Made by a program: the position numbers and the translations under genes. Shown piece by piece: positions 1 through 64,000 of a DNA stretch of 64,000 bases; position 1 is the stretch's first letter, and the number at the start of each line of letters is the position of its first letter. The notes beneath the pieces are model-generated. The model was given only the letters and a program-made list of their open reading frames with translations, was not told the DNA's origin and did not search any database. This stretch comes from Macrostomum hystrix (taxonomy: Eukaryota; Animalia; Platyhelminthes): positions 4,278,001-4,342,000 of the forward strand of contig CATNEN010000039.1 in assembly GCA_950097015.1 (NCBI GenBank). Reading direction: 5' to 3'.

Positions 1-838
1 CCTGCGCTGCTACGACATCGTCAGCGGCCAGCGTCAGCAGCTGCAGAAAGACTTGGCCCAGCTAGCCGACATTCATCGAGTTCAAGTGACCAAAATCGGC
101 GACTTTGGTCTTCTACTGGTGGTTCAACGCTGCGCCAACAGTCTTCGAGCTTACAAACTGCCGCACGGCAGTCTATTGTGGAAGCTCGACAGTGTCGACA
201 CAGTTCCAGAACCGACTGACGCTGCTGCGTGGAAAAGTAACCATAGACTGGCAGTCTGTGTAGCGTGCCCAACAGCCGATTGTGTTCTGCTGGCGGCTTG
301 TGGGCCGGACTTGACACCAGCGTGCTGGCGCAAACAGACTGGCTCCTCTGCTGGGTTCAAGCAGCCCGCTAGCTTGGCCTGGTGCGAATCTGCCAGCTTG
401 ATGGCGGTGGCCTCTTTAACTGATGCAGCCACCCCTGGCGTTATCGTTCTCTGCGGCGTCGATTGCAGTGCTCGAGGAGAGCCTCTGTCTCTTACTCCGA
501 TTAGGCGACTGACGTTCAACGCGTTGAAATCTTCTGGAATCCCTGACCAGCCATCCGCGACAATCTTTACTAGGCTGATGACCGCCTATCGGAATGGCGA
601 TCTCCTTGTGCCCGCATTGCGTTTTCACGATGAAGCCTGTACTTTGCTGCACATTAGAATCACCAGCACTAACTCATCTACTGTCAGCATTGTCAAGGAC
701 GCAAGCTTTGTGATTGGCTCAGTGACTTACCCGGCTGCCCTGTGCGCCAGCTCGCCTGCAGATGGCCATCAGGGAATTGTTGCACTCTGCGATGCCGCTG
801 ATTCAACTGTGTTGGTCGTTGAGGGTAAAGACTGCTAA
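1..838 (+). CDS. G1: 3' part of a coiled-coil/beta-propeller family gene (5' end outside window); divergent propeller domain
   Basis: The frame of ORF 53..838 is open back to base 2 (LRCYDIVSGQ...). It carries family motifs such as HRVQV..GLLLVVQ, FKQPASLAWCES (cf. P.RLAW in paralogs) and a terminal VALCD...VLVV. Confidence 0.6.
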   Translation, partial: LRCYDIVSGQRQQLQKDLAQLADIHRVQVTKIGDFGLLLVVQRCANSLRAYKLPHGSLLWKLDSVDTVPEPTDAAAWKSNHRLAVCVACPTADCVLLAACGPDLTPACWRKQTGSSAGFKQPASLAWCESASLMAVASLTDAATPGVIVLCGVDCSARGEPLSLTPIRRLTFNALKSSGIPDQPSATIFTRLMTAYRNGDLLVPALRFHDEACTLLHIRITSTNSSTVSIVKDASFVIGSVTYPAALCASSPADGHQGIVALCDAADSTVLVVEGKDC

Positions 839-1684
839 AGCGAAAGTGCAGAGGCCGCTGATTCAACAGTGTTGGTAATTGGGGGTCCGGACTGCTATTG
901 TGAGTTTCATTTTCATTTTCATATCTGTTTTTCATTCTCCGATGCCGATATAATTTTTCCTATTCTGAACGTGTATTTTCCATAAATTGTTTTCAACGTT
1001 GTCGTACGAATTTGGCTATTATTCCATAGCATTGAAGCCCTCTATTTTTTCAGTTCATTTTCTGATATAATTTTTACGTTTATTGGTGGTAGTTATTTAC
1101 AATTCTATATTGAACTTTAATTTAAAAATAGATTTCTTGCAAAAACAATTGCCTTACCAAATCACTGTTTCCTTTACTTTCATTACTTTGTCCGCATTGC
1201 ATTTTCAATATGTAACAATATATAACACTTCTAAAGCTTTCAAATTGCCCGTCGTTTTATAGTAGCTCGTACTGCCTTCATACTCTAGGCTTCGTACTGG
1301 TCTCGTATTGTTGTTAGTTGTCATCTATTTTCCATTAATAAAGTTTGTATTTCTAAATATACTCGTTGTTGTTCCACCTAGTGGGAAAGCATAGTTCTCT
1401 TAAAATAAAAAAGTAAAAGCGTGAGATGCAGCATTTTCTTGTGTCATGCATTTAACATGTTTAGTACTTGGACTAGTGTACAATCCCTAGTTTCTTGGTT
1501 TTTCAGAACTCGTCTTCCATACTAGACAGGTTAAAGAATTGTTACTATTTAAATTTAGTAGATATAAAAATATATAATTTAGCTTCCTTGCATTTCTTCT
1601 TTATTTAGGCTGCGTACGCTTTAGTTTAGGTGTAATAATCCTTCAAGAGTTACGTTTCGGCACCTACATACTACACTGTTTCAG

Positions 1685-4600
1685 TCCGGTGCCTCAGACC
1701 GGCAGAAAGCGCGCCAAGCGCTTCAACTGGATGTCCAGCGAAAGTTGGACGCCGCCAAGTCACTGCTGACGTTTATGGGGCCTGAGCCCTCGCCGCCCGA
1801 CGACTTGTTTGACCACCTGATTTTGGCTCTCGAGCGACGTCGGGCTGCTGTTAATTTAGAGCTGAAAAGCTGGCAGCAGAGACGGAACCGACTGCGGGAA
1901 GCTGTGCTGCAGGCCTCTGAAGCTGAGCAGTCAACCTGTTCGATCGCTCAGCTTGCATCTATTGAAGCAGGGCTAGGTGCTACTATTAACGAAGTAGTTA
2001 GTGATTCTGGGTGCATCACACGTGGACACTGGAACACTGCTGATGTGGAAGAAAAGGTGGAACGACTCTTCCAGGCTTTGGCAGTCTGCTGGGAGAATGT
2101 GCAAGTTGGCGACCATATTTTTCGTTACAAGCCGATACGAGGCAACGAAGATAATGCAAATGTACCACTGGAACCTGCAAGCAAGCTTGCTGGTTTAACT
2201 GAAATCACGACACCTCTTTGTAGTGAAAAGGAAGATGCAGTTGTCGGTTTTCAAGACATCTGTGTCTCGAGGAATTCCGCTGAGTCAGATCTGCTGCTCA
2301 ATAATCCTTGTGAGCATGCTCCCAAGAAGATGGGACGTCATTGTGATAATCCTCCCATCTCGAGCGACCTCAATCTGCTTAACAATATTAGTAGAGGTTC
2401 TTCTAACTATTTTTCGGGCTTAGCATGCGCTCATCGACGATTTGCAAGCTTTGAACTGCTTGATGAAAAAACTATGGAAAAATCATTGGCTGAATTTACC
2501 GACATTTCTTGTGACTCAGCTGCTCCGAAGTCCTTCGAAAACACCAGTGATTTGTCGGGAGACACCGGTAGTCTTCTAATCGAAAACTTACGACCGAGCG
2601 CTGACATGCAAAAGGCCTCTCCGCGTCTATCTCAGACAGAAGAGTCGGATCCCGGATTCTCGCAGTCTGCAGCAGCCCAGACTTGGCGTTGTTCTCGACA
2701 ATACAGTGTACAAGACTCTGACTCTCGGACTGAAAAGAAAGGTGATCAGACTAGTGATGTTGAAAGCTTCGGGTATCAAAGTGACACTCAAGGCTTTATT
2801 AGTAAGCAAGAATTCCGCTGTCGGAATCCAGTTTCAGTAACTTATTTGAAGAAGAAATTTTATGTCGTAGAAATACAATCGCCGACTTCTCAAAAGATCT
2901 TTGTTTATACTAAATCGGGAAGTGCTCTCGGTGCCTTTGTCCTAAAACAATCGGACGACAGGCAAGTAGTCTGCAGCCCAAGCTTTGTCCGTTCCTGCCA
3001 GGTAAAGCAATGGGTTATAATAGTGGACCAATCGCACGACAGAATCATTTGCGCCCGACCAAACGGCGTAGTCGATGCTATTATCGATACGCAATCTGGC
3101 TTGCAAGACGCGATCAGCACTGGAATCCATCTGATTGCATGCTTTCCATTAAGTGGCATATTTATATCTTCGATTGACAATCCCAAACAGTTGTCAAAAG
3201 TCGAGATAACATGCGCTCCTAATCCAAATTTTTCAGTTCGACTTGCATGGTGTGATATTAATAAAACATTGCTTATTACAGATGTTGATGAGGCAAATAC
3301 AGATATGTATCGAATTCGAGCTTTTAAGCTGTTTGGCCAGTGTCTACACTTGCAGGATCGTCCAAGTTTGACTGTTAATTCAACTGTCATTCCAAGTGTT
3401 TTGATCCAAGACGACCAGCTGGTAGTCGGTAGAATGTGTGGCACAACGGCCATTTTCAGTTGGCTATCTTCCTTTTCAACATCACTATCTGATCAGTACG
3501 ATAGTCTTGATATTGAATGTTTCCAACGCTTGCCGACTCCCATGGACATTACGTGGATGTCTAGCGAAACTGGCTCACTAGCGGCATGCAAGAGTACTGG
3601 CTCTATTGTTGTTCTCACTAACCGGTAAGTAAAACCTTGCGATTGTCTATTGCCTTCCAATAAGTCACTTTCCCTTGACTTCCAACTAGCTTCCAACTTC
3701 CAAATAAAGTTCAGCTTATATATAAATTCCTAATTTCAGAAGCCCGAATCACCACAACGTCGCTAGTGCTTCAGTCACCGTTGCTGATTGCAATGATCTT
3801 GAAGATCCATCTCTAGACACTGATGCCAAGCAAAATTTAGACGATTCGAGCTTAGCGAAAGCAAATCCAGCGACATCCACTAACGAGTGTCGCACTCAAA
3901 TTGTCTGTCTGGGTAATGATTCCCTTGTAGAAATAGTTTCTGATTCTCTTATTGAGGAAACTCATGCTACTAGTGGGAATAATGCCAACAGTTTAAGTGC
4001 GATTTCGTCCTTCCATAATGCATCATCCGTGGATTTCGTCTGTCTTAGTGAATATTCTGTTATACAGATGGTAACAGAATCACTTGTCGAGACGCCATCG
4101 ATTGGGGATTCTGATATTGGTGCTAGCACTGTTGTTGAATCTGTAAAGCATAATATTTTTCAAAGCGATAGTGTTTATCAGCTATTCCAGACAAATAAGC
4201 CAAAGTCAGCTGCTGTATTTTCAAATCATGTTTATGTCGCAAATTTACCAGATCAAGGCTGCTTAAGCAAATACAGCTTGTCGGGTGAATATTTAAGCTC
4301 TATTTGTCTGGACAAGCCCGACAATGAGACAAAGCCAACCTACACTTACCGAATAAGAGTTTGCACTAAAAAACAATGGATTATGCTCACTAATCACTGT
4401 AGAAAGGTTGTACTTTGTGTTAATTCAGAAGGTCGATTACTTCAATCTATAAAAATGCCGAAAGGTGGTTTTGAAGACATCGTTTGTACTAATCGTCAGC
4501 TCGTTGTCTGCACTCCTGGTAAGATTTTCACGACTATGTTAGATGATTTGGAGGATGTCAAGCAATGTTCCACATCGTCTAAATTTATATATCCTGTGCG

Positions 4601-4991
4601 AATGGCATGGTCCAGCGAAACCGAAACACTTCTTATCGTTGATCGAATTTCTGCCGATTCCACTGAGTATCAAATATGTGCTTTCAACATATCCGGACTT
4701 CAGCTAGTGCCTCTGTTAGCGCCTTGTTTGACTATCAAGTCCTCAATTATTCCGAACGTCCTGCTTAACTCTGAGGTCATGATACTTGTGCTGGTTTCCG
4801 GTTCGGACTGCATAATTAGCTGGCTGCCTTCCAATGCGACTTCTTTCGCTGCTGAGCTTTGCCGCATTTTAGTTCACGATATTATTCCTCGCGACATGTG
4901 TTGGCTTCCTCCAGAGTTAAGCGGCTACGGTGAGGCCATCATTTGCAACGCTAGCGGATCTGTTCTAGCTGTTCGTCGGCCGCCTGTTTGA
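1685..4991 (+). CDS. G2: coiled-coil + two tandem beta-propeller-like domains; exons 1685-3624 and 3740-4991 (start codon or upstream exon unresolved; first in-frame ATG 1775)
   Basis: The frame is open from the tttcag acceptor at 1684. Donor CG|GTAAGT at 3624/3625 and acceptor tttcag|A at 3739/3740 join ORF 1745..3628 in frame to ORF 4029..4991. Both halves carry the D(A/I)xxT, RLAW/RMAW, IPxV and DxxW motifs. The N-terminus FMGPEP..PDDLFD..LERRR is shared with G3 and G4. Confidence 0.75.
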
Positions 4992-5176
4992 AACTTTCAG
5001 GTCATAATTTATTTTCCTTATGATTTTAGCTTTACTCTTATATTCCTTTCTTAATTTGATATTTGAAGAATTTGGTTGGTGACTTCTATGTGTATATTGT
5101 CATGTGTCTTTGTCCTCCCTTTTCTTATTCGTGCTTGCCGGTGCTTTCGTCGGCGCTGCTCACTTAACTCTTATTT

Positions 5177-5535
5177 AAGGGGGTCAGTGGCAGAGCGGTT
5201 AACGCGTTTGCCTCTCGCACCAATATCCCTAAGCTCGATTCCGCGGCGCGGCCCATTCATTTGGGGCGCAACCGCTGATTGAAGGTTGGGGGGGGCTTGT
5301 CGCGCAATTTACGCCCTTTAGGACCAACCCCCAAGGCACACTACGAGTGCACACTGTCTGACGATGAGAAAGTCAGGGCAGATATACACATCTGTGTGTG
5401 CCTGTGTGCATGAGTACGTGTGTGCTCAGAAGTAAGCGGAATAGGCAGAATTGCCTCCTCGCTGGCTGACGGTCTAGTGTCACCAAATGACGTGCCATCG
5501 ACCACAGCCCTCCTGCAACTAATAATAATGTTTTA
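5177..5535 (+). mobile_element. tRNA-derived SINE family A, full-length copy
   Basis: Pol III A-box-like TGGCAGAGCGG and B-box-like GCTCGATTCC; (AAT)n tail; 13-bp TSD ttaactcttattt at 5164-5176 and 5536-5548; homologous to seven other copies in the window. Confidence 0.85.
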
Positions 5536-6236
5536 TTAACTCTTATTTTATTCGTTCTTACAATGTTTAGCTTTATTTAGTTTTTTAAGAATCAAATTTG
5601 CCATTTTATTTACATTTCTGCATATTAGGTAAATCTGGAACCAGATTTTACTCATTCCCATGAATGTTTACTGTTTTTGGATTATAAATGATTATCGATT
5701 ATAAATGATTTTAAAGCTCCAACATACGAATATGTGTTATCTGGATATATTTTATGTGCTTTGCTCGCTTAATCCGCGATTGCATGACAATCATGGACTA
5801 AGAATTTATCGGGAGTAAATAAGCACGTAGTAAATAAGCTTTTGTCTATATTGCATGGTACTTTTCTGTCAATGTTTTGGAATGTTAAATTGACAAAAAA
5901 AATTTTCCCTTAACTTACTTTTTCGTGCTCAAAATGATAATATTTTTGTGAAAATACAATAGTACATTACCATTATCGTACGTCGAAATGTATTAAAAAA
6001 ATAGACAAATTACTTTTTTGCTTTTTTTCCAGTTGGCCATAGCCGCGGATTCAAACAAATGTTTTCGTAATTAAAGTGCCTTATCTAGTTTAAGTATTAA
6101 CTTTTTCTTTCATGAGAAAAAATAAGGAACAGTTGTTTTACATTGCAAGAAAAGTAAAAAAAATTATATCATACATTTCTTCGCCGAATACTCTGCTTTT
6201 TTAAAACACTCATAAAAATGCACTTTTACTACAAAA

Positions 6237-7688
6237 ATGCAGCACGAAACCTTTGAGATGAGCAAGGACCAGCAGCTCAGCAGCAAAGCGAAAGTAGAGT
6301 TGGAGCAGTCTATATCCGAAAAATACGACAAAGCCAATCACCTGCTGGAGTTGATGGGGCCAGAACCAGCGATGCCTGATGACTTCTTTGACCAACTTGT
6401 CATTGCTGTGGAACGGAGGCGCGCTGTGGTGACGCGGGAGCTGGCGGAATGGAGGCGAAGGAGGCATCAGCTGCAAGAAATTGTTCGCCAAGTTTCTGAG
6501 GCCGATCATTCTAGCTGGCCTGTTGCTCAGCTATGCTGCGTTGAGGCTGAATTAGACGCTTTGATTGACAGTAATAAAAACCTAACCCAAAGAGGAATCT
6601 GGGATACAAATGATATAGAAGTAAAGATTGAGCAGCTGTTAGAAACTCTTCGATTCCGTCGGCAAATGTCTGACCCAGTTAGCGAGTCATCATGCGCTAC
6701 ACCAACGCCAGAATCATCTGCACAAAATCATCCTGGCTGTGAAGGAATGCAACAGAGTCGAAAAAGTTCTTTATGTTCGTCTTTACCGAGTAGCGACTTG
6801 GTTGCGGAAGATACATCTACAGCACAAACAACAGCTGTAGAAACAATCGGGAGTATCTCTGAGTCTGGTGAAATTCAAGAGTTGTTTACCTGTAACTGGG
6901 TACCAGTGTCTGGCGCTTTTGTTTCAAATAGAATATTCGTCCTTGAAGTCAGTCTAAAGAAGCGCATAAGCTATTTTAGTCTAACAGGTCAGAGGCTCGG
7001 TACATTGAGTTTAAATCCATCGTCGACAACATTTAATCCGTACCGAATTCGCTATTGCCCAGCTATGGATAAGCTTCTCGTTGTGGATCAGTACAATCAG
7101 TGCGTATGGATTGCGATGGTGTGTGGCCAACTTGTGAATAAGATAGGCGTACCAAACGGCCAGCTGCATGATGCCATTAGCACTGGGCGGCAATTAGTTA
7201 TGTGCTGCCCAAAACAACGCGTATTTTCTGTAAGCTTGGATGATTTATCAAGTGTCAAAGAATGCAAATGCGATGTGCGGCTTGTATACCCGATTCGACT
7301 TGCATGGTGCTCTGATTCAAAAGTTCTAATTATTGTTGATCGAGAGACAACAAACAGATATCGCATTCAAGGTTATAAACTCACGAAAAATCTGCTCACT
7401 GCATTAGCGGCTCCTTGTGTTGTACTAACATCAACAGTGATACCAATTGTTCTATTGAATTATCGAGTAATTATTGTGTCCTGGGTTCTCAACTCAGAAA
7501 CCATTGTTAGTTGGTTTCCAGCTCATGCTACATCGATGTCTAGCGAAATTTGCAGAGTCGTCTCAAAAAAAATAGATCCTATGGACATGTTCTGGATTCC
7601 CGCTGATATGAGAAGTGAGCATGGTGAGGCGGTTATTTGCGACAGAAGAGGGTCTATCGTGAGCATGCGTCGTCCTTCAGTCAGATGA
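6237..7688 (+). CDS. G3: single-exon coiled-coil + beta-propeller family protein (483 aa)
   Basis: Uninterrupted ORF with the LMGPEPAMPDDFFD..VERRR N-terminus and a propeller closely similar to both G2 propellers (YPIRLAWCSD, STVIPIVLL, PMDMFW, HGEAVICD). Confidence 0.85.
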   Translation: MQHETFEMSKDQQLSSKAKVELEQSISEKYDKANHLLELMGPEPAMPDDFFDQLVIAVERRRAVVTRELAEWRRRRHQLQEIVRQVSEADHSSWPVAQLCCVEAELDALIDSNKNLTQRGIWDTNDIEVKIEQLLETLRFRRQMSDPVSESSCATPTPESSAQNHPGCEGMQQSRKSSLCSSLPSSDLVAEDTSTAQTTAVETIGSISESGEIQELFTCNWVPVSGAFVSNRIFVLEVSLKKRISYFSLTGQRLGTLSLNPSSTTFNPYRIRYCPAMDKLLVVDQYNQCVWIAMVCGQLVNKIGVPNGQLHDAISTGRQLVMCCPKQRVFSVSLDDLSSVKECKCDVRLVYPIRLAWCSDSKVLIIVDRETTNRYRIQGYKLTKNLLTALAAPCVVLTSTVIPIVLLNYRVIIVSWVLNSETIVSWFPAHATSMSSEICRVVSKKIDPMDMFWIPADMRSEHGEAVICDRRGSIVSMRRPSVR

Positions 7689-7852
7689 GGCATTAACGAA
7701 TGCTCATAAGCTGAACTGATGAGGCATTAACGAATGCTCATAAGCTGAACTGATGAGGCATTAACGAATGCTCATAAGCTGAACTGATGAGGCATTAACG
7801 AATGCTCATAAGCTGAACTGATGAGGCATTAACGAATGCTCATAAGCTGAAC
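7684..7852. repeat. 34-bp tandem repeat x5 beginning at the G3 stop codon
   Basis: Unit gatgaggcattaacgaatgctcataagctgaact repeated five times, essentially perfectly. Confidence 0.95.
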
Positions 7853-8696
7853 AACCAAACATAAATTCGCTTTCTGCTTTAAATGTTTTCTGCTGTTATA
7901 AAATTTTTGCTTCTATTTTAACGTACGAGTACTTAAAGCTTCCTTGTACCATAAAATGCTCTGTTACAAGTCCTTAGCTCGAATTACTTTTACTAAAAAA
8001 CACAAACTAGCACGAGTAAATGATGGTAGAATGCGAAAGCGTTCTTGCAGCTAGTCCAAGTAGATTAAGTACCTAGCACGCTAGACTTACGAAAGAAAAA
8101 AACGGCCTCTATAATGGATAGAAATTCTCAAAGCCCTGCATGGAGCAACAAAAATTTTATGCACAAAAAAGCTTAAAAAACGCGTAAATAAGAACATTTT
8201 TATCCTTTTTTAGTTATAGTTTCTTTTTTCGATATAGTGCTGGTTTTATAATATTTTTTTATAAAAATAAAAGCAAAAAGTGTAAGTGAAGCGTCAATGG
8301 TTTTTCAGATTTCGTGTTATTTTCGCGTGGTTTCGCATAATAATTATGTACAATGGCTAATTATGCCATGTATAATTATCAATGGCTTCTGTTTTCGAAC
8401 AAACTTTATGTGTTTCTTCTTTTTTAGGCTTCTAATTTCATGTGACTGAATTACAAAGTTTCAGGTTTCTGATACGGTGACTCGATTTATTCTCTTTTTC
8501 TAAAGGCTTGCTTACTTTTTACAAACTAACAAATCTTGTGCTCTTCGTCTTTGTTTAGCTGTCCATAAGTTTAATTTCGAAAAAAACCTAGGCATTTTTA
8601 TTCGTGCCTGTTTTGTAAAATTCCGGCTTTCCCTTTTAAAGTACAAAACCTCGGATTTTGCAGCGACGACTAAATCTATAAAGTGGCGACATCAGA

Positions 8697-10344
8697 ATGG
8701 CATCAAAGTTCACCGGCATTGGCACCTCCGCCGAGCTAATTGAGTCTGTGCGTTGTAAAGCTGAGCAGGCCTCCCAACTGTTGGAGTTCATGGGGCCCGA
8801 GCCTGCGCCACCTGAAGACTTGTTTGACCGCCTGATTGTGTCCCTCGAGCGGCGTCGTGCCGCTGTTGGCTTGGAGCTAAAAAACTGGCAGCAGAGGCGG
8901 AACCGGTTGCGGGAAGCTGTGCTGCAGGCCTCTGAAGCTGAGCAGTTAACGATTAGCGAGCTGTGTCGCATGGAAGCTAATCTGGATGCCGCAATTGAGA
9001 CTTGTGCAGACGGCAAGCCGCCTGGATTCTGGGATTCTAGCGATGTTAAGGAGAAATTTGATCAACTATTGCAAGTGCTGAAAATTAAATGGGAAAGCGC
9101 TCATGCTTTCAATGAACGCTCATCTGGTTTCGACTTGGAAGTCTCTGGCGCAGATTCTGAAAAGCTATCGGCTTCTATTGACGATTCAAGACTTCCCGAA
9201 GTCACAGATAGTTCTTTTTCAGCTTTCGCTGAAAACTCAAGCTCTGTTTGTAGCTCACTGCAGGATAACGAAATGCTTGGTTCAAGAGAAACAGCATCAA
9301 TGGCATCCGATGTTTCGAGTAATTGCCTTGTTAACGCGACTGAAGAGAAGTGCCAGCTAGACAAAGCGGCGGTTTTTCTACAGCTTGAAAATGTGTCTAG
9401 CGTTTCGTCAGTAGCATTCTGCTGGGAGTCATACTTTTGTGTGGACCACCTGCGCCAGAAAGTTTGTCAGCGCACTTTAAATGGGAAAATTCTGCCCGCT
9501 GAAACAAACGAGTCAAGTCCGGGTCCTTGGACTTCTATGAAAGGCACTTCCCAGCCAATGTCCTTGATTCCTCATGTTGTTCGGCCATGCACCAGCAAGA
9601 GTTGTTTGTTGATTCTTGATCACCACAACTGCAAGGTTGTTCTGACTAACCGGGACGGGACGAGTTGTCTTATTATTGGACCTAGATTCAGTGTAAAGTG
9701 AGTAATTGTTCATCCTATATGTTGTTCTTCGATTTTTTACTGCTATTTACTACTATACTAACTTTTGTTGTTATTGCAGCTACGATCTAAAAAGCCCTGA
9801 GGACGCAATAGAGGCTGGTGATGTTCTAGCTATCGTCTCTACAAAACACGGCCTTTATCTTGTGTCCCTAAGCCGAAGCAAAGACTGCAAGGCGTCACTC
9901 TCTAAGCAGTCGTTGAGGCTTCTGTCCCCTGCCCGACTGGCCTGGGACTCCGAAAAGAGGTTGCTAGTTGTTCTCGACAAAGTAGCTACTGCTACCTATA
10001 AAATATTTCTGTTCAAAATATCTGTTAGTCTAATGACGATCTCTTTAGTGCCGACTCCAGGCAATTTCAGTATCGAGTTGACGTCAGCTTGTACGCCAAG
10101 TGTGATCGCTCATTCAGGTCGAGTGATTGTTTGCCTGCAGTCTGCCGCTGGCTCAAGTGAGTTAACCAGCCTTCCTTTGGTTTCCAATTTGAGGTCAAGC
10201 GAAAAGCGCCAACTAAGTCTCGGAGCCGGCCATTCCAAGACGGTGCCAGTTGTTGATATTTGCTGGCTGAATGACAGGGCCTCGATTGCTGTCTGCTACG
10301 CTGATGGCTTCGTTGAAGTTGTCGATAGAGCCAGCTTGCTTTGA
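8697..10344 (+). CDS. G4: coiled-coil + beta-propeller family protein; exons 8697-9697 and 9780-10344 (~521 aa)
   Basis: Phase-2 intron AA|GTGAGT...ttgcag|C joins ORFs 8697..9701 and 9706..10344 (GPRFSV-N-YDLKSPEDA); same intron position as G5, G6, G7 and G9. Confidence 0.85.
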
Positions 10345-11180
10345 ATCGCTTTCCACAACAAAGTTCCAAAGTTTATCCAAATACCTTGGTGCCAAAGTTA
10401 GTCTGCGCCTAAAACTGTGTTGTTTGTAGTTGTTATACTAAATGGAGATAACAAGGTGATACTGCATGATAATGTATCTGTTGGATCTTTTATCCTTAAA
10501 TTTCCTAAACTCTTGTAAACAGTGTGTAGTTTTTTTACAAATCAATAGAATATGCAGACATTTCAGTTTTTCTGTTTTAACTATCTAAATTCCCCTTATT
10601 GTGTGGGTGACTTATGACTTTAAGTGATTCAACACTTACATTTTTATACATTTTTTTACTTGCGCGAGTACCCCTAATTTGTTGATCCAATACGTACGCT
10701 TGATTAGAACTTTTTATCATTGGCACCACAGATATTCATATTTTATTGTTTCAAATTTTTTTAGTGTGACATTTTTTAAAATATACTCCTGCTCTTTTTT
10801 CTTCTGCCGATAAGAAAGATACAAGGGATATGACTTGCTTAACTTCATTTTAGCACACCATGGTACAATAACCATCATAGCCTATAACCTTAATATCAAT
10901 TAACAATGAAAAATTTAATTTTTTTTTTGACAGAAATGCTTATCTAGATAACAATATTGAAGAATAGATAAGACATCAAGCTAAAAGATTCGAACCCAAG
11001 ACCTCTCGCTAAAAAATCGGAAGCTCTAGGCATTCGGCTAAAAGCTTTATAGTTTAATTACAATAATACTATTTTGAGACCTAATATAATTTTGTATGAT
11101 GCGTGTAACTAAATGGTGATTCTTATGATCGCCGAGTTTTCAGTCGCAACAGCTGCAAGCATTGAAGTCCGCTCCTCAAG

Positions 11181-13165
11181 ATGTCCAAGGAGGCAGCCAG
11201 TACCGAACTGATTCGCGAAAAGGCAACGCAGCTAAAGCGCCTTCTGATTGAAGACCAGGCCAGCTCTGACGCTAACAGCAGCAAGTTCAAGGATGTCGAG
11301 ACAGCAACTCGGCGATTGTGCGCTCATCTTGACGAATTCTTTAATCAAGCTCAGCGGAAGCTGGAGCGGCGCAGAGTTGAGCTGCTGGCAGCTCTTGACC
11401 GGCAAGCGGCGGCTGCTGCGGCTGCGGGAGCGGGCTCAGATCGGGCACTTCTTATCGAAGCGGAGGCGGCTGTCTCAGCCGATGATGCAGAAATGGCCTC
11501 TGGTGACCTGCTGCGCCGCCTAAACGAGTCCATTGCTCTTCGAAAGCGTTCTCGCGTCAACTCCGATGCTATTGACGTCGCCGAGGCTGAGCGCCGTGCT
11601 CTTCGCCTTCTGGCGTGTCTGCAGCTCGACTGGATCTCTCATGGTGACTGTGACCTGGAAGATGCAGAGGGCGATGACTCCGAATGGCGGCGGCAGCGTC
11701 GGGCAGATGACCCGTTTTGTGCTCCAGATGTCCACGTGTCTGCTCAGTCGTCGTCAAGAGTATCCGCATACGGTGAGCTCCCAGTCACCAAGCCTATCGA
11801 CTTTTCCCACGTTCTGTCACCATCTGGTGTTGCTCAGGTTAATATATCTAACAGCTCACCTGGTCAATATGGCCAGATTCAAGCTGGTTCTTCTGACAGC
11901 TCACCTGGTCAATATGGCCACATTCAAGCTGGTTCTTCAACCAGTTCTTGCATATATTCACCAAAGCCGGCTTTTGTCACCAACAGCAAAGTCGCTTTCA
12001 CGCAGCCTCTTTCTACCGGCAGTTTTGCTTCAGCAAAGTCTCTAATGGTTGAAGAAACGCCGATGCCAGCCTCTCACGAGACAAATCACTTTGAAATGCT
12101 TAATTCAGCATGGAACATTCAGGATGGAAGTTATTGTGGCTCCAGTGTGAATATCAGTTCCTCAGAGTCATCAGAAGGCGAATATATGACTGACGTTCGC
12201 ACCGTCGGGGCACCGAAGTCGCTCACTTACATTCATGGGATTTTCTACACCGTAGAAGGTGGCTGCATTCGCAAATACCGCTGGCAGGATGGCCAATGCA
12301 TGGGCAAGCTGAGCCTAGAGGATGAAGACGGTTGTTCTGTGGATGTGCGTCCATTTTGTGTTAGGAGCTGCAGCACAAATGACTGGTTATTGATTGTTGA
12401 CAATGAAAATTCTCGCATCTTATGTGTCGACTCTGACGGTACTGTTCGATTTCAAGTTGGACCTCGAGTTAGCGCAAGGTAAGTCCTGATTTTCGGTTCT
12501 GTCTGTAGCCTGAACCGAATATAAATTGCATAATAATACTTGTTTTTTCATCAATATATTTTTTTGTATTTATTTACTACAGTTGCTCTTGCTGTCTAAT
12601 ACTAACTGATTTTAGATACTCCCTTGACGGACCGGAACAAGCTGTTAGCAATGGGAGCCACCTCTTCATCTGCTGCTCAACTATAGCGATTTTTATCGTA
12701 AGAATCTGCGATGGCCGAAGTGTCACTCAGAAAATCGAGCATCTGGGCCTGACAGCGCCCATCAGGCTTGCCTGGAGCCATTGCAGCGGTCGTTTAGTTG
12801 TCTTAGACAATGAATCTGATGATGCACCTTTCACTTTACACACTTACGCTGTCACTGGTTGCGGAACAGGGGGTCTTGCCAGGGCGAGCATCTTTGGTGT
12901 TGAAGTGGAATCAGACCATGATCCAGATATTATTTGCTTGCCAGAGTCCGATCGATTGGTTTTAACCTGCGGCAAGGCGATGGTTAAGCAGATGGATAGC
13001 GAAAGCTTCTATGATTCCAAGCCAACGCTGCGTACTTTGTGCGTGTCGGGCGATTGGAAGCTCCTCTCAGACATTTGCGTCATACACGAAGACTTGGTGG
13101 CCGTCTCCGACAAGCGTGCAAAATGGATTCGAATCCTCGAAACATACCCGAGCAGTTCCTGCTGA
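11181..13165 (+). CDS. G5: coiled-coil + beta-propeller family protein; exons 11181-12478 and 12616-13165 (~615 aa)
   Basis: Phase-2 intron AG|GTAAGT...ttttag|A gives GPRVSAR-YSLDGPEQA, in frame with ORF 12905..13165. N-terminal FFNQA..LERRR and RRADDPF motifs; internal 45-bp duplication (SSPGQYGxIQAGSS x2) near 11852-11940. Confidence 0.85.
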
Positions 13166-13348
13166 GTCTTCGCTTCTGCCACAGCGTCTATCGCTTTATC
13201 GCTTTCAGTGTTAAAAACAATCGTTTTCGTTACTTGGTTTTATTTTGTTGCTAGGCGTGAAGCAGTTGATTAATCACTTACATACTTTTTCTCTACAGCT
13301 AAACGCACTTATCTGTAGCCGAATTCGGATTGTTTTTACATTCAGATT

Positions 13349-13804
13349 TACACGGTCTTACATTTTTATTTGAGCCAGCGTGCGGGAATGAAGGCAGTCG
13401 TGCAGGAATGAAATAATCTATGGCCAAATCTCCACTGTTTTACAGATGGACATCGTGCAGGAATGGTAGCTTAATACCAGGCTTTTGCGTGCGGAAATTT
13501 CTATGGCACTCGTGCGCAGGCACATTATTTTCTCGCCTTTAGTTTCTCCCCATAGACATAAATTCATTCGCCGTGCCATTTCATTCATTCTGCGTTAAAT
13601 AAACTCGTTTCCTACAGTTTGAAAAGGCGTGCGGTAATGCCACCGCCATTACCGCACGCTTTTTGGACTTCTCTTAAGTCCAACGCATACGAAATCACCA
13701 TAGACATTTGTCATTTCCGCAGGCTAAAAAGTATTATATCGCAGCTAGGCGAGATGATAATGACACTCTCCGTTCCTGCACACAAACAATTTATTTATAT
13801 GTAT
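13349..13804. mobile_element. Possible non-autonomous DNA element (MITE-like)
   Basis: Repeated cgtgc(a/g)ggaatg motifs on the left arm, reverse-complement copies (cattaccgcacg, cgttcctgcac) on the right arm, and several ccatagac/tctatgg motifs; termini only loosely inverted. Confidence 0.35.
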
Positions 13805-14883
13805 TTGATTTATTTTTAACCCCCTCTCTCTTTCCTCCCTCCACACTTTATTCTTAATATGAATTTCGCGCACCTGTGCTTTTCCCATTGACGCACTCGT
13901 AAGCGTTCAAGAATTATACGTTCCCGTTTTCTTATTTATAATAAAATGCCACCAATAAATTATCTTTTGAAAGTTTCATCTCAATTTTTTCATCATGCTC
14001 GTATTTGTTCTTAATAGTTATATAATACCATAATAACGCCCTTATCTTTATGCGGATTCGCCTTGTTTCAACTGGTTCTTACCTACAGTTTTCTACTTAA
14101 AGCCACAGATTTTTTGTTTTGTAGCCTTTCTCACAATTTTTTTTCAGCATAGGCATAATAGGTCAAAAAATTATATAATACCTTAATATCATATAAATAA
14201 AAAACTGCTTCATCTAACCTTTCATTTTCTATTCAGTTTTATATCGGAATGTATCAGGCAATTCCACTTTCACAAAAAATCAAGCACATTTTAATTACTA
14301 GTGCGAAAACGACATATTCTCGCAGTTGTAGGTTTTCATACTTTGCTGCAGATTTATTTTATTAGATTTATTAGATGTCTGCATTTACTCTTAGATTTAT
14401 TAGATAGAAATCTAAGAAATCATAAAATATTTAAATCTGCAATGAGAGAACGTTCTGAACAATTCCAAACGGGGTTAGCGTGAGGCTCTTTATGCCGAGG
14501 TTCAAATATATTTTACCTAAGATATAGGGAGGGGCTGAAAGGTAGATCGTAAAAGGCCCAGAGGGTAAGACATGAAAAGGAGTCGTTAGGAATGAGAGAC
14601 AAGCAAGGCGCCAGTCAGAGACGATGGGAGAGAAAAATGAATGGAAGATTATCTAAGAAGTTTAATTGACAGAGGGAGAAAAAAAGTGAAGTATAAAGGC
14701 ACGTGACAAAGTGAACAAAAGCACGGAGAGAGGGAAGTTAATAACAAGTTATATTTTTTAATCCGATAGTGTACCAGCACAATAGAAATTGGATGCCTTT
14801 TGAATAAAGATTCGCGTCCATTTTTCCTCTCCATACACGACTCGATTTCACCTTTCAGCATCTAGCCTTCACGTCGAACTCAA

Positions 14884-16573
14884 ATGCAAAACTTCTCAGC
14901 ATCGCAGCCGCAGCTGCTGCGCGCTCGACTGAACAGCTACTTTAAAGAGGCGCTCGACAGGCTAAACATTCATCGATCCGAGATCAACCGCGAACTGGAC
15001 GTGTTGATTTCAGCGACGTCGGAGTCGCCGACTGTGATTAAACTCGGCCTGGATCTGGCCGAAGTTGAGAACCGATTTACTCGCTTCTTGGACTGTCTGC
15101 AACTCGACTGGTCACCAGATCGTCCGAAGACTGAGTGCCATCCATTTGCCGACAGGTCAAAAGATCAAAAGACAACGGCACGGCAATGAACACCAGATAT
15201 GTTATGTTGTCTGATCAGCCCATCAATTTTCTAGATTTTTATCTCCGAATAGTGAAAACGCTGGCACCGTTAAGCAAGGCACATGCACCACAACTGCCTC
15301 TGTTGAGTTTGTTCTTAATCGTAACAATAACAACGCTGAAGCTCCTGCTCCACGCATTCAGGTGCACTTGATGAACAATCTGGCCTCTTCTAGTGTTCCT
15401 TGCAGCAACAGCGCTGCTACTAAAACTTATCCTAGTCCAGTTCGCAACGCTTCAGCTTCCAGTGGTCGAAGCACCGTAGCCAGCAGGAGGTCGTCGTGTG
15501 TTGAAGTGTTTCACACAATGAACTCACCATATTCTGTGGCATATATTCACAATAGATTTTACACGGTTGAGAAGTACTCTGTTTGTAGCTACGATGCGGT
15601 CAATGGCAACTTTCTTGGTAAGCTGCGAGTGACCGATTTCAATGGAGAGACCATTCTTGGTATTCGAGCCTACAGACTGGCTGCATGCCCAACCAACAAC
15701 TTGCTGCTTGTGGTTGACAAGACCAACTGTACCGTGAAGTGCGTCGACTTAAAAAATCGTGAATTTTTGTGTATTGGGCCTCAAGTTAGCGCTAGGTGTG
15801 TTGCAGGTGAGCGCTAGATTATTTAAAAAATAGACAAGTACAATATTCTAGCGTGTCGTCTCGATGTAGGAATGTACTTTACAAGTTTTGGCATAAGTTA
15901 AGGCATTGTAGAAGTATATATGACTGCAGGCTAAAATAATATTTGAACTCTGTTTCTGCAAGTACTCCCTTGAAGATCCCGTACAAGCCTTGAGCAATGG
16001 CACCGAGATCTTTGTCTGCTGCCCGTCCATCGGTATTTTCATAGTAGCCATCAGCAGTGATTGCTGTTGCAGCAGCCCTGCCCACGTGGTGACGCAAACC
16101 TGTGACTACTTGGGGCTGGAGCGACCGATTTACATAGCTTGGTGCGATTCCGCCGGTCATCTGGTCGTGCTGGACGACAACAATGGCCTGTACGTGGCCC
16201 ACGCTTACGAGTACTCTTGTCGTTACGATATTTCTGGCGGTCTAGTCAGGAGTAGCGATTTCTATGCTCGTTTTGAGTCTATTATAGTGTCCCAGAGATT
16301 GTGTATCTGCCGAGCGGCGGTGTTGGTAACGCGCCATTGGCCGTTATTGTTGATTTCTGCAACTTGATGCAATTCAGCGACGAGTGCTTCTGTCGTCTGG
16401 ACCTGCTCCCGCTGCGTCCGTTGCGTTATCGCGTTTGTGACGGCGGCGGCGACGACTTTCATCGTCTGACCGGCCTGTGCTGGTTGGGCGATTCAGTCGG
16501 CGAAAGTGCCAGTCAGTTGGCTGTGTGCGACAAGAGCAGCTGGCGAGTCATTGTGCTGCAGCTCAAATGCTGA
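14884..16573 (+). pseudogene. G6: probable pseudogene of the coiled-coil + propeller family (G5-like)
   Basis: Homology to G5 is split over four ORFs. Lesions: 8-bp duplication tcaaaaga (~15157-15172), 1-bp loss in a T run (~15230), conserved phase-2 intron acceptor reading ctgcaa instead of ctgcag (~15961), and a further frameshift near 16288. Confidence 0.7.
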
Positions 16574-17099
16574 TCGACTGCAGGACAGAATTATCTTGGC
16601 TATTAATAAAGCTTGTGACTTCTGTTTGGATAGCAATTTTTTCATGACCTTCGCTGTTGCAGTCAGGCTTTACGAGATTCCTGAGCGGGCCATGCTCAAC
16701 TCGCTCAGATTTGTAGGCATTTTCAAACAGTTTTAGTAGAATTTTTAGTTTTGTAACTCAAAACCTTCTAAAAGCGCATTTTCTATCTATTAGTGTGATT
16801 TCTTAGTTAGAATTAAAAAATTTCATTTTTGTGTTATACAAATAGTCGTATCTTTTTTCGGTGCTACTTGAATTTCAGTTAATGACGTAGATTGTCACTT
16901 TTTGCAGCGAACTTGCTTAAATACACATAAAAGCTGATCCATCTTTTGAAAAAATGCTCAATATTTGTTTGCTGCTCTCTCTCTTTTCATTTCTTTGAGG
17001 TTTTTTTATTGACCACAGTAATGCTACGAGCTTGCAGCTATTCACAATTTACGAATAAACTGCGAACCCTTTCAGCACCAGCACCAACTGGCTCAGCTG

Positions 17100-20000
17100 A
17101 TGGCGGAGATCACTGCAAAGGCGGTTCAGCTGAGGTCCTTGTCAAGCCGTTCGTCCGAAAACAAAGAACTGCTTTGTCGGGTGAACAGCTTCTTCAACGA
17201 AGCCATTGCTCGGCTTGAGGCTCGCAGATCTGAACTGCTAAGCAATATCCAGGAGCATTCTTTGACACATGATCAGGAGAAGGACATTCTTAAAGTTGTC
17301 GACAAGTTGGAGAAACTCGGTGTTGCTGCTGCTAAGTCGACGAGCTCGGCATTAGTTAATGATGCCGAAGAGAAGCTGCGTGCTTGGCAGAGTCGCGAGT
17401 CTGAGCTGCTGCAAGTTGGCCAGTTTAATACTCAACTGCCGATGCGACGTTTTGAGCGACTACTGGAGAGTCTCGTGATCGTCTGGCAGGACGAGTGGGT
17501 GAGCAGACGCCAGGCCGACAATCCATTCGCCCAAGCCGGCGCTGAGCTGGATCTGAGTGACGATGATATGGGACTGCAATACTCGGCCTATCAGCTTCCT
17601 CACTCCGCCAAGCTGCGCCCTGAAATCAATAATAATGGAGTCCAAGTGAGTAAAATTAGGGCACTATGGCGGAAGGCCTTTAAGTTTAAGAGATGGAATG
17701 GCAGCGAAGATCGTTGGCTGCATTGCGCGTATATGTGTTAGAGGGGCCTAGAGAAGTGCGAAAAAGTGGCGTGACTTCGCACAACTCCCCGGCTTAGCGA
17801 GTCGGCTGGCTGGGCGCACAAAGCCCACCTGAACTAGACTGAGGTTGAGGGGTTTGGAGTTCAGCTGCAGTAGCGCTGGCCGGTCGCGTATTGACTGGCC
17901 GCCACAGCACAACAAAGCTTTGGTTATTGAGTTATTAGCTAAAAATACATGTCCTTCTTTTATTTTAGACCTCAAAATTGAACCCAGCGCTGTCTACTCG
18001 TGAAGCCGGTGCTTGGAGCGCCGCCTCAAAGTCTGCGTACTGCAAGAGTGCAGTCGTTGCAGCTGGTGTAAGACGTGCATCCGTACCAGCCAGTAAGAGC
18101 GGCCCAACGCCTTCCGTTTGTAGCAAAAGTGGCTGCTCAGCTGTTCAAGCGCTCGAATTTTTATCATCATACAGCCCTGAAAAATACGTCTCCACTATTG
18201 CCGCTAGTCAATTTCGAACTTTGGCACCAGCTGTTGACACGGACAGATCCAAGACACGTGTCTTCATGCCACCCATCGGCTCATCTGCCTTCGCATCAAG
18301 CTTCGAAAAAGTAAGAGGCTATCTATCACCGCATTCTGGAAGGCCTTCTTTGTATACCACCTGCACAGGTGTACCTGTAGCGTCAACTGCACGTGTGTCA
18401 ACTGCAGCTGTGTCAACTGCAGCTGTTTCAACTGCACGTGTGTCAACTGCAGCTGTGTCAACTGCAGCTGTTTCAACTGCACGTGTGTCAACTGCAGCTG
18501 TGTCAACTGCAGCTGTTTCAACTGCACGTGTGTCAACTGCACGTGTGTCAACTGCACGTGTGTCAACTGCAGCTGTTTCAACTGCAGCTGTTTCAACTGC
18601 AGCTGTTTCAACTGCACGTGTGTCAACTGTTGGAGAGCATTCAATGCTGAATTCAGGCAAAATTGACGTGGCGCCAAGTGCTGGAACAGTTGCTGAGAAA
18701 ACAGTTGTTGCTGATTGGTCCTCAAACAAACTTACTCCGAACAACGGCTCATCGCCATTGACCTATAAGCAGAGTTTTAGGCTTCGCAACCAGCCCTGGT
18801 CACTAGCATACCTATCTGGCCAGTACTTTTCAAGTGAGCTTCCAATGAAAGAGCTCTCTGTCTATTCCAAAGATGGTAGTTTCAACAGGACGTTTCCTTC
18901 AGTCCATTCTGCGTATCAAGTTCGCTCATTCCATCAATGGCAAGCGCTTATTTTAGTGAATAAGTTCAGCAGTAAAGTTCAAATTATTTCTCAGCAGAAC
19001 GGCGACTTGATTTTGAATGTCGGTCCGAAGTTTAGCTGCGTGTAAGTTACCTGTTTGTCACCTAGCTCTCTTTGTTACCTGCTTATTAAATGACTCATAT
19101 AGATAAGCAGAGCAATTTTCAAGCATTTTTTCTTAAGACCAATCTATATTTTAAACTTTCACGGGGTCGATAATGCCGTAAACGGGGCGGTATAAAACGT
19201 CGCGAATATAAAGATTTGGTGATAGTTAAACTTTGTGACGACTTCACAACGACTTCTCGCTATCGTTTTGCTGATTTTAAATCAGGAAAAACTATACGTG
19301 AGCGGAATGGGCAAATACCCTGACAACGCCACAGAAGCGATGAGTCACGTTTAGGGTGACACTTTGGCACAACGTTCTTACACAATTTCAATTGTTCAAA
19401 GTTGATGTGCTTCGTAACTAAAATTTTTAATTACGTTGAGCGCTCAAAGATTTTTATCGGATGAACTATTTGCCGTCTCGTTTTTCAAAGACAGTTCAAG
19501 GGCATAATATTCCGGTTACAATGACAAAATACATGCCAAACGATTGAGCTGCTATTCATTGTTATAGCAAAATATACACAATTTACTTATATAGTTTTTC
19601 CTATGCCGACAATACTTTCTAGCCACAATCTAGTTGCACCCGAGGATGCCGCATGCACCGCGGACCTGCTGGCAATCTGCTCACCAAATTACGGCATCTA
19701 CGTGGTGTCGCTGACTGCGCCAATAACTTGCAAAGCGATGCTTGCACTTGACAAGCTGCGGCTGACTGCGCCGGTCCGTCTAGCGTGGAATCTGAAATCC
19801 GGCAGGCTTTTCGTTTTAGATCAGGTCGCGCCAGCGACTTACAGCCTGTGCGACTTTAAACTAACAACCTACAAGACAACCATTGAAGCTAGCGAATCCA
19901 ACTGGCGCAGAGAAACCATTCGGTCTTCTGTGCCACCCTGCATGGAGTGGGTCGGAGACCGACTCCTGCTGTGCTGCCGGTCCCCAAACCAGGCTACTTC

Positions 20001-20160
20001 ATTTATGAGCATTCTCGATTCGATCTCCGTTCCGATCAGCTTTCGATCAGTTATCATGCCAATGTCCGCGGTCAGTCTCTGTCCACTAGAGACAGGGGAC
20101 ATTGCGATCTGTGGCGACGACCAACGAGTTTACGTTGTTGAACGTAAAGTTTTGATTTAA
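17100..20160 (+). CDS. G7: coiled-coil + VSTA(A/R) repeat linker + beta-propeller; exons 17100-17645, 17969-19041, 19623-20160 (~718 aa)
   Basis: CAA|GTGAGT...ttttag|ACC (phase 0) and GT|GTAAGT...ttctag|C (phase 2) join ORFs 17100, 17978 and 19603 in frame; RRQADNPF motif; propeller resembles that of G4. Confidence 0.85.
18381..18630 (+). repeat. Coding 15-bp minisatellite (VSTAA/VSTAR, about 16 units) in G7
   Basis: Units gt(g/t)tcaactgca(gct/cgt) in frame within ORF 17978..19045. Confidence 0.95.
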
Positions 20161-21584
20161 ATGTGACATGTTTAGCATTGCATGATTTTGACTGGCGTTT
20201 CATTTTTTTAGCACGCCTGCTTTTATCTGTCCCGCTAAACTGGCCATACATCTGGCCATAGGCGTTTAAAGCGTACAGCAATACATAATTGTACACTCAG
20301 ACTACATAATTGTTGCACGCTTAAACTGTCTATGGGTAAGAAGTGCCCAAAATCATATAATTCCACTAAAGAATGAAGAAAGTGCTCTAATGATTTTAGA
20401 ACGCTCAGGTGTGCAGATAATGATTGTACTCTATTGACCTATGGCCAAGTACGCTCGTAACCAATCTGTTTCACGTCCTACAATGCGTCTCAACACACAA
20501 AACACAATGTTTTGCAACACTATAAACCTAGTGTCAATCCTTCATCATCTGATTGCATTTATGTATGACAGCCACAGTAAGTCCTAATTTTTAATTCTAA
20601 GCAGTAAAACCTAAATCGCCAAGCAAATAAATCACTCGACCACCCACATGAAATGTTTCTCTTTCAAGCGGAAATTTTGTTGTACACAAGAATGCGCCAC
20701 TCGCATGGCGTAGTATCTGGAGGAGTCCACTGAACTGCCCAGACAGTATAGTCTGTGGTCTGGTGATGCATTGCTGGCTCAAAGGATTCTATTGTGCTTG
20801 GCAATTTACCCATCATTACCATAGACAACAAGCATAGAAGATTTTAACTCATGCAATTTTCTTACCTTGGATTCAATTGCTTGTTCATGGGCTTAACTAG
20901 CATGCAAAAATGTCTCAGAATGTTTTTAGCCACTTCAACAATGCAACGTTATTTTTTTAGTTATTTTTCATCCAACTCTCTAAAGGTGTTTCAAGCATAG
21001 CAGCTGCTCATCATCACTAATATACTCGCATTATATTAGTCCTATTCTTTATTAGCAGTTTTTACTTTTATCTAAAATCATAACAAATAATTGCTGTCAA
21101 TTTCGAATGCTATTTTCATCTTAGCTCAGCATTTTGTACTCCATCAGTGTTTTATTTGACGATTTTGGCTAAAAATCTACTTTAAAGGCATTTTCTAAAA
21201 TGTATCACAATGCTATCCATACATGCCACTTACTGCTACTACAAGTAGAATTCGGGCTTATTTGCTTCGTCTCATGTTGGTAGCTTACGTCAATGTGTGC
21301 TCAAGGCTAAAATAGTGCCACTTGTTTAATGCTCAACATTTTTTGCAATACTTTAGTCGCATTTCATTGCAATTTAGTCGCAATTTTTACCATCCTTTTG
21401 GCCTATGCATTTCCTGTTTTGAATAAATAAAGTAATGGGGCTGCATTGCTGCTGCCCGCATTTCACATCTCTGTGCGTTCCTTCTATTTTCTGAATTTTC
21501 CTGCGACCTTCCTCGCAGTGGAATAGTGTTTAGGAAGTCAGGAAGGTTGTAAAGTTGGATCAGACCCCGACCTTTAAGCCTTTT

Positions 21585-21836
21585 ATAATAATAATAATCA
21601 TCATCATCATTGCAGAGAGGCTGTGGGGACTAGCACATTATTTTGTGACACTAGACCCGCAGCCAGCGAGGAGGCCATTCTGCCCATTTCGCTGACTCCT
21701 GAGCACACACGGATACCGTACGCAGGCACACACGTACACCGGGTCTGTACATCTGCCCTGACTTTCTCATCGTCAGGCAGTGTACACTGTCACTGTGCCT
21801 TGGAGGTTGAAACACAAGGGCGTAAATTGCACCAGC
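21585..21836 (-). mobile_element. SINE family A, 5'-truncated copy
   Basis: Reverse complement of the 3' two-thirds of the 27896-28276 copy (ctgccctgactttctcatcgtcaggcagtgtacact; gacccgcagccagcgaggaggc), with a short tandem tail. Confidence 0.85.
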
Positions 21837-22154
21837 CTTATCACGTACCTCAGGGAGTGTTAATCTTTTTTTGCGTACAGATATCCTCAAAATCCAGCCA
21901 TTTATCACTATGGTATACTCGGTGCTCAGTGAATTAACTACACCGCCAAACGACCATTCTTCATTTCTCCGAGTTCATAATCTCTGGGGTTAAGCTGACT
22001 ATCACAAGGTATCAACCTAATTAATCAATTGCCTTCATTAACCTTAGCAGGTCCCGTATCTATTTTTACCAGTCTAAGTGATAGTGAAGTGAAGTGACGT
22101 GCATTTTCGATTTTTTTGTTAATGCAAAATCATTTAATCGCATTTCCAGCAGTC

Positions 22155-23270
22155 ATGGATCAAATCCAATCAAAAGCTGCTCAACTTGGCGAGCTGCTTA
22201 ACAAAGTGAGCAGTCATGATCAACTCAGCGCCCAAGTGAATTCCTTTTTTGATGAATCGATTGCCAGGTTTGAGAATCATCGAGCCGATCTACTGAAAGA
22301 GATTCAAAGCCACTCGATTACTGCGGATCAGAAGGTCTGTCTCGCAAGTTTAGTGGCGGAGCTTGATAAGCTCATCAGTGAGGCGCCAGATGAGGCAGCC
22401 GTGTCGGAATCCGAGCGTCTGCTTGACGCCCAGGAGAGGCTCGACGCCTGCCTGAGTCGAGAGCAGGAGCTGCTACAAAGCGGCCAGTTTGACGCACTGT
22501 CGGCGAATAGACATCTGGCTCGGCTGCTGAAAAGCCTCGCTATCGACTGGTCTGACCCATTGACGAGAAAGCGCCAGGCGGACAATCCGTTTTCTTGTAG
22601 CGTTGCTGCGGATGCCTTCGAGTCTGCTGAGAGCGATGACGGTGAGGAGACCGGCGATTTAAACTGCGTAGGCTATCGTGTGGTGGAGAAGGTGGACTTC
22701 AGCCCGTTTCTAAGTGCCAATAAATCCAACGCCAATGCCCGCGAGTTGCAACCTGCTGATACTGCCGATGATGCAAAGCACAATGCGACATATTCCCGCG
22801 GAGCCTCTTTCGCAGAGTTTCCTCGCAGAAGGGGCTACAATATTTTGCCAGGCAACAGAGGTTCTCGCGCCCGGTCCCGGCCTAATGAAACGCGCCCCTT
22901 GGCAAAAGTATCAGGCAACAAGTCAACCGAATCGTCACAGAGCGATCTGGACGAGTCTTTGAAGGTCAAGCTTCCAGGCAAATATCATGACAAAGCTGGC
23001 ATCGTTGACGAATTCTCATCGCCGGGCTACACCACAGCCAGTGCTGCCTCCCGCAGCCGAGGTCGCTTCCCGCGAGTCGCCGCGGCAGGAAATGCTGACA
23101 GCCGTGGCAGGGCGTCGACCCGAGTGCGGTACCAGCGAACTAGACCGGGCGGTAGATCGGGCTCGACTAGAGGAAGGTTTTATTTCAGTTCGGCAACTTT
23201 CACCAACTCATCAAGAGCTGACAGAGAGCAAACTGAATCAACTAATCCATTTGATGACTTCTCTGACTAA
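22155..23270 (+). CDS. G8: family member with the coiled-coil N-terminus only, RG/RGG-rich tail and terminal NPFDDFSD; no propeller (371 aa from ATG 22155)
   Basis: N-terminus aligns with G7 and G9 (QVNSFFDESIARFE..RADLL, ELLQSGQFD, RQADNPF). The ORF ends at an in-frame stop and no propeller exon is seen before G9. Confidence 0.75.
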   Translation: MDQIQSKAAQLGELLNKVSSHDQLSAQVNSFFDESIARFENHRADLLKEIQSHSITADQKVCLASLVAELDKLISEAPDEAAVSESERLLDAQERLDACLSREQELLQSGQFDALSANRHLARLLKSLAIDWSDPLTRKRQADNPFSCSVAADAFESAESDDGEETGDLNCVGYRVVEKVDFSPFLSANKSNANARELQPADTADDAKHNATYSRGASFAEFPRRRGYNILPGNRGSRARSRPNETRPLAKVSGNKSTESSQSDLDESLKVKLPGKYHDKAGIVDEFSSPGYTTASAASRSRGRFPRVAAAGNADSRGRASTRVRYQRTRPGGRSGSTRGRFYFSSATFTNSSRADREQTESTNPFDDFSD

Positions 23271-23301
23271 AAGTTTTTGAGCAGCGAAATTTACTGCGCT
23301 C

Positions 23302-23828
23302 TTAACACTAGAAAGACCACGATCATGGTGGTGATGTATTTCAAATACCCACTGCCTACACCACGATAGTTACCAAACCAAATCACAGATTTTCCTGAAA
23401 TTCCACCATACGGATCAAAATTTTCCGCCATCTACGATGAACTAACTTTCAAAGCCATCCGAAGTCAGCATGGTCGAGATATTCAGCGATTCTGGTAGAA
23501 GACCCTGGTGGCAAGCACAGCTAATATATTATCATATTATCAATAGTAGCCGACATGGTTACATGATAAAATTTTGTGAGCAGAAAAGTTATGTCTACGT
23601 CGTACATTGATGGCTCTTGCCTCTTTAAACCCAGACGAGAATCGTTGAATATATTGACGATGCCGATGATGACGAGGTTTTGTGATTCTAGAAGTTGTTT
23701 AATAGGATAGAGTGGAAGATTTAAGCCCGTGTTCCGGATTTTCATGGCGATCTGTTAAATACTTTAGGCGATACAGAAAAGTTTGGGTATCTGTATTGAT
23801 TGGTCAATTGTGGTCATTCTGCTGTTAA
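23302..23828. mobile_element. TTAA-flanked non-autonomous DNA transposon (piggyBac-like MITE)
   Basis: ttaa-cactagaaagaccac ... gtggtcattctgctg-ttaa imperfect TIRs with TTAA at both ends; a related inverted copy lies at ~39060-39468. Confidence 0.65.
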
Positions 23829-23976
23829 TGGAATGAGTATTTTTTCATTTTGGTTTTTTCGTGACTTAATGTAGGTGTTGTTACTATTGCTACACTGCAC
23901 TCACAGTAGCTGGTGCGTACACCATTTGAAAGTTTTGTTCAAGTTTGAATATGGCGGCAGTTGAGTTAAGCTGCGT

Positions 23977-24552
23977 TTAACAGTAGAAATACCAATGGGG
24001 AATTTCCCCCCTGACCATTTTTCTTGCTGTACCCGAACGGAAAAATGGAAGCACACGAAACTCAAGAACACGGGCCAACTTTTTGTTGCGCATCTTCTGA
24101 AACAAGAAACAAGTCGCCAGCTCTTCAGACCGTCGAGATATTCAATGTTTCTGGCCGAAGGTCCGATTTTTTTCATTAGAGCTAGTGTATTTCATACACC
24201 CCTATACATGAATTTGCACTGCGCCTCAGTGCCGCCTTGCCAGGCCTTCAAACTTTATCAGCATGTCACCCGAATGTGCCTGCATCATCTCCGTCTTCGG
24301 TGGTCACCTACTTTTATCTAGACGGACTGCTGGACCTTCAAGGGCTACAACAGGTGGAACTAGGCCTCTATGGAAACCCTGAGGCGAATTTATCTATTTT
24401 CACTGATTTTATCTAATCATCAAGCCTAAAAATTAGGCGCAGCTCAACCATAGTACACCATCGTCTAGTCTGTCAACCAATCAGTCACCGGGGGGAATTC
24501 CCCCCTTAGTATAAAAACGGGTGGCAAAATGGCTTGGTAGTCCTACTGTTAA
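23977..24552. mobile_element. Second TTAA-flanked MITE (related TIRs)
   Basis: ttaa-cagtagaaatacca ... tggtagtcctactg-ttaa TIRs; subterminal gggg-aatt(t)-cccc palindromes on both arms. Confidence 0.7.
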
Positions 24553-25379
24553 TTCGGAGGCTATGGTTTAGTTATGCCAATTTAACTAGCTGCTGGTTGC
24601 ACAACGGGCTCTGATGTTCACTTGTCCTTGATTCGCCCAATATAAATTTTACTTTTTTAACCATTCGATGATTTTATCTGTTTTGGCAGTCAAAATTCTG
24701 TTGCTAACAATAAGAAAAATTTAACGTGAATGGTGCAGTGTTCTTTTTTAGTTTATTTCTTCGTGTCTTTGGCCTTTTTCACAACTGTTCACATTCTCTT
24801 TTACTCTGTTGTTCTCTTTTACTTTATACCCGTATGTGCATATTTTATAATTATTTTTCCATAGAAACAATTACGGACGCCATTCGAATCATTATCAGTT
24901 TTTCGCCGTCTTTTATTAATTTGAACTTTTTAAATATCTAGGTTTTCTTAGATTGGTCTTGCTCAAGGCTATATAAACGGTTTCCGTTTAGCTGAGATTC
25001 GAACTCCAGACCTGCCGGTCAATTAAACCAAGCTCCAATCACTGGAAAAGACACATTTTTTTGCTCAATAATAAGAATATTTGGCAAATCGAATTTAGCA
25101 ATAACAGGATATCTGCTGTTCAGCAGTAAGCCTTATCTGCACCTTCGAAATCTGATTGGCCAGAAAGGACACAGTCGTTGACCATTTTTAGCAAATGTTG
25201 TTAAACAGCTGACAGCCCTTTTAACCAACTACCCCAAACCCCAATCAGTGGACTGGTACAACAGGTGCTGTAATGAAAGGGCCGAAAAGCATAGAAGCTG
25301 GCTGCTTTACTTGAATATTGTCCTTTGATTCAAAAGATGCTACAGAAATGAGTATCGCCGACTTTCAGGTGCGGCCGCC

Positions 25380-28300
25380 ATGGAGCAGATTCGAGCCAAG
25401 GCCGCCAGTCTGCGCCTTTTGCTAAACCGGGTCGACTCGCGCAAGGAGCTCATCGGCCAGGTCAACGGCTTCTTTGACGACGCCGTCGCGCAGCTGGAGA
25501 GCCGTCGAGCTGAGCTGCTGGCCGACATCCGCAGCCACTCGGTGCCCGCCGATCAACAGGCTCGCCTGCTGGGCGTCGTCTCCGACATTGAACGCCTCGC
25601 CAAGGACGCGCCAGCCCTTGGCGTGTCGGCGATGGGGCCGGGCCGGCTTCGCGATGCCGAGGAACGACTGGACGCCTGCCTGGGCCGGGAGCCGGAGCTT
25701 CTACAGAGCGGCCAGTTCGACGCCCAGCTGGCTAGTCGCAGAACTGAGCAGCTGTTGAAGTGCCTGACGATCGGCTGGCAGGACGAATGGTCGTTGAGGC
25801 GCCAGGCTGACAATCCGTTCGCCACGTCGGCGGCCGATGTCGAGCCGGACGACGACTGCTTCGCCGGCCCCGACGGCGATGTCGGTAGTACCTGCGACCG
25901 CAGGGACAGTCTGGACGGGATAAAGGGGTCGGCCTATCAGCTGCCCGACTGCGCCTTGGACTTCGCGGCCGTGCTGCAGTTGGACGGTTCGGACAAGAAG
26001 TCGGACGCCGTTAGTAGCCGTGTTGCGTTTCAACCAGATCCCCATGGATTAGGCTCCGATGCGAATCTCCCATCTAAACAAAGCATTACTCTGAACAAGA
26101 AAATGTGCAAACAGTCTAGTGAAATATCTTTCTGGCAAAACGAACACAAAAAGTCAAGTTTTCATTAGAATCTATACCTTTATATATATAATAATAATAA
26201 TAATTTCATGCAGGCGGGCTGTAGACAATGGCACATCATTTGCTGACACTAGACCCGCAGCCAGCGAGGAGGCTATGCTGCTCATTTCGCTGACTTCTGA
26301 GTACACACGCACACAGATACTGTACGCAGGCACACGCTCACACAGGTGTGTATATCGGCCCTGACTTTCTCATTGTCAGGCAGTGTACACTTTCATAGTT
26401 CCTTGAAGGTTTGCTATCAAGGGCATAAATTGCATGACAAGCCCCCAAGCCTTTTCTCCGCGGCTGCGCCCCAAATGAATGTGGCCTCGCTGCGGAATCG
26501 AGCTCAGGGACCTCGTTGCGAGAGGCAAACATGTTAGACCGCTCTGCCACTCACCCCATTCAAACCTTCAATGTGAAGGGGACGATGTGGCTGAATGTGG
26601 CTGAACGATAGTATTTTCCTGAGCTCGAATCCGCTGCGAGTCCAAATATTTTTCCATTGAGCAGATGAAGGGGGTTGTGGTCTAGTGTTAGAGCGTCGGA
26701 CTCACGACTTAATGGTGTCGAGGGTTCGATCCAAGCCTCAACTGGAAAAATGTGTCCTTCGGCATAGCTGTGCATTGTTTCAGTTCACCCAGCATTGGCT
26801 GGAGTGATTAAGGGTAGGTTTGGCGTCCCTCCCGGCGTCCAGTCCATGGACTGAACAGCCGTACGCAGATGTCAGATGCGTTGTGCAATAGCGCTGTCGA
26901 CTGCACATCTGGCCCGATCGTGGCGAGTGTAGTTAAAAAGTTAAATAAAATTATAAGTTACAACCCTTAACACTCTTGTAACATTACTTTGAGTAGTCTC
27001 TTATTGTATGTTTTTTCTCTAATTGCAAGAAATTTATTCGTTGTCTTTTTTAATTGCACAGCCGCACAAGCGGACGCGAACTCGACGAAAGAAGCTGTCG
27101 CCTGAGCCGCTAGTGCAGCAACAGCTGCGTCAACAGCAGCAGCAGCATCGGGTTAAAGTAGACGCTGCCAATGCTGAATCTCTCTGGTCTGATTGGGGAA
27201 TCAGTTCTGCTGCTGAGTTGAAGGTCAGTGCCTCAATGGTTTTAACATTTGTACTAATTAGCATAGACTATCCCAAGACCATTAGGAGCGTCTGATAGAC
27301 CTACAGTTTTCCAATTAGAAACAACTCCTATGTTTGTTAACGTTTCAGCCGATAACATTTTCGCAAGCACTGGCGAATCGGCCGGACATTGCCGCCAAAG
27401 GCGCTTTCGACACCCGCAGCCGTCCGACATCGCTGGCATTTCTGCACGGCAGCTTCTATGTGCTGGAGACTGCCGCTGGCGACGGCGGCGTTGTTCGAAT
27501 CTACGACAGGCGCGGCCGCTACAAGCACCCGCTGCCGATACGCTCGGGCGGCAGCGTCCACCGGATTCGAGTCTGCCACCAGCGCGGCTGGCTTATTCTT
27601 GTTGACCGCTGCGCCAGCCGGGTACACTGCGTCAAGAGCAACGGCCTGGTTGAGGCCAGCTACGGGCCCAGCATTACTAAGCGGTGCGGGAAGGGCGCCA
27701 GCCAATCAGGGGCAAGGATCCTGGAGAGAGAATCGACGAGACGCCAGCCAATCAGGGGAATGGATCCGGGAGAGAGAATGAAAGAGATGCCAGCCAATCA
27801 GGGGCAAGGGTCCAGGAGGAGAATCAAAGAGACAGACGTCAGCAAATCGGGGGCATGAACGGAAGAGAGAGAGAAAGACTGGTGGGGCGCCAACCCGACC
27901 AGTTTAGGGGGGTCGGTGGCAGAGCGGTTAACGCGTTTGCCACTCGCACCACAGTCCCTAAGTTCGATTCCACGGCGAGGCCACATTTATTTGGGGCGCA
28001 GCCGCGGAGAGAAGGCATGGGGGCTTGTCGTGCAATTTACGCCCTTGAGGGCCAACCTCCAAGGCACAGTTCGAGTGTACACTGCCTGACGATGAGAAAG
28101 TCAGGGCAGATGTACACACCTGTGTGAGCGTATGCCTGCGTACGGTATCTGTGTGCGTGTGTGCTCAGGAGTCAGCGAAATGGGCAGAATTGCCTCCTCG
28201 CTGGCTGCGGGTCTAGTGTCACCAAACTATGTGTCATTGCCCGCAGCCCTCCTGCAATTATTATTATTATTATTATTGGGGCGCCAACCAATCAACAGTG

Positions 28301-29713
28301 GGCTTATACGAGTAGAGCCAGACCAATAGCCAGACAATGTTTTAGCGTGGCGTTGAACTACGGTGAAGGAGATGGTGCAGATTATTATTTTAAAATGTTT
28401 CAATTCAGTCCCTCCATGTGTTCTCATTTCCATACTCTCAGATTCGCATTGCACCAGCCCGAAGACGCGATCTGCACTGGCGACCTGCTGTTTATTGCCT
28501 GTCCCAGAGTTGGCATCTTCATCATCTCGCTGTCGCCGCCTGTTGCTAACGAAGATGTCAATAGCACCGCTGGTGGCGTCACGACGAACGTCGCCAATAG
28601 CGAAGCGGACGAAGGCGGCGAGAATTTCCGGGTGACGCAGAGCAACGCCAGCCTAGGCCTGAACTGTCCGGTGCGCCTGGCATGGAACTATTCCGAGCAC
28701 TGGCTGCTGGTCATCGACCGCGAGCCAGGCAGCGAGGGCCGCTATACGGTGCATCGGTTTCGCTTCGAGCGAATTGCCGGCGTCGGTGGCGGCGGCCGGC
28801 TGATCCGCTGGTGCGGCCGGCCGCCTCTGCTGGATTCGCAGCCGGATTCGGCGCCGCCTACGGCTCTGTCTTTTCGCGGCAACGTGCTGATGTCTCTGAC
28901 TGCCGCTGATGGCTGCGGAAGAATCATGCGGATCCCGACTGGTTGGTGCCATTGTCCTTCAGTCCTCGTGTCCCTTAGCGTATCCTTCAGTCATTCAGCT
29001 TGTCATCATTCAACTATTAAGTCCTTCATCTTGTCGTCCTTCAGTCTGTTTTTCAGCCCTCAGATCCTTCAGTGTGTCCTTCCACCTTTTTGATCAGTCA
29101 GCGTCAATAATCCCTCAATAATAATTATTGCAGGAGCAATGTGGGCAGTGGCACATCATTTGCTGACACTAGACCCTCAGCCAGCGAGGGGGGCGATTCT
29201 GACCATTTCGCTGACTCCTGATCACACGCACACAGATACTGTAAGCAGGCACACGCTCACACAGGTGTGTACATCTGCCCTGACTTTCTCATCGTCAGGC
29301 AGTGAACACTTCAAATCGTTGGAGCCTTGGAGGTTGGCCCTCAGGGGCGTAAATTGCATGACAGCCTTCTCTCCGCGGCTGCCCCCCAAATGAATGAGAC
29401 CTCGCCGCGGAATCGAGCTCAGGGACCTTGGTGCGTTAACCGCTCTGCCACTGACCTCCCCCCAATACGCCCTCAATTCTCCATGCAAAACATTGTGCAG
29501 TGAGTGAATCAGAATCACATAAATTTCCACTGTCAACCAGGTCGCGTATTCGATCAGTTCTCAGCCGACAGTGGCGGCGACGTCGACGGCGGGCTTCGCT
29601 GGTCGATCGTAGTGGCGGCTTCTGGCTGGTCAGTGTCGGATGCGTGCTACATGAACACCCAGGAGTTCGCCATCTGCGACTCGGCCGGTGTCTGCGTCCT
29701 GAGCCTGACCTGA
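25380..29713 (+). CDS. G9: coiled-coil + beta-propeller family protein; exons 25380-26009, 27062-27223, 27349-27683, 28442-28941, 29541-29713 (~599 aa)
   Basis: All four GT-AG junctions are phase-compatible and the total (1800 nt) is divisible by 3. N-terminus close to G8; conserved phase-2 intron after GPSITKR; CPVRLAWN and terminal FAICDS motifs. Confidence 0.75.
26182..26563 (-). mobile_element. SINE family A, full-length copy in G9 intron 1
   Basis: Reverse-complement match including the tRNA-like head (ggaatcgagctc; ccgctctgccact) and the (ATT)n tail. Confidence 0.85.
26670..26955 (+). mobile_element. tRNA-derived SINE family B
   Basis: A box TGGTCTAGTG and B box GGTTCGATCC, followed by tgtgtccttcggca...cagttcacccagc (resembles conserved animal SINE central domains) and an A-rich tail; body unrelated to family A. 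Confidence 0.6.
27695..27860 (+). repeat. Degenerate ~45-bp tandem repeat (gccagccaatcagggg core, x4) in G9 intron 3
   Basis: Core recurs at ~27697, 27743, 27789 and, degenerate, ~27838, separated by purine-rich spacers. Confidence 0.7.
27896..28276 (+). mobile_element. SINE family A, full-length copy in G9 intron 3
   Basis: A/B boxes (TGGCAGAGCGG, GTTCGATTCC), (ATT)n tail, 13-bp TSD tggggcgccaacc at 27883-27895 and 28277-28289. Confidence 0.9.
29120..29469 (-). mobile_element. SINE family A copy in G9 intron 4
   Basis: Reverse-complement match with small internal deletions; ccctcaat TSD at 29112-29119 and 29470-29477. Confidence 0.85.
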
Positions 29714-30539
29714 AGCCCTGAATCTTTGTAATTACTATTGCCTGAAGTTTTTATTCTTATTAGGAAACAAAAACTTTTTTCTGCTCTATTATAGTTCTGT
29801 ATAGCTGTTTATTATTTATTCCTTGTTTTTTATTTCAATTTTTTTTAATTATAACAGTTTACTTTAATTCGTGATTTCTTTTTATTAAAAGCAACATTTT
29901 TGTTTTTCGAAGCATGGCGTATCGGTTTTCGGATTGGGCAATTTTTAATGAGTTCGTATTTGTCAGCCTCCGTAACTGCCACAGGTGTCACTCAATGGTT
30001 GTGGCCCGTACGCCTGATTAGAGCTTCGAGTTTGTCTTTGTTAACTAGTTGGTAACTGTTTTATGGTGACGGGTTTATTTGTTTAAAACGCCCCACGCTA
30101 ATTTTCTCGGTGTTACTGTTTTATCATAAGATTCGTTTTTCAATATAAAAAATGTAAGTTTGATTGATATTCCGTTTCTATTATTTATTCTCCTTTTTAA
30201 TTTCAATATTTTTAGGTTAAACTTCTAAAACTTTTATTTTTTTTTCATAAAAGGCTGCATTCGTATTCAGACATTAGGGTTATTTTTTACTTTACAGTGA
30301 AACTGTAAAGTACTTAATGTACTTACAGTACTTTACAGGCACAGTGTTAATCAATCATCTGTCGATTCTTCGGCGCTTTTGCTAAGCGCCAGTTTTCTAT
30401 CAATTTTACGCTTTTAATTTTAAACGTTTGGTAAAATTATTTGTTTAGATAAAACATCTTACGCATATTTATTCATGCTCAATTTTTGGTGTGTTCAACT
30501 TTAACTGCTAATTCAACTTTAACTGCACTTTAATTTGAT

Positions 30540-30927
30540 GGATGGCTAAGCGGAGTTTTGGTTTGGTGAGTGGTTAAGCGAAGGATGGGGTGGGTGACTG
30601 GAAAAGCGGATGATGGGGTGGGTGAATAAGCGGAGGATGAGGTGGGTAAGCGACTAAGCGGAGGATGATGGGTAACTAAGCGGAGGATGATGGGTAACTA
30701 AGCGGAGGATGATGGGTAACTAAGCGGAAGATGTTGGGTGACTAAGCGGAAGATGTTGGGTGACTAAGCGGAAGATGGTGGGTGACGAAGCGGAAGATGT
30801 TGGGTGACTAAGCGGAGGATGGTGGGTGACTCAGCGGAGGATGGGGGGTGATGAAGCGGAGGATGGTGGTTGACTATGCGTTGGATTGGGTGGGTGAGTG
30901 GTTAAGCGGAGGATAGGGTGGGTGACT
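30540..30927. repeat. G-rich ~21-26-bp minisatellite upstream of the PINK1-like gene
   Basis: Unit approximately gactaagcggaggatggtgggt. Confidence 0.9.
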
Positions 30928-31124
30928 TGACAGAAGTCGAAGCAGATAAAGCAGTTAGATTAATCTCTGTTAATCTACGTTTGGGTTGATTCAAGACTAA
31001 GCTCGGGAAGGAATTATGGTAGATGAATGCAAAACGTGTGCTGTTAGTTTTATTGCAATTTAATTGTTTAAGTCGATTATCTCATGGCCACTTTTCAGAG
31101 CATTTCTGCGCATAAGTCTCCATT

Positions 31125-34100
31125 ATGGCCACTAAAGCGCTCGTGCTGGCCAAACGCGTGGTCATTGGCGCCAAACGGTTGCCGTTGCTTCAACTGCTTC
31201 GACATCCGCGACTCACCTGGTCCCGGTTGCTTAGCAATGCGACAGACCAACTGCGCGTGGCGAATCAACCGCTCCTAACAGCAGTTGGTCGCTATGGCAA
31301 CGGAGGGAATAGAAATGATAGAACTAATGTTCTATCATTTCTCTCCGCTAGGGCGCAGAGAATGCTGGCGTTTCTATCGCGACCGGGCGCCGTCAGCGCC
31401 GGCGGAAGGCGCCTGATCCCCCTGGCGGCTCTGTCGCTCGGCCTCGGCCTGATCGGCGACTCCAAAGTCGCCGAAATTCACCGTCGGCCAACCTTCGCCG
31501 AGGAATCTTCGTTTGCAGCCGCCGGCCAAGAGGCGGCCCGCGATCGCGCCTGGGAGGCCGCCGATCGAGCACTGCCGAGGCCTACTGGACTCGACGAGCT
31601 CCGCTTGCTGCGCCTGGTTGGCCTCGGTGGCAACAGCGGAGTGCTGGAGGCGACATCAAAGGACGCCGCCGCACGGCTGGCTGTCAAGCGCTACTTCAAT
31701 CCAAGCATCGAGTCCACCGCCTTCTCCAGTCTGAACCGCGAGTTTGATCGGGAGCTGCGGCTGCTGTCGCGGCTGTCGCATCCCGGGGTGGCCAAGGCTG
31801 TCTCCGGCTTTGTGGCTGCGTTTCGACAGGCGCCGGGCGACCTGATTGACGCCCCGGCCTTCATGCCCAGGTGAGGGAAGAGAGCCTCGGTACATTGGCC
31901 GTCCCGGACATTCGACCCCTGAGCACACATCTAGACTTTGAATTTCTCATCGTGTACACTCTCACTGTGCTTTGGGGGTCAGCCCTCATGAGCGCAATGG
32001 CAAAGCTGAATAGTGCGCATGTGTAGTTTTTGGGGAATTGTGGAAATAGGCGCCAGGCACAAGCGCACAAAGCCGCAGTGACTTTACCGCGCTGGCAATT
32101 GTTACGCCTGAGACATGACGCGCAGCTTTCGATTGAGGACAAGGCGTCATGCGGAACAATGCTTTATTGCACCTGTATTTATTTGTCACAGTTAAAATGT
32201 AAAAATGTTCCGATTAAGAATGTTCTAATTTTCCGGTGCTGAAGTATTCAGTAGCTAAGAATAGAGCCGCTATCCTTTGCGATACAGGAAGCCTTGATGC
32301 CAATAGGGTCGAGCCTTTTCTGTTTCCCTCGACTGGCTCCATTCGCTTGACATTGATTAGATTGACTTCTTACCTGTGTGTCAGACTCATGCATTCAGGA
32401 TGTGCGCTTGTGCCACTGAGAGCAGTTCTAAAATGCGCCTTATGTCATACGCAATGGCATGACAATCCACAAAGCCTTCTTTTTTTAATAGTGTCGTGTC
32501 GTTTAGAGAGACTCACATCACTTATATAGAACGCGAAACACAAGTACAACGTGCGATATTATTGAGCGGTGGCAACGTGCCACGCCCTAGGCATGTACAT
32601 TAATAAGTTAGCGAAGAGTTAAAGGACATTGGCGGCCCCGCGCCCGCCCACGCTCAGGCTATCCATGCGCCTGGCCGCGATAGACCGACGGCGCCACATC
32701 TCCCCGTCAACGGAGGACCAGACGATCGGGTGGAACACCCTTGTTGCTGCGCTCACTTCGTCTGGGCACCGGAGTTGCATTTGTCTGAAAGCTGCCAGCT
32801 GGACCGTCCTGCACCTCAGAACCCGGGAGTGAAGCCACCTCAGAGGCGGAATCTTTTCCTCCGTCGTCCCTCCCAGGCAAGTGACCAGCTGGTTGCTCAT
32901 TGCCGTCAGGTAGTGGGCGGATCTGATCCCGATGAGCGAGCACCGGCCGACCATCCTCTCGGGTGACCACGGCGGTGTTGTGCCCAGCCTGTACCACGAA
33001 ACGCGCAGACTCCGTAGGGCTGCCGGCACGAGCCTGGTAGATGACAGGCGCATCGACACTGAACGTCAGGGTCAGTGGGCTCCTCAGTTGTCTGCCCATC
33101 AGCGCTGACGGACTGCCTCGGCCGTCGCTCCTCGGAGTCGCCCTGTAGTTCAACAGCAACTTGGCCAGATACGCATCAAAAGATCCGCGATGCACCGGAA
33201 ATGCCACCAGACCCCGTTTGACAGTCTGGACCATCCGCTCTGCTAGGCCGTTGGACTCCGGGTGGTACGGTGGCGAGTGTATCTGCGAGCAGCCGATTCT
33301 CCGCAGCCAGTCGCGCAGCTCGCCGTCACAGAATTCGGCCGCGTTGTCCGAGACCAGCGTGCACGGGACACCCAGCCTGGAGAAGATGGCCCGCAGAGTG
33401 CGCAAAGTTGTCTGGGCGCTCCGGTCTGGTACTCGAACCGCCTCCGGCCAGCCAGAAAACGCGTCCACGACGATCAACAGATAGCCGACACCAGGCACGT
33501 GCGCGTGGTCCATGTGCACTCGTTGCCATGCGGTGCTTTCCGCGGGCCAGGTGTGGGTGGCGCGAGCCGGTGGAGTCCGGATCTCCGTGCATTTTGCGCA
33601 TTGCTTGACGTAGCGTTCCACATCGTCGCAGTGTCCGGGCCACCAGGCTTCTCTCTTTAACCGGTTTCGTGTCGCCAACGCTCCGCTGTGGGAGTCTCCA
33701 TGCGCCGCTTGAAGGACTCGAGAGCGCAGCCCTGCCGGAGGTACGATCAGGTCACCCAGACAGATGATGCCGTCTTCCACCGTCAGTTGTTGCCGGACAC
33801 TCTTGTACGGCCGTTCTGCCGCCGAGCAGTTGCTCCAGACGTTGTTCTTGATTCGCTGTCGGATGCTCCGTAGCACAGGGTCAGCGTCAGTCGCCTGTTG
33901 AATTTCGTTTTGTTTCAGCACGTCAGTCTCAGTCCAATGAACGAAGCGACTCACCTCCTCTTTAGGATTTTCGAACGAATCCTCAAACTCCAGTCTGGAC
34001 ATAGCATCGACGTGTGGAATGCAACTGCCACGAACATAGACAATGTCGTAGTCGAATGCAGCCAACTGGATAGCCCAGCGCATGATCCTTGCCGATGTCA

Positions 34101-35518
34101 CCTTTGGCAGCTCCTTCGACGGACTGAAGATGAACTCGAGCGGCTGATGATCGCAGTTTAGCGTGAACTTGGACTCGAAATCCAATGGGGTTTCCCCGCG
34201 CAGGTTCGGATCCTGCTTGCGACGCCATTGTCGTGTCGTTTAGAGAGACTCACATCACTTATATAGAACGCGAAACACAAGTACAACGTGCGATATTATT
34301 GAGCGGTGGCAACGTGCCACGCCCTAGGCATGTACATTAATAAGTTAGCGAAGAGTTAAAGGACATTGGCGGCCCCGCGCCCGCCCACGCTCAGGCTATC
34401 CATGCGCCTGGCCGCGATAGACCGACGGCGCCACAAATAGTAAATTGCATCATTATTAATCTCGCTTAATCTGACACTGCAAATTCCATTTATCTACCCG
34501 ACAGTTCGCTGCACGACGACGGTTGCGGCAGAAACGCCACCTTCTACATGGTGATGCCGCTGTACGATGGCAGCCTAGCCGACCTCCTGGCAGCTCAGGG
34601 GCCCATTGGTCGCGCCGAGTCGCTGGCGATGCTGGCTCAGCTGGCTGAAGCGGACGCCTACCTGAAGGGTTCCGTCGACGTCGCTCACCGCGACATCAGG
34701 TCCAGCAACGTGGCCGTTCGCGGCGTCGGACCAGATCGGCGTCGTCTGGTGCTTATCGACTTTGGTGCCGCCGTCTCGCCGGCGAAAATGCCGCAGCCGC
34801 ACGAGAGCGTTGTGTCGTGGGGCAATTCGCACCTGGTTCCACCTGAAGTGGCCAGAGCTGAACCGGGTCCAGGTAGGCTTTTAACTGGAGTAGTTTACCT
34901 GTTAGACACAAGTGCTAACCTGTGAGACACTAGTGGTCACCTGTTAGACACAAGTGCTCACCTGTTAGACACAAGTGCTCACCTGTTAGACACAAGTGCT
35001 CACCTGTTAGACACAAGTGCTCACCTGTTAGACACAAATTGTCACCTCTCTGCTAGTAAATCTTTCGCAAGCTTCTCTGCCTATTCTTGTGATATTCAGA
35101 ATTATAATCCTCACGCACAACCCGCTGCTACTCAGATTCTGTCATCGACTACAGCCTGGCTGACCTCTGGGCCATCGCCACCCTGGCCTGGGAGCTGGTC
35201 GGCCTGAAGAATCCTTTCCTAAGCGGCAGCCGCAGCTCGCGCCAGCCGTATCAGCCGCAAGACCTGCCGAGTCTCGCCGATCAACTTGGCGGCCGCGCCG
35301 ATCGCCTGCTTCGTCGTCTGGCCCTAGCCGCGGATCCCGCCGACCGGCCTACCTCAGACTGGGTCGCGAGGGCGCTGCGACGCCTGCAAGGCGAAGAGCA
35401 TCGCCGACAGCGACGTCGCCAGCTGTTCGCCAGATTGACGCCCGAGGAGCTGCTTGAGTTCTCGGCTGCTTTGCCGATGTACTGGCTGCGGCCTCTGCTG
35501 TTGCTGCCACTAGTGTAG
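31125..35518 (+). CDS. PINK1: PINK1-like mitochondrial Ser/Thr kinase; exons 31125-31870, 34505-34872, 35136-35518 (~498 aa)
   Basis: Arg/Leu-rich presequence; TM-like LAALSLGLGLIG (cf. PINK1 LAFGLGLGLI); VGLGGNSGV G-loop; LAVKRYFNPSIES; SLHDDGCGRNATFYMVM (PINK1 insertion-3 region); HRDIRSSN; DFG; GNSHLVPPEVARAEPGP; VIDYSLADLWA..WELVGLKNPF. Splice phases are consistent. Confidence 0.85.
32707..34185 (-). CDS. Truncated pol: RNase H C-terminal remnant + complete integrase (no gag, protease or RT)
   Basis: KFTLNCDHQPL..RIMRWAIQLAAFDYDIVY (RNase H end); HGDSH...CAKC zinc finger; HMD / SDNAAEF / SNGLAER DDE triad. No stop codons; annotated start is a TTG within tRNA-derived sequence. Confidence 0.9.
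   Translation of the reverse strand: MDFESKFTLNCDHQPLEFIFSPSKELPKVTSARIMRWAIQLAAFDYDIVYVRGSCIPHVDAMSRLEFEDSFENPKEEVSRFVHWTETDVLKQNEIQQATDADPVLRSIRQRIKNNVWSNCSAAERPYKSVRQQLTVEDGIICLGDLIVPPAGLRSRVLQAAHGDSHSGALATRNRLKREAWWPGHCDDVERYVKQCAKCTEIRTPPARATHTWPAESTAWQRVHMDHAHVPGVGYLLIVVDAFSGWPEAVRVPDRSAQTTLRTLRAIFSRLGVPCTLVSDNAAEFCDGELRDWLRRIGCSQIHSPPYHPESNGLAERMVQTVKRGLVAFPVHRGSFDAYLAKLLLNYRATPRSDGRGSPSALMGRQLRSPLTLTFSVDAPVIYQARAGSPTESARFVVQAGHNTAVVTREDGRPVLAHRDQIRPLPDGNEQPAGHLPGRDDGGKDSASEVASLPGSEVQDGPAGSFQTNATPVPRRSERSNKGVPPDRLVLR
34169..34227 (+). other. 59-nt copy of tRNA-Ser(CGA) positions 27-76 including CCA (extended primer-binding site; not a tRNA gene)
   Basis: TTGGA-CTCGAAA-TCCAA anticodon arm, long variable arm GGGG-TTT-CCCC, T arm GCAGG-TTCGGAT-CCTGC, acceptor 3' strand, G73 and CCA; no D arm or 5' acceptor strand. 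Confidence 0.92.
34896..35046. repeat. 21-bp minisatellite in PINK1-like intron 2
   Basis: Unit cacctgttagacacaagtgct, about 7 copies. Confidence 0.9.
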
Positions 35519-35529
35519 ACTTGGCGTCT

Positions 35530-36307
35530 GAGACTGGGCCAGCGGAGGGTGGGTGGGTAGGTGAGTGATTGAGCGGAGTGTGGAGTGGGTAGGTGAGTGA
35601 CTGAGCGGAGTGTGGAGTGGGTAGGTGAGTGACTGAGCGGAGTGTGGAGTGGGTAGGTGAGTGACTGAGCGGAGTGTGGAGTGGGTAGGTGAGTGATTGA
35701 GCGGAGTGTGGAGTGGGTAGGTGAGTGACTGAGCGGAGTGTGGAGTGGGTAGGTGAGTGACTGAGCGGAGTGTGGAGTGGGTAGGTGAGTGACTGAGCGG
35801 AGTGTGGAGTGGGTAGGTGAGTGACTGAGCGGAGTGTGGAGTGGGTAGGTGAGTGACTGAGCGGAGTGTGGAGTGGGTAGGTGAGTGACTGAGCGGAGTG
35901 TGGAGTGGGTAGGTGAGTGACTGAGCGGAGTGTGGAGTGGGTAGGTGAGTGACTGAGCGGAGTGTGGAGTGGGTAGGTGAGTGATTGAGCGGAGTGTGGA
36001 GTGGGTAGGTGAGTGACTGAGCGGAGTGTGGAGTGGGTAGGTGAGTGACTGAGCGGAGTGTGGAGTGGGTAGGTGAGTGACTGAGCGGAGTGTGGAGTGG
36101 GTAGGTGAGTGACTGAGCGGAGTGTGGAGTGGGTAGGTGAGTGACTGAGCGGAGTGTGGAGTGGGTAGGTGAGTGATTGAGCGGAGTGTGGAGTGGGTAG
36201 GTGAGTGATTGAGCGGAGTGTGGAGTGGGTAGGTGAGTGACTGAGCGGAGTGTGGAGTGGGTAGGTGAGTGACTGAGCGGAGTGTGGAGTGGGTAGGTGA
36301 GTGACTC
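35530..36307. repeat. 32-bp G-rich minisatellite immediately after the PINK1-like stop codon
   Basis: Unit gagtgactgagcggagtgtggagtgggtaggt, roughly 23-24 near-identical copies. Confidence 0.95.
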
Positions 36308-38031
36308 TCCTGGGCTGATTAAGGTATCAGAAGACTTTATCTTCATCTTGCGTCATTAAGCTATGTTTTCCGTCATAAAAGCAATGCTCGTATTTCCTTA
36401 CTCAAGATTATTATACTTTCGAAACTTTATTAAATTTAATAACGCCCGTTCGATTGCATTAACCTGCATTAACTTTTGTTGAATAATATGTTTATTCAGA
36501 ATCACCGATGACAGGTGAGCGCAGGCTGACTGTGTTAGTGGGCAGTGGTCAATGGGAGTTTTCGTTTTTTTAACACTGTCACCTGCTGCTCTGTGTCGCG
36601 AGTTTTCTGACTGCTTCAGTCAAAATCTCTGGTGTTATTTCTTGCGTTTTCGCATTTTCGGCTAGCTGTTTCATAACGCTAAGCTAAACGGAAAACTTTA
36701 ATCGTAAATAAATACAGTTTCTCTACTATTTTTCATCATACTTTCAGCCTTGTTTCAAATATTACTAAGCAGAGCTGCATCGTTCTTGGTTAACTTAAAA
36801 TTCGATTACTCTTCATTGCCGCTCATTGGGCGCTATCGAAGCAGGCTGATCTGTCTATGGTAAAAACTATTTTTATTCCAGATGCTATGTAAAGATGTCC
36901 ATGTTCCAGGCCCAGCTGGAATTGCTTAAATTCCATATTTGAGCACAGAGACTCAGAGAAATCCCAACCTTGGGAGGTGTTATAGACCATTTGCAGAGTG
37001 GGAATTTTTATCTGGGATTATTGATTGAAACTCCCTAAGCAACTCAGGCGTGCGAGGCCGATTTCTGAGCAGTAGTTGAGACTCTGCTCACAGGTGGCTG
37101 CGAAGGAATGAAGAGATGAAGGCTGGGGTGGGAGGAAGACGGTTGCCACGGCCGGAGAGCCGTCGGGTTGATCAACTGCTCGCGTGCTGAGTCGCCCAGG
37201 TCTGCCGTGTCTGATCCGCCAGGCGCAAGTGTCAGGGCTGCTACAGCAGACTGCTAATTAGCGCCAAACACCTTTAGGACTTTGATGATTTGAGTCCGCA
37301 CTGAGTCTAGTAGGATCCCACCTGCCTGTCCTACAATGCCCAGCTGTTGCGTGAAGGATAATGTGGTGCCAAATGAAGCGTCCTCGCCGTTTGTACCAAT
37401 AGCACGGTCGTGTCTATCAGCCAGCCTGTCTGGGTACTATGGTGGTGCAATATTATCCCTGTGCGATCAGCAAGTGAAGCTTTTGCATTTTGAAGGGCCT
37501 TCAGTGTAGGGGTTAGTATAAATTGTGCATTTTAAAGGGGCCTATAAAACCTACTGTTAAAAAGCGATATATAAATATATTTACATCGTTGACTCTAGTC
37601 CGCTAAATGATTAGCCTGAATCTCCCTGCCAATCAGAAAGCGTTCTTGCTGCGAGCAGAAACAGACGAGCTGTGCCCCGAGTCTCTGCCTTGTTTTCTCT
37701 CGATTTTCTCTCGATTTCTAGCATTTCCGTGTGCGCGTGCGTGAGTGTCTGGGCGCTCTTTCAAGCCTTTTCGCTTCGTTCTGACTTCATTGAATGAGAA
37801 GCCTTGCTTTTTGAGGCCAGCTAATTCTTTATAAATATCGCTAACCCGGGGCCTCAGCATCTTTTTGCCAGATATTTTTTGCGCGCTACTTTGAGCTCGG
37901 GTTTGCCGCTTCTGCAGGCATGCAAGCAAAGCCAACATGCTCGTAAGTCCCTTTTCTGCTTTCACTGCAACCGCTGCATGCTGCTTTGCTGATTGGATTG
38001 AACATCTGCCGCTTCATCGAGATGAAAAATG

Positions 38032-38533
38032 CCTCTGCGCCTCAACCCCTCAGTCGTGTCGATTACTCCGCCACTCACCTCAGTCTTGTGGATTACTCCG
38101 CCCCTCAACCCCTCAGTCGTGTGGATTACTCCGCCCCTCAACCCCTCAGTCTTGTGGATTACTCCGCCCCTCAACCCCTCAGTTGTGTGGATTACTCCGC
38201 CCCTCAACCCTCATCGTGTCGATTACTCCGCCACTCACCTCAGTCTTGTGCATTACTCCGCCCCTCAACCCTCATCGTGTGGATTACTCCGCCCCTTAAC
38301 CCCTCAGTCGTGTGGATTACTCCGCCTCTCAACCCCTCAGTCGTGTGGATTACTCCGCCCCTCAACCCCTCAGTCGTGTGGATTACTCCGCCCCTCAACC
38401 CCTCAGTCGTGTGGATTACTCCGCCCCTCAACCCTCAGTCGTGTGGATTATTCCGCCCCTCAACCCCTCAGTCGTGTGGATTACTCCGCCCCTCAACCCC
38501 TCAGTCGTGTGGATTACTCCGCCCTCAACCCCT
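38032..38533. repeat. 33-bp minisatellite
   Basis: Unit cccctcaacccctcagtcgtgtggattactccg with shorter variants. Confidence 0.95.
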
Positions 38534-38904
38534 AGATAGATAGCACGGTGCAGTCAACTGGGGATTGATGTGGCAACAATGGCGGGTTCCCACAGTGCTG
38601 CCTCTAGATATCAGACAGCGCGTGGACTCGAGTACGCACTTGTATTTCGTCACGACCCAGCCGGGAAACAGGCGACAAAGTGGACCGTCGAGATCGTGTC
38701 GGCTTTGTTGGGCTGGTGTAGCAAAAAGTGTAACAAAATCCGTCGATGGTTTAGTCACGCCACGGTGCGTCGCGGCCTCTCTCCTGGGCTGCCCGATAGC
38801 AGACAAACCGAGATAGACATAATTTTTCTACCCTCCACTGATGCACGAGACAAACTTTTAACACGGTTTCTATCCGCCAAAATCCACTGCTCTACTATCA
38901 GTAC

Positions 38905-39058
38905 TATAATGATAATGATAATTGCGGGAGGGCTGCGGGCAAATCATTCAGGTACACTTGACCCGCAGCCAGTGAGGAGGCTATGTTGCCCTTTTCGCTG
39001 ACTCCTGAGCACACAAGCACACAGATACTGTACGCAGGCACTCACTCTGACTTTCTCC
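38905..39058 (-). mobile_element. SINE family A 3' fragment
   Basis: gacccgcagccagtgaggaggc...gactcctgagcacac...gatactgtacgcaggcac, with tail. Confidence 0.75.
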
Positions 39059-39059
39059 T

Positions 39060-39468
39060 TTTATGGTTTCTACTAAAATATTCAACCAATCGACATCCCG
39101 AACATCCCGAACATCGGCTAAAATTTCCACTCTATCCGATGAAACAGTTCACAGAACCACAAAACATCAGCATTGTTGAGATATTCAACAATTCTTCTCG
39201 GGGTGCCTGCTCATAAAATTTCATCATGTCGGTTATTATTAATTTTTTATTATTAAGTATTGAAGCAAGGTGGATTTACTAAAGAGGTTTATTCAGAGCA
39301 ATGTTATATAGTTGTCCTTGTCACCACAGTCTTTGAAAGTTAGTTCATCGGAACGGGCGCAAAAGGTTGATCCACATTGTGTACTTTCAAGAAAATCGGT
39401 CATTCGGCTTGGGAGGGATCGTTAAGTAGGCAGTGGATATTTAAAATATCCCCGTGGTCTACTGTTAA
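39060..39468. mobile_element. Partial inverted copy of the TTAA MITE at 23302-23828
   Basis: Shared blocks (ttccactctatc, ctttgaaagttagttcatcg, gtaggcagtgg) and terminal gtggtctactg-ttaa. Confidence 0.65.
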
Positions 39469-40925
39469 AGCTTTATGCAGAAAAGTCGGTTGAATATCTG
39501 TTTAATCCTGCCATTCAACACTGATGCAAGCCTGCACAGAAAGAGTGACCAGTGCACGGCCGATCAGGCGACAACCGAGCCGGCTGGTCGGCTGGAGCAG
39601 GGCTCAATTTATGTAGCAGGCGGGGCAGGCCCGCGAACGAATTCCCAGGAGTTGGGGAGGCTGAACTCGAGCTCCGAATGGGGCCCGCGGTCTCCGGGAG
39701 CAGATTATCTATCGGCTCCTATCTTTTCCTCTGATACCATAGAGGGCCTAGCCGCGCGCCAGCAGGGGTGTTATGTTACTGCAAAAGTGCATCATCACAG
39801 CCTCTGACCATCGAGCGCGAAATACCGCTTGCTGTGCGTGTGTGATCAATAAGTTGGCTGGCCATAGTGTCTCCGCAATGAGGGCAAGATGAAGGGGGCG
39901 GAATGGCTTCCCTGGCTTGGACTTTGAGTAGGCTGGAGGCTGCATAGATGAGGTGAGGAGTGGGGCGGGAGCTCAGAGGACTGGGGAAGGGATGGGCTAA
40001 GCTCTCTAACTGTACGTTCTCTTCCTCTTTCTCCCAGCTTCCCATCCACCCCTCTCCTCCTCTTAACCAGGTCCCGAAATCCGCAGAGGCATCATATCCC
40101 TTTAGCTCAGCCAGCTCACCAGTCCCCAAGGTCTGGGCCGGATCCGCCAGGCGCAGCCATCCCGCGCCTTCTGCATGCACGCATTGCATCAGCTCCGGGG
40201 CGGGAATTGTGGGTAAGGGAGAGTCGGGATAGGGAGCAGGATAAGGGATGCGTGGCAGCCTACAAGGCAAGACTCGCTTGTTGTGGCCGGCTGACCAACC
40301 CCAGTCTCCCAGCCGGTCTCTCGCCCGGCCCCTCTAGTTTTGAGCACATGTCTGCTCAGCAGTATTATAGCCAGCCTTCAGACTCTCGCCCAATTCGGCA
40401 ACTCTGCCAGACCGCTCTCTTCCCCAACCTCCGACCCGTCCTACCCAGCGATCTCCAACTGCAGAGTAACCAGCAGCAGCAGCAGCAGCCAGTTCTGTTT
40501 GTCAGTTTAGGTCACTGGCCAGAAGCCAAACAAGAAGCCCATCGCTTTCCTTACCCGCTGCGCTCCCTGCCCCTGACTGCACTGAGACACGCCAAGGAGA
40601 ACCAGGGGGCAGAGACACAGAGTCGGGCATCGGCAGCTTTCAGCGATATTGCTTCCCAACAACTTTGCCAGAAACTAATCTTGAGCAACAGTGAACTCTC
40701 AGAGTGCTGTGAGAGTCTGAATCAAACAGAAAAACAAGGTTTTCTCGCTTCAATATCAACCTCTGGCGAAAGGCCAATTAGCTAATTCGATCCAGAGCCG
40801 CTAGGAGCCACCCAGCCTTGGTGGCTGCAGCCCTTAGTTGGGCCGTTTGTTGAGGCGGAAGCGAAGCCTCAGCAAATGCCGCCAGCCGGACAGCCCATTG
40901 TTTTGCTAATATTATCATCCAGAAG

Positions 40926-43900
40926 ATGAACTTTGGCGGCTTTGGCAGCAAAGTGTTCGACTGGGTGTCTAATCAGGCCAAGCAGGTCACTGACCAGGCC
41001 GAGAACGCTTTTAGGGGCATCCAGGATGAGATCAGCGTGCGGTCCGGGACCGGCGACGGAGCAGCTGCCGCCACCGCCGCCGCGTCCTCCGATGCCACTG
41101 GGTCCGACGCCACAGTCTCGGTTCCGTCGACAGTGCCAAAGCTGCCAATCAGCGAGGGCGGCACCTGCCAGGTGTGCTGCCGGGTGAAGTACGCTGAAGG
41201 CTACGGACACCTGTGCCACTACTGCAAGCTTAAGACTTGCGCCCGCTGCGGTACAAAGACCAGCATCAAGCCGACTCAGGTGAGGCTGGTTTGTTTCTAA
41301 CTGTCCAAATATTATAAAATTGCAATAACAACGATAGCTAGTAGTAATATTCGTGGGCACTAGCGCATTAGGCAATTCTGCCAATAACGCTGACCCCTGA
41401 GCACACCTACTCACTGCCCCTGGCTTTCTCATTGTTGATCAGTGTACTCCACTCTACTAACGCGGAAGCCGCCTTTCCGAGACAACTGCTCCACAAATTA
41501 ATCAAGCGTTAGAGTTCGAATTTATAAGCCTTCAAAGCTAGTATTTCATGACTGTTAAAGTGTGCGCCCCTGTGCCGCTCGCCTCTGCAGGACGTGGCCT
41601 CCAGCGACGCAGCCGCCGCTGCAACGGCTCGGGTAAGAACTCGGGCCGGTGAGCCCCGATTCTCCCTGGGGAAATTCGCTGGGAGTTGACCTCGAAAATT
41701 ATTCTCCCCTCAGCCTGAAAAGTCACGTGATGCACTCACTCATTTTACACTTTTATTTTTCATAAGAATCCTTTTGAGTTGAGCCACCGTGACTGCATGT
41801 CTTTGGTTTCTGAGACGACACAAAGCTTTCTGTTTTGTTTTATCTTACACTTTTCTCTGCAAGCCTTGTAATCCTTGGCTTTGTGCTTGACCGTGTCATT
41901 CACCCGAGTCTCGTTTAGCAGCACTATGACGCGAATGTGTTTGGTCAGCCAGCCCTTTGCTCGCCTGGCTTGTCCATAATCACCTATTTGCATCGCTTGC
42001 CACTGCACTTTGCAAAATTTATCCACTATTAAACTCCAAACATTCTCTCTCTCTTCCCTCTCTCCCCTTCTTCCTTCCTATTCCCTCTCCTTTCATTTTC
42101 CCCTGTCCGTTCCAATTCCCTTGCCCGTTCCTATCCCCTTGTCCGTTCCTCCCCTTGTCCGTTCTTATCCCCTTGTCCGTTCCTCCCCTTGTCCGTTCCT
42201 ATCCCCTTCTCCGATCCTCTCCCACCTTCTCCGATCCTCTCCCACCTTCTCCGATCCTCTCCTATCTTCTCCGATCCTCTCCCATCTTATCCGATCTTCT
42301 CCCACATTTTCCGATCCTCTCCCATCTTCTCCGATCCTGTCCTATCTTCTCCGATCCTCTCCTATCTTCTCCGATCCTCTCCCACCTTCTCCGATCCTCT
42401 CCCACCTTCTCCGATCCTCTCCCATCTTCTCCGATCCTGTCCTATCTTCTCCGATCCTCTCCTATCTTCTCCGATCCTCTCCCACCTTCTCCGATCCTCT
42501 CCCACCTTCCTGATCCTCTCCCATCTTCTCCGATCCTGTCCTATCTTCTCCGATCCTCTCCCATCTTCTCTGATCCTCTCCCACCTTCTCCGATCCTCTC
42601 CCACCTTCTCCGATCTTCTCCCACCCTCTCCGATCCTCTCCCACCTTCTCCGATCCTCTCCCATCTTCTCCGATCCTCTCCCACCTTCTCCGATCCTCCC
42701 ATTTTCTCCGATCCTCTCTGATCCTCTCATCTTATCTGATCCTCTTCCACCTTCTCCGATCCTCTCTCCCCTTCCTCGATCCTCTCCCATCTTCTCCGAT
42801 CCTCTCCTATCTTCTCCGATCCTCTCCCATCTTATCCGATCTTCTCCCACATTTTCCGATCCTCTCCCATCTTCTCCGATCCTGTCCTATCTTCTCCGAT
42901 CCTCTCCTATCTTCTCCGATCCTCTCCCACCTTCTCCGATCCTCTCCCACCTTCTCCGATCCTCTCCCATCTTCTCCGATCCTGTCCTATCTTCTCCGAT
43001 CCTCTCCTATCTTCTCCGATCCTCTCCCACCTTCTCCGATCCTCTCCCACCTTCCTGATCCTCTCCCATCTTCTCCGATCCTGTCCTATCTTCTCCGATC
43101 CTCTCCCATCTTCTCTGATCCTCTCCCACCTTCTCCGATCCTCTCCCACCTTCTCCGATCTTCTCCCACCCTCTCCGATCCTCTCCCACCTTCTCCGATC
43201 CTCTCCCATCTTCTCCGATCCTCTCCCACCTTCTCCGATCCTCCCATTTTCTCCGATCCTCTCTGATCCTCTCATCTTATCTGATCCTCTTCCACCTTCT
43301 CCGATCCTCTCTCCCCTTCCTCGATCCTCTCCCATCTTCTCCGATCCTCTCCTATCTTCTCCGATCCTCTCCCATCTTCACCGATCCTCTCCCATTTTCT
43401 CGGATCCTCTCCCACCTTCTCCGATCGTCTCTTACAGTCTCCGTTTGTCTCCCCTTCAGTTTTTATACTATTGCACTTCCTTTTCGTTTTTTTGCTTCCT
43501 GTGTCCCTATCAGTAATTTCCGCGTATTCTCACTTTGATTTGATCTGCCTTTATTCTCCCTCAATGCCTTGCCCGTCCTCCACGGCTGCACGCCTGCGAA
43601 AGCTCTCGCCAGGCTTATTAACTGAGCCCCAGTCGTAGGCGCAGGCGCGAATCCCAGATCTAGTTCAGTGCGGGTCGGGCGGGAGAGCGACAAAATGGCG
43701 AGGCGTTCCAGATTTAATCTCTCTGGGGAAGACGCGACCGAGTTAGGAAGAATGCGAAAATCCTAAATCATATATGCATATATGACCGCGAGACTCAGTT
43801 AGTGAGGACGACTGTTTCAGTAGTGGAGGAGTGGGGCGGAGAGATGCTGCAGAGCAAGGCGAGTGGAGGGCAGTGCGGAGGCGGCGGAACTTCTTGCGAT

Positions 43901-44344
43901 TTCTCCCGCAATTATTGAACTGGCTCCTGGCACTCGTCCTCTTGCCTCTTTCCTCTTCCCCGGCGGCCCTCAAAGTCATTCTCTGAGTCCTATTCCGCAC
44001 CTAGTTTCTGTCTCAGTGAGAAATCTTGCTTTCCTTCTAGGACGCCACTTCTCCCATGTCTTGCACTTTAATGTGGCTCAAAAGCGTTCATGAAGTTCTA
44101 CGATTTCAGCCTTCGCGAACCAAGCAGCCTCTCAGCACTTGTTAGTGCGAATAAACAAAACTGAATTCATGACATTTGCGAGGCCGCTTACATTTAACAG
44201 AGTGTCTGGGTGTGCGCCAACTGTCAACCAACCGGAAGGCGAAGCAGTGCTGCCGCCACAGCTGCTGGATCCAGCGCGACATCGGCGACCGCCGCGAATG
44301 TAGCCACAGAGAATAGAAAGCAGCAACAGCAACAGCAGCAACAA

Positions 44345-44375
<31 letters not shown>

Positions 44376-44427
44376 TTCAGACACAGCACCAGAGGGAGCC
44401 AAAACCGCAGCAGCCTCGACAAAACCG

Positions 44428-44515
<88 letters not shown>

Positions 44516-45386
44516 AAGCAGCAGCAAAGGCAGCCAGTCAATAGGACCAATTCTCACGGTCTAGCGAGGTAAACCATTCGCTGTAGACGTACAGTGCGGA
44601 ATCTGCAGGTGGTGATAGATTTGGAAATTGTAATTTCAAGTGTAGGTGAGGCTGAGCTAAAATATTACTCCAGCCATAAGAGAAATTCGCGGAGAGACGG
44701 GGCAACTGTTTGTTCTCTCTAATTGGTATCGAGAACAGAAGTACCTCTAGAAAAAGATAATTACGAACTCGAACTCGTGCGTTTATTCCCTAAATATATA
44801 ATGCGTAAGAGGCATGAGGTCTTCCTAGCTGAGACTTGTCATTAACGGGGCGACTGAAATAGCCTCATTGATGAAACCTCGCCTGCTAAAGGAGCTGCAT
44901 ATTATGTAACACAGTGGATTGTTCCAGTGACACGCAAATGAATCTTCAATACTCACAATGTCCATCCGCAGACAAAATTCTCTAAACGATGGTCTGGAAT
45001 GTCAAAAGCCGCGGCAGGAGGCTGCGCCGGCCTCGGCGGCTGAGGACGACGTCGCATTGGCCACCTCGACGTTGCGTTCGAATTCGCGCGTCTCGGCGTC
45101 GTCGGCAACGGTGCGGGCTCGGTCTGAGTCGCGCGGTCAGCATTACCAGCCACTGCCCCAGCACCAGCAGCAGCAGCGGCACCAGCAGCATCAACGTATT
45201 TCAAACGAGCAGCAGCAACAGCAGCCCCAGCAGCGTCTAAATCGCCATCCTCCTGGACATGACCCAGCTGCTGTGCCGTCGGCCAGTTTCGATAATACCG
45301 CTTCTCCGCGACGATACACAGGCGGCCGAATCTACGATCCTTCTGGTCAGTACAACGTCGCCCCCGGACCAGCAGGGAACAGAACA

Positions 45387-45433
<47 letters not shown>

Positions 45434-47920
45434 ACAGCAGCAGCAGCAACAGAGACAGCAGCTGATGCAGCCGCAACTGCAGCTGCAACAGATGAGCTTC
45501 AGCTCGAGTGAAGATGAACAGCGAGCCAGCTCCGACGCAGCCAGTTGGGACGATGCGGATGCCGAGCGCGGCAGTGAGAAAGACGTTTTATTGTTAGAAG
45601 TTTTAGAGTTCAAAATGTTAACTTAAGCTTCTTAAAGCCTAATGAAAACTTCTTGCAATCGTTTTTGCTTTTAATTATTCGAAATAATGATGTAGTTTTT
45701 ACTATATTTTAATCATATGCGCTCTATGGCCTAAATGTACTATATCTCCATTTCCAGGTGGCGACAGACGATGCCAAGCTGCAATCGATGCCAAAGTGAA
45801 AAATTTCCTATCCGTGAGTTTCGTCCGCTAGTTTCGTCCACTTTATAACACTTTTCGGGCAGCGAAAAAACCAAGCAAAATATAATGAAGTGAGGAATAG
45901 ATAATCGAGCAAGAATAAAAGACATAATTGAGCTAGGGGTTGAGAGTAGACAAGAGAGGGCGGAGATTTGACAAGAGAGGGTGGGGAGTAGGCAAGAGAG
46001 GGTGGGGAGTAGGCAAGAGAGAGTGGGGAGTAGACAAGAGAGGGTGGGGAGTAGGCAAGAGAGGGTGGGGAGTAGAGAAGAGAGGGTGGGGAGTAGACAA
46101 GAGAGGGTGGGGAGTAGGCAAGAGAGGGTGGGGAGTAGGCAAGAGAGGGTGGGGAGTAGACAAGAGAGGGTGGGGAGTAGACAAGAGAGGGTGGGGAGTA
46201 GGCAAGAGAGGGTGGGGAGTAGACAAGAGAGGGTCGGGAGTAGACAAGAGAGGGTGGGGAGTAGACAAGATAGGGTGGGGAGTAGGCAAGAGAGGGTGGG
46301 GAGTAGGCAAGAGAGGGTGGGGAGTAGACAAGATAGGGTGGGGAGTAGACAAGATAGGGTGGGGAGTAGACAAGATAGGGTGGGGAGTAGACAAGATAGG
46401 GTGGGGAGTAGACAAGAGAGGGCGGAGACTTGAAAAGAGAGGGTGGGGAGTAGAAAAGAGAGGGTGGGGAGTAGACGAGTGAGGTTGACAGTAGATAAAT
46501 GACAAAATACGTTATATAAATGACAGAAGAGGGTAGATAAATGACAGAATATGGTAGGTCAATGACAGAAGAGGGTAGATAAATGACAGAAGAGGGTAGA
46601 TAAATGACAGAAGAGGGTAGATAAATGACAGAATATGGTAGGTCAATGACAGAAGAGGGTAGATAAATGACAGAAGAGGGTAGATAAATGACAGAAGAGG
46701 GTAGATAAATGACAGAAGAGGGTAGATAAATGACAGAAGAGGGTAGATAAATGACAGAAGAGGGTAGATAAATGACAGAATATGGTAGGTCAATGACAGA
46801 AGAAGGTAGATAAATGACAGAAGAGGGTAGATAAATGACAGAAGAGGGTAGATAAATGACAGAATATGGTAGGTCAATGACAGAAGAAGGTAGATAAATG
46901 ACAGAAGAGGGTAGATAAATGACAGAAGAGGGTAGATAAATAGTAGAGGGTTAATAAACTACTGAAGTAGTGTGTAGAAGATCTTTGCGGATAATTTCTA
47001 GTTTATCATTCTTGTGACTGACACTTGTGGCTTCCATTTCCATCGCCAGCACCCGGTCACGTGGCAAATGTCGTCCGATGGACGGCGCCTCATTGGGCAC
47101 ATGCTGCTGACGAAGGATGTAGACGCAAGAGGCAACGCACTCGACCTGGGTAAGTGGGATGGGGGACATGAGCGGAGATGCTGTTAACCACGTTTAGTTT
47201 CGAATCTGATCAATCAAAACTGCAATTGCTATCAATTAATTCTCACCTGATCAGTCAAAACTGTCATTAGTATCAATTAATTCTCACCTTAACAGTCAAA
47301 GCTGTCACTGTTATGACTGAATTCTCACCTGAACAATAAAAACTGCCAATTGTATCAATTAATTCTCACCTGATCAATAAAAAGACACAACTATCCAGTG
47401 TTTCTGACCTGGTCAGTCAACACTGTCGCTGCTATCAATTATTTTTCACCCGATGAATCAAAACTGCCATTGCTATCAGTTCCTTACCTGACGCACCAAC
47501 CTCACCTGATATCGAGCATCCACTGCCTGATCCATCTGCCTAGGTGTGAAGGTGATCGGGGGTCGAGTGACCCTGTCTGGCAGGCTGGGCGCCTTCATCA
47601 CGAAGGTGAAGCCGGGCAGTGTGGCGGACCGTGTTGGCAAGCTCCGGCCAGACGACGAGGTTCTGGAGTGGAACAGCCGCTCGCTGAAGGGCCTCACCTT
47701 CGAGGATGTCTATGGCCTTCTGGTTGAGTGCAAAAGCGACCGGCAGATTGAGCTCATTGTGCAGCGGATGTTGGTGTGAGTAGAAAGTTTTCAAGATCCC
47801 CTATCATTGTGTATTTCATTTTTATTGGACATTCCTGCCAGTAAATTATGCTGATAAAACTTGCAGAGATGTCAATCAGGGATCTGGCACCAGCAGCGCA
47901 GCTTTACATCAGCAGCGACC

Positions 47921-47957
<37 letters not shown>

Positions 47958-50900
47958 CAACAGCAGCAGCAGCAGCAACAGCAGCCACTTGCGCCTCTAA
48001 ATTTTCAACGACTTCATCAACAAGAGGACTTCATGGGTGAGTTCAATCAAACAGATTTACTCATGTGTCAGATAGAGCTACAATCGAGTGTCAGATAGAG
48101 CTATTATCGAGTGTCAGATAGTGCTACAATCGAGTGTCAGATAGAGCTACAATCGAGTGTCAGATAGAGCTATTATCGAGTGTCAGATAGTGCTACAATC
48201 GAGTGTCAGATAGTGCTACAATCGAGTGTCAGATAGAGCTATTATCGAGTGTCAGATAGAGCTATTATCGAGTGTCAGATAGAGCTATTATCGAGTGTCA
48301 GATAGAGCTATTATCGAGTGTCAGATAGTGCTACAATCGAGTTTCAGATAGTGCTACAATCGAGTGTCAAATAGTGCTACAATCGAGTGTCAAATAGTGC
48401 TACAATCGAGTGTCAGATAGTGCTACAATCGAGTGTCAAATAGTGCTACAATCGAGTGTCAAATAGTGCTACAATCGAGTGTCAGATAGTGCTACAATCG
48501 AGTGTCAGATAGAGCTACAATCGAGTGTCAGATAGAGCTATTATCGAGTGTCAGATAGTGCTACAATCGAGTGTCAGATAGTGCTACAATCGAGTGTCAG
48601 ATAGAGCTATTATCGAGTGTCAGATAGAGCTATTATCGAGTGTCAGATAGTGCTACAATCGAGTGTCAGATAGTGCTACAATCGAGTGTCAGATAGTGCT
48701 ACAATCGAGTGTCAGATAGTGCTACAATCGAGTGTCAAATAGTGCTACAATCGAGTGTCAGATAGTGCTACAATCGAGTGTCAAATAGTGCTACAATCGA
48801 GTGTCAGATAGAGCTATTATCGAGTGTCAGTGCTACAATCGAGTGTTAGATAGAGCTATTATCGAGTGTCAGATAGAGCTATTATCGAGTGTCAGATAGA
48901 GCTATTATCGAGTGTCAGATAGACCTATTATCGAGTGTCAGATAGAGCTATTATCGAGTGTCAGATAGTGGCATAAAAGGGGGTCAGACAGTGCCACTAT
49001 GGGGTATCATAAAATGTTTGCTCGTCTCCAACTCGTCAGGTGGAGTCGTGGCGCCAGCAACTGCTCCGCCGGTGGCCGGCCGGATCCCCACAATGCGCAT
49101 CACTCGGACAGCCTCCCAGGACATGGCCGGCGCATACTCAGCGTCGGTTGTTCCTTCGTCGCGTTTTATTTTAACGGCCGGCCGAATTCAGCTGCGGCTC
49201 TGGATGGATCCCAGCGCCGGCCAACTCGTCTGCTGCCTCATGTCTGCCTTCGGGTTGGCGCCGTCAGCTCCTGACGGAGCGCCACCCAGCGCGTTTGCGG
49301 TGTTGTACCTGCTGCCGGAGATTGGGTGAGCTGAACCAACTAGATCCATGGCTTCACTGGCTTCCTAATTTAGATAAAAAGATCTACTACGAGTACTTGT
49401 AAAGTTTTGCCATGCACATGTAGATACTTCGTATAATTTGTAACATGAAAAACAGAATGACATAAAAGCAGCGTCGGTATTATACGAGTTCCTTGAACTG
49501 AAACGAATAGGGGCAGACCATAGACTTAAAAAATGGATTAGAAGTCCATGGGCAGGCAGAGCGGAGAGAAAAATAAGAGGGAAAACCCTGGCCGGGGCGA
49601 ATGCGACGGGAGGTTAAAGCGACCGATAAATAAAGGGTTAAGGAAAACTAAAGGGGTTCGGGCTACGACTCGCGCTGGGAAGGGGTTTACGAAAATCGAT
49701 AATAGATCGCGTGGACGGCGCTACATGCAGACAGCAGCGCGGGCTTTTGATTTATAAATAAATAATAATTCTGAAAGTCAATGAAATGGCCCTTTCATGT
49801 TCAGCATCAGCAATGTTGTGAACATTCCAAGCAAGATTGGCCTTTTTGACTCGCCCGCAGGCGAAACCGCCAGTCTAAGGTGGTGCCGTTTTCCTGTGAT
49901 CCCCAATGGAACCAGTCGTTTACCTTCGCCCCGGTGACGCAAGAGTTCATTGCCACCGCCAGCCTGCAGATTGAGGTCATCGACTCAGATGACACAAACG
50001 GCAACGAGCTCATTGGAGAGGTCAGTGAACTGAGTTTTATAAATAAACCTTGTTAAATTTATTAACTTAATTCAAATTATAAGTTTCAATCCCGATTGCC
50101 AATGCTTGCAGACCACGCTGATTTTGATGGAGTGCGAATTGAACAATGAGCCGGCCTGGTACAACCTGAACACAGGCCGAAGCGAGTCAGATGCGCAAAC
50201 TCCGGTGAGCTATGCACTCATTGATCCCGTGACGCTAATATTCTTACTTCTGTATTTTTAATTCGAAATTACCAAAACATTCAGATTTTTCTAACTTATT
50301 AGCTGTAATTTTGATGGTTAGAAAGGTTCTCGCACCAAGGTCCCTGAGCTCGATTCCGCCATTGACCACATTTGTTTCGGGCGCAGCCGCGGAGAGAAGC
50401 TAGCAGGAGTTTCTAATGCAGTTTACGCCCACGAGAGATAAAATCCCATGAAGGCACAGTGAGAGTGTCCACTGCCTGTTGATGGGCCTGCGTACGGTAT
50501 CTGTGTGCGTACGGTATCTGTGTGCGTACGGTATCTGTGTGCGTACGGTACCAGTGTGCGTACGGTATCTGTGTGCGTACGGTACCAGTGTGCGTACGGT
50601 ATCTGTGTGCGTACGGTATCTGTGTGCGTACGGTACCAGTGTGCGTACGGTATCTGTGTGCGTACGGTACCAGTGTGCGAACGGTATCTGTGTGCGTACG
50701 GTATCTGTGTGCGTACGGTACCAGTGTGCGTACGGTATCTGTGTGCGTTCGGTATCTGTGTGCGTACGGTATCTGTGTGCGTACGGTACCAGTGTGCGTA
50801 CGGTATCTGTGTGCGTACGGTATCTGTGTGCGTACGGTATCTGTGTGCGTACGGTATCTGTGTGCATACGGTATCTGTGTGCGTACGGTACCAGTGTGCG

Positions 50901-53877
50901 TACGGTATCTGTGTGCGTACGGTATCTGTGTGCGTACGGTACCAGTGTGCGTACGGTATCTGTGTGCGTACGGTATCTGTGTGCGTACGCTATATTGATT
51001 ATTTTTTTTCACGCAGTTTACATTTAAACTACATACTCGTACATTTTGACCTCTACTTACTATATTCGACAAAAAAGTATGCCTATAAACTTTCAATAAA
51101 ATTTTGCTATACTTTTGCAGACGTTTCGCGGCGACTTCGCAGACTCCTTCCCCTATGGTGAGTTACTTTTGCCAATCTCTTGTCCCAATTGTAAGCACAA
51201 GTCGATTAAGCTCTTATTACTCGTACTTCTAACTCTCCAATTGAAAATCTGAAATCCCCGATGCAATTCAGTCAATGCAGGCGTCGGCGGCCGCAGGTTC
51301 CAGCGCACCCCGTCGGATGTCGGCTTCGACCCCACTGGTAGAACCCTGTCGCCGACTAGCAGCGACTTCGGCAGCTTCAACAGCTACGGCGACAAGCGTC
51401 GTCTACCAGGGCTGCCGCCGCCGCAGTCGTCGGTCCTGGCAATGGGCAGGGGCGGTGTGGGTGCCGGCCACCTGTACGATCAGCGCTCGGCCAGCCCAGC
51501 AGCGTCCGAGTGCTACACCTCCAGGCCGCAGCATCGACGCATGTCGGACGAGTTTCGAAACGATCGGCATCACAGTTATCGGCAGCAGCAGCAGCAGCAC
51601 CACCCTAGGTACTATGCTAACTATCATCATCAGCAGCAGCAGCAGCAGCCTTCGTATCGTCGTCGACCAGGCGCTCCGGACACTGAGGAGGGAGGCGGCA
51701 GCGACGTTTCAGAGAACTCGGACGCCTCCGAGCTGTCCAAGTTGTCCGTGGTGTCTACGCAGAGCGAGAGGCCGCGCATGATGCGAGGTGGCGCGGCGGC
51801 TGCGGCGGCTGCGGCGGCAGCTGCGGCAGCTGCGGCAGTTGTTGGTAGCGGTGGAGCGTCGCGTTCATCGACTTCGGCGACAGCTTCCGCCTCGATGATG
51901 GCTCCAGGCTCGGCTGCTGCACGAAAGATCTCGGCTCAGGGCGACATCGGCGGTGGCAGGGGTGCGGAGCGAACGAGACGGTCAAGTGGAACGGGGCACC
52001 GGTTTAGCAGCTTGATCCCGGGCCTGGGCAGGAAGAGCAACAGTACCACCAACCTGCAGGGTGAGGCTTGGCCGCGGCTTGTCCGCTTTGATAACTCTAA
52101 TCTACTCAAAGTTTTAACTAAGTCAGGGGCGGTTGTTAAGGGTTTAAGGAAAAAATGGGCCGTGGTGCACCAATTGATGACTAACCCTTCCCGAATTCCC
52201 TTGGTGCTCGTACGAGTATATCCTCATCTGTGGCGCACTAAATTCCTCGTGGCACTTCCTTCGAATCCCCGGTGGTGCTCCCAAATCCTCAGCGGTTCTC
52301 CCAAATCCTCAGCGGCGCTCCCAAATCCTAAGTGGCGCTACCCAATGCATCGTGACGCCCACAATGTCGCGGCCCCTACCCACCAATTAAAAATGCTGGC
52401 TACGCCTCTGAACAGCTAGGAGTGCAGCTAAGCAAACTCACCGTTGCTTACAAAACTGCCCTGCAGCAGACCGCAGGCACAAAACCTCAATTCAGCGCTC
52501 TGAGGAGGTGCTGCCGGTGCACATGACCCTGGCTGCTGGCGGCATTCCCGGCGGCTACTTCGGCGCCGTCGGTCCGGACCCGATGGCGTCTGGCGTCAGC
52601 CGCTCAGGCCGGCCCTACGGCGGCGGCTCCCGGGAGGGCAGCGTCGCCAGTCTCGACCCGTCAGCGTAAGAGACTCACGGCCTAACTGTATCTCACAGCA
52701 TCACACAACTACACACCAACAAGCAGTCAAGAAATCACCAACTATTTGTGTCAAAACTCAAACCAACTCATTCCAATCACGCTAACTCACACCAACTCAC
52801 ATCACCTCATTCTAATTCACGCCAACTCACATCAACTCATTCCAATCCACACCAACTCGCGCTAACTCCCGTCAACTTCAGCGCTGCTCTTACCGAGTTC
52901 GTGGAGGGTCTTGGTCCGGGCCAGCTTGTTGGGCGGCAGGTGCTCGGCGCTCCCTGCCTGGGCGAGATCCAGCTGGGCCTGTTTAATCGCAAAGGTCATT
53001 TGGAAGTCGAGGTGATACGCGCTCGAGGACTCTACGCTAAAAAGGGCACCAAACTGCTACCTGCGCCCTATGTGAAAGTCTACATGCTTGAGGGTCGCAA
53101 CTGCGTCGAGAAGCAGAAAACGACCGTGACCAGACGGACACTTGACCCGCTTTATCAGCAGCAACTGTTGTTTTTGGAAGACTTTCGTGGCAAGATTTTG
53201 CAGGTATAGTCCATTATTATTAAAAGCATGTCCATCCGATTCAGAAGTCTTTTTTGCTCAGACCAGCTATTCATATCAGTAAACACATCACCCCATTTTT
53301 CAAACTAGTTTGTCTCTTCGGGAAATCTAACTTCCCATTCTTCGCACCAGGCAGTCCATTTATCTAGCCCACCACCTCATTCTTCACACCAACCATAAAA
53401 GTTAACAAAACCACCACCCCATTCTTCGCACCAGGCAGTCCATTTATCTAGCCCACCACCTCATTCTTCACACCAACCATAAAAGTTAACAAAACCATCA
53501 CCTCATTCTTCGCACCAGTGCCTGGTGGGTTAACAAACCCCATTATCAATGCCAGACAGTCTATAAATAGGAAACCCACCGCCCCATTCCTCACCTGATC
53601 AGACCATTTTTATGACTCCACCGCATTCATCACCAACCTCGTCCTCATTAACTCCGATGATCAGGTGACAGTCTGGGGTGAGTGCGGCCGCATTGAAAGC
53701 AAAGCCTTCATGGGCGTCTGCCAGATTCTATTGGACGATCTAGACCTGTCCAACATCGTCATCGGCTGGTACAAATTATATCCGACGTCCTCTTTGGCGC
53801 ACAACCATCAGAGGCGCTCTTCGAACACCTCCTCGATAGACACGGTATCTGTGGCAGCCTCCCTGCCGCCTAGGTAG
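40926..53877 (+). CDS. RIM: RIM/UNC-10 presynaptic active-zone protein; 15 exons: 40926-41279, 44201-44568, 44972-45573, 45758-45813, 47050-47149, 47544-47775, 47867-48036, 49040-49325, 49861-50020, 50112-50204, 51121-51157, 51281-52060, 52467-52665, 52882-53203, 53665-53877 (~1323 aa; further 5' exons possible)
   Basis: Zn finger (CQVC..CHYC..CARCG / WVCANC); DAKVKNFLS-HPVTWQ..LIGHMLL; PDZ GVKVIGG..GAFITKVKPGSVAD; C2A; KRRLPGLP (RIM-BP-type PxxP); QRSEEVLP; C2B FVEGLGPGQLVGRQVL..PAPYVKVY..TLDPLYQQ..IGWYKL. All junctions are GT-AG and in phase; AATAAA at ~53935. Confidence 0.92.
42060..43432. repeat. 20-bp pyrimidine-rich minisatellite with a ~545-bp higher-order duplication (RIM intron 1)
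   Basis: Unit ctccgatcctctcccatctt; identical variant strings and spurious ORFs recur with a 545-bp offset (42362 vs 42907; 42462 vs 43007). Confidence 0.95.
45935..46942. repeat. Two adjacent purine-rich 21-bp minisatellites (RIM intron 4)
   Basis: gggtggggagtagacaagaga (~45935-46480) followed by gggtagataaatgacagaaga (~46490-46942). Confidence 0.95.
47205..47490. repeat. Degenerate ~41-bp tandem repeat (RIM intron 5)
   Basis: Recurring tcacctgatcaRtcaaaactg...tatcaattaattc. Confidence 0.75.
48065..48970. repeat. 23-bp minisatellite (RIM intron 7)
   Basis: Unit gtgtcagatag(t/a)gcta(ca/tt)atcga. Confidence 0.95.
50315..50990 (+). mobile_element. SINE family A 5' half running into a 17-bp minisatellite derived from its own internal sequence (RIM intron 10)
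   Basis: Head tctcgcaccaaggtccctgagctcgattccg...ggcgcagccgcggagagaag...ccactgcctg, then about 29 copies of gtacggtatctgtgtgc (50489-50990), a motif present once in intact copies. Confidence 0.85.
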
Positions 53878-54060
53878 CGTCTGAGCACACCGATAGAAAA
53901 GAAAATGCGACTATAAGTGACAAAACCGAATTAGAATAAAAAGTGCTGTTTTGTTCAAATTTGGCGCCAAAATATAGAAATTAAAATGGCGCCAAAATTG
54001 GGAACTGAGAGATCGGATGGAATATTCATGAATTACTCATCCGACCCCGCAAATCAAAAG

Positions 54061-54797
54061 ATTTATTCCGCAGTTGGATTGGCCCATAGACCAGATAAAT
54101 ACGTATATTAATTTGGCCGATGAAATTTATCTCGCCGGGACAGATAAATAGTTATCTGGCTTCGACTGTGGGATAAATGTATAATATTTCCCATTTATTT
54201 CGGCTCCCTGGGATGGAAGGCTCGAGGCGCAAATTTATTGACCGAGGCGTCGAGGCGAAGCCGAGGTCAATGAATGTCGCACCGAGTGCCTTTCCAACCT
54301 AGACAGCCGAAATAAATGTGAAATATGGTATGTATTCCTCGTTTGCCCGCCAACATTGATTGCACTTTTATGGTTTGTGTACGAGCGTATAAGCTCTGAC
54401 TCTCTTTCTCTCTCGGACTCTGTCCATAGTCTATGGTAAAAAGCAGACCTGTTTGAAGAAGAAGCGTCTGTGGTAAAAAGTGTACACTATGCGTGTAAGG
54501 CTAGAAAGGCTGTCTGAGCTATGGCTAGCTTTGAGCTACGTTCTTTTTATTCCCCCCAGACGTCTGTGAGTTGTCCATGGTAAACGTTTCGTTTATCCGC
54601 CCGGGCGAGCGGGAAATAAATCATTTATTTCCCGGGGCAAATAAATGAAATGCTTTAACACCTAGACTGAGTTGGCGGGCCAACGGGGAATACTACATTA
54701 ACACCGACTTGTTAGACTTATCTATGGCCGAAAACGTCTTCGAATAAACGAGTCCTGAGCCGTTCACGGACAAAAGAAATAAAAAGATGGGTGATAA
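54061..54797. mobile_element. Chain of four inverted-repeat-bounded cassettes (A 54061-54178, B 54184-54326, C 54333-54692, D 54698-54797); putative non-autonomous Crypton derivatives
   Basis: Each module has its own ~10-22-bp terminal IR and is separated from the next by 5-6 bp. A and D are homologous to sequence at 59995-60204 beside the tyrosine recombinase gene. Confidence 0.7.
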
Positions 54798-55694
54798 CTT
54801 ATACTTATTTGTCATGCACTGAATTGCATAACTTTCATCCTTTTTGACACAAACTATAAATTGAATTGGTCACACCAGTAAAAAAAGTTAATGTTTCAAA
54901 ATTTTGGTTGAGATTAAAATTGCTGTTAAACAAGTCTAATCAATGATTAAAAACGCGACCAAAACAAACAAACAAATTTTAAAAAACAGATGTCCGGGAA
55001 AACTATTCGCAGACGCGAAAAAGCATTTTGTGTCAATGCCCAGTGTCAGTCAATTAGTCAATATCAAGCAGTTTCATATTGCATAGCTTCACCTGAACTC
55101 TTCTTGTCCATCCCCGGGTTGTCCAATGCCGCGTACGAGTTTTACCAGCTAAATTATTTTTCGCTATTGTTTTTTTAATTTTCTCTAAGACTTTATTTTT
55201 TTAACTACAGCCGTGAGGATTTTTGTTAAATATGACTTATTATGAGGTCTGGAATTAGGGCTATTGTTATAGTACTTTTAGCAATGATATTTCCTATATA
55301 TTTTTGTAGTGCACTTTTGCCCTGAACGACGGGTAGGAAGTCGGCATTAGCCGGGTTGTGGCGTGCCGGGTTGTATTTAAACTTAGTTATTTCAACTAAG
55401 TTTAAATATGCATAGATTTGTCATCTTAATAATTTTGCGGGCCTCAGAAACTTTAGACAAGCAATCAGATTGTACAAATCACTGCGCATAACTACTTAGC
55501 GCCTAGTTACACCACGAAATCGGCAACTGTGTGGGTTGCGTCGTCAGAGACAAATATTTTCTTTAAAGCAATAGTTTTTGCTAAACGCACTCTCGATTAT
55601 TGGATTTATCACATATTTTTCATTGCAAACCTGCTGTGTCCTGCTATACAATGGCTTCCGATTCTATACTCTGGTTTTGAATAGAGTGCTAAAT

Positions 55695-56003
55695 AATAAA
55701 ATATAATAACTGCAGTAGGGCTGAGGGCATTGGCACATCATTTAGTGACATTTAGAGCTGCAGCCAGCGAGCAGGCGATTCTGCCCGTTTCCATGACTCT
55801 TAAGCACACACAGATACCGTTCGCAGGCACATGCTCACACAGATGTGTACATCTGCCCTGACTTTCTCATCGTCAGGCAGTGTACACTTTCACTGCACCT
55901 TGGAGGTTTGCCCTCAAGGAATTCGGCCTCGCCGCGGAATCGAGCTCAGGGACCTTGGCGCGAGAGGCAAACGCGTTGACCGCTCTCTGCCACTGAACCC
56001 CCG
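55695..56003 (-). mobile_element. SINE family A copy with internal deletion
   Basis: Reverse-complement match of tail, body and tRNA-like head (cggaatcgagctcagggacc; ctctgccactgaacccc). Confidence 0.85.
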
Positions 56004-56034
56004 AATGGAGGGCTAGATTTGAAGTTCAGGTCGA

Positions 56035-56580
56035 GGTGTGAAGTAGCTCGTAGATAAGTAGATAAGTTGTGAAGTAGATAAGAAGGTGTGAAGTTTATAG
56101 GGTGTGAAGTATATAAGGTGTGAAGTATATAAGGTGTGAAGTAGATAAGAAGGTGGGAAGTAGATAAGAAGGTTGGAAGTAGATAAGAAGGTTGGAAGTA
56201 GATAAGAAGGTGTAAAGTAGATAAGGTGTGAAATAGATAAGATGGTGTGAAGTAGATAAGAAGGTGTGAAGTATATAAGGTGTGAAGTATATAAGGTGTG
56301 AAGTAGATAAGATGGTGTGAAGTAGATAAGAAGGTGGGAAGTAGATAAGAAGGTGGGAAGTAGATAAGAAGGTGGGAAGTAGTAAGAAGGTGTGAAGTAG
56401 ATAAGGTGTGAAGTAGATAAGAAGGTGTGAAGTATATAGGGTGTGAAGTATATAAGATGGTGTGAAGTAGATAAGAAGGTGGGAAGTAGATAAGAAGGTG
56501 TGAAGTATATAAGGTGTGAAGTATATAAGGTGTGAAGTAGATAAGATGGTGTGAAGTAGATAAGAAGGTGTGAAGTAGAA
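56035..56580. repeat. 16/19-bp minisatellite
   Basis: Units ggtgtgaagtagataaga(a) and ggtgtgaagtatataa. Confidence 0.95.
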
Positions 56581-57764
56581 TTTAAGATGTAAATTTAAGC
56601 GTGAGTGATTGAATTGACGGATATTATAAGTATGAAGTATTGGGTAGTTAATAGCGGTCTCCTATTTTACGAACAGTTTAGAATGGAATGGAATTTGAAG
56701 TCCTGTAAAGCAGGCACATGGGAAGCACACATCTTTCAACCAAATTTTAGACTTTGTATTTTCCTTTGTCTCATAATTGCATACTTCTGTTTATTGCTCT
56801 GAAACAGTGTCACTCAATGCTAAAAATCCAAACTGCGATGTGAACTACTCACTGCTTGAGTCAGATGACATTTTTTGCTCTAACAACAATATTTTGCGTG
56901 CATTAAACATAATGATTATCATTTATTCCATAATCCATAGCTACATTTATTAGCAGCGACTGTTTACTGAATCATCTACTGCTTTACTGATTCATTTAAT
57001 TAGTATTATGTCACTATTGATATGACCATAGAAGGCTTACTAAATATTAGTAAATGTTATATAAGTCTTAAGTCCTTGAATTATCCTCTTTAAGCCTTTA
57101 AGCTCTGTTTACCGCTATGTAAATAAGCTATATAAGGCGCCTAGATCCAGCTTATCTTGGCGATAACAGAAGTGAACGTTTGTTATAAAATAAGCTAACA
57201 ATCAAAGCTGCACATATTAGTTTAATTACTAACAAAGAAAGCTAACTTTATAACAGTTTTTATTTTACAGTTTTTTAAATGACTCATTATAACTGTCTAT
57301 GAAATCTGTTATATCTTTAATTGCAAATACATTAGAGAGTGCAATGTTTGCGACATTAATTTCTCACCTTAATATAAAAAATATGATTATGAAAAGCAAT
57401 CGAACCCATTTATTTGGTGTTTAATCGCGTGAAAAAATCTGATCGCTTCGCAACAGACTCCGCGGCGGCAACAGCAAGTCAAACGCAAGAGTCAAAGAAT
57501 CTGATTTACGAATTTAACTATTCTCGATTTGATCACAGGAGCATTTGAGCATTCGTAGTCAGTAAATAACTAGCAGGATCTGGTCGATCTGATTTAGTTA
57601 TTATTACTAATAAGACGGACGTCGACGAAGGGTTTGGACACTATAGCTGAGACAGAATAATGCCAGGATCTACCATTGACAGCGTGCCATAATGCTCCAG
57701 TCAGAGTTTGTTGACAAGAATACAATTACGAGTATCCAACCGTCAGCGTCCAGATAATGGTGTA

Positions 57765-58100
57765 TTATTGTACCATGACCTTTTTGCCCGGCAGGCAGAA
57801 AGTCTTGCCCGTTAATGGCCATAGATGAATTAATGCTCGTTAATTTTCTTACGGGCAGTTAATAGCCATTAACCGCCCGCAAAAAGGCATCGACCAATAG
57901 GAATGGCTTACTGAGGCTAAAATGTCTATGGCACCCCGAAGTGGGGGCTCTGCCCCACAACCCCGTCACTGACTCTGAAAGTATAGCTTGGGCAAAAACG
58001 TCTATGGTACAATAAAATTGATACCCAAGCTTTGCGGGCGTCATTGAAAAATCCTCGGGCGGCTGACGGCGCCCTCTGATTTTCCATTAAAGCATGGGTA
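57765..58100. mobile_element. Two more IR-bounded cassettes (F 57765-58015, G 58022-58100) upstream of the recombinase gene
   Basis: F: ttattgtaccatgacctttttgccc ... gggcaaaaacgtctatggtacaataa. G: tacccaagcttt ... aaagcatgggta. A 6-bp spacer separates them. Confidence 0.65.
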
Positions 58101-58507
58101 ATTAATGGTATATTGTAAAACGCTCATAGCTTGCAGATAATGACGATGTCTATATGGTTATGGTAAAATCATATATTGAAGCGATGCAAGAAGCGTGCTG
58201 ATAATCGAATCGCGTGCAGATAGTGGATGTCAATGGTCCAACCTCAACATATTTTAAATAGTCGATGACTATATTTTAACTAACAATTAAATGTGACAAC
58301 CCTTTCATACCCTTCTCTCTAGCCTATTTGACGAAATTAGCATTGAGGATAGACAAAAGACATAGACCATAGACAAAACTTGCATTGCAACGCACTGTAA
58401 ATTTATATTCTGTTTTGTACTAAGGACGAAAGGTGATTGAGGCAAGCAGGGGAGAAGAGCACATGCTTAGACTAGAGAGAAATATTAACAAACCTGGAAG
58501 CCTAGAC

Positions 58508-59829
58508 ATGGATGCTAGAAGTGTCTATCTTCTAAATTTTAATAATCTTCCTGTCGATAGCTTAAATGCTTTGTCCCAGTCCGAGTTGGATCTCGTGGCC
58601 GAACTGTCGCGCAACGACTGCCGTCGTGACGAGCTAGTGACCCAGTTCTTGTTGTTTTGTGAGAACTCCATCGGCGACAAAGCGAACTCATCCGATCTGC
58701 CTGCTGATATTCGTGAACAACTTACCAGCATCGATGAAGCTGAGATGGAAAGTCTACCTCAAAGCAGTCGAAACAGATGGAGGATCATGGGCGCAAGTTT
58801 GTCGGATTTCTGGAGGGTCGCGGTCTGAACTCCGATTTGACGAAAGTGAATGACAACACCCTGAATCAGTATCTACGATTATTCTACTTCCAGTTGAAAA
58901 CAAAGAGCGGTGAGAGCTATTCACCATCGTCGTTAGTCTGCATCCGAGCTGCTATCCAGCGATATTTGAAAAGAGACATTGTAAACATTGTAATCATTGT
59001 AAAGAGACAGAAAAATCTGGTTGCTACTGGGACCGTGTTTGATGGCTCAAACAGGATGCTCGAATTCAAGGTCTGTGAATTTATCAAGTCTGGCAAGACA
59101 GTTCAAAGCTACGATCCAATCGAGGAGGGAGACATGGTTAAATTGCGCGACTACTTTGATCGTAGTGACGGAGAACGACTCCAAGATAAATTGCTATTCA
59201 ATCTCATGTATCAGCTTGTAGAGCGTGGACGGGAGCACATGAAGACGTTTCTCGATCGGAACTTTCTGGTGCGAGGTGTCGACTCGGATGGACGGCAGTA
59301 TGCCTGTTTGCCGACGCTACCATCGAAGAATCGATTAGCAACACTGGGGGCTGGTCAGGTCGCCGATTTGAAGCACGCTAGAATATATTATCTTGAGCTG
59401 CTAGAACTGTACGAGAGTTCATGAAGAACATATCCGAGAAGGCTAAGCTCAGCAAGCCTTATACCAACCACTGCATTAGGTGAGTATATATTTGTGTTAC
59501 GAAGTAAAAGTAAAAGCATAATTGTTTGTTCACCTTTCTGAACAAGATACCATTGCATTTTTAGAGTCACGCGCATTTGCGACTTGGAAAGCGAAGGGCA
59601 TGCTGTCCACGACATCATGCTTGTGACGGGACACAAGTCGGAGGCGACCGTTCGGCGATATCTGCATAAGAGGCGTGATCGCAGTTTGTACAAGTCCTCT
59701 GTGAACGTGCATACCGCCATGAAGAAGTCTTTGGATATGGATCGTACTGAGGCTGCGCCATCCATTAGTGGAGATGAGGAGTTTCATCGGGTCCAAGGCC
59801 CACCAGAGAAAAAATGCGAATCCAAGTGA
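58508..59829 (+). pseudogene. Crypton-type (DUF3504-like) tyrosine recombinase, disrupted; intron 59480-59564
   Basis: YLRLFYFQLKTKSGESYSPSSLVCIRAAIQRYL; catalytic-type ERGRE; after splicing, YTNHCIR-VT...IMLVTGHKSEATVRRY (HxxR, H, Y). Frameshift near 58771 and a deletion/frameshift near 59420. Confidence 0.85.
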
Positions 59830-59994
59830 ACGGCAGTTCAAACATCATTGATTTCTTTCTTGAATAGCTTTAATGACTGCATTGACTTAAAGTTAACTTT
59901 TGTTGGTGTTCATTTGAGGCATTCATCACATAGGTTTCGTCTATGTTCGTTCTTGTTACTTCTTTCTGAGGCTAAAATGTCTATGGCACCCCGA

Positions 59995-60204
59995 AGATAA
60001 ATGTTTATCTGTCCCGGCCAGATAAATTTCAGCGGCCAAATAAATACATTTATCTGGTCTATGGGCCAATCCAACTGGGGAATAAATACATTATCACCCA
60101 CTTTTTTTATTTATTTTGGCCGGGAACGGCTGAGGACTCGTTTATTGGCCGAGGCGAAGCCTAGACGTTTTCGGCCATAGATAAGTCAAACAAGTGGGTG
60201 ATAA
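59995..60204. mobile_element. Probable Crypton right end (inverted homolog of cassette A) followed by cassette D' (60091-60204)
   Basis: 59995-60087 is the reverse-complement homolog of 54061-54157. D' has a perfect 13-bp IR ttatcacccactt/aagtgggtgataa and an internal ggcgaagcc hairpin. Confidence 0.7.
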
Positions 60205-60208
60205 CTTA

Positions 60209-61515
60209 CGAGGGGCACTACGAAAGTTTTTAGCTAGACCTCAGCTGTTTGTCCTATCAGATTAATTTTTCACAGGCTTACAGGACAATATATATGACCA
60301 TGATGAATAAAATTTCACGCAAATATCTCGCAGCATTTAGCCGCTAGAGCCAGATAACTTCAGCACCTCTGCCCACTTTCCAGCTGAGCTCATGGAACTG
60401 AATCGCGAGCACTTTCGTGCCATGATCTTCTATGACTATCGCAGCGGCCTTGATTGCCGCCAGTGCCACGAAAGGTTGTCAGCGGTTTTCCCAGAAGCTG
60501 CTCCATCACTTGCGACTGTCAGAAACTGGTTCCGCGAGTTTAGTCGTGGCCGAGACTCGTTGGAAGACGAGGAGCGGACGGGTCGACCTTCCACTGCCAC
60601 GACACCAGAAACAGTGGCTCGTGTCCGCCAGCTGGTAGAAGCTGACCGGCGGATAACCTACAAGGAGATCGAGGCATCCCTGGGTATCCATTCGCCGGCC
60701 ATCGCCAAAATTCTCCACGACCACATCGGCTTGCGCAAGCTGACCAGCCGTTGGGTGCCCTACCTGCTGAAGCCTGAGCAAAAGCAGGCCAGGGTCGACT
60801 GGTGCCGCCAGATGCTGCAGAAGTACAGCGATGGAGCGTCTAAGGCGGTCGCCGACATCGTGACATGCGACGAGACTTGGGTTTACTGCTACGAGCCAGA
60901 GCGCAAGTGCCAGTCGCAGGTGTGGGCGTTTCCAGATGAGGTTCCGCCAACGAAGGTCGTGCGGGGCAGGAGCACCGGCAAGCAAATGGTCGCGACTTTT
61001 TTCCGTCGCTCAGGTCACGTGGCGACTGTGCGGCTGCTGGAGCAGCGCACGGTGACTGCGGCCTGGTATACCAGCGTCTGCTTGCCGCAGGTCATTCACA
61101 GCCTGAGTAGGACGCGTCCGAAGTCAGGTGTCCGAGGCCTGACGCTGCATCAGGACAACGCGAGCGCTCACACGGCTCAGGCAACACGGCAGTTCCTGCA
61201 GACTCAGGGACTGCAGCTGACCAGTCACCCGCCATACTCGCCTGATCTGGCACCGTGTGACTTTTTTTTGTTCCCTAAAGTCAAAGACTCGCTACGTGGT
61301 CGCCGATTTTCGACTGCAGAGGAGGCTGCTGATGCATTCGACGAGATGGTGGAAGGGGTGTCGACTTCTGAGTGGCACCACTGCTTCGTCAACTGGTTTG
61401 AGAGGATGAGGCGCTGCATCCAGGCTGGTGGAGAAAACTTTGAGAAGCTGTGAAAATTCCAGCTTCATAGCTGTTTCCGTTTAGACGTGGCTAAAAACTT
61501 TTGTAGTGCCCCTCG
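60209..61515 (+). mobile_element. Full-length mariner transposon (1307 bp)
   Basis: 26-bp TIRs cgaggggcactacgaaagtttttagc / gctaaaaacttttgtagtgcccctcg (1 mismatch); TA TSD at 60207-60208 and 61516-61517. Confidence 0.97.
60392..61453 (+). CDS. Mariner DD34D transposase, intact (353 aa)
   Basis: N-terminal HTH region, GRP, WVPYLL, TCDETW, HQDNA, YSPDLAPCD, with 34 residues between the 2nd and 3rd Asp. Confidence 0.97.
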   Translation: MELNREHFRAMIFYDYRSGLDCRQCHERLSAVFPEAAPSLATVRNWFREFSRGRDSLEDEERTGRPSTATTPETVARVRQLVEADRRITYKEIEASLGIHSPAIAKILHDHIGLRKLTSRWVPYLLKPEQKQARVDWCRQMLQKYSDGASKAVADIVTCDETWVYCYEPERKCQSQVWAFPDEVPPTKVVRGRSTGKQMVATFFRRSGHVATVRLLEQRTVTAAWYTSVCLPQVIHSLSRTRPKSGVRGLTLHQDNASAHTAQATRQFLQTQGLQLTSHPPYSPDLAPCDFFLFPKVKDSLRGRRFSTAEEAADAFDEMVEGVSTSEWHHCFVNWFERMRRCIQAGGENFEKL

Positions 61516-61849
61516 TATACTTAACATTCGTCTAGGTTTAATGCCGAATGGCAAACAAACAATGAATTGTAACGCATAAAAACTACAAATAATGATCGTC
61601 AAATAGCGATACAATGGAACCCATTGAATTTGGTGTTTAATCGCGTGAAAAAGTCAGATCGCTTCGCAACAGACTACCGCGGCGGTAACTAAATGCAAAC
61701 TAAATTGCATAGTAGTTTAACTAATACGTACTATGTATGAGACATGTTAAATTTCACAGTCATTTGTAATAATTTCGATGAATTAAAGGTGCATTCACTC
61801 GCATTTCCGTAAAAGTTGCGAGTAGGAGTGAGTTTGTTTCGAGAAATCA

Positions 61850-62445
61850 GCCCCAGCGGCAGTCCATGTAGCGCATTGGTGGGTGCCTGGCTCGCTGAGA
61901 TCGGGGAGGGGCGCCGCTGGTCCTGCCTGAGGCTCTGCCGTCAGTACCGCAGTGTCAGCCCTGGTCGTCTAGTATAGGGGCGGGTCCAACCACCAGCGGG
62001 TCCAACCACTCTCTGGGCCGCGCGGGGTGCAGCTTTCGCATTATCCGCTGCTGATTCCATTTGGTGCCATCGCTGTGCTCGAAGGTGTGGTGTCCAACCT
62101 GGCGGAGCACTCGCAGCGGCTTTGAGAGGCGGGTGCTCAGCTTACCCTTCTTGGTGGGCAGTCGGATTCCACCCACTCGCCGGGGTGGAACGTCTCGGGG
62201 CGGGCCATTCGCCTGGCGTCGGTGTTCGCCTTGATCCGCTGCTGCCGTTTCGATCTGCTGCCGCAGTGACTGAGGCATCGTTTCGGTCGTCTTTCTCCCT
62301 CCCTCATGCTGATGAAGTGCCCACGTCCGGCCCAGCATGAGCGATCGTCCGGCAATTTGCCCGTCAGGCTGGGCTTTGAGCTCCGGTAGGCTGACAGAAA
62401 GTCCCTCACGGAGTCTTGAAACGGCCTGTTGTCCGCCTTGGCTGC
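61850..62445 (-). pseudogene. Decayed Gypsy integrase C-terminal fragment
   Basis: Frameshifted mosaic of ORFs 62137..62409 and 61955..62479: DFLSAYRSS..LTGK / LMLGR / QRIKANTDARRMAR..FHPGEWV / IRLPTKKGKL..KPLRV..TFE.SDGTKWN, typical of Gypsy integrase tails; no LTRs seen. Confidence 0.65.
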
Positions 62446-64000
62446 GGAAAGTAGAAAAGTTGATAAAATACTCAGTCATTCGATTCTTCGAATGATCGAT
62501 GAGACTTCGATCGCCCGTTGGATCGATCTTTGATTCAAATTGGTTACATTAGTCAATTTCCACCGATGTTTTACTCCCGAATGAAAGATCGTGCCATGAC
62601 ATTGAAAAATACTGATGTTTATCAAGCGATAAACCGTAATTTAATTTAATTTTAATTTAATTTACGAAAGAAGTGACATGGGGATCACAGTTAACGTCAC
62701 AACGTGATTAAACAAATGTTTCAAAACCGCAGCAAAATTTAAACGTTTGTGAAAGTTTTGCTAATAAAATATTTAACATAAAAGTAAAATTAAGAAAAGC
62801 AACCTGTTTGGAAATACTTAAACATAAGCAGTTAACAAATCACGGGCCGTTGTTTAGAGATCACTTTTAATTCGAGAACATTGTTTAGTTTAAGAGATAT
62901 CTAGCCGACGAAAACTAGCTTTAAAACTACTTTCGTACGGAAAGCATTACTACCGAATTACAGAGAGTGGATTTAGTATATGGTAAGTTAGAAAAATGAA
63001 GCTTGTCGTGCCTTTAAGTTCGGTTATTCTCCTATCTTTATTATTTGCTCAATAGCGTGAGTGAGTTACAAAAAATACATTATATGTAGCTTTTACACTA
63101 CTTCCTCTTTGCTTCTGACGTGAAACACGAACAATTTGTCATGAGCTGCTTTGCAGTTACACTTGTTATTGTTGCTGTTGTACTTGGTCATTTATTTGTC
63201 TGCTGTGTAGCTATGGCTTCTGTCTCTATACTTTTTTTACTGCGAGGCCAGGCTAGTGCTATTGCACCGACTGATATCTGCGTTTTGTTTGTAGGCCTAC
63301 CGAATATATAAAAATTTAAGCGAAAGCCAAAGGCAGTGTAACAACATAGCATAAAAACTAGTTTTTAAACATAACAGAAAATGATATTTTAAATTAGTCA
63401 TTAATAATAGATAGTTGAAATTGAAATTAGATTTCTGCCACAAAAAAACTTGCTCTCTGGTGCCATAACCATTTCAGGCCAAAAACAATTTTGGTCCTAA
63501 TTTGATTGTTTTAATATCATTTTGTCTCCTTATGTGTTTGTTTATTGATAAAAAAGATGCATTACTGCAGGTTACAATGCAAACAGTTACTTTATTAAAC
63601 TAGTTGAATTTAAAATTACAGAAGGGCATGCTCTATGACATGTGCTAATATAGCTGTAAGATGTAGTGAAAAACAAACCACTGCCTAGTTATAAATAACT
63701 TTTTTACTGTGTCATTTTTAGAAAGACTATCTTATTTATAAGCTTTTGAAATGCTGTTTCTTCTGTGCATATCTAAGCCTGCTTGCTCTCTGGGGCATTA
63801 GCTAGCTTTTTGACTTTATGTATGTAACACAATTGATAATTACAAATAACGTCAAAGTAAACTGGTGGGACTCTAATACAGAAACAGAACTTGTCAGCAC
63901 CCAAGCTTGGTTTAAAAAAATTATTTGAAACAAAGTACTTTAAATGTCAAATTCTTTCTCTATCATTGTCTACAATATTAAAAAAATAGAATATTCATTT

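Follow-up and report, generated by a model that had tools for sequence, protein, structure and literature searches.

A Ty3/gypsy retrotransposon copy in which a tRNA-Ser(CGA) sequence extends beyond the primer-binding site and joins the RNase H coding region

The stretch of the Macrostomum hystrix genome analysed here (64,000 nucleotides, referred to below as the window) holds a defective copy of a compact Ty3/gypsy retrotransposon, a 1,944-bp LTR element at positions 32492–34435 on the minus strand, for which mature tRNA-Ser(CGA), including its CCA end, served as the template for 59 nt of the plus strand. The copied tRNA sequence stands in the exact register of the primer-binding site (PBS), has position 58 copied as G, and runs straight on into the RNase H coding sequence. 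Very probably, plus-strand synthesis read through the tRNA primer and then made an aberrant second jump, all within one faulty round of reverse transcription, and the product was inserted by the integrase, as follows from the intact target duplication. The mechanism has already been described for HIV-1, so that the value of the case is illustrative rather than conceptual; what is new is the presence of inherited copies in an invertebrate, the use of a tRNA-Ser primer and the frequency of G at position 58. The parts of the element are listed below in window coordinates.

34436–34440, minus strand: target-site duplication on the 5' side, CTATT on the element strand (read directly; the same five nucleotides stand at 32487–32491)
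34229–34435, minus strand: 5' LTR, 207 nt, with TG...CA ends, 100% identical to the 3' LTR
34228–34228, minus strand: spacer of a single A between LTR and PBS, present in all family members
34210–34227, minus strand: canonical 18-nt PBS, a perfect match to the complement of tRNA-Ser(CGA) positions 76 to 59 (compared with the host genes and with the family)
34209–34209, plus strand: tRNA position 58, which is G here and A in six of six host tRNA-Ser genes of this type (genome pattern scan)
34169–34208, minus strand: read-through part, tRNA positions 57 to 27, identical to the host gene (host-gene comparison)
34169–34172, minus strand: overlap at the junction between the tRNA copy and pol, CCAA in six relatives and AA in L037 (alignment with the relatives)
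32707–34185, minus strand: open frame of 492 codons with the C-terminal part of RNase H and the zinc-binding and core domains of integrase (list of open reading frames; PF17921, PF00665)
32699–32708, minus strand: polypurine tract GACGGGGAGA abutting the 3' LTR, the same in other family members
32492–32698, minus strand: 3' LTR, 207 nt, missing the same 51 nt as the 5' LTR (LTR alignment)
32487–32491, minus strand: target-site duplication on the 3' side, CTATT on the element strand (read directly)

The Ty3/gypsy assignment of the window copy is based on LTRs ending in TG...CA, the duplication of the target, the PBS and the purine tract, the last two adjoining the LTRs. As for the pol domains, PF17921 and PF00665 alone are found, because the remainder of pol has been deleted. 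The gag start codon is found at 34226–34228, and the frame that it opens enters the copy for 81 codons, out of frame with the integrase reading frame.

The organization of the family explains what this copy has lost. At least 30 matches to the window LTR occur across the genome, and, of seven LTR pairs retrieved, five correspond to elements of 4.26–4.30 kb with target duplications of 5 bp. The full-length relatives have one gag-PR-RT-RH-IN frame, which measures 1,221 codons in L033, the single relative that was translated, and which there encodes a gag with a zinc knuckle (read off the translation) followed by PF13975, PF00078, PF17917/PF17919, PF17921 and PF00665, that is, in the order protease-reverse transcriptase (RT)-RNase H-integrase, the RNase H and the zinc-binding domain of integrase being of the gypsy type. 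Nucleotides 264–1923 of the window element align without gaps to nucleotides 2566–4225 of L033, with 97.1% identity, and the tRNA copy enters the RNase H coding sequence near residue 770 of the L033 polyprotein. About 2.3 kb are gone, comprising gag, protease, RT and part of RNase H. The nearest relatives by LTR identity (L031 and L032) are both deletion derivatives without the junction site, the closest full-length relative overall is L037 (97.7%), and no closer full-length parent was found; the true parent, belonging to a young subfamily, is missing from the assembly.

The tRNA–RNase H junction is confirmed in the assembled sequence and occurs in full only once in the genome, with no further copy. 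At the joint, the tRNA copy and pol share four nucleotides (34169–34172) when compared with six of the seven relatives in which the site survives and two nucleotides when compared with L037, the probability of such an overlap by chance being about 0.016 for four or more nucleotides and about 0.16 for two or more. Owing to this overlap of 2–4 nt, the last tRNA base copied may be any from position 31 to position 27, and since the parent copy is missing from the assembly, it is uncertain whether the overlap measures 2 or 4 nt and when the LTR deletion described below took place. The preliminary description, made from the window alone, had the tRNA match ending exactly at position 27 and joined directly to RNase H; the joining to RNase H stands, as does the short overlap that it expected there, observed as AA or CCAA, while the exactness of the end does not, in view of the nucleotides shared with the relatives.

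Regarding the tRNA sequence itself, the element strand presents, after the 5' LTR and one A, the 59-nt complement of tRNA-Ser(CGA) from position 76 to position 27, CCA included (34227 to 34169). Read on the plus strand, 34169–34227 corresponds to positions 27–76, with CCA at 34225–34227. The part at 34169–34208 comprises T arm, long variable arm and anticodon stem-loop, the anticodon being CGA. Two host tRNA-Ser(CGA) genes (L039 and L040) were found by a search of the genome (220 Mb, 42 contigs), and these match the element copy at 55 of the 56 gene-encoded positions, the sole difference being A58 in the genes and G in the element (34209). The CCA of the element copy is absent from both genes; eukaryotic tRNA genes do not encode it. 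The base preceding the match in the two genes is G26, standing beside C25, and their D stem has the pairs G10-C25 and C11-G24.

The pattern formed by the T arm and acceptor stem was also scanned genome-wide, tolerating up to two mismatches and using the reversed pattern as a control. Twelve places were returned, six of them tRNA genes (two CGA, three AGA and one UGA, with A58 and G26 in all six) and the other six CCA-bearing copies adjoining LTRs, and the control gave no match anywhere in the genome. In view of these results and of the empty control, the tRNA copy in the window element is confirmed, and chance is far from accounting for it. It is not itself a tRNA gene or pseudogene, since ARAGORN reports no tRNA gene in the window, positions 1–26 are missing and CCA is present. 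The initial reading of a 59-nt match exceeding an 18-nt PBS, covering tRNA-Ser(CGA) 27–76 plus CCA with G58 at 34209, thus holds in every coordinate, and so does its expectation that the host genes would carry A58 and G26 and be otherwise identical.

Comparison with the family shows how the PBS itself was altered. Ten other members retaining the 5' LTR junction have an identical PBS, 15 nt long and overlapping with the start codon of gag. It differs from the window PBS by two mismatches in the first 15 positions and is followed by no likeness to any tRNA after position 15, and the 59-nt extension is absent from all ten, in agreement with what had been anticipated for the rest of the family (a PBS of 18 nt or less and no extended segment). 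No tRNA gene provides an exact primer for this 15-nt PBS, the best fits being Ser-UGA with 14 of 15 positions and Ser-CGA/AGA with 13 of 15. Since the first 15 bases of the window PBS are those of tRNA-Ser(CGA) and not those of the family, the copy that was fixed descends from the plus strand. This change at the two positions that distinguish the tRNA from the family supports the proposal, made at the outset, that m1A58 was read through and that the transfer into pol deleted gag, protease and RT.

The window copy is not alone in the genome, and the CCA-bearing copies returned by the scan were found in the following settings.

Window copy: 1,944-bp element with identical LTRs and CTATT duplication; tRNA positions 76–27; base 58 is G
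L071: 948-bp element with identical 201-nt LTRs and ATATC duplication; tRNA positions 76–37; base 58 is G
L072: LTR and tRNA copy followed by unique DNA, with no mate LTR within 8 kb; tRNA positions 76–38; base 58 is G
L073/L074: tRNA copy, after which the last 19 nt of U5 are repeated; tRNA positions 76–40; base 58 is G
L075: 1,424-bp element with LTRs 94.7% identical and ATTTC duplication; tRNA position 76 to the variable arm; base 58 is A

L073 and L074 are two copies of one duplicated segment, so that five independent events are counted and not six. With the exception of this pair, the LTRs beside the other copies align neither with the window LTR nor with each other. In L075 the tRNA copy is joined into integrase with a 3-nt overlap (taken from the start of the match). 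Normal members of three other families have a PBS of 10, 13 and 15 nt and lack the extension; for the L073 family no normal member with a 5' LTR–PBS junction was found. The parents of these other cases were followed through match coordinates and 35-place patterns only.

The recurrence bears on two further readings of the long tRNA match. A deletion after integration combined with the insertion of an unrelated tRNA retrocopy, or an artefact of assembly, is very unlikely: the junction is indeed known from the assembly alone, but the copy lies in the exact register and orientation of the PBS, one base past the LTR, where it replaces the PBS of the family, and the same architecture is met at four other loci. 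Furthermore, the LTRs are 100% identical, which leaves little time for secondary events. Even less credible is a primer-binding region lengthened by selection for a firmer grip on the primer. Some retroelements do pair with their primer beyond the PBS, but here the extended match is missing from the whole set of ten relatives, is a single copy in the genome, contains a mismatch at position 58 and lies in a copy devoid of gag, protease and RT; normal members of the other families lack it as well. On these grounds a selected extended PBS was rejected.

Base 58 is G in four of the five independent events and A in one (L075). Random mutation does not explain why four of five independent copies carry an identical substitution at this one site, and the recurrence of the substitution beside unrelated LTRs indicates that misreading at position 58 recurs. 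As to the cause, m1A at position 58 of the host tRNA-Ser is predicted indirectly, from the conservation of A58 and from a Trm61 homologue (242 bits) that the host encodes together with a Trm1 homologue. Misreads of m1A followed by A are T and G, with little C (Hauenschild 2015, PMC4787781), and the pattern at position 58 would fit this known misreading. The order of cause and effect could be reversed if rare primer molecules came from a tRNA-Ser gene variant or allele bearing G58; such molecules could not be methylated, would not halt the RT and would be copied faithfully. This would explain why G58 accompanies read-through and why all four changes are to G. Such a primer is improbable, since the genome scan, at up to two mismatches, gave only A58 genes and no host tRNA-Ser gene with G58, every G58 copy bears CCA and adjoins an LTR, and the read-through copy of L075 retained A58. 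In addition, A58 is near-invariant among tRNAs.

A tRNA complement placed on the sense strand of the element, in the register of the PBS and with CCA, has the form of plus-strand strong-stop DNA that was copied from a primer not yet detached from the minus strand. Under the preferred reading, that of read-through followed by an aberrant jump, the steps would have been as follows. Minus-strand synthesis would have been primed by tRNA-Ser(CGA) on a PBS matching it at 13 of 15 positions. In HIV-1, m1A58 is required for the plus-strand strong stop, and copying normally ends after 18 nt (PMC8599865). Here, plus-strand strong-stop synthesis would have passed m1A58, placing a C opposite, and would have copied the tRNA to about position 27, 41 bases beyond the usual 18-nt end. 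Near that position, it may have met a block at m2,2G26 or may simply have departed from the template. The unpaired 3' tail would then have annealed through 2–4 nt to the minus-strand DNA within RNase H and been extended, giving a plus strand without about 2.3 kb because annealing took place inside RNase H. Finally, replication or repair following integration would have fixed the plus-strand version. Priming by an isoacceptor with a match of 13 of 15 positions may itself have hindered a proper second jump. Moreover, the PBSs of the families involved are only 10–15 nt long, below 18, which leads to the idea that a PBS that is short or mismatched predisposes to errors in the second jump.

What stopped the copying is a separate matter. 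The preliminary description attributed the end at position 27 to a stall at m2,2G26, a reading that remains plausible, with the chances standing at about even. In its favour, the host gene has G26 preceding the match, no extended copy goes past position 27, and two of the five endpoints (27 and 38) immediately precede a base predicted to be modified (P about 0.05). The pairs G10-C25 and C11-G24, together with a long variable arm, are determinants for the dimethylation of G26 by Trm1; the host gene has all of these, and Trm1 is encoded. Within tRNA, m2,2G26 is among the commonest barriers to RT and near-stoichiometric, m1A and m3C being more variable (PMC8062790). Against it, the window provides one case with an endpoint ambiguous between 27 and 31 owing to the overlap, and the endpoints of the other four copies are scattered (37, 38, 40 and the variable arm). 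The end at position 27 may therefore have nothing to do with m2,2G26 and may reflect either an arbitrary departure where a match to pol was available or a run-off at the 5' end of a tRNA-fragment primer, a reading that is evenly poised; in this regard, the endpoints 37 and 38 would likewise be consistent with 3' tRNA halves cleaved in the anticodon loop.

A second lesion is found in the LTRs. In all other copies the family LTRs measure 257–258 nt, and both window LTRs lack nucleotides 187–237 of the family LTR (51 nt), from 9 nt past the TATA box. The joint lies at about 34249/34250, with TGA at both edges (alignment with the L031 and L033 LTRs). A loss flanked in this way would fit a first jump made too early, from U5 into U3. 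As it is shared by the two window LTRs and absent from every other copy, it probably dates from the same cycle as the read-through.

The closest known system is that of Hardy et al. 2025 (Commun Biol, PMC12657518), who reported 44 defective HIV-1 proviruses in which the PBS is followed, at the deletion joint, by a further 7–54 nt of tRNA-Lys3, with position 58 altered in 5 of the 44 inserts, and who proposed a mechanism, named deferred second-strand transfer, in which read-through past m1A58 is followed by a downstream transfer to the minus strand. As in those proviruses, the window copy has its 5' LTR and PBS intact, with further tRNA sequence beyond them that edges a large internal deletion. 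The in-register extension, its position at the edge of the deletion, the collinear remainder up to the 3' LTR and the absence of the extension from intact relatives place the copy in that class. The deletion in the window LTRs also has its counterpart in that work (PMC12657518), where first-strand transfers made prematurely, with the joint in U5, are described. The differences are also clear: the HIV-1 cases are somatic and involve tRNA-Lys3, whereas here flatworm-type gypsy copies have been fixed in the germline with tRNA-Ser; the tRNA-Ser has G at position 26, unlike the tRNA-Lys3 case; and the changes at position 58, which in HIV-1 affected 5 of 44 inserts and were of another kind (PMC12657518), consist here of A58 read as G in four of five events.

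Fukuda et al. 2021 (PMC8599865), working with HIV-1 biochemistry and cell culture, dealt with the same step, in which the stop is lost or bypassed and the plus strand mismatches the minus strand, and predicted that read-through products could not be integrated; the products described here, on the contrary, did integrate, and their target duplications are normal. An error of reverse transcription already familiar from cell culture and HIV-1 reservoirs thus occurs in the germline of an invertebrate as well, with products that can be integrated normally. As for the modifications, both the misreading of m1A and the barrier at m2,2G26 have their likeness in the signatures of Hauenschild 2015 (PMC4787781) and of mim-tRNAseq (Behrens 2021, PMC8062790), although those signatures were obtained with laboratory RTs in cDNA libraries, whereas here the RT of a retrotransposon wrote the signature into chromosomal DNA. 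No report of germline retrotransposon fossils of the read-through kind was found in the literature, within an incomplete coverage. The work of Colicelli and Goff 1986, as far as it is cited in PMC12220202, refers to a non-primer tRNA between LTRs, which is a different thing.

The fate of the copy has also to be considered. TRIMs and Helenus (Kojima 2024, PMC10886601) are, likewise, short LTR elements without coding capacity that carry tRNA-related sequence. In Helenus, however, the tRNA-like segment is located within the LTR and serves as a promoter, and it belongs to multi-copy families (PMC10886601), whereas here the tRNA part is outside the LTR, in the register of the PBS, lacks positions 1–26 and is unique, for which reasons a Helenus-type element was rejected. 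Nor was a multiplying, TRIM-like non-autonomous family seen in the genome: the window junction occurs once, the 948-bp case (L071) is a single copy, and L073/L074 represent one duplicated segment. The suggestion that the copy records a route to non-autonomous elements is not established, given the single-copy junction, the 51-nt loss from the LTRs and an integrase out of frame with the gag ATG, and the window copy looks dead on arrival.

Finally, the recurrent misreading at position 58 represents indirect evidence, drawn from DNA sequence, for an RT-blocking modification at position 58 of tRNA-Ser in this animal. It can be proposed, as a tentative and rather doubtful extension, that read-through scars are frequent enough here to form an archive, written in DNA, of how tRNA is modified, and that such scars could be mined across genomes; if this were true, RT-blocking tRNA modifications could be mapped in organisms without tRNA analysis. 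In the tRNA-Ser of yeast and mammals, m3C32 is present and acts as a barrier to RT; at position 32 the window copy has no scar. All four misreads at position 58 are to G, unlike the mixture of T and G produced by commercial RTs, and this G-only misreading could be either a signature of the retrotransposon RT or the result of a chemistry at position 58 unlike the m1A read out by laboratory RTs.

The primer-binding site (PBS) was shorter than 18 nt in all four of the tRNA-Ser-primed families examined genome-wide (10, 13, 15 and 15 nt), so that a normal 18-nt strong-stop copy of the primer would always overhang by 3–8 unpaired bases. In addition, PBS position 5 is A in two unrelated families (CpG changed to CpA), which is a mismatch to every tRNA-Ser gene found. 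Three of the loci with extended tRNA-Ser copies beside LTRs, and the two nearest relatives of the window element by LTR identity, were as follows:

G000:C38:6642777-6652776, about locus 1750-2080 (L072): LTR and 48-nt tRNA-Ser copy (G58), then unique DNA
G000:C41:368240-378239 (L073): 46-nt tRNA copy, then U5 repeat
G000:C10:298292-308291 (L074): 46-nt tRNA copy, then U5 repeat
G000:C34:2207369-2211923 (L031): internal-deletion derivative, normal PBS
G000:C29:2859562-2863845 (L032): internal-deletion derivative, normal PBS

No mate LTR was found within 8 kb of L072, where the tRNA part is followed by a 14-nt palindrome, 8 nt of which repeat upstream flank sequence. L072 looks more like plus-strand strong-stop DNA that was captured than an element integrated at both ends. 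In the duplicated segments L073 and L074, the last 19 nt of U5 recur directly behind the tRNA copy, and the sequence 3' of this repeat is confined to these two segments.

L031 and L032, the two youngest relatives of the window element, are 3,627 and 3,356 bp long, and one of the deletion joints shows an 11-nt overlap in the alignment. The 30 best LTR matches yielded no intact member of the young subfamily.

Parts of a probable protein-kinase gene flank the window element, which lies antisense within an apparent intron:

31125-31874, plus strand: upstream ORF, weak match to Pkinase profile positions 4-64
about 34503-34925, plus strand: downstream exon, matching Pkinase profile positions 75-170

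The N-terminus of the putative kinase resembles a targeting presequence. The window also holds other repeats, including several tandem arrays near the element, with periods of 32, 10/20, 22, 21 and 33 nt, and four copies of a dispersed repeat (61–94% identity):

35425-36460, 42065-43000, 30608-30915, 34876-35068, 38012-38568: tandem arrays
44304-44561: long CAG/CAA run
21611-21831, 26209-26520, 29129-29435, 38917-39047: dispersed repeat, about 200–300 nt
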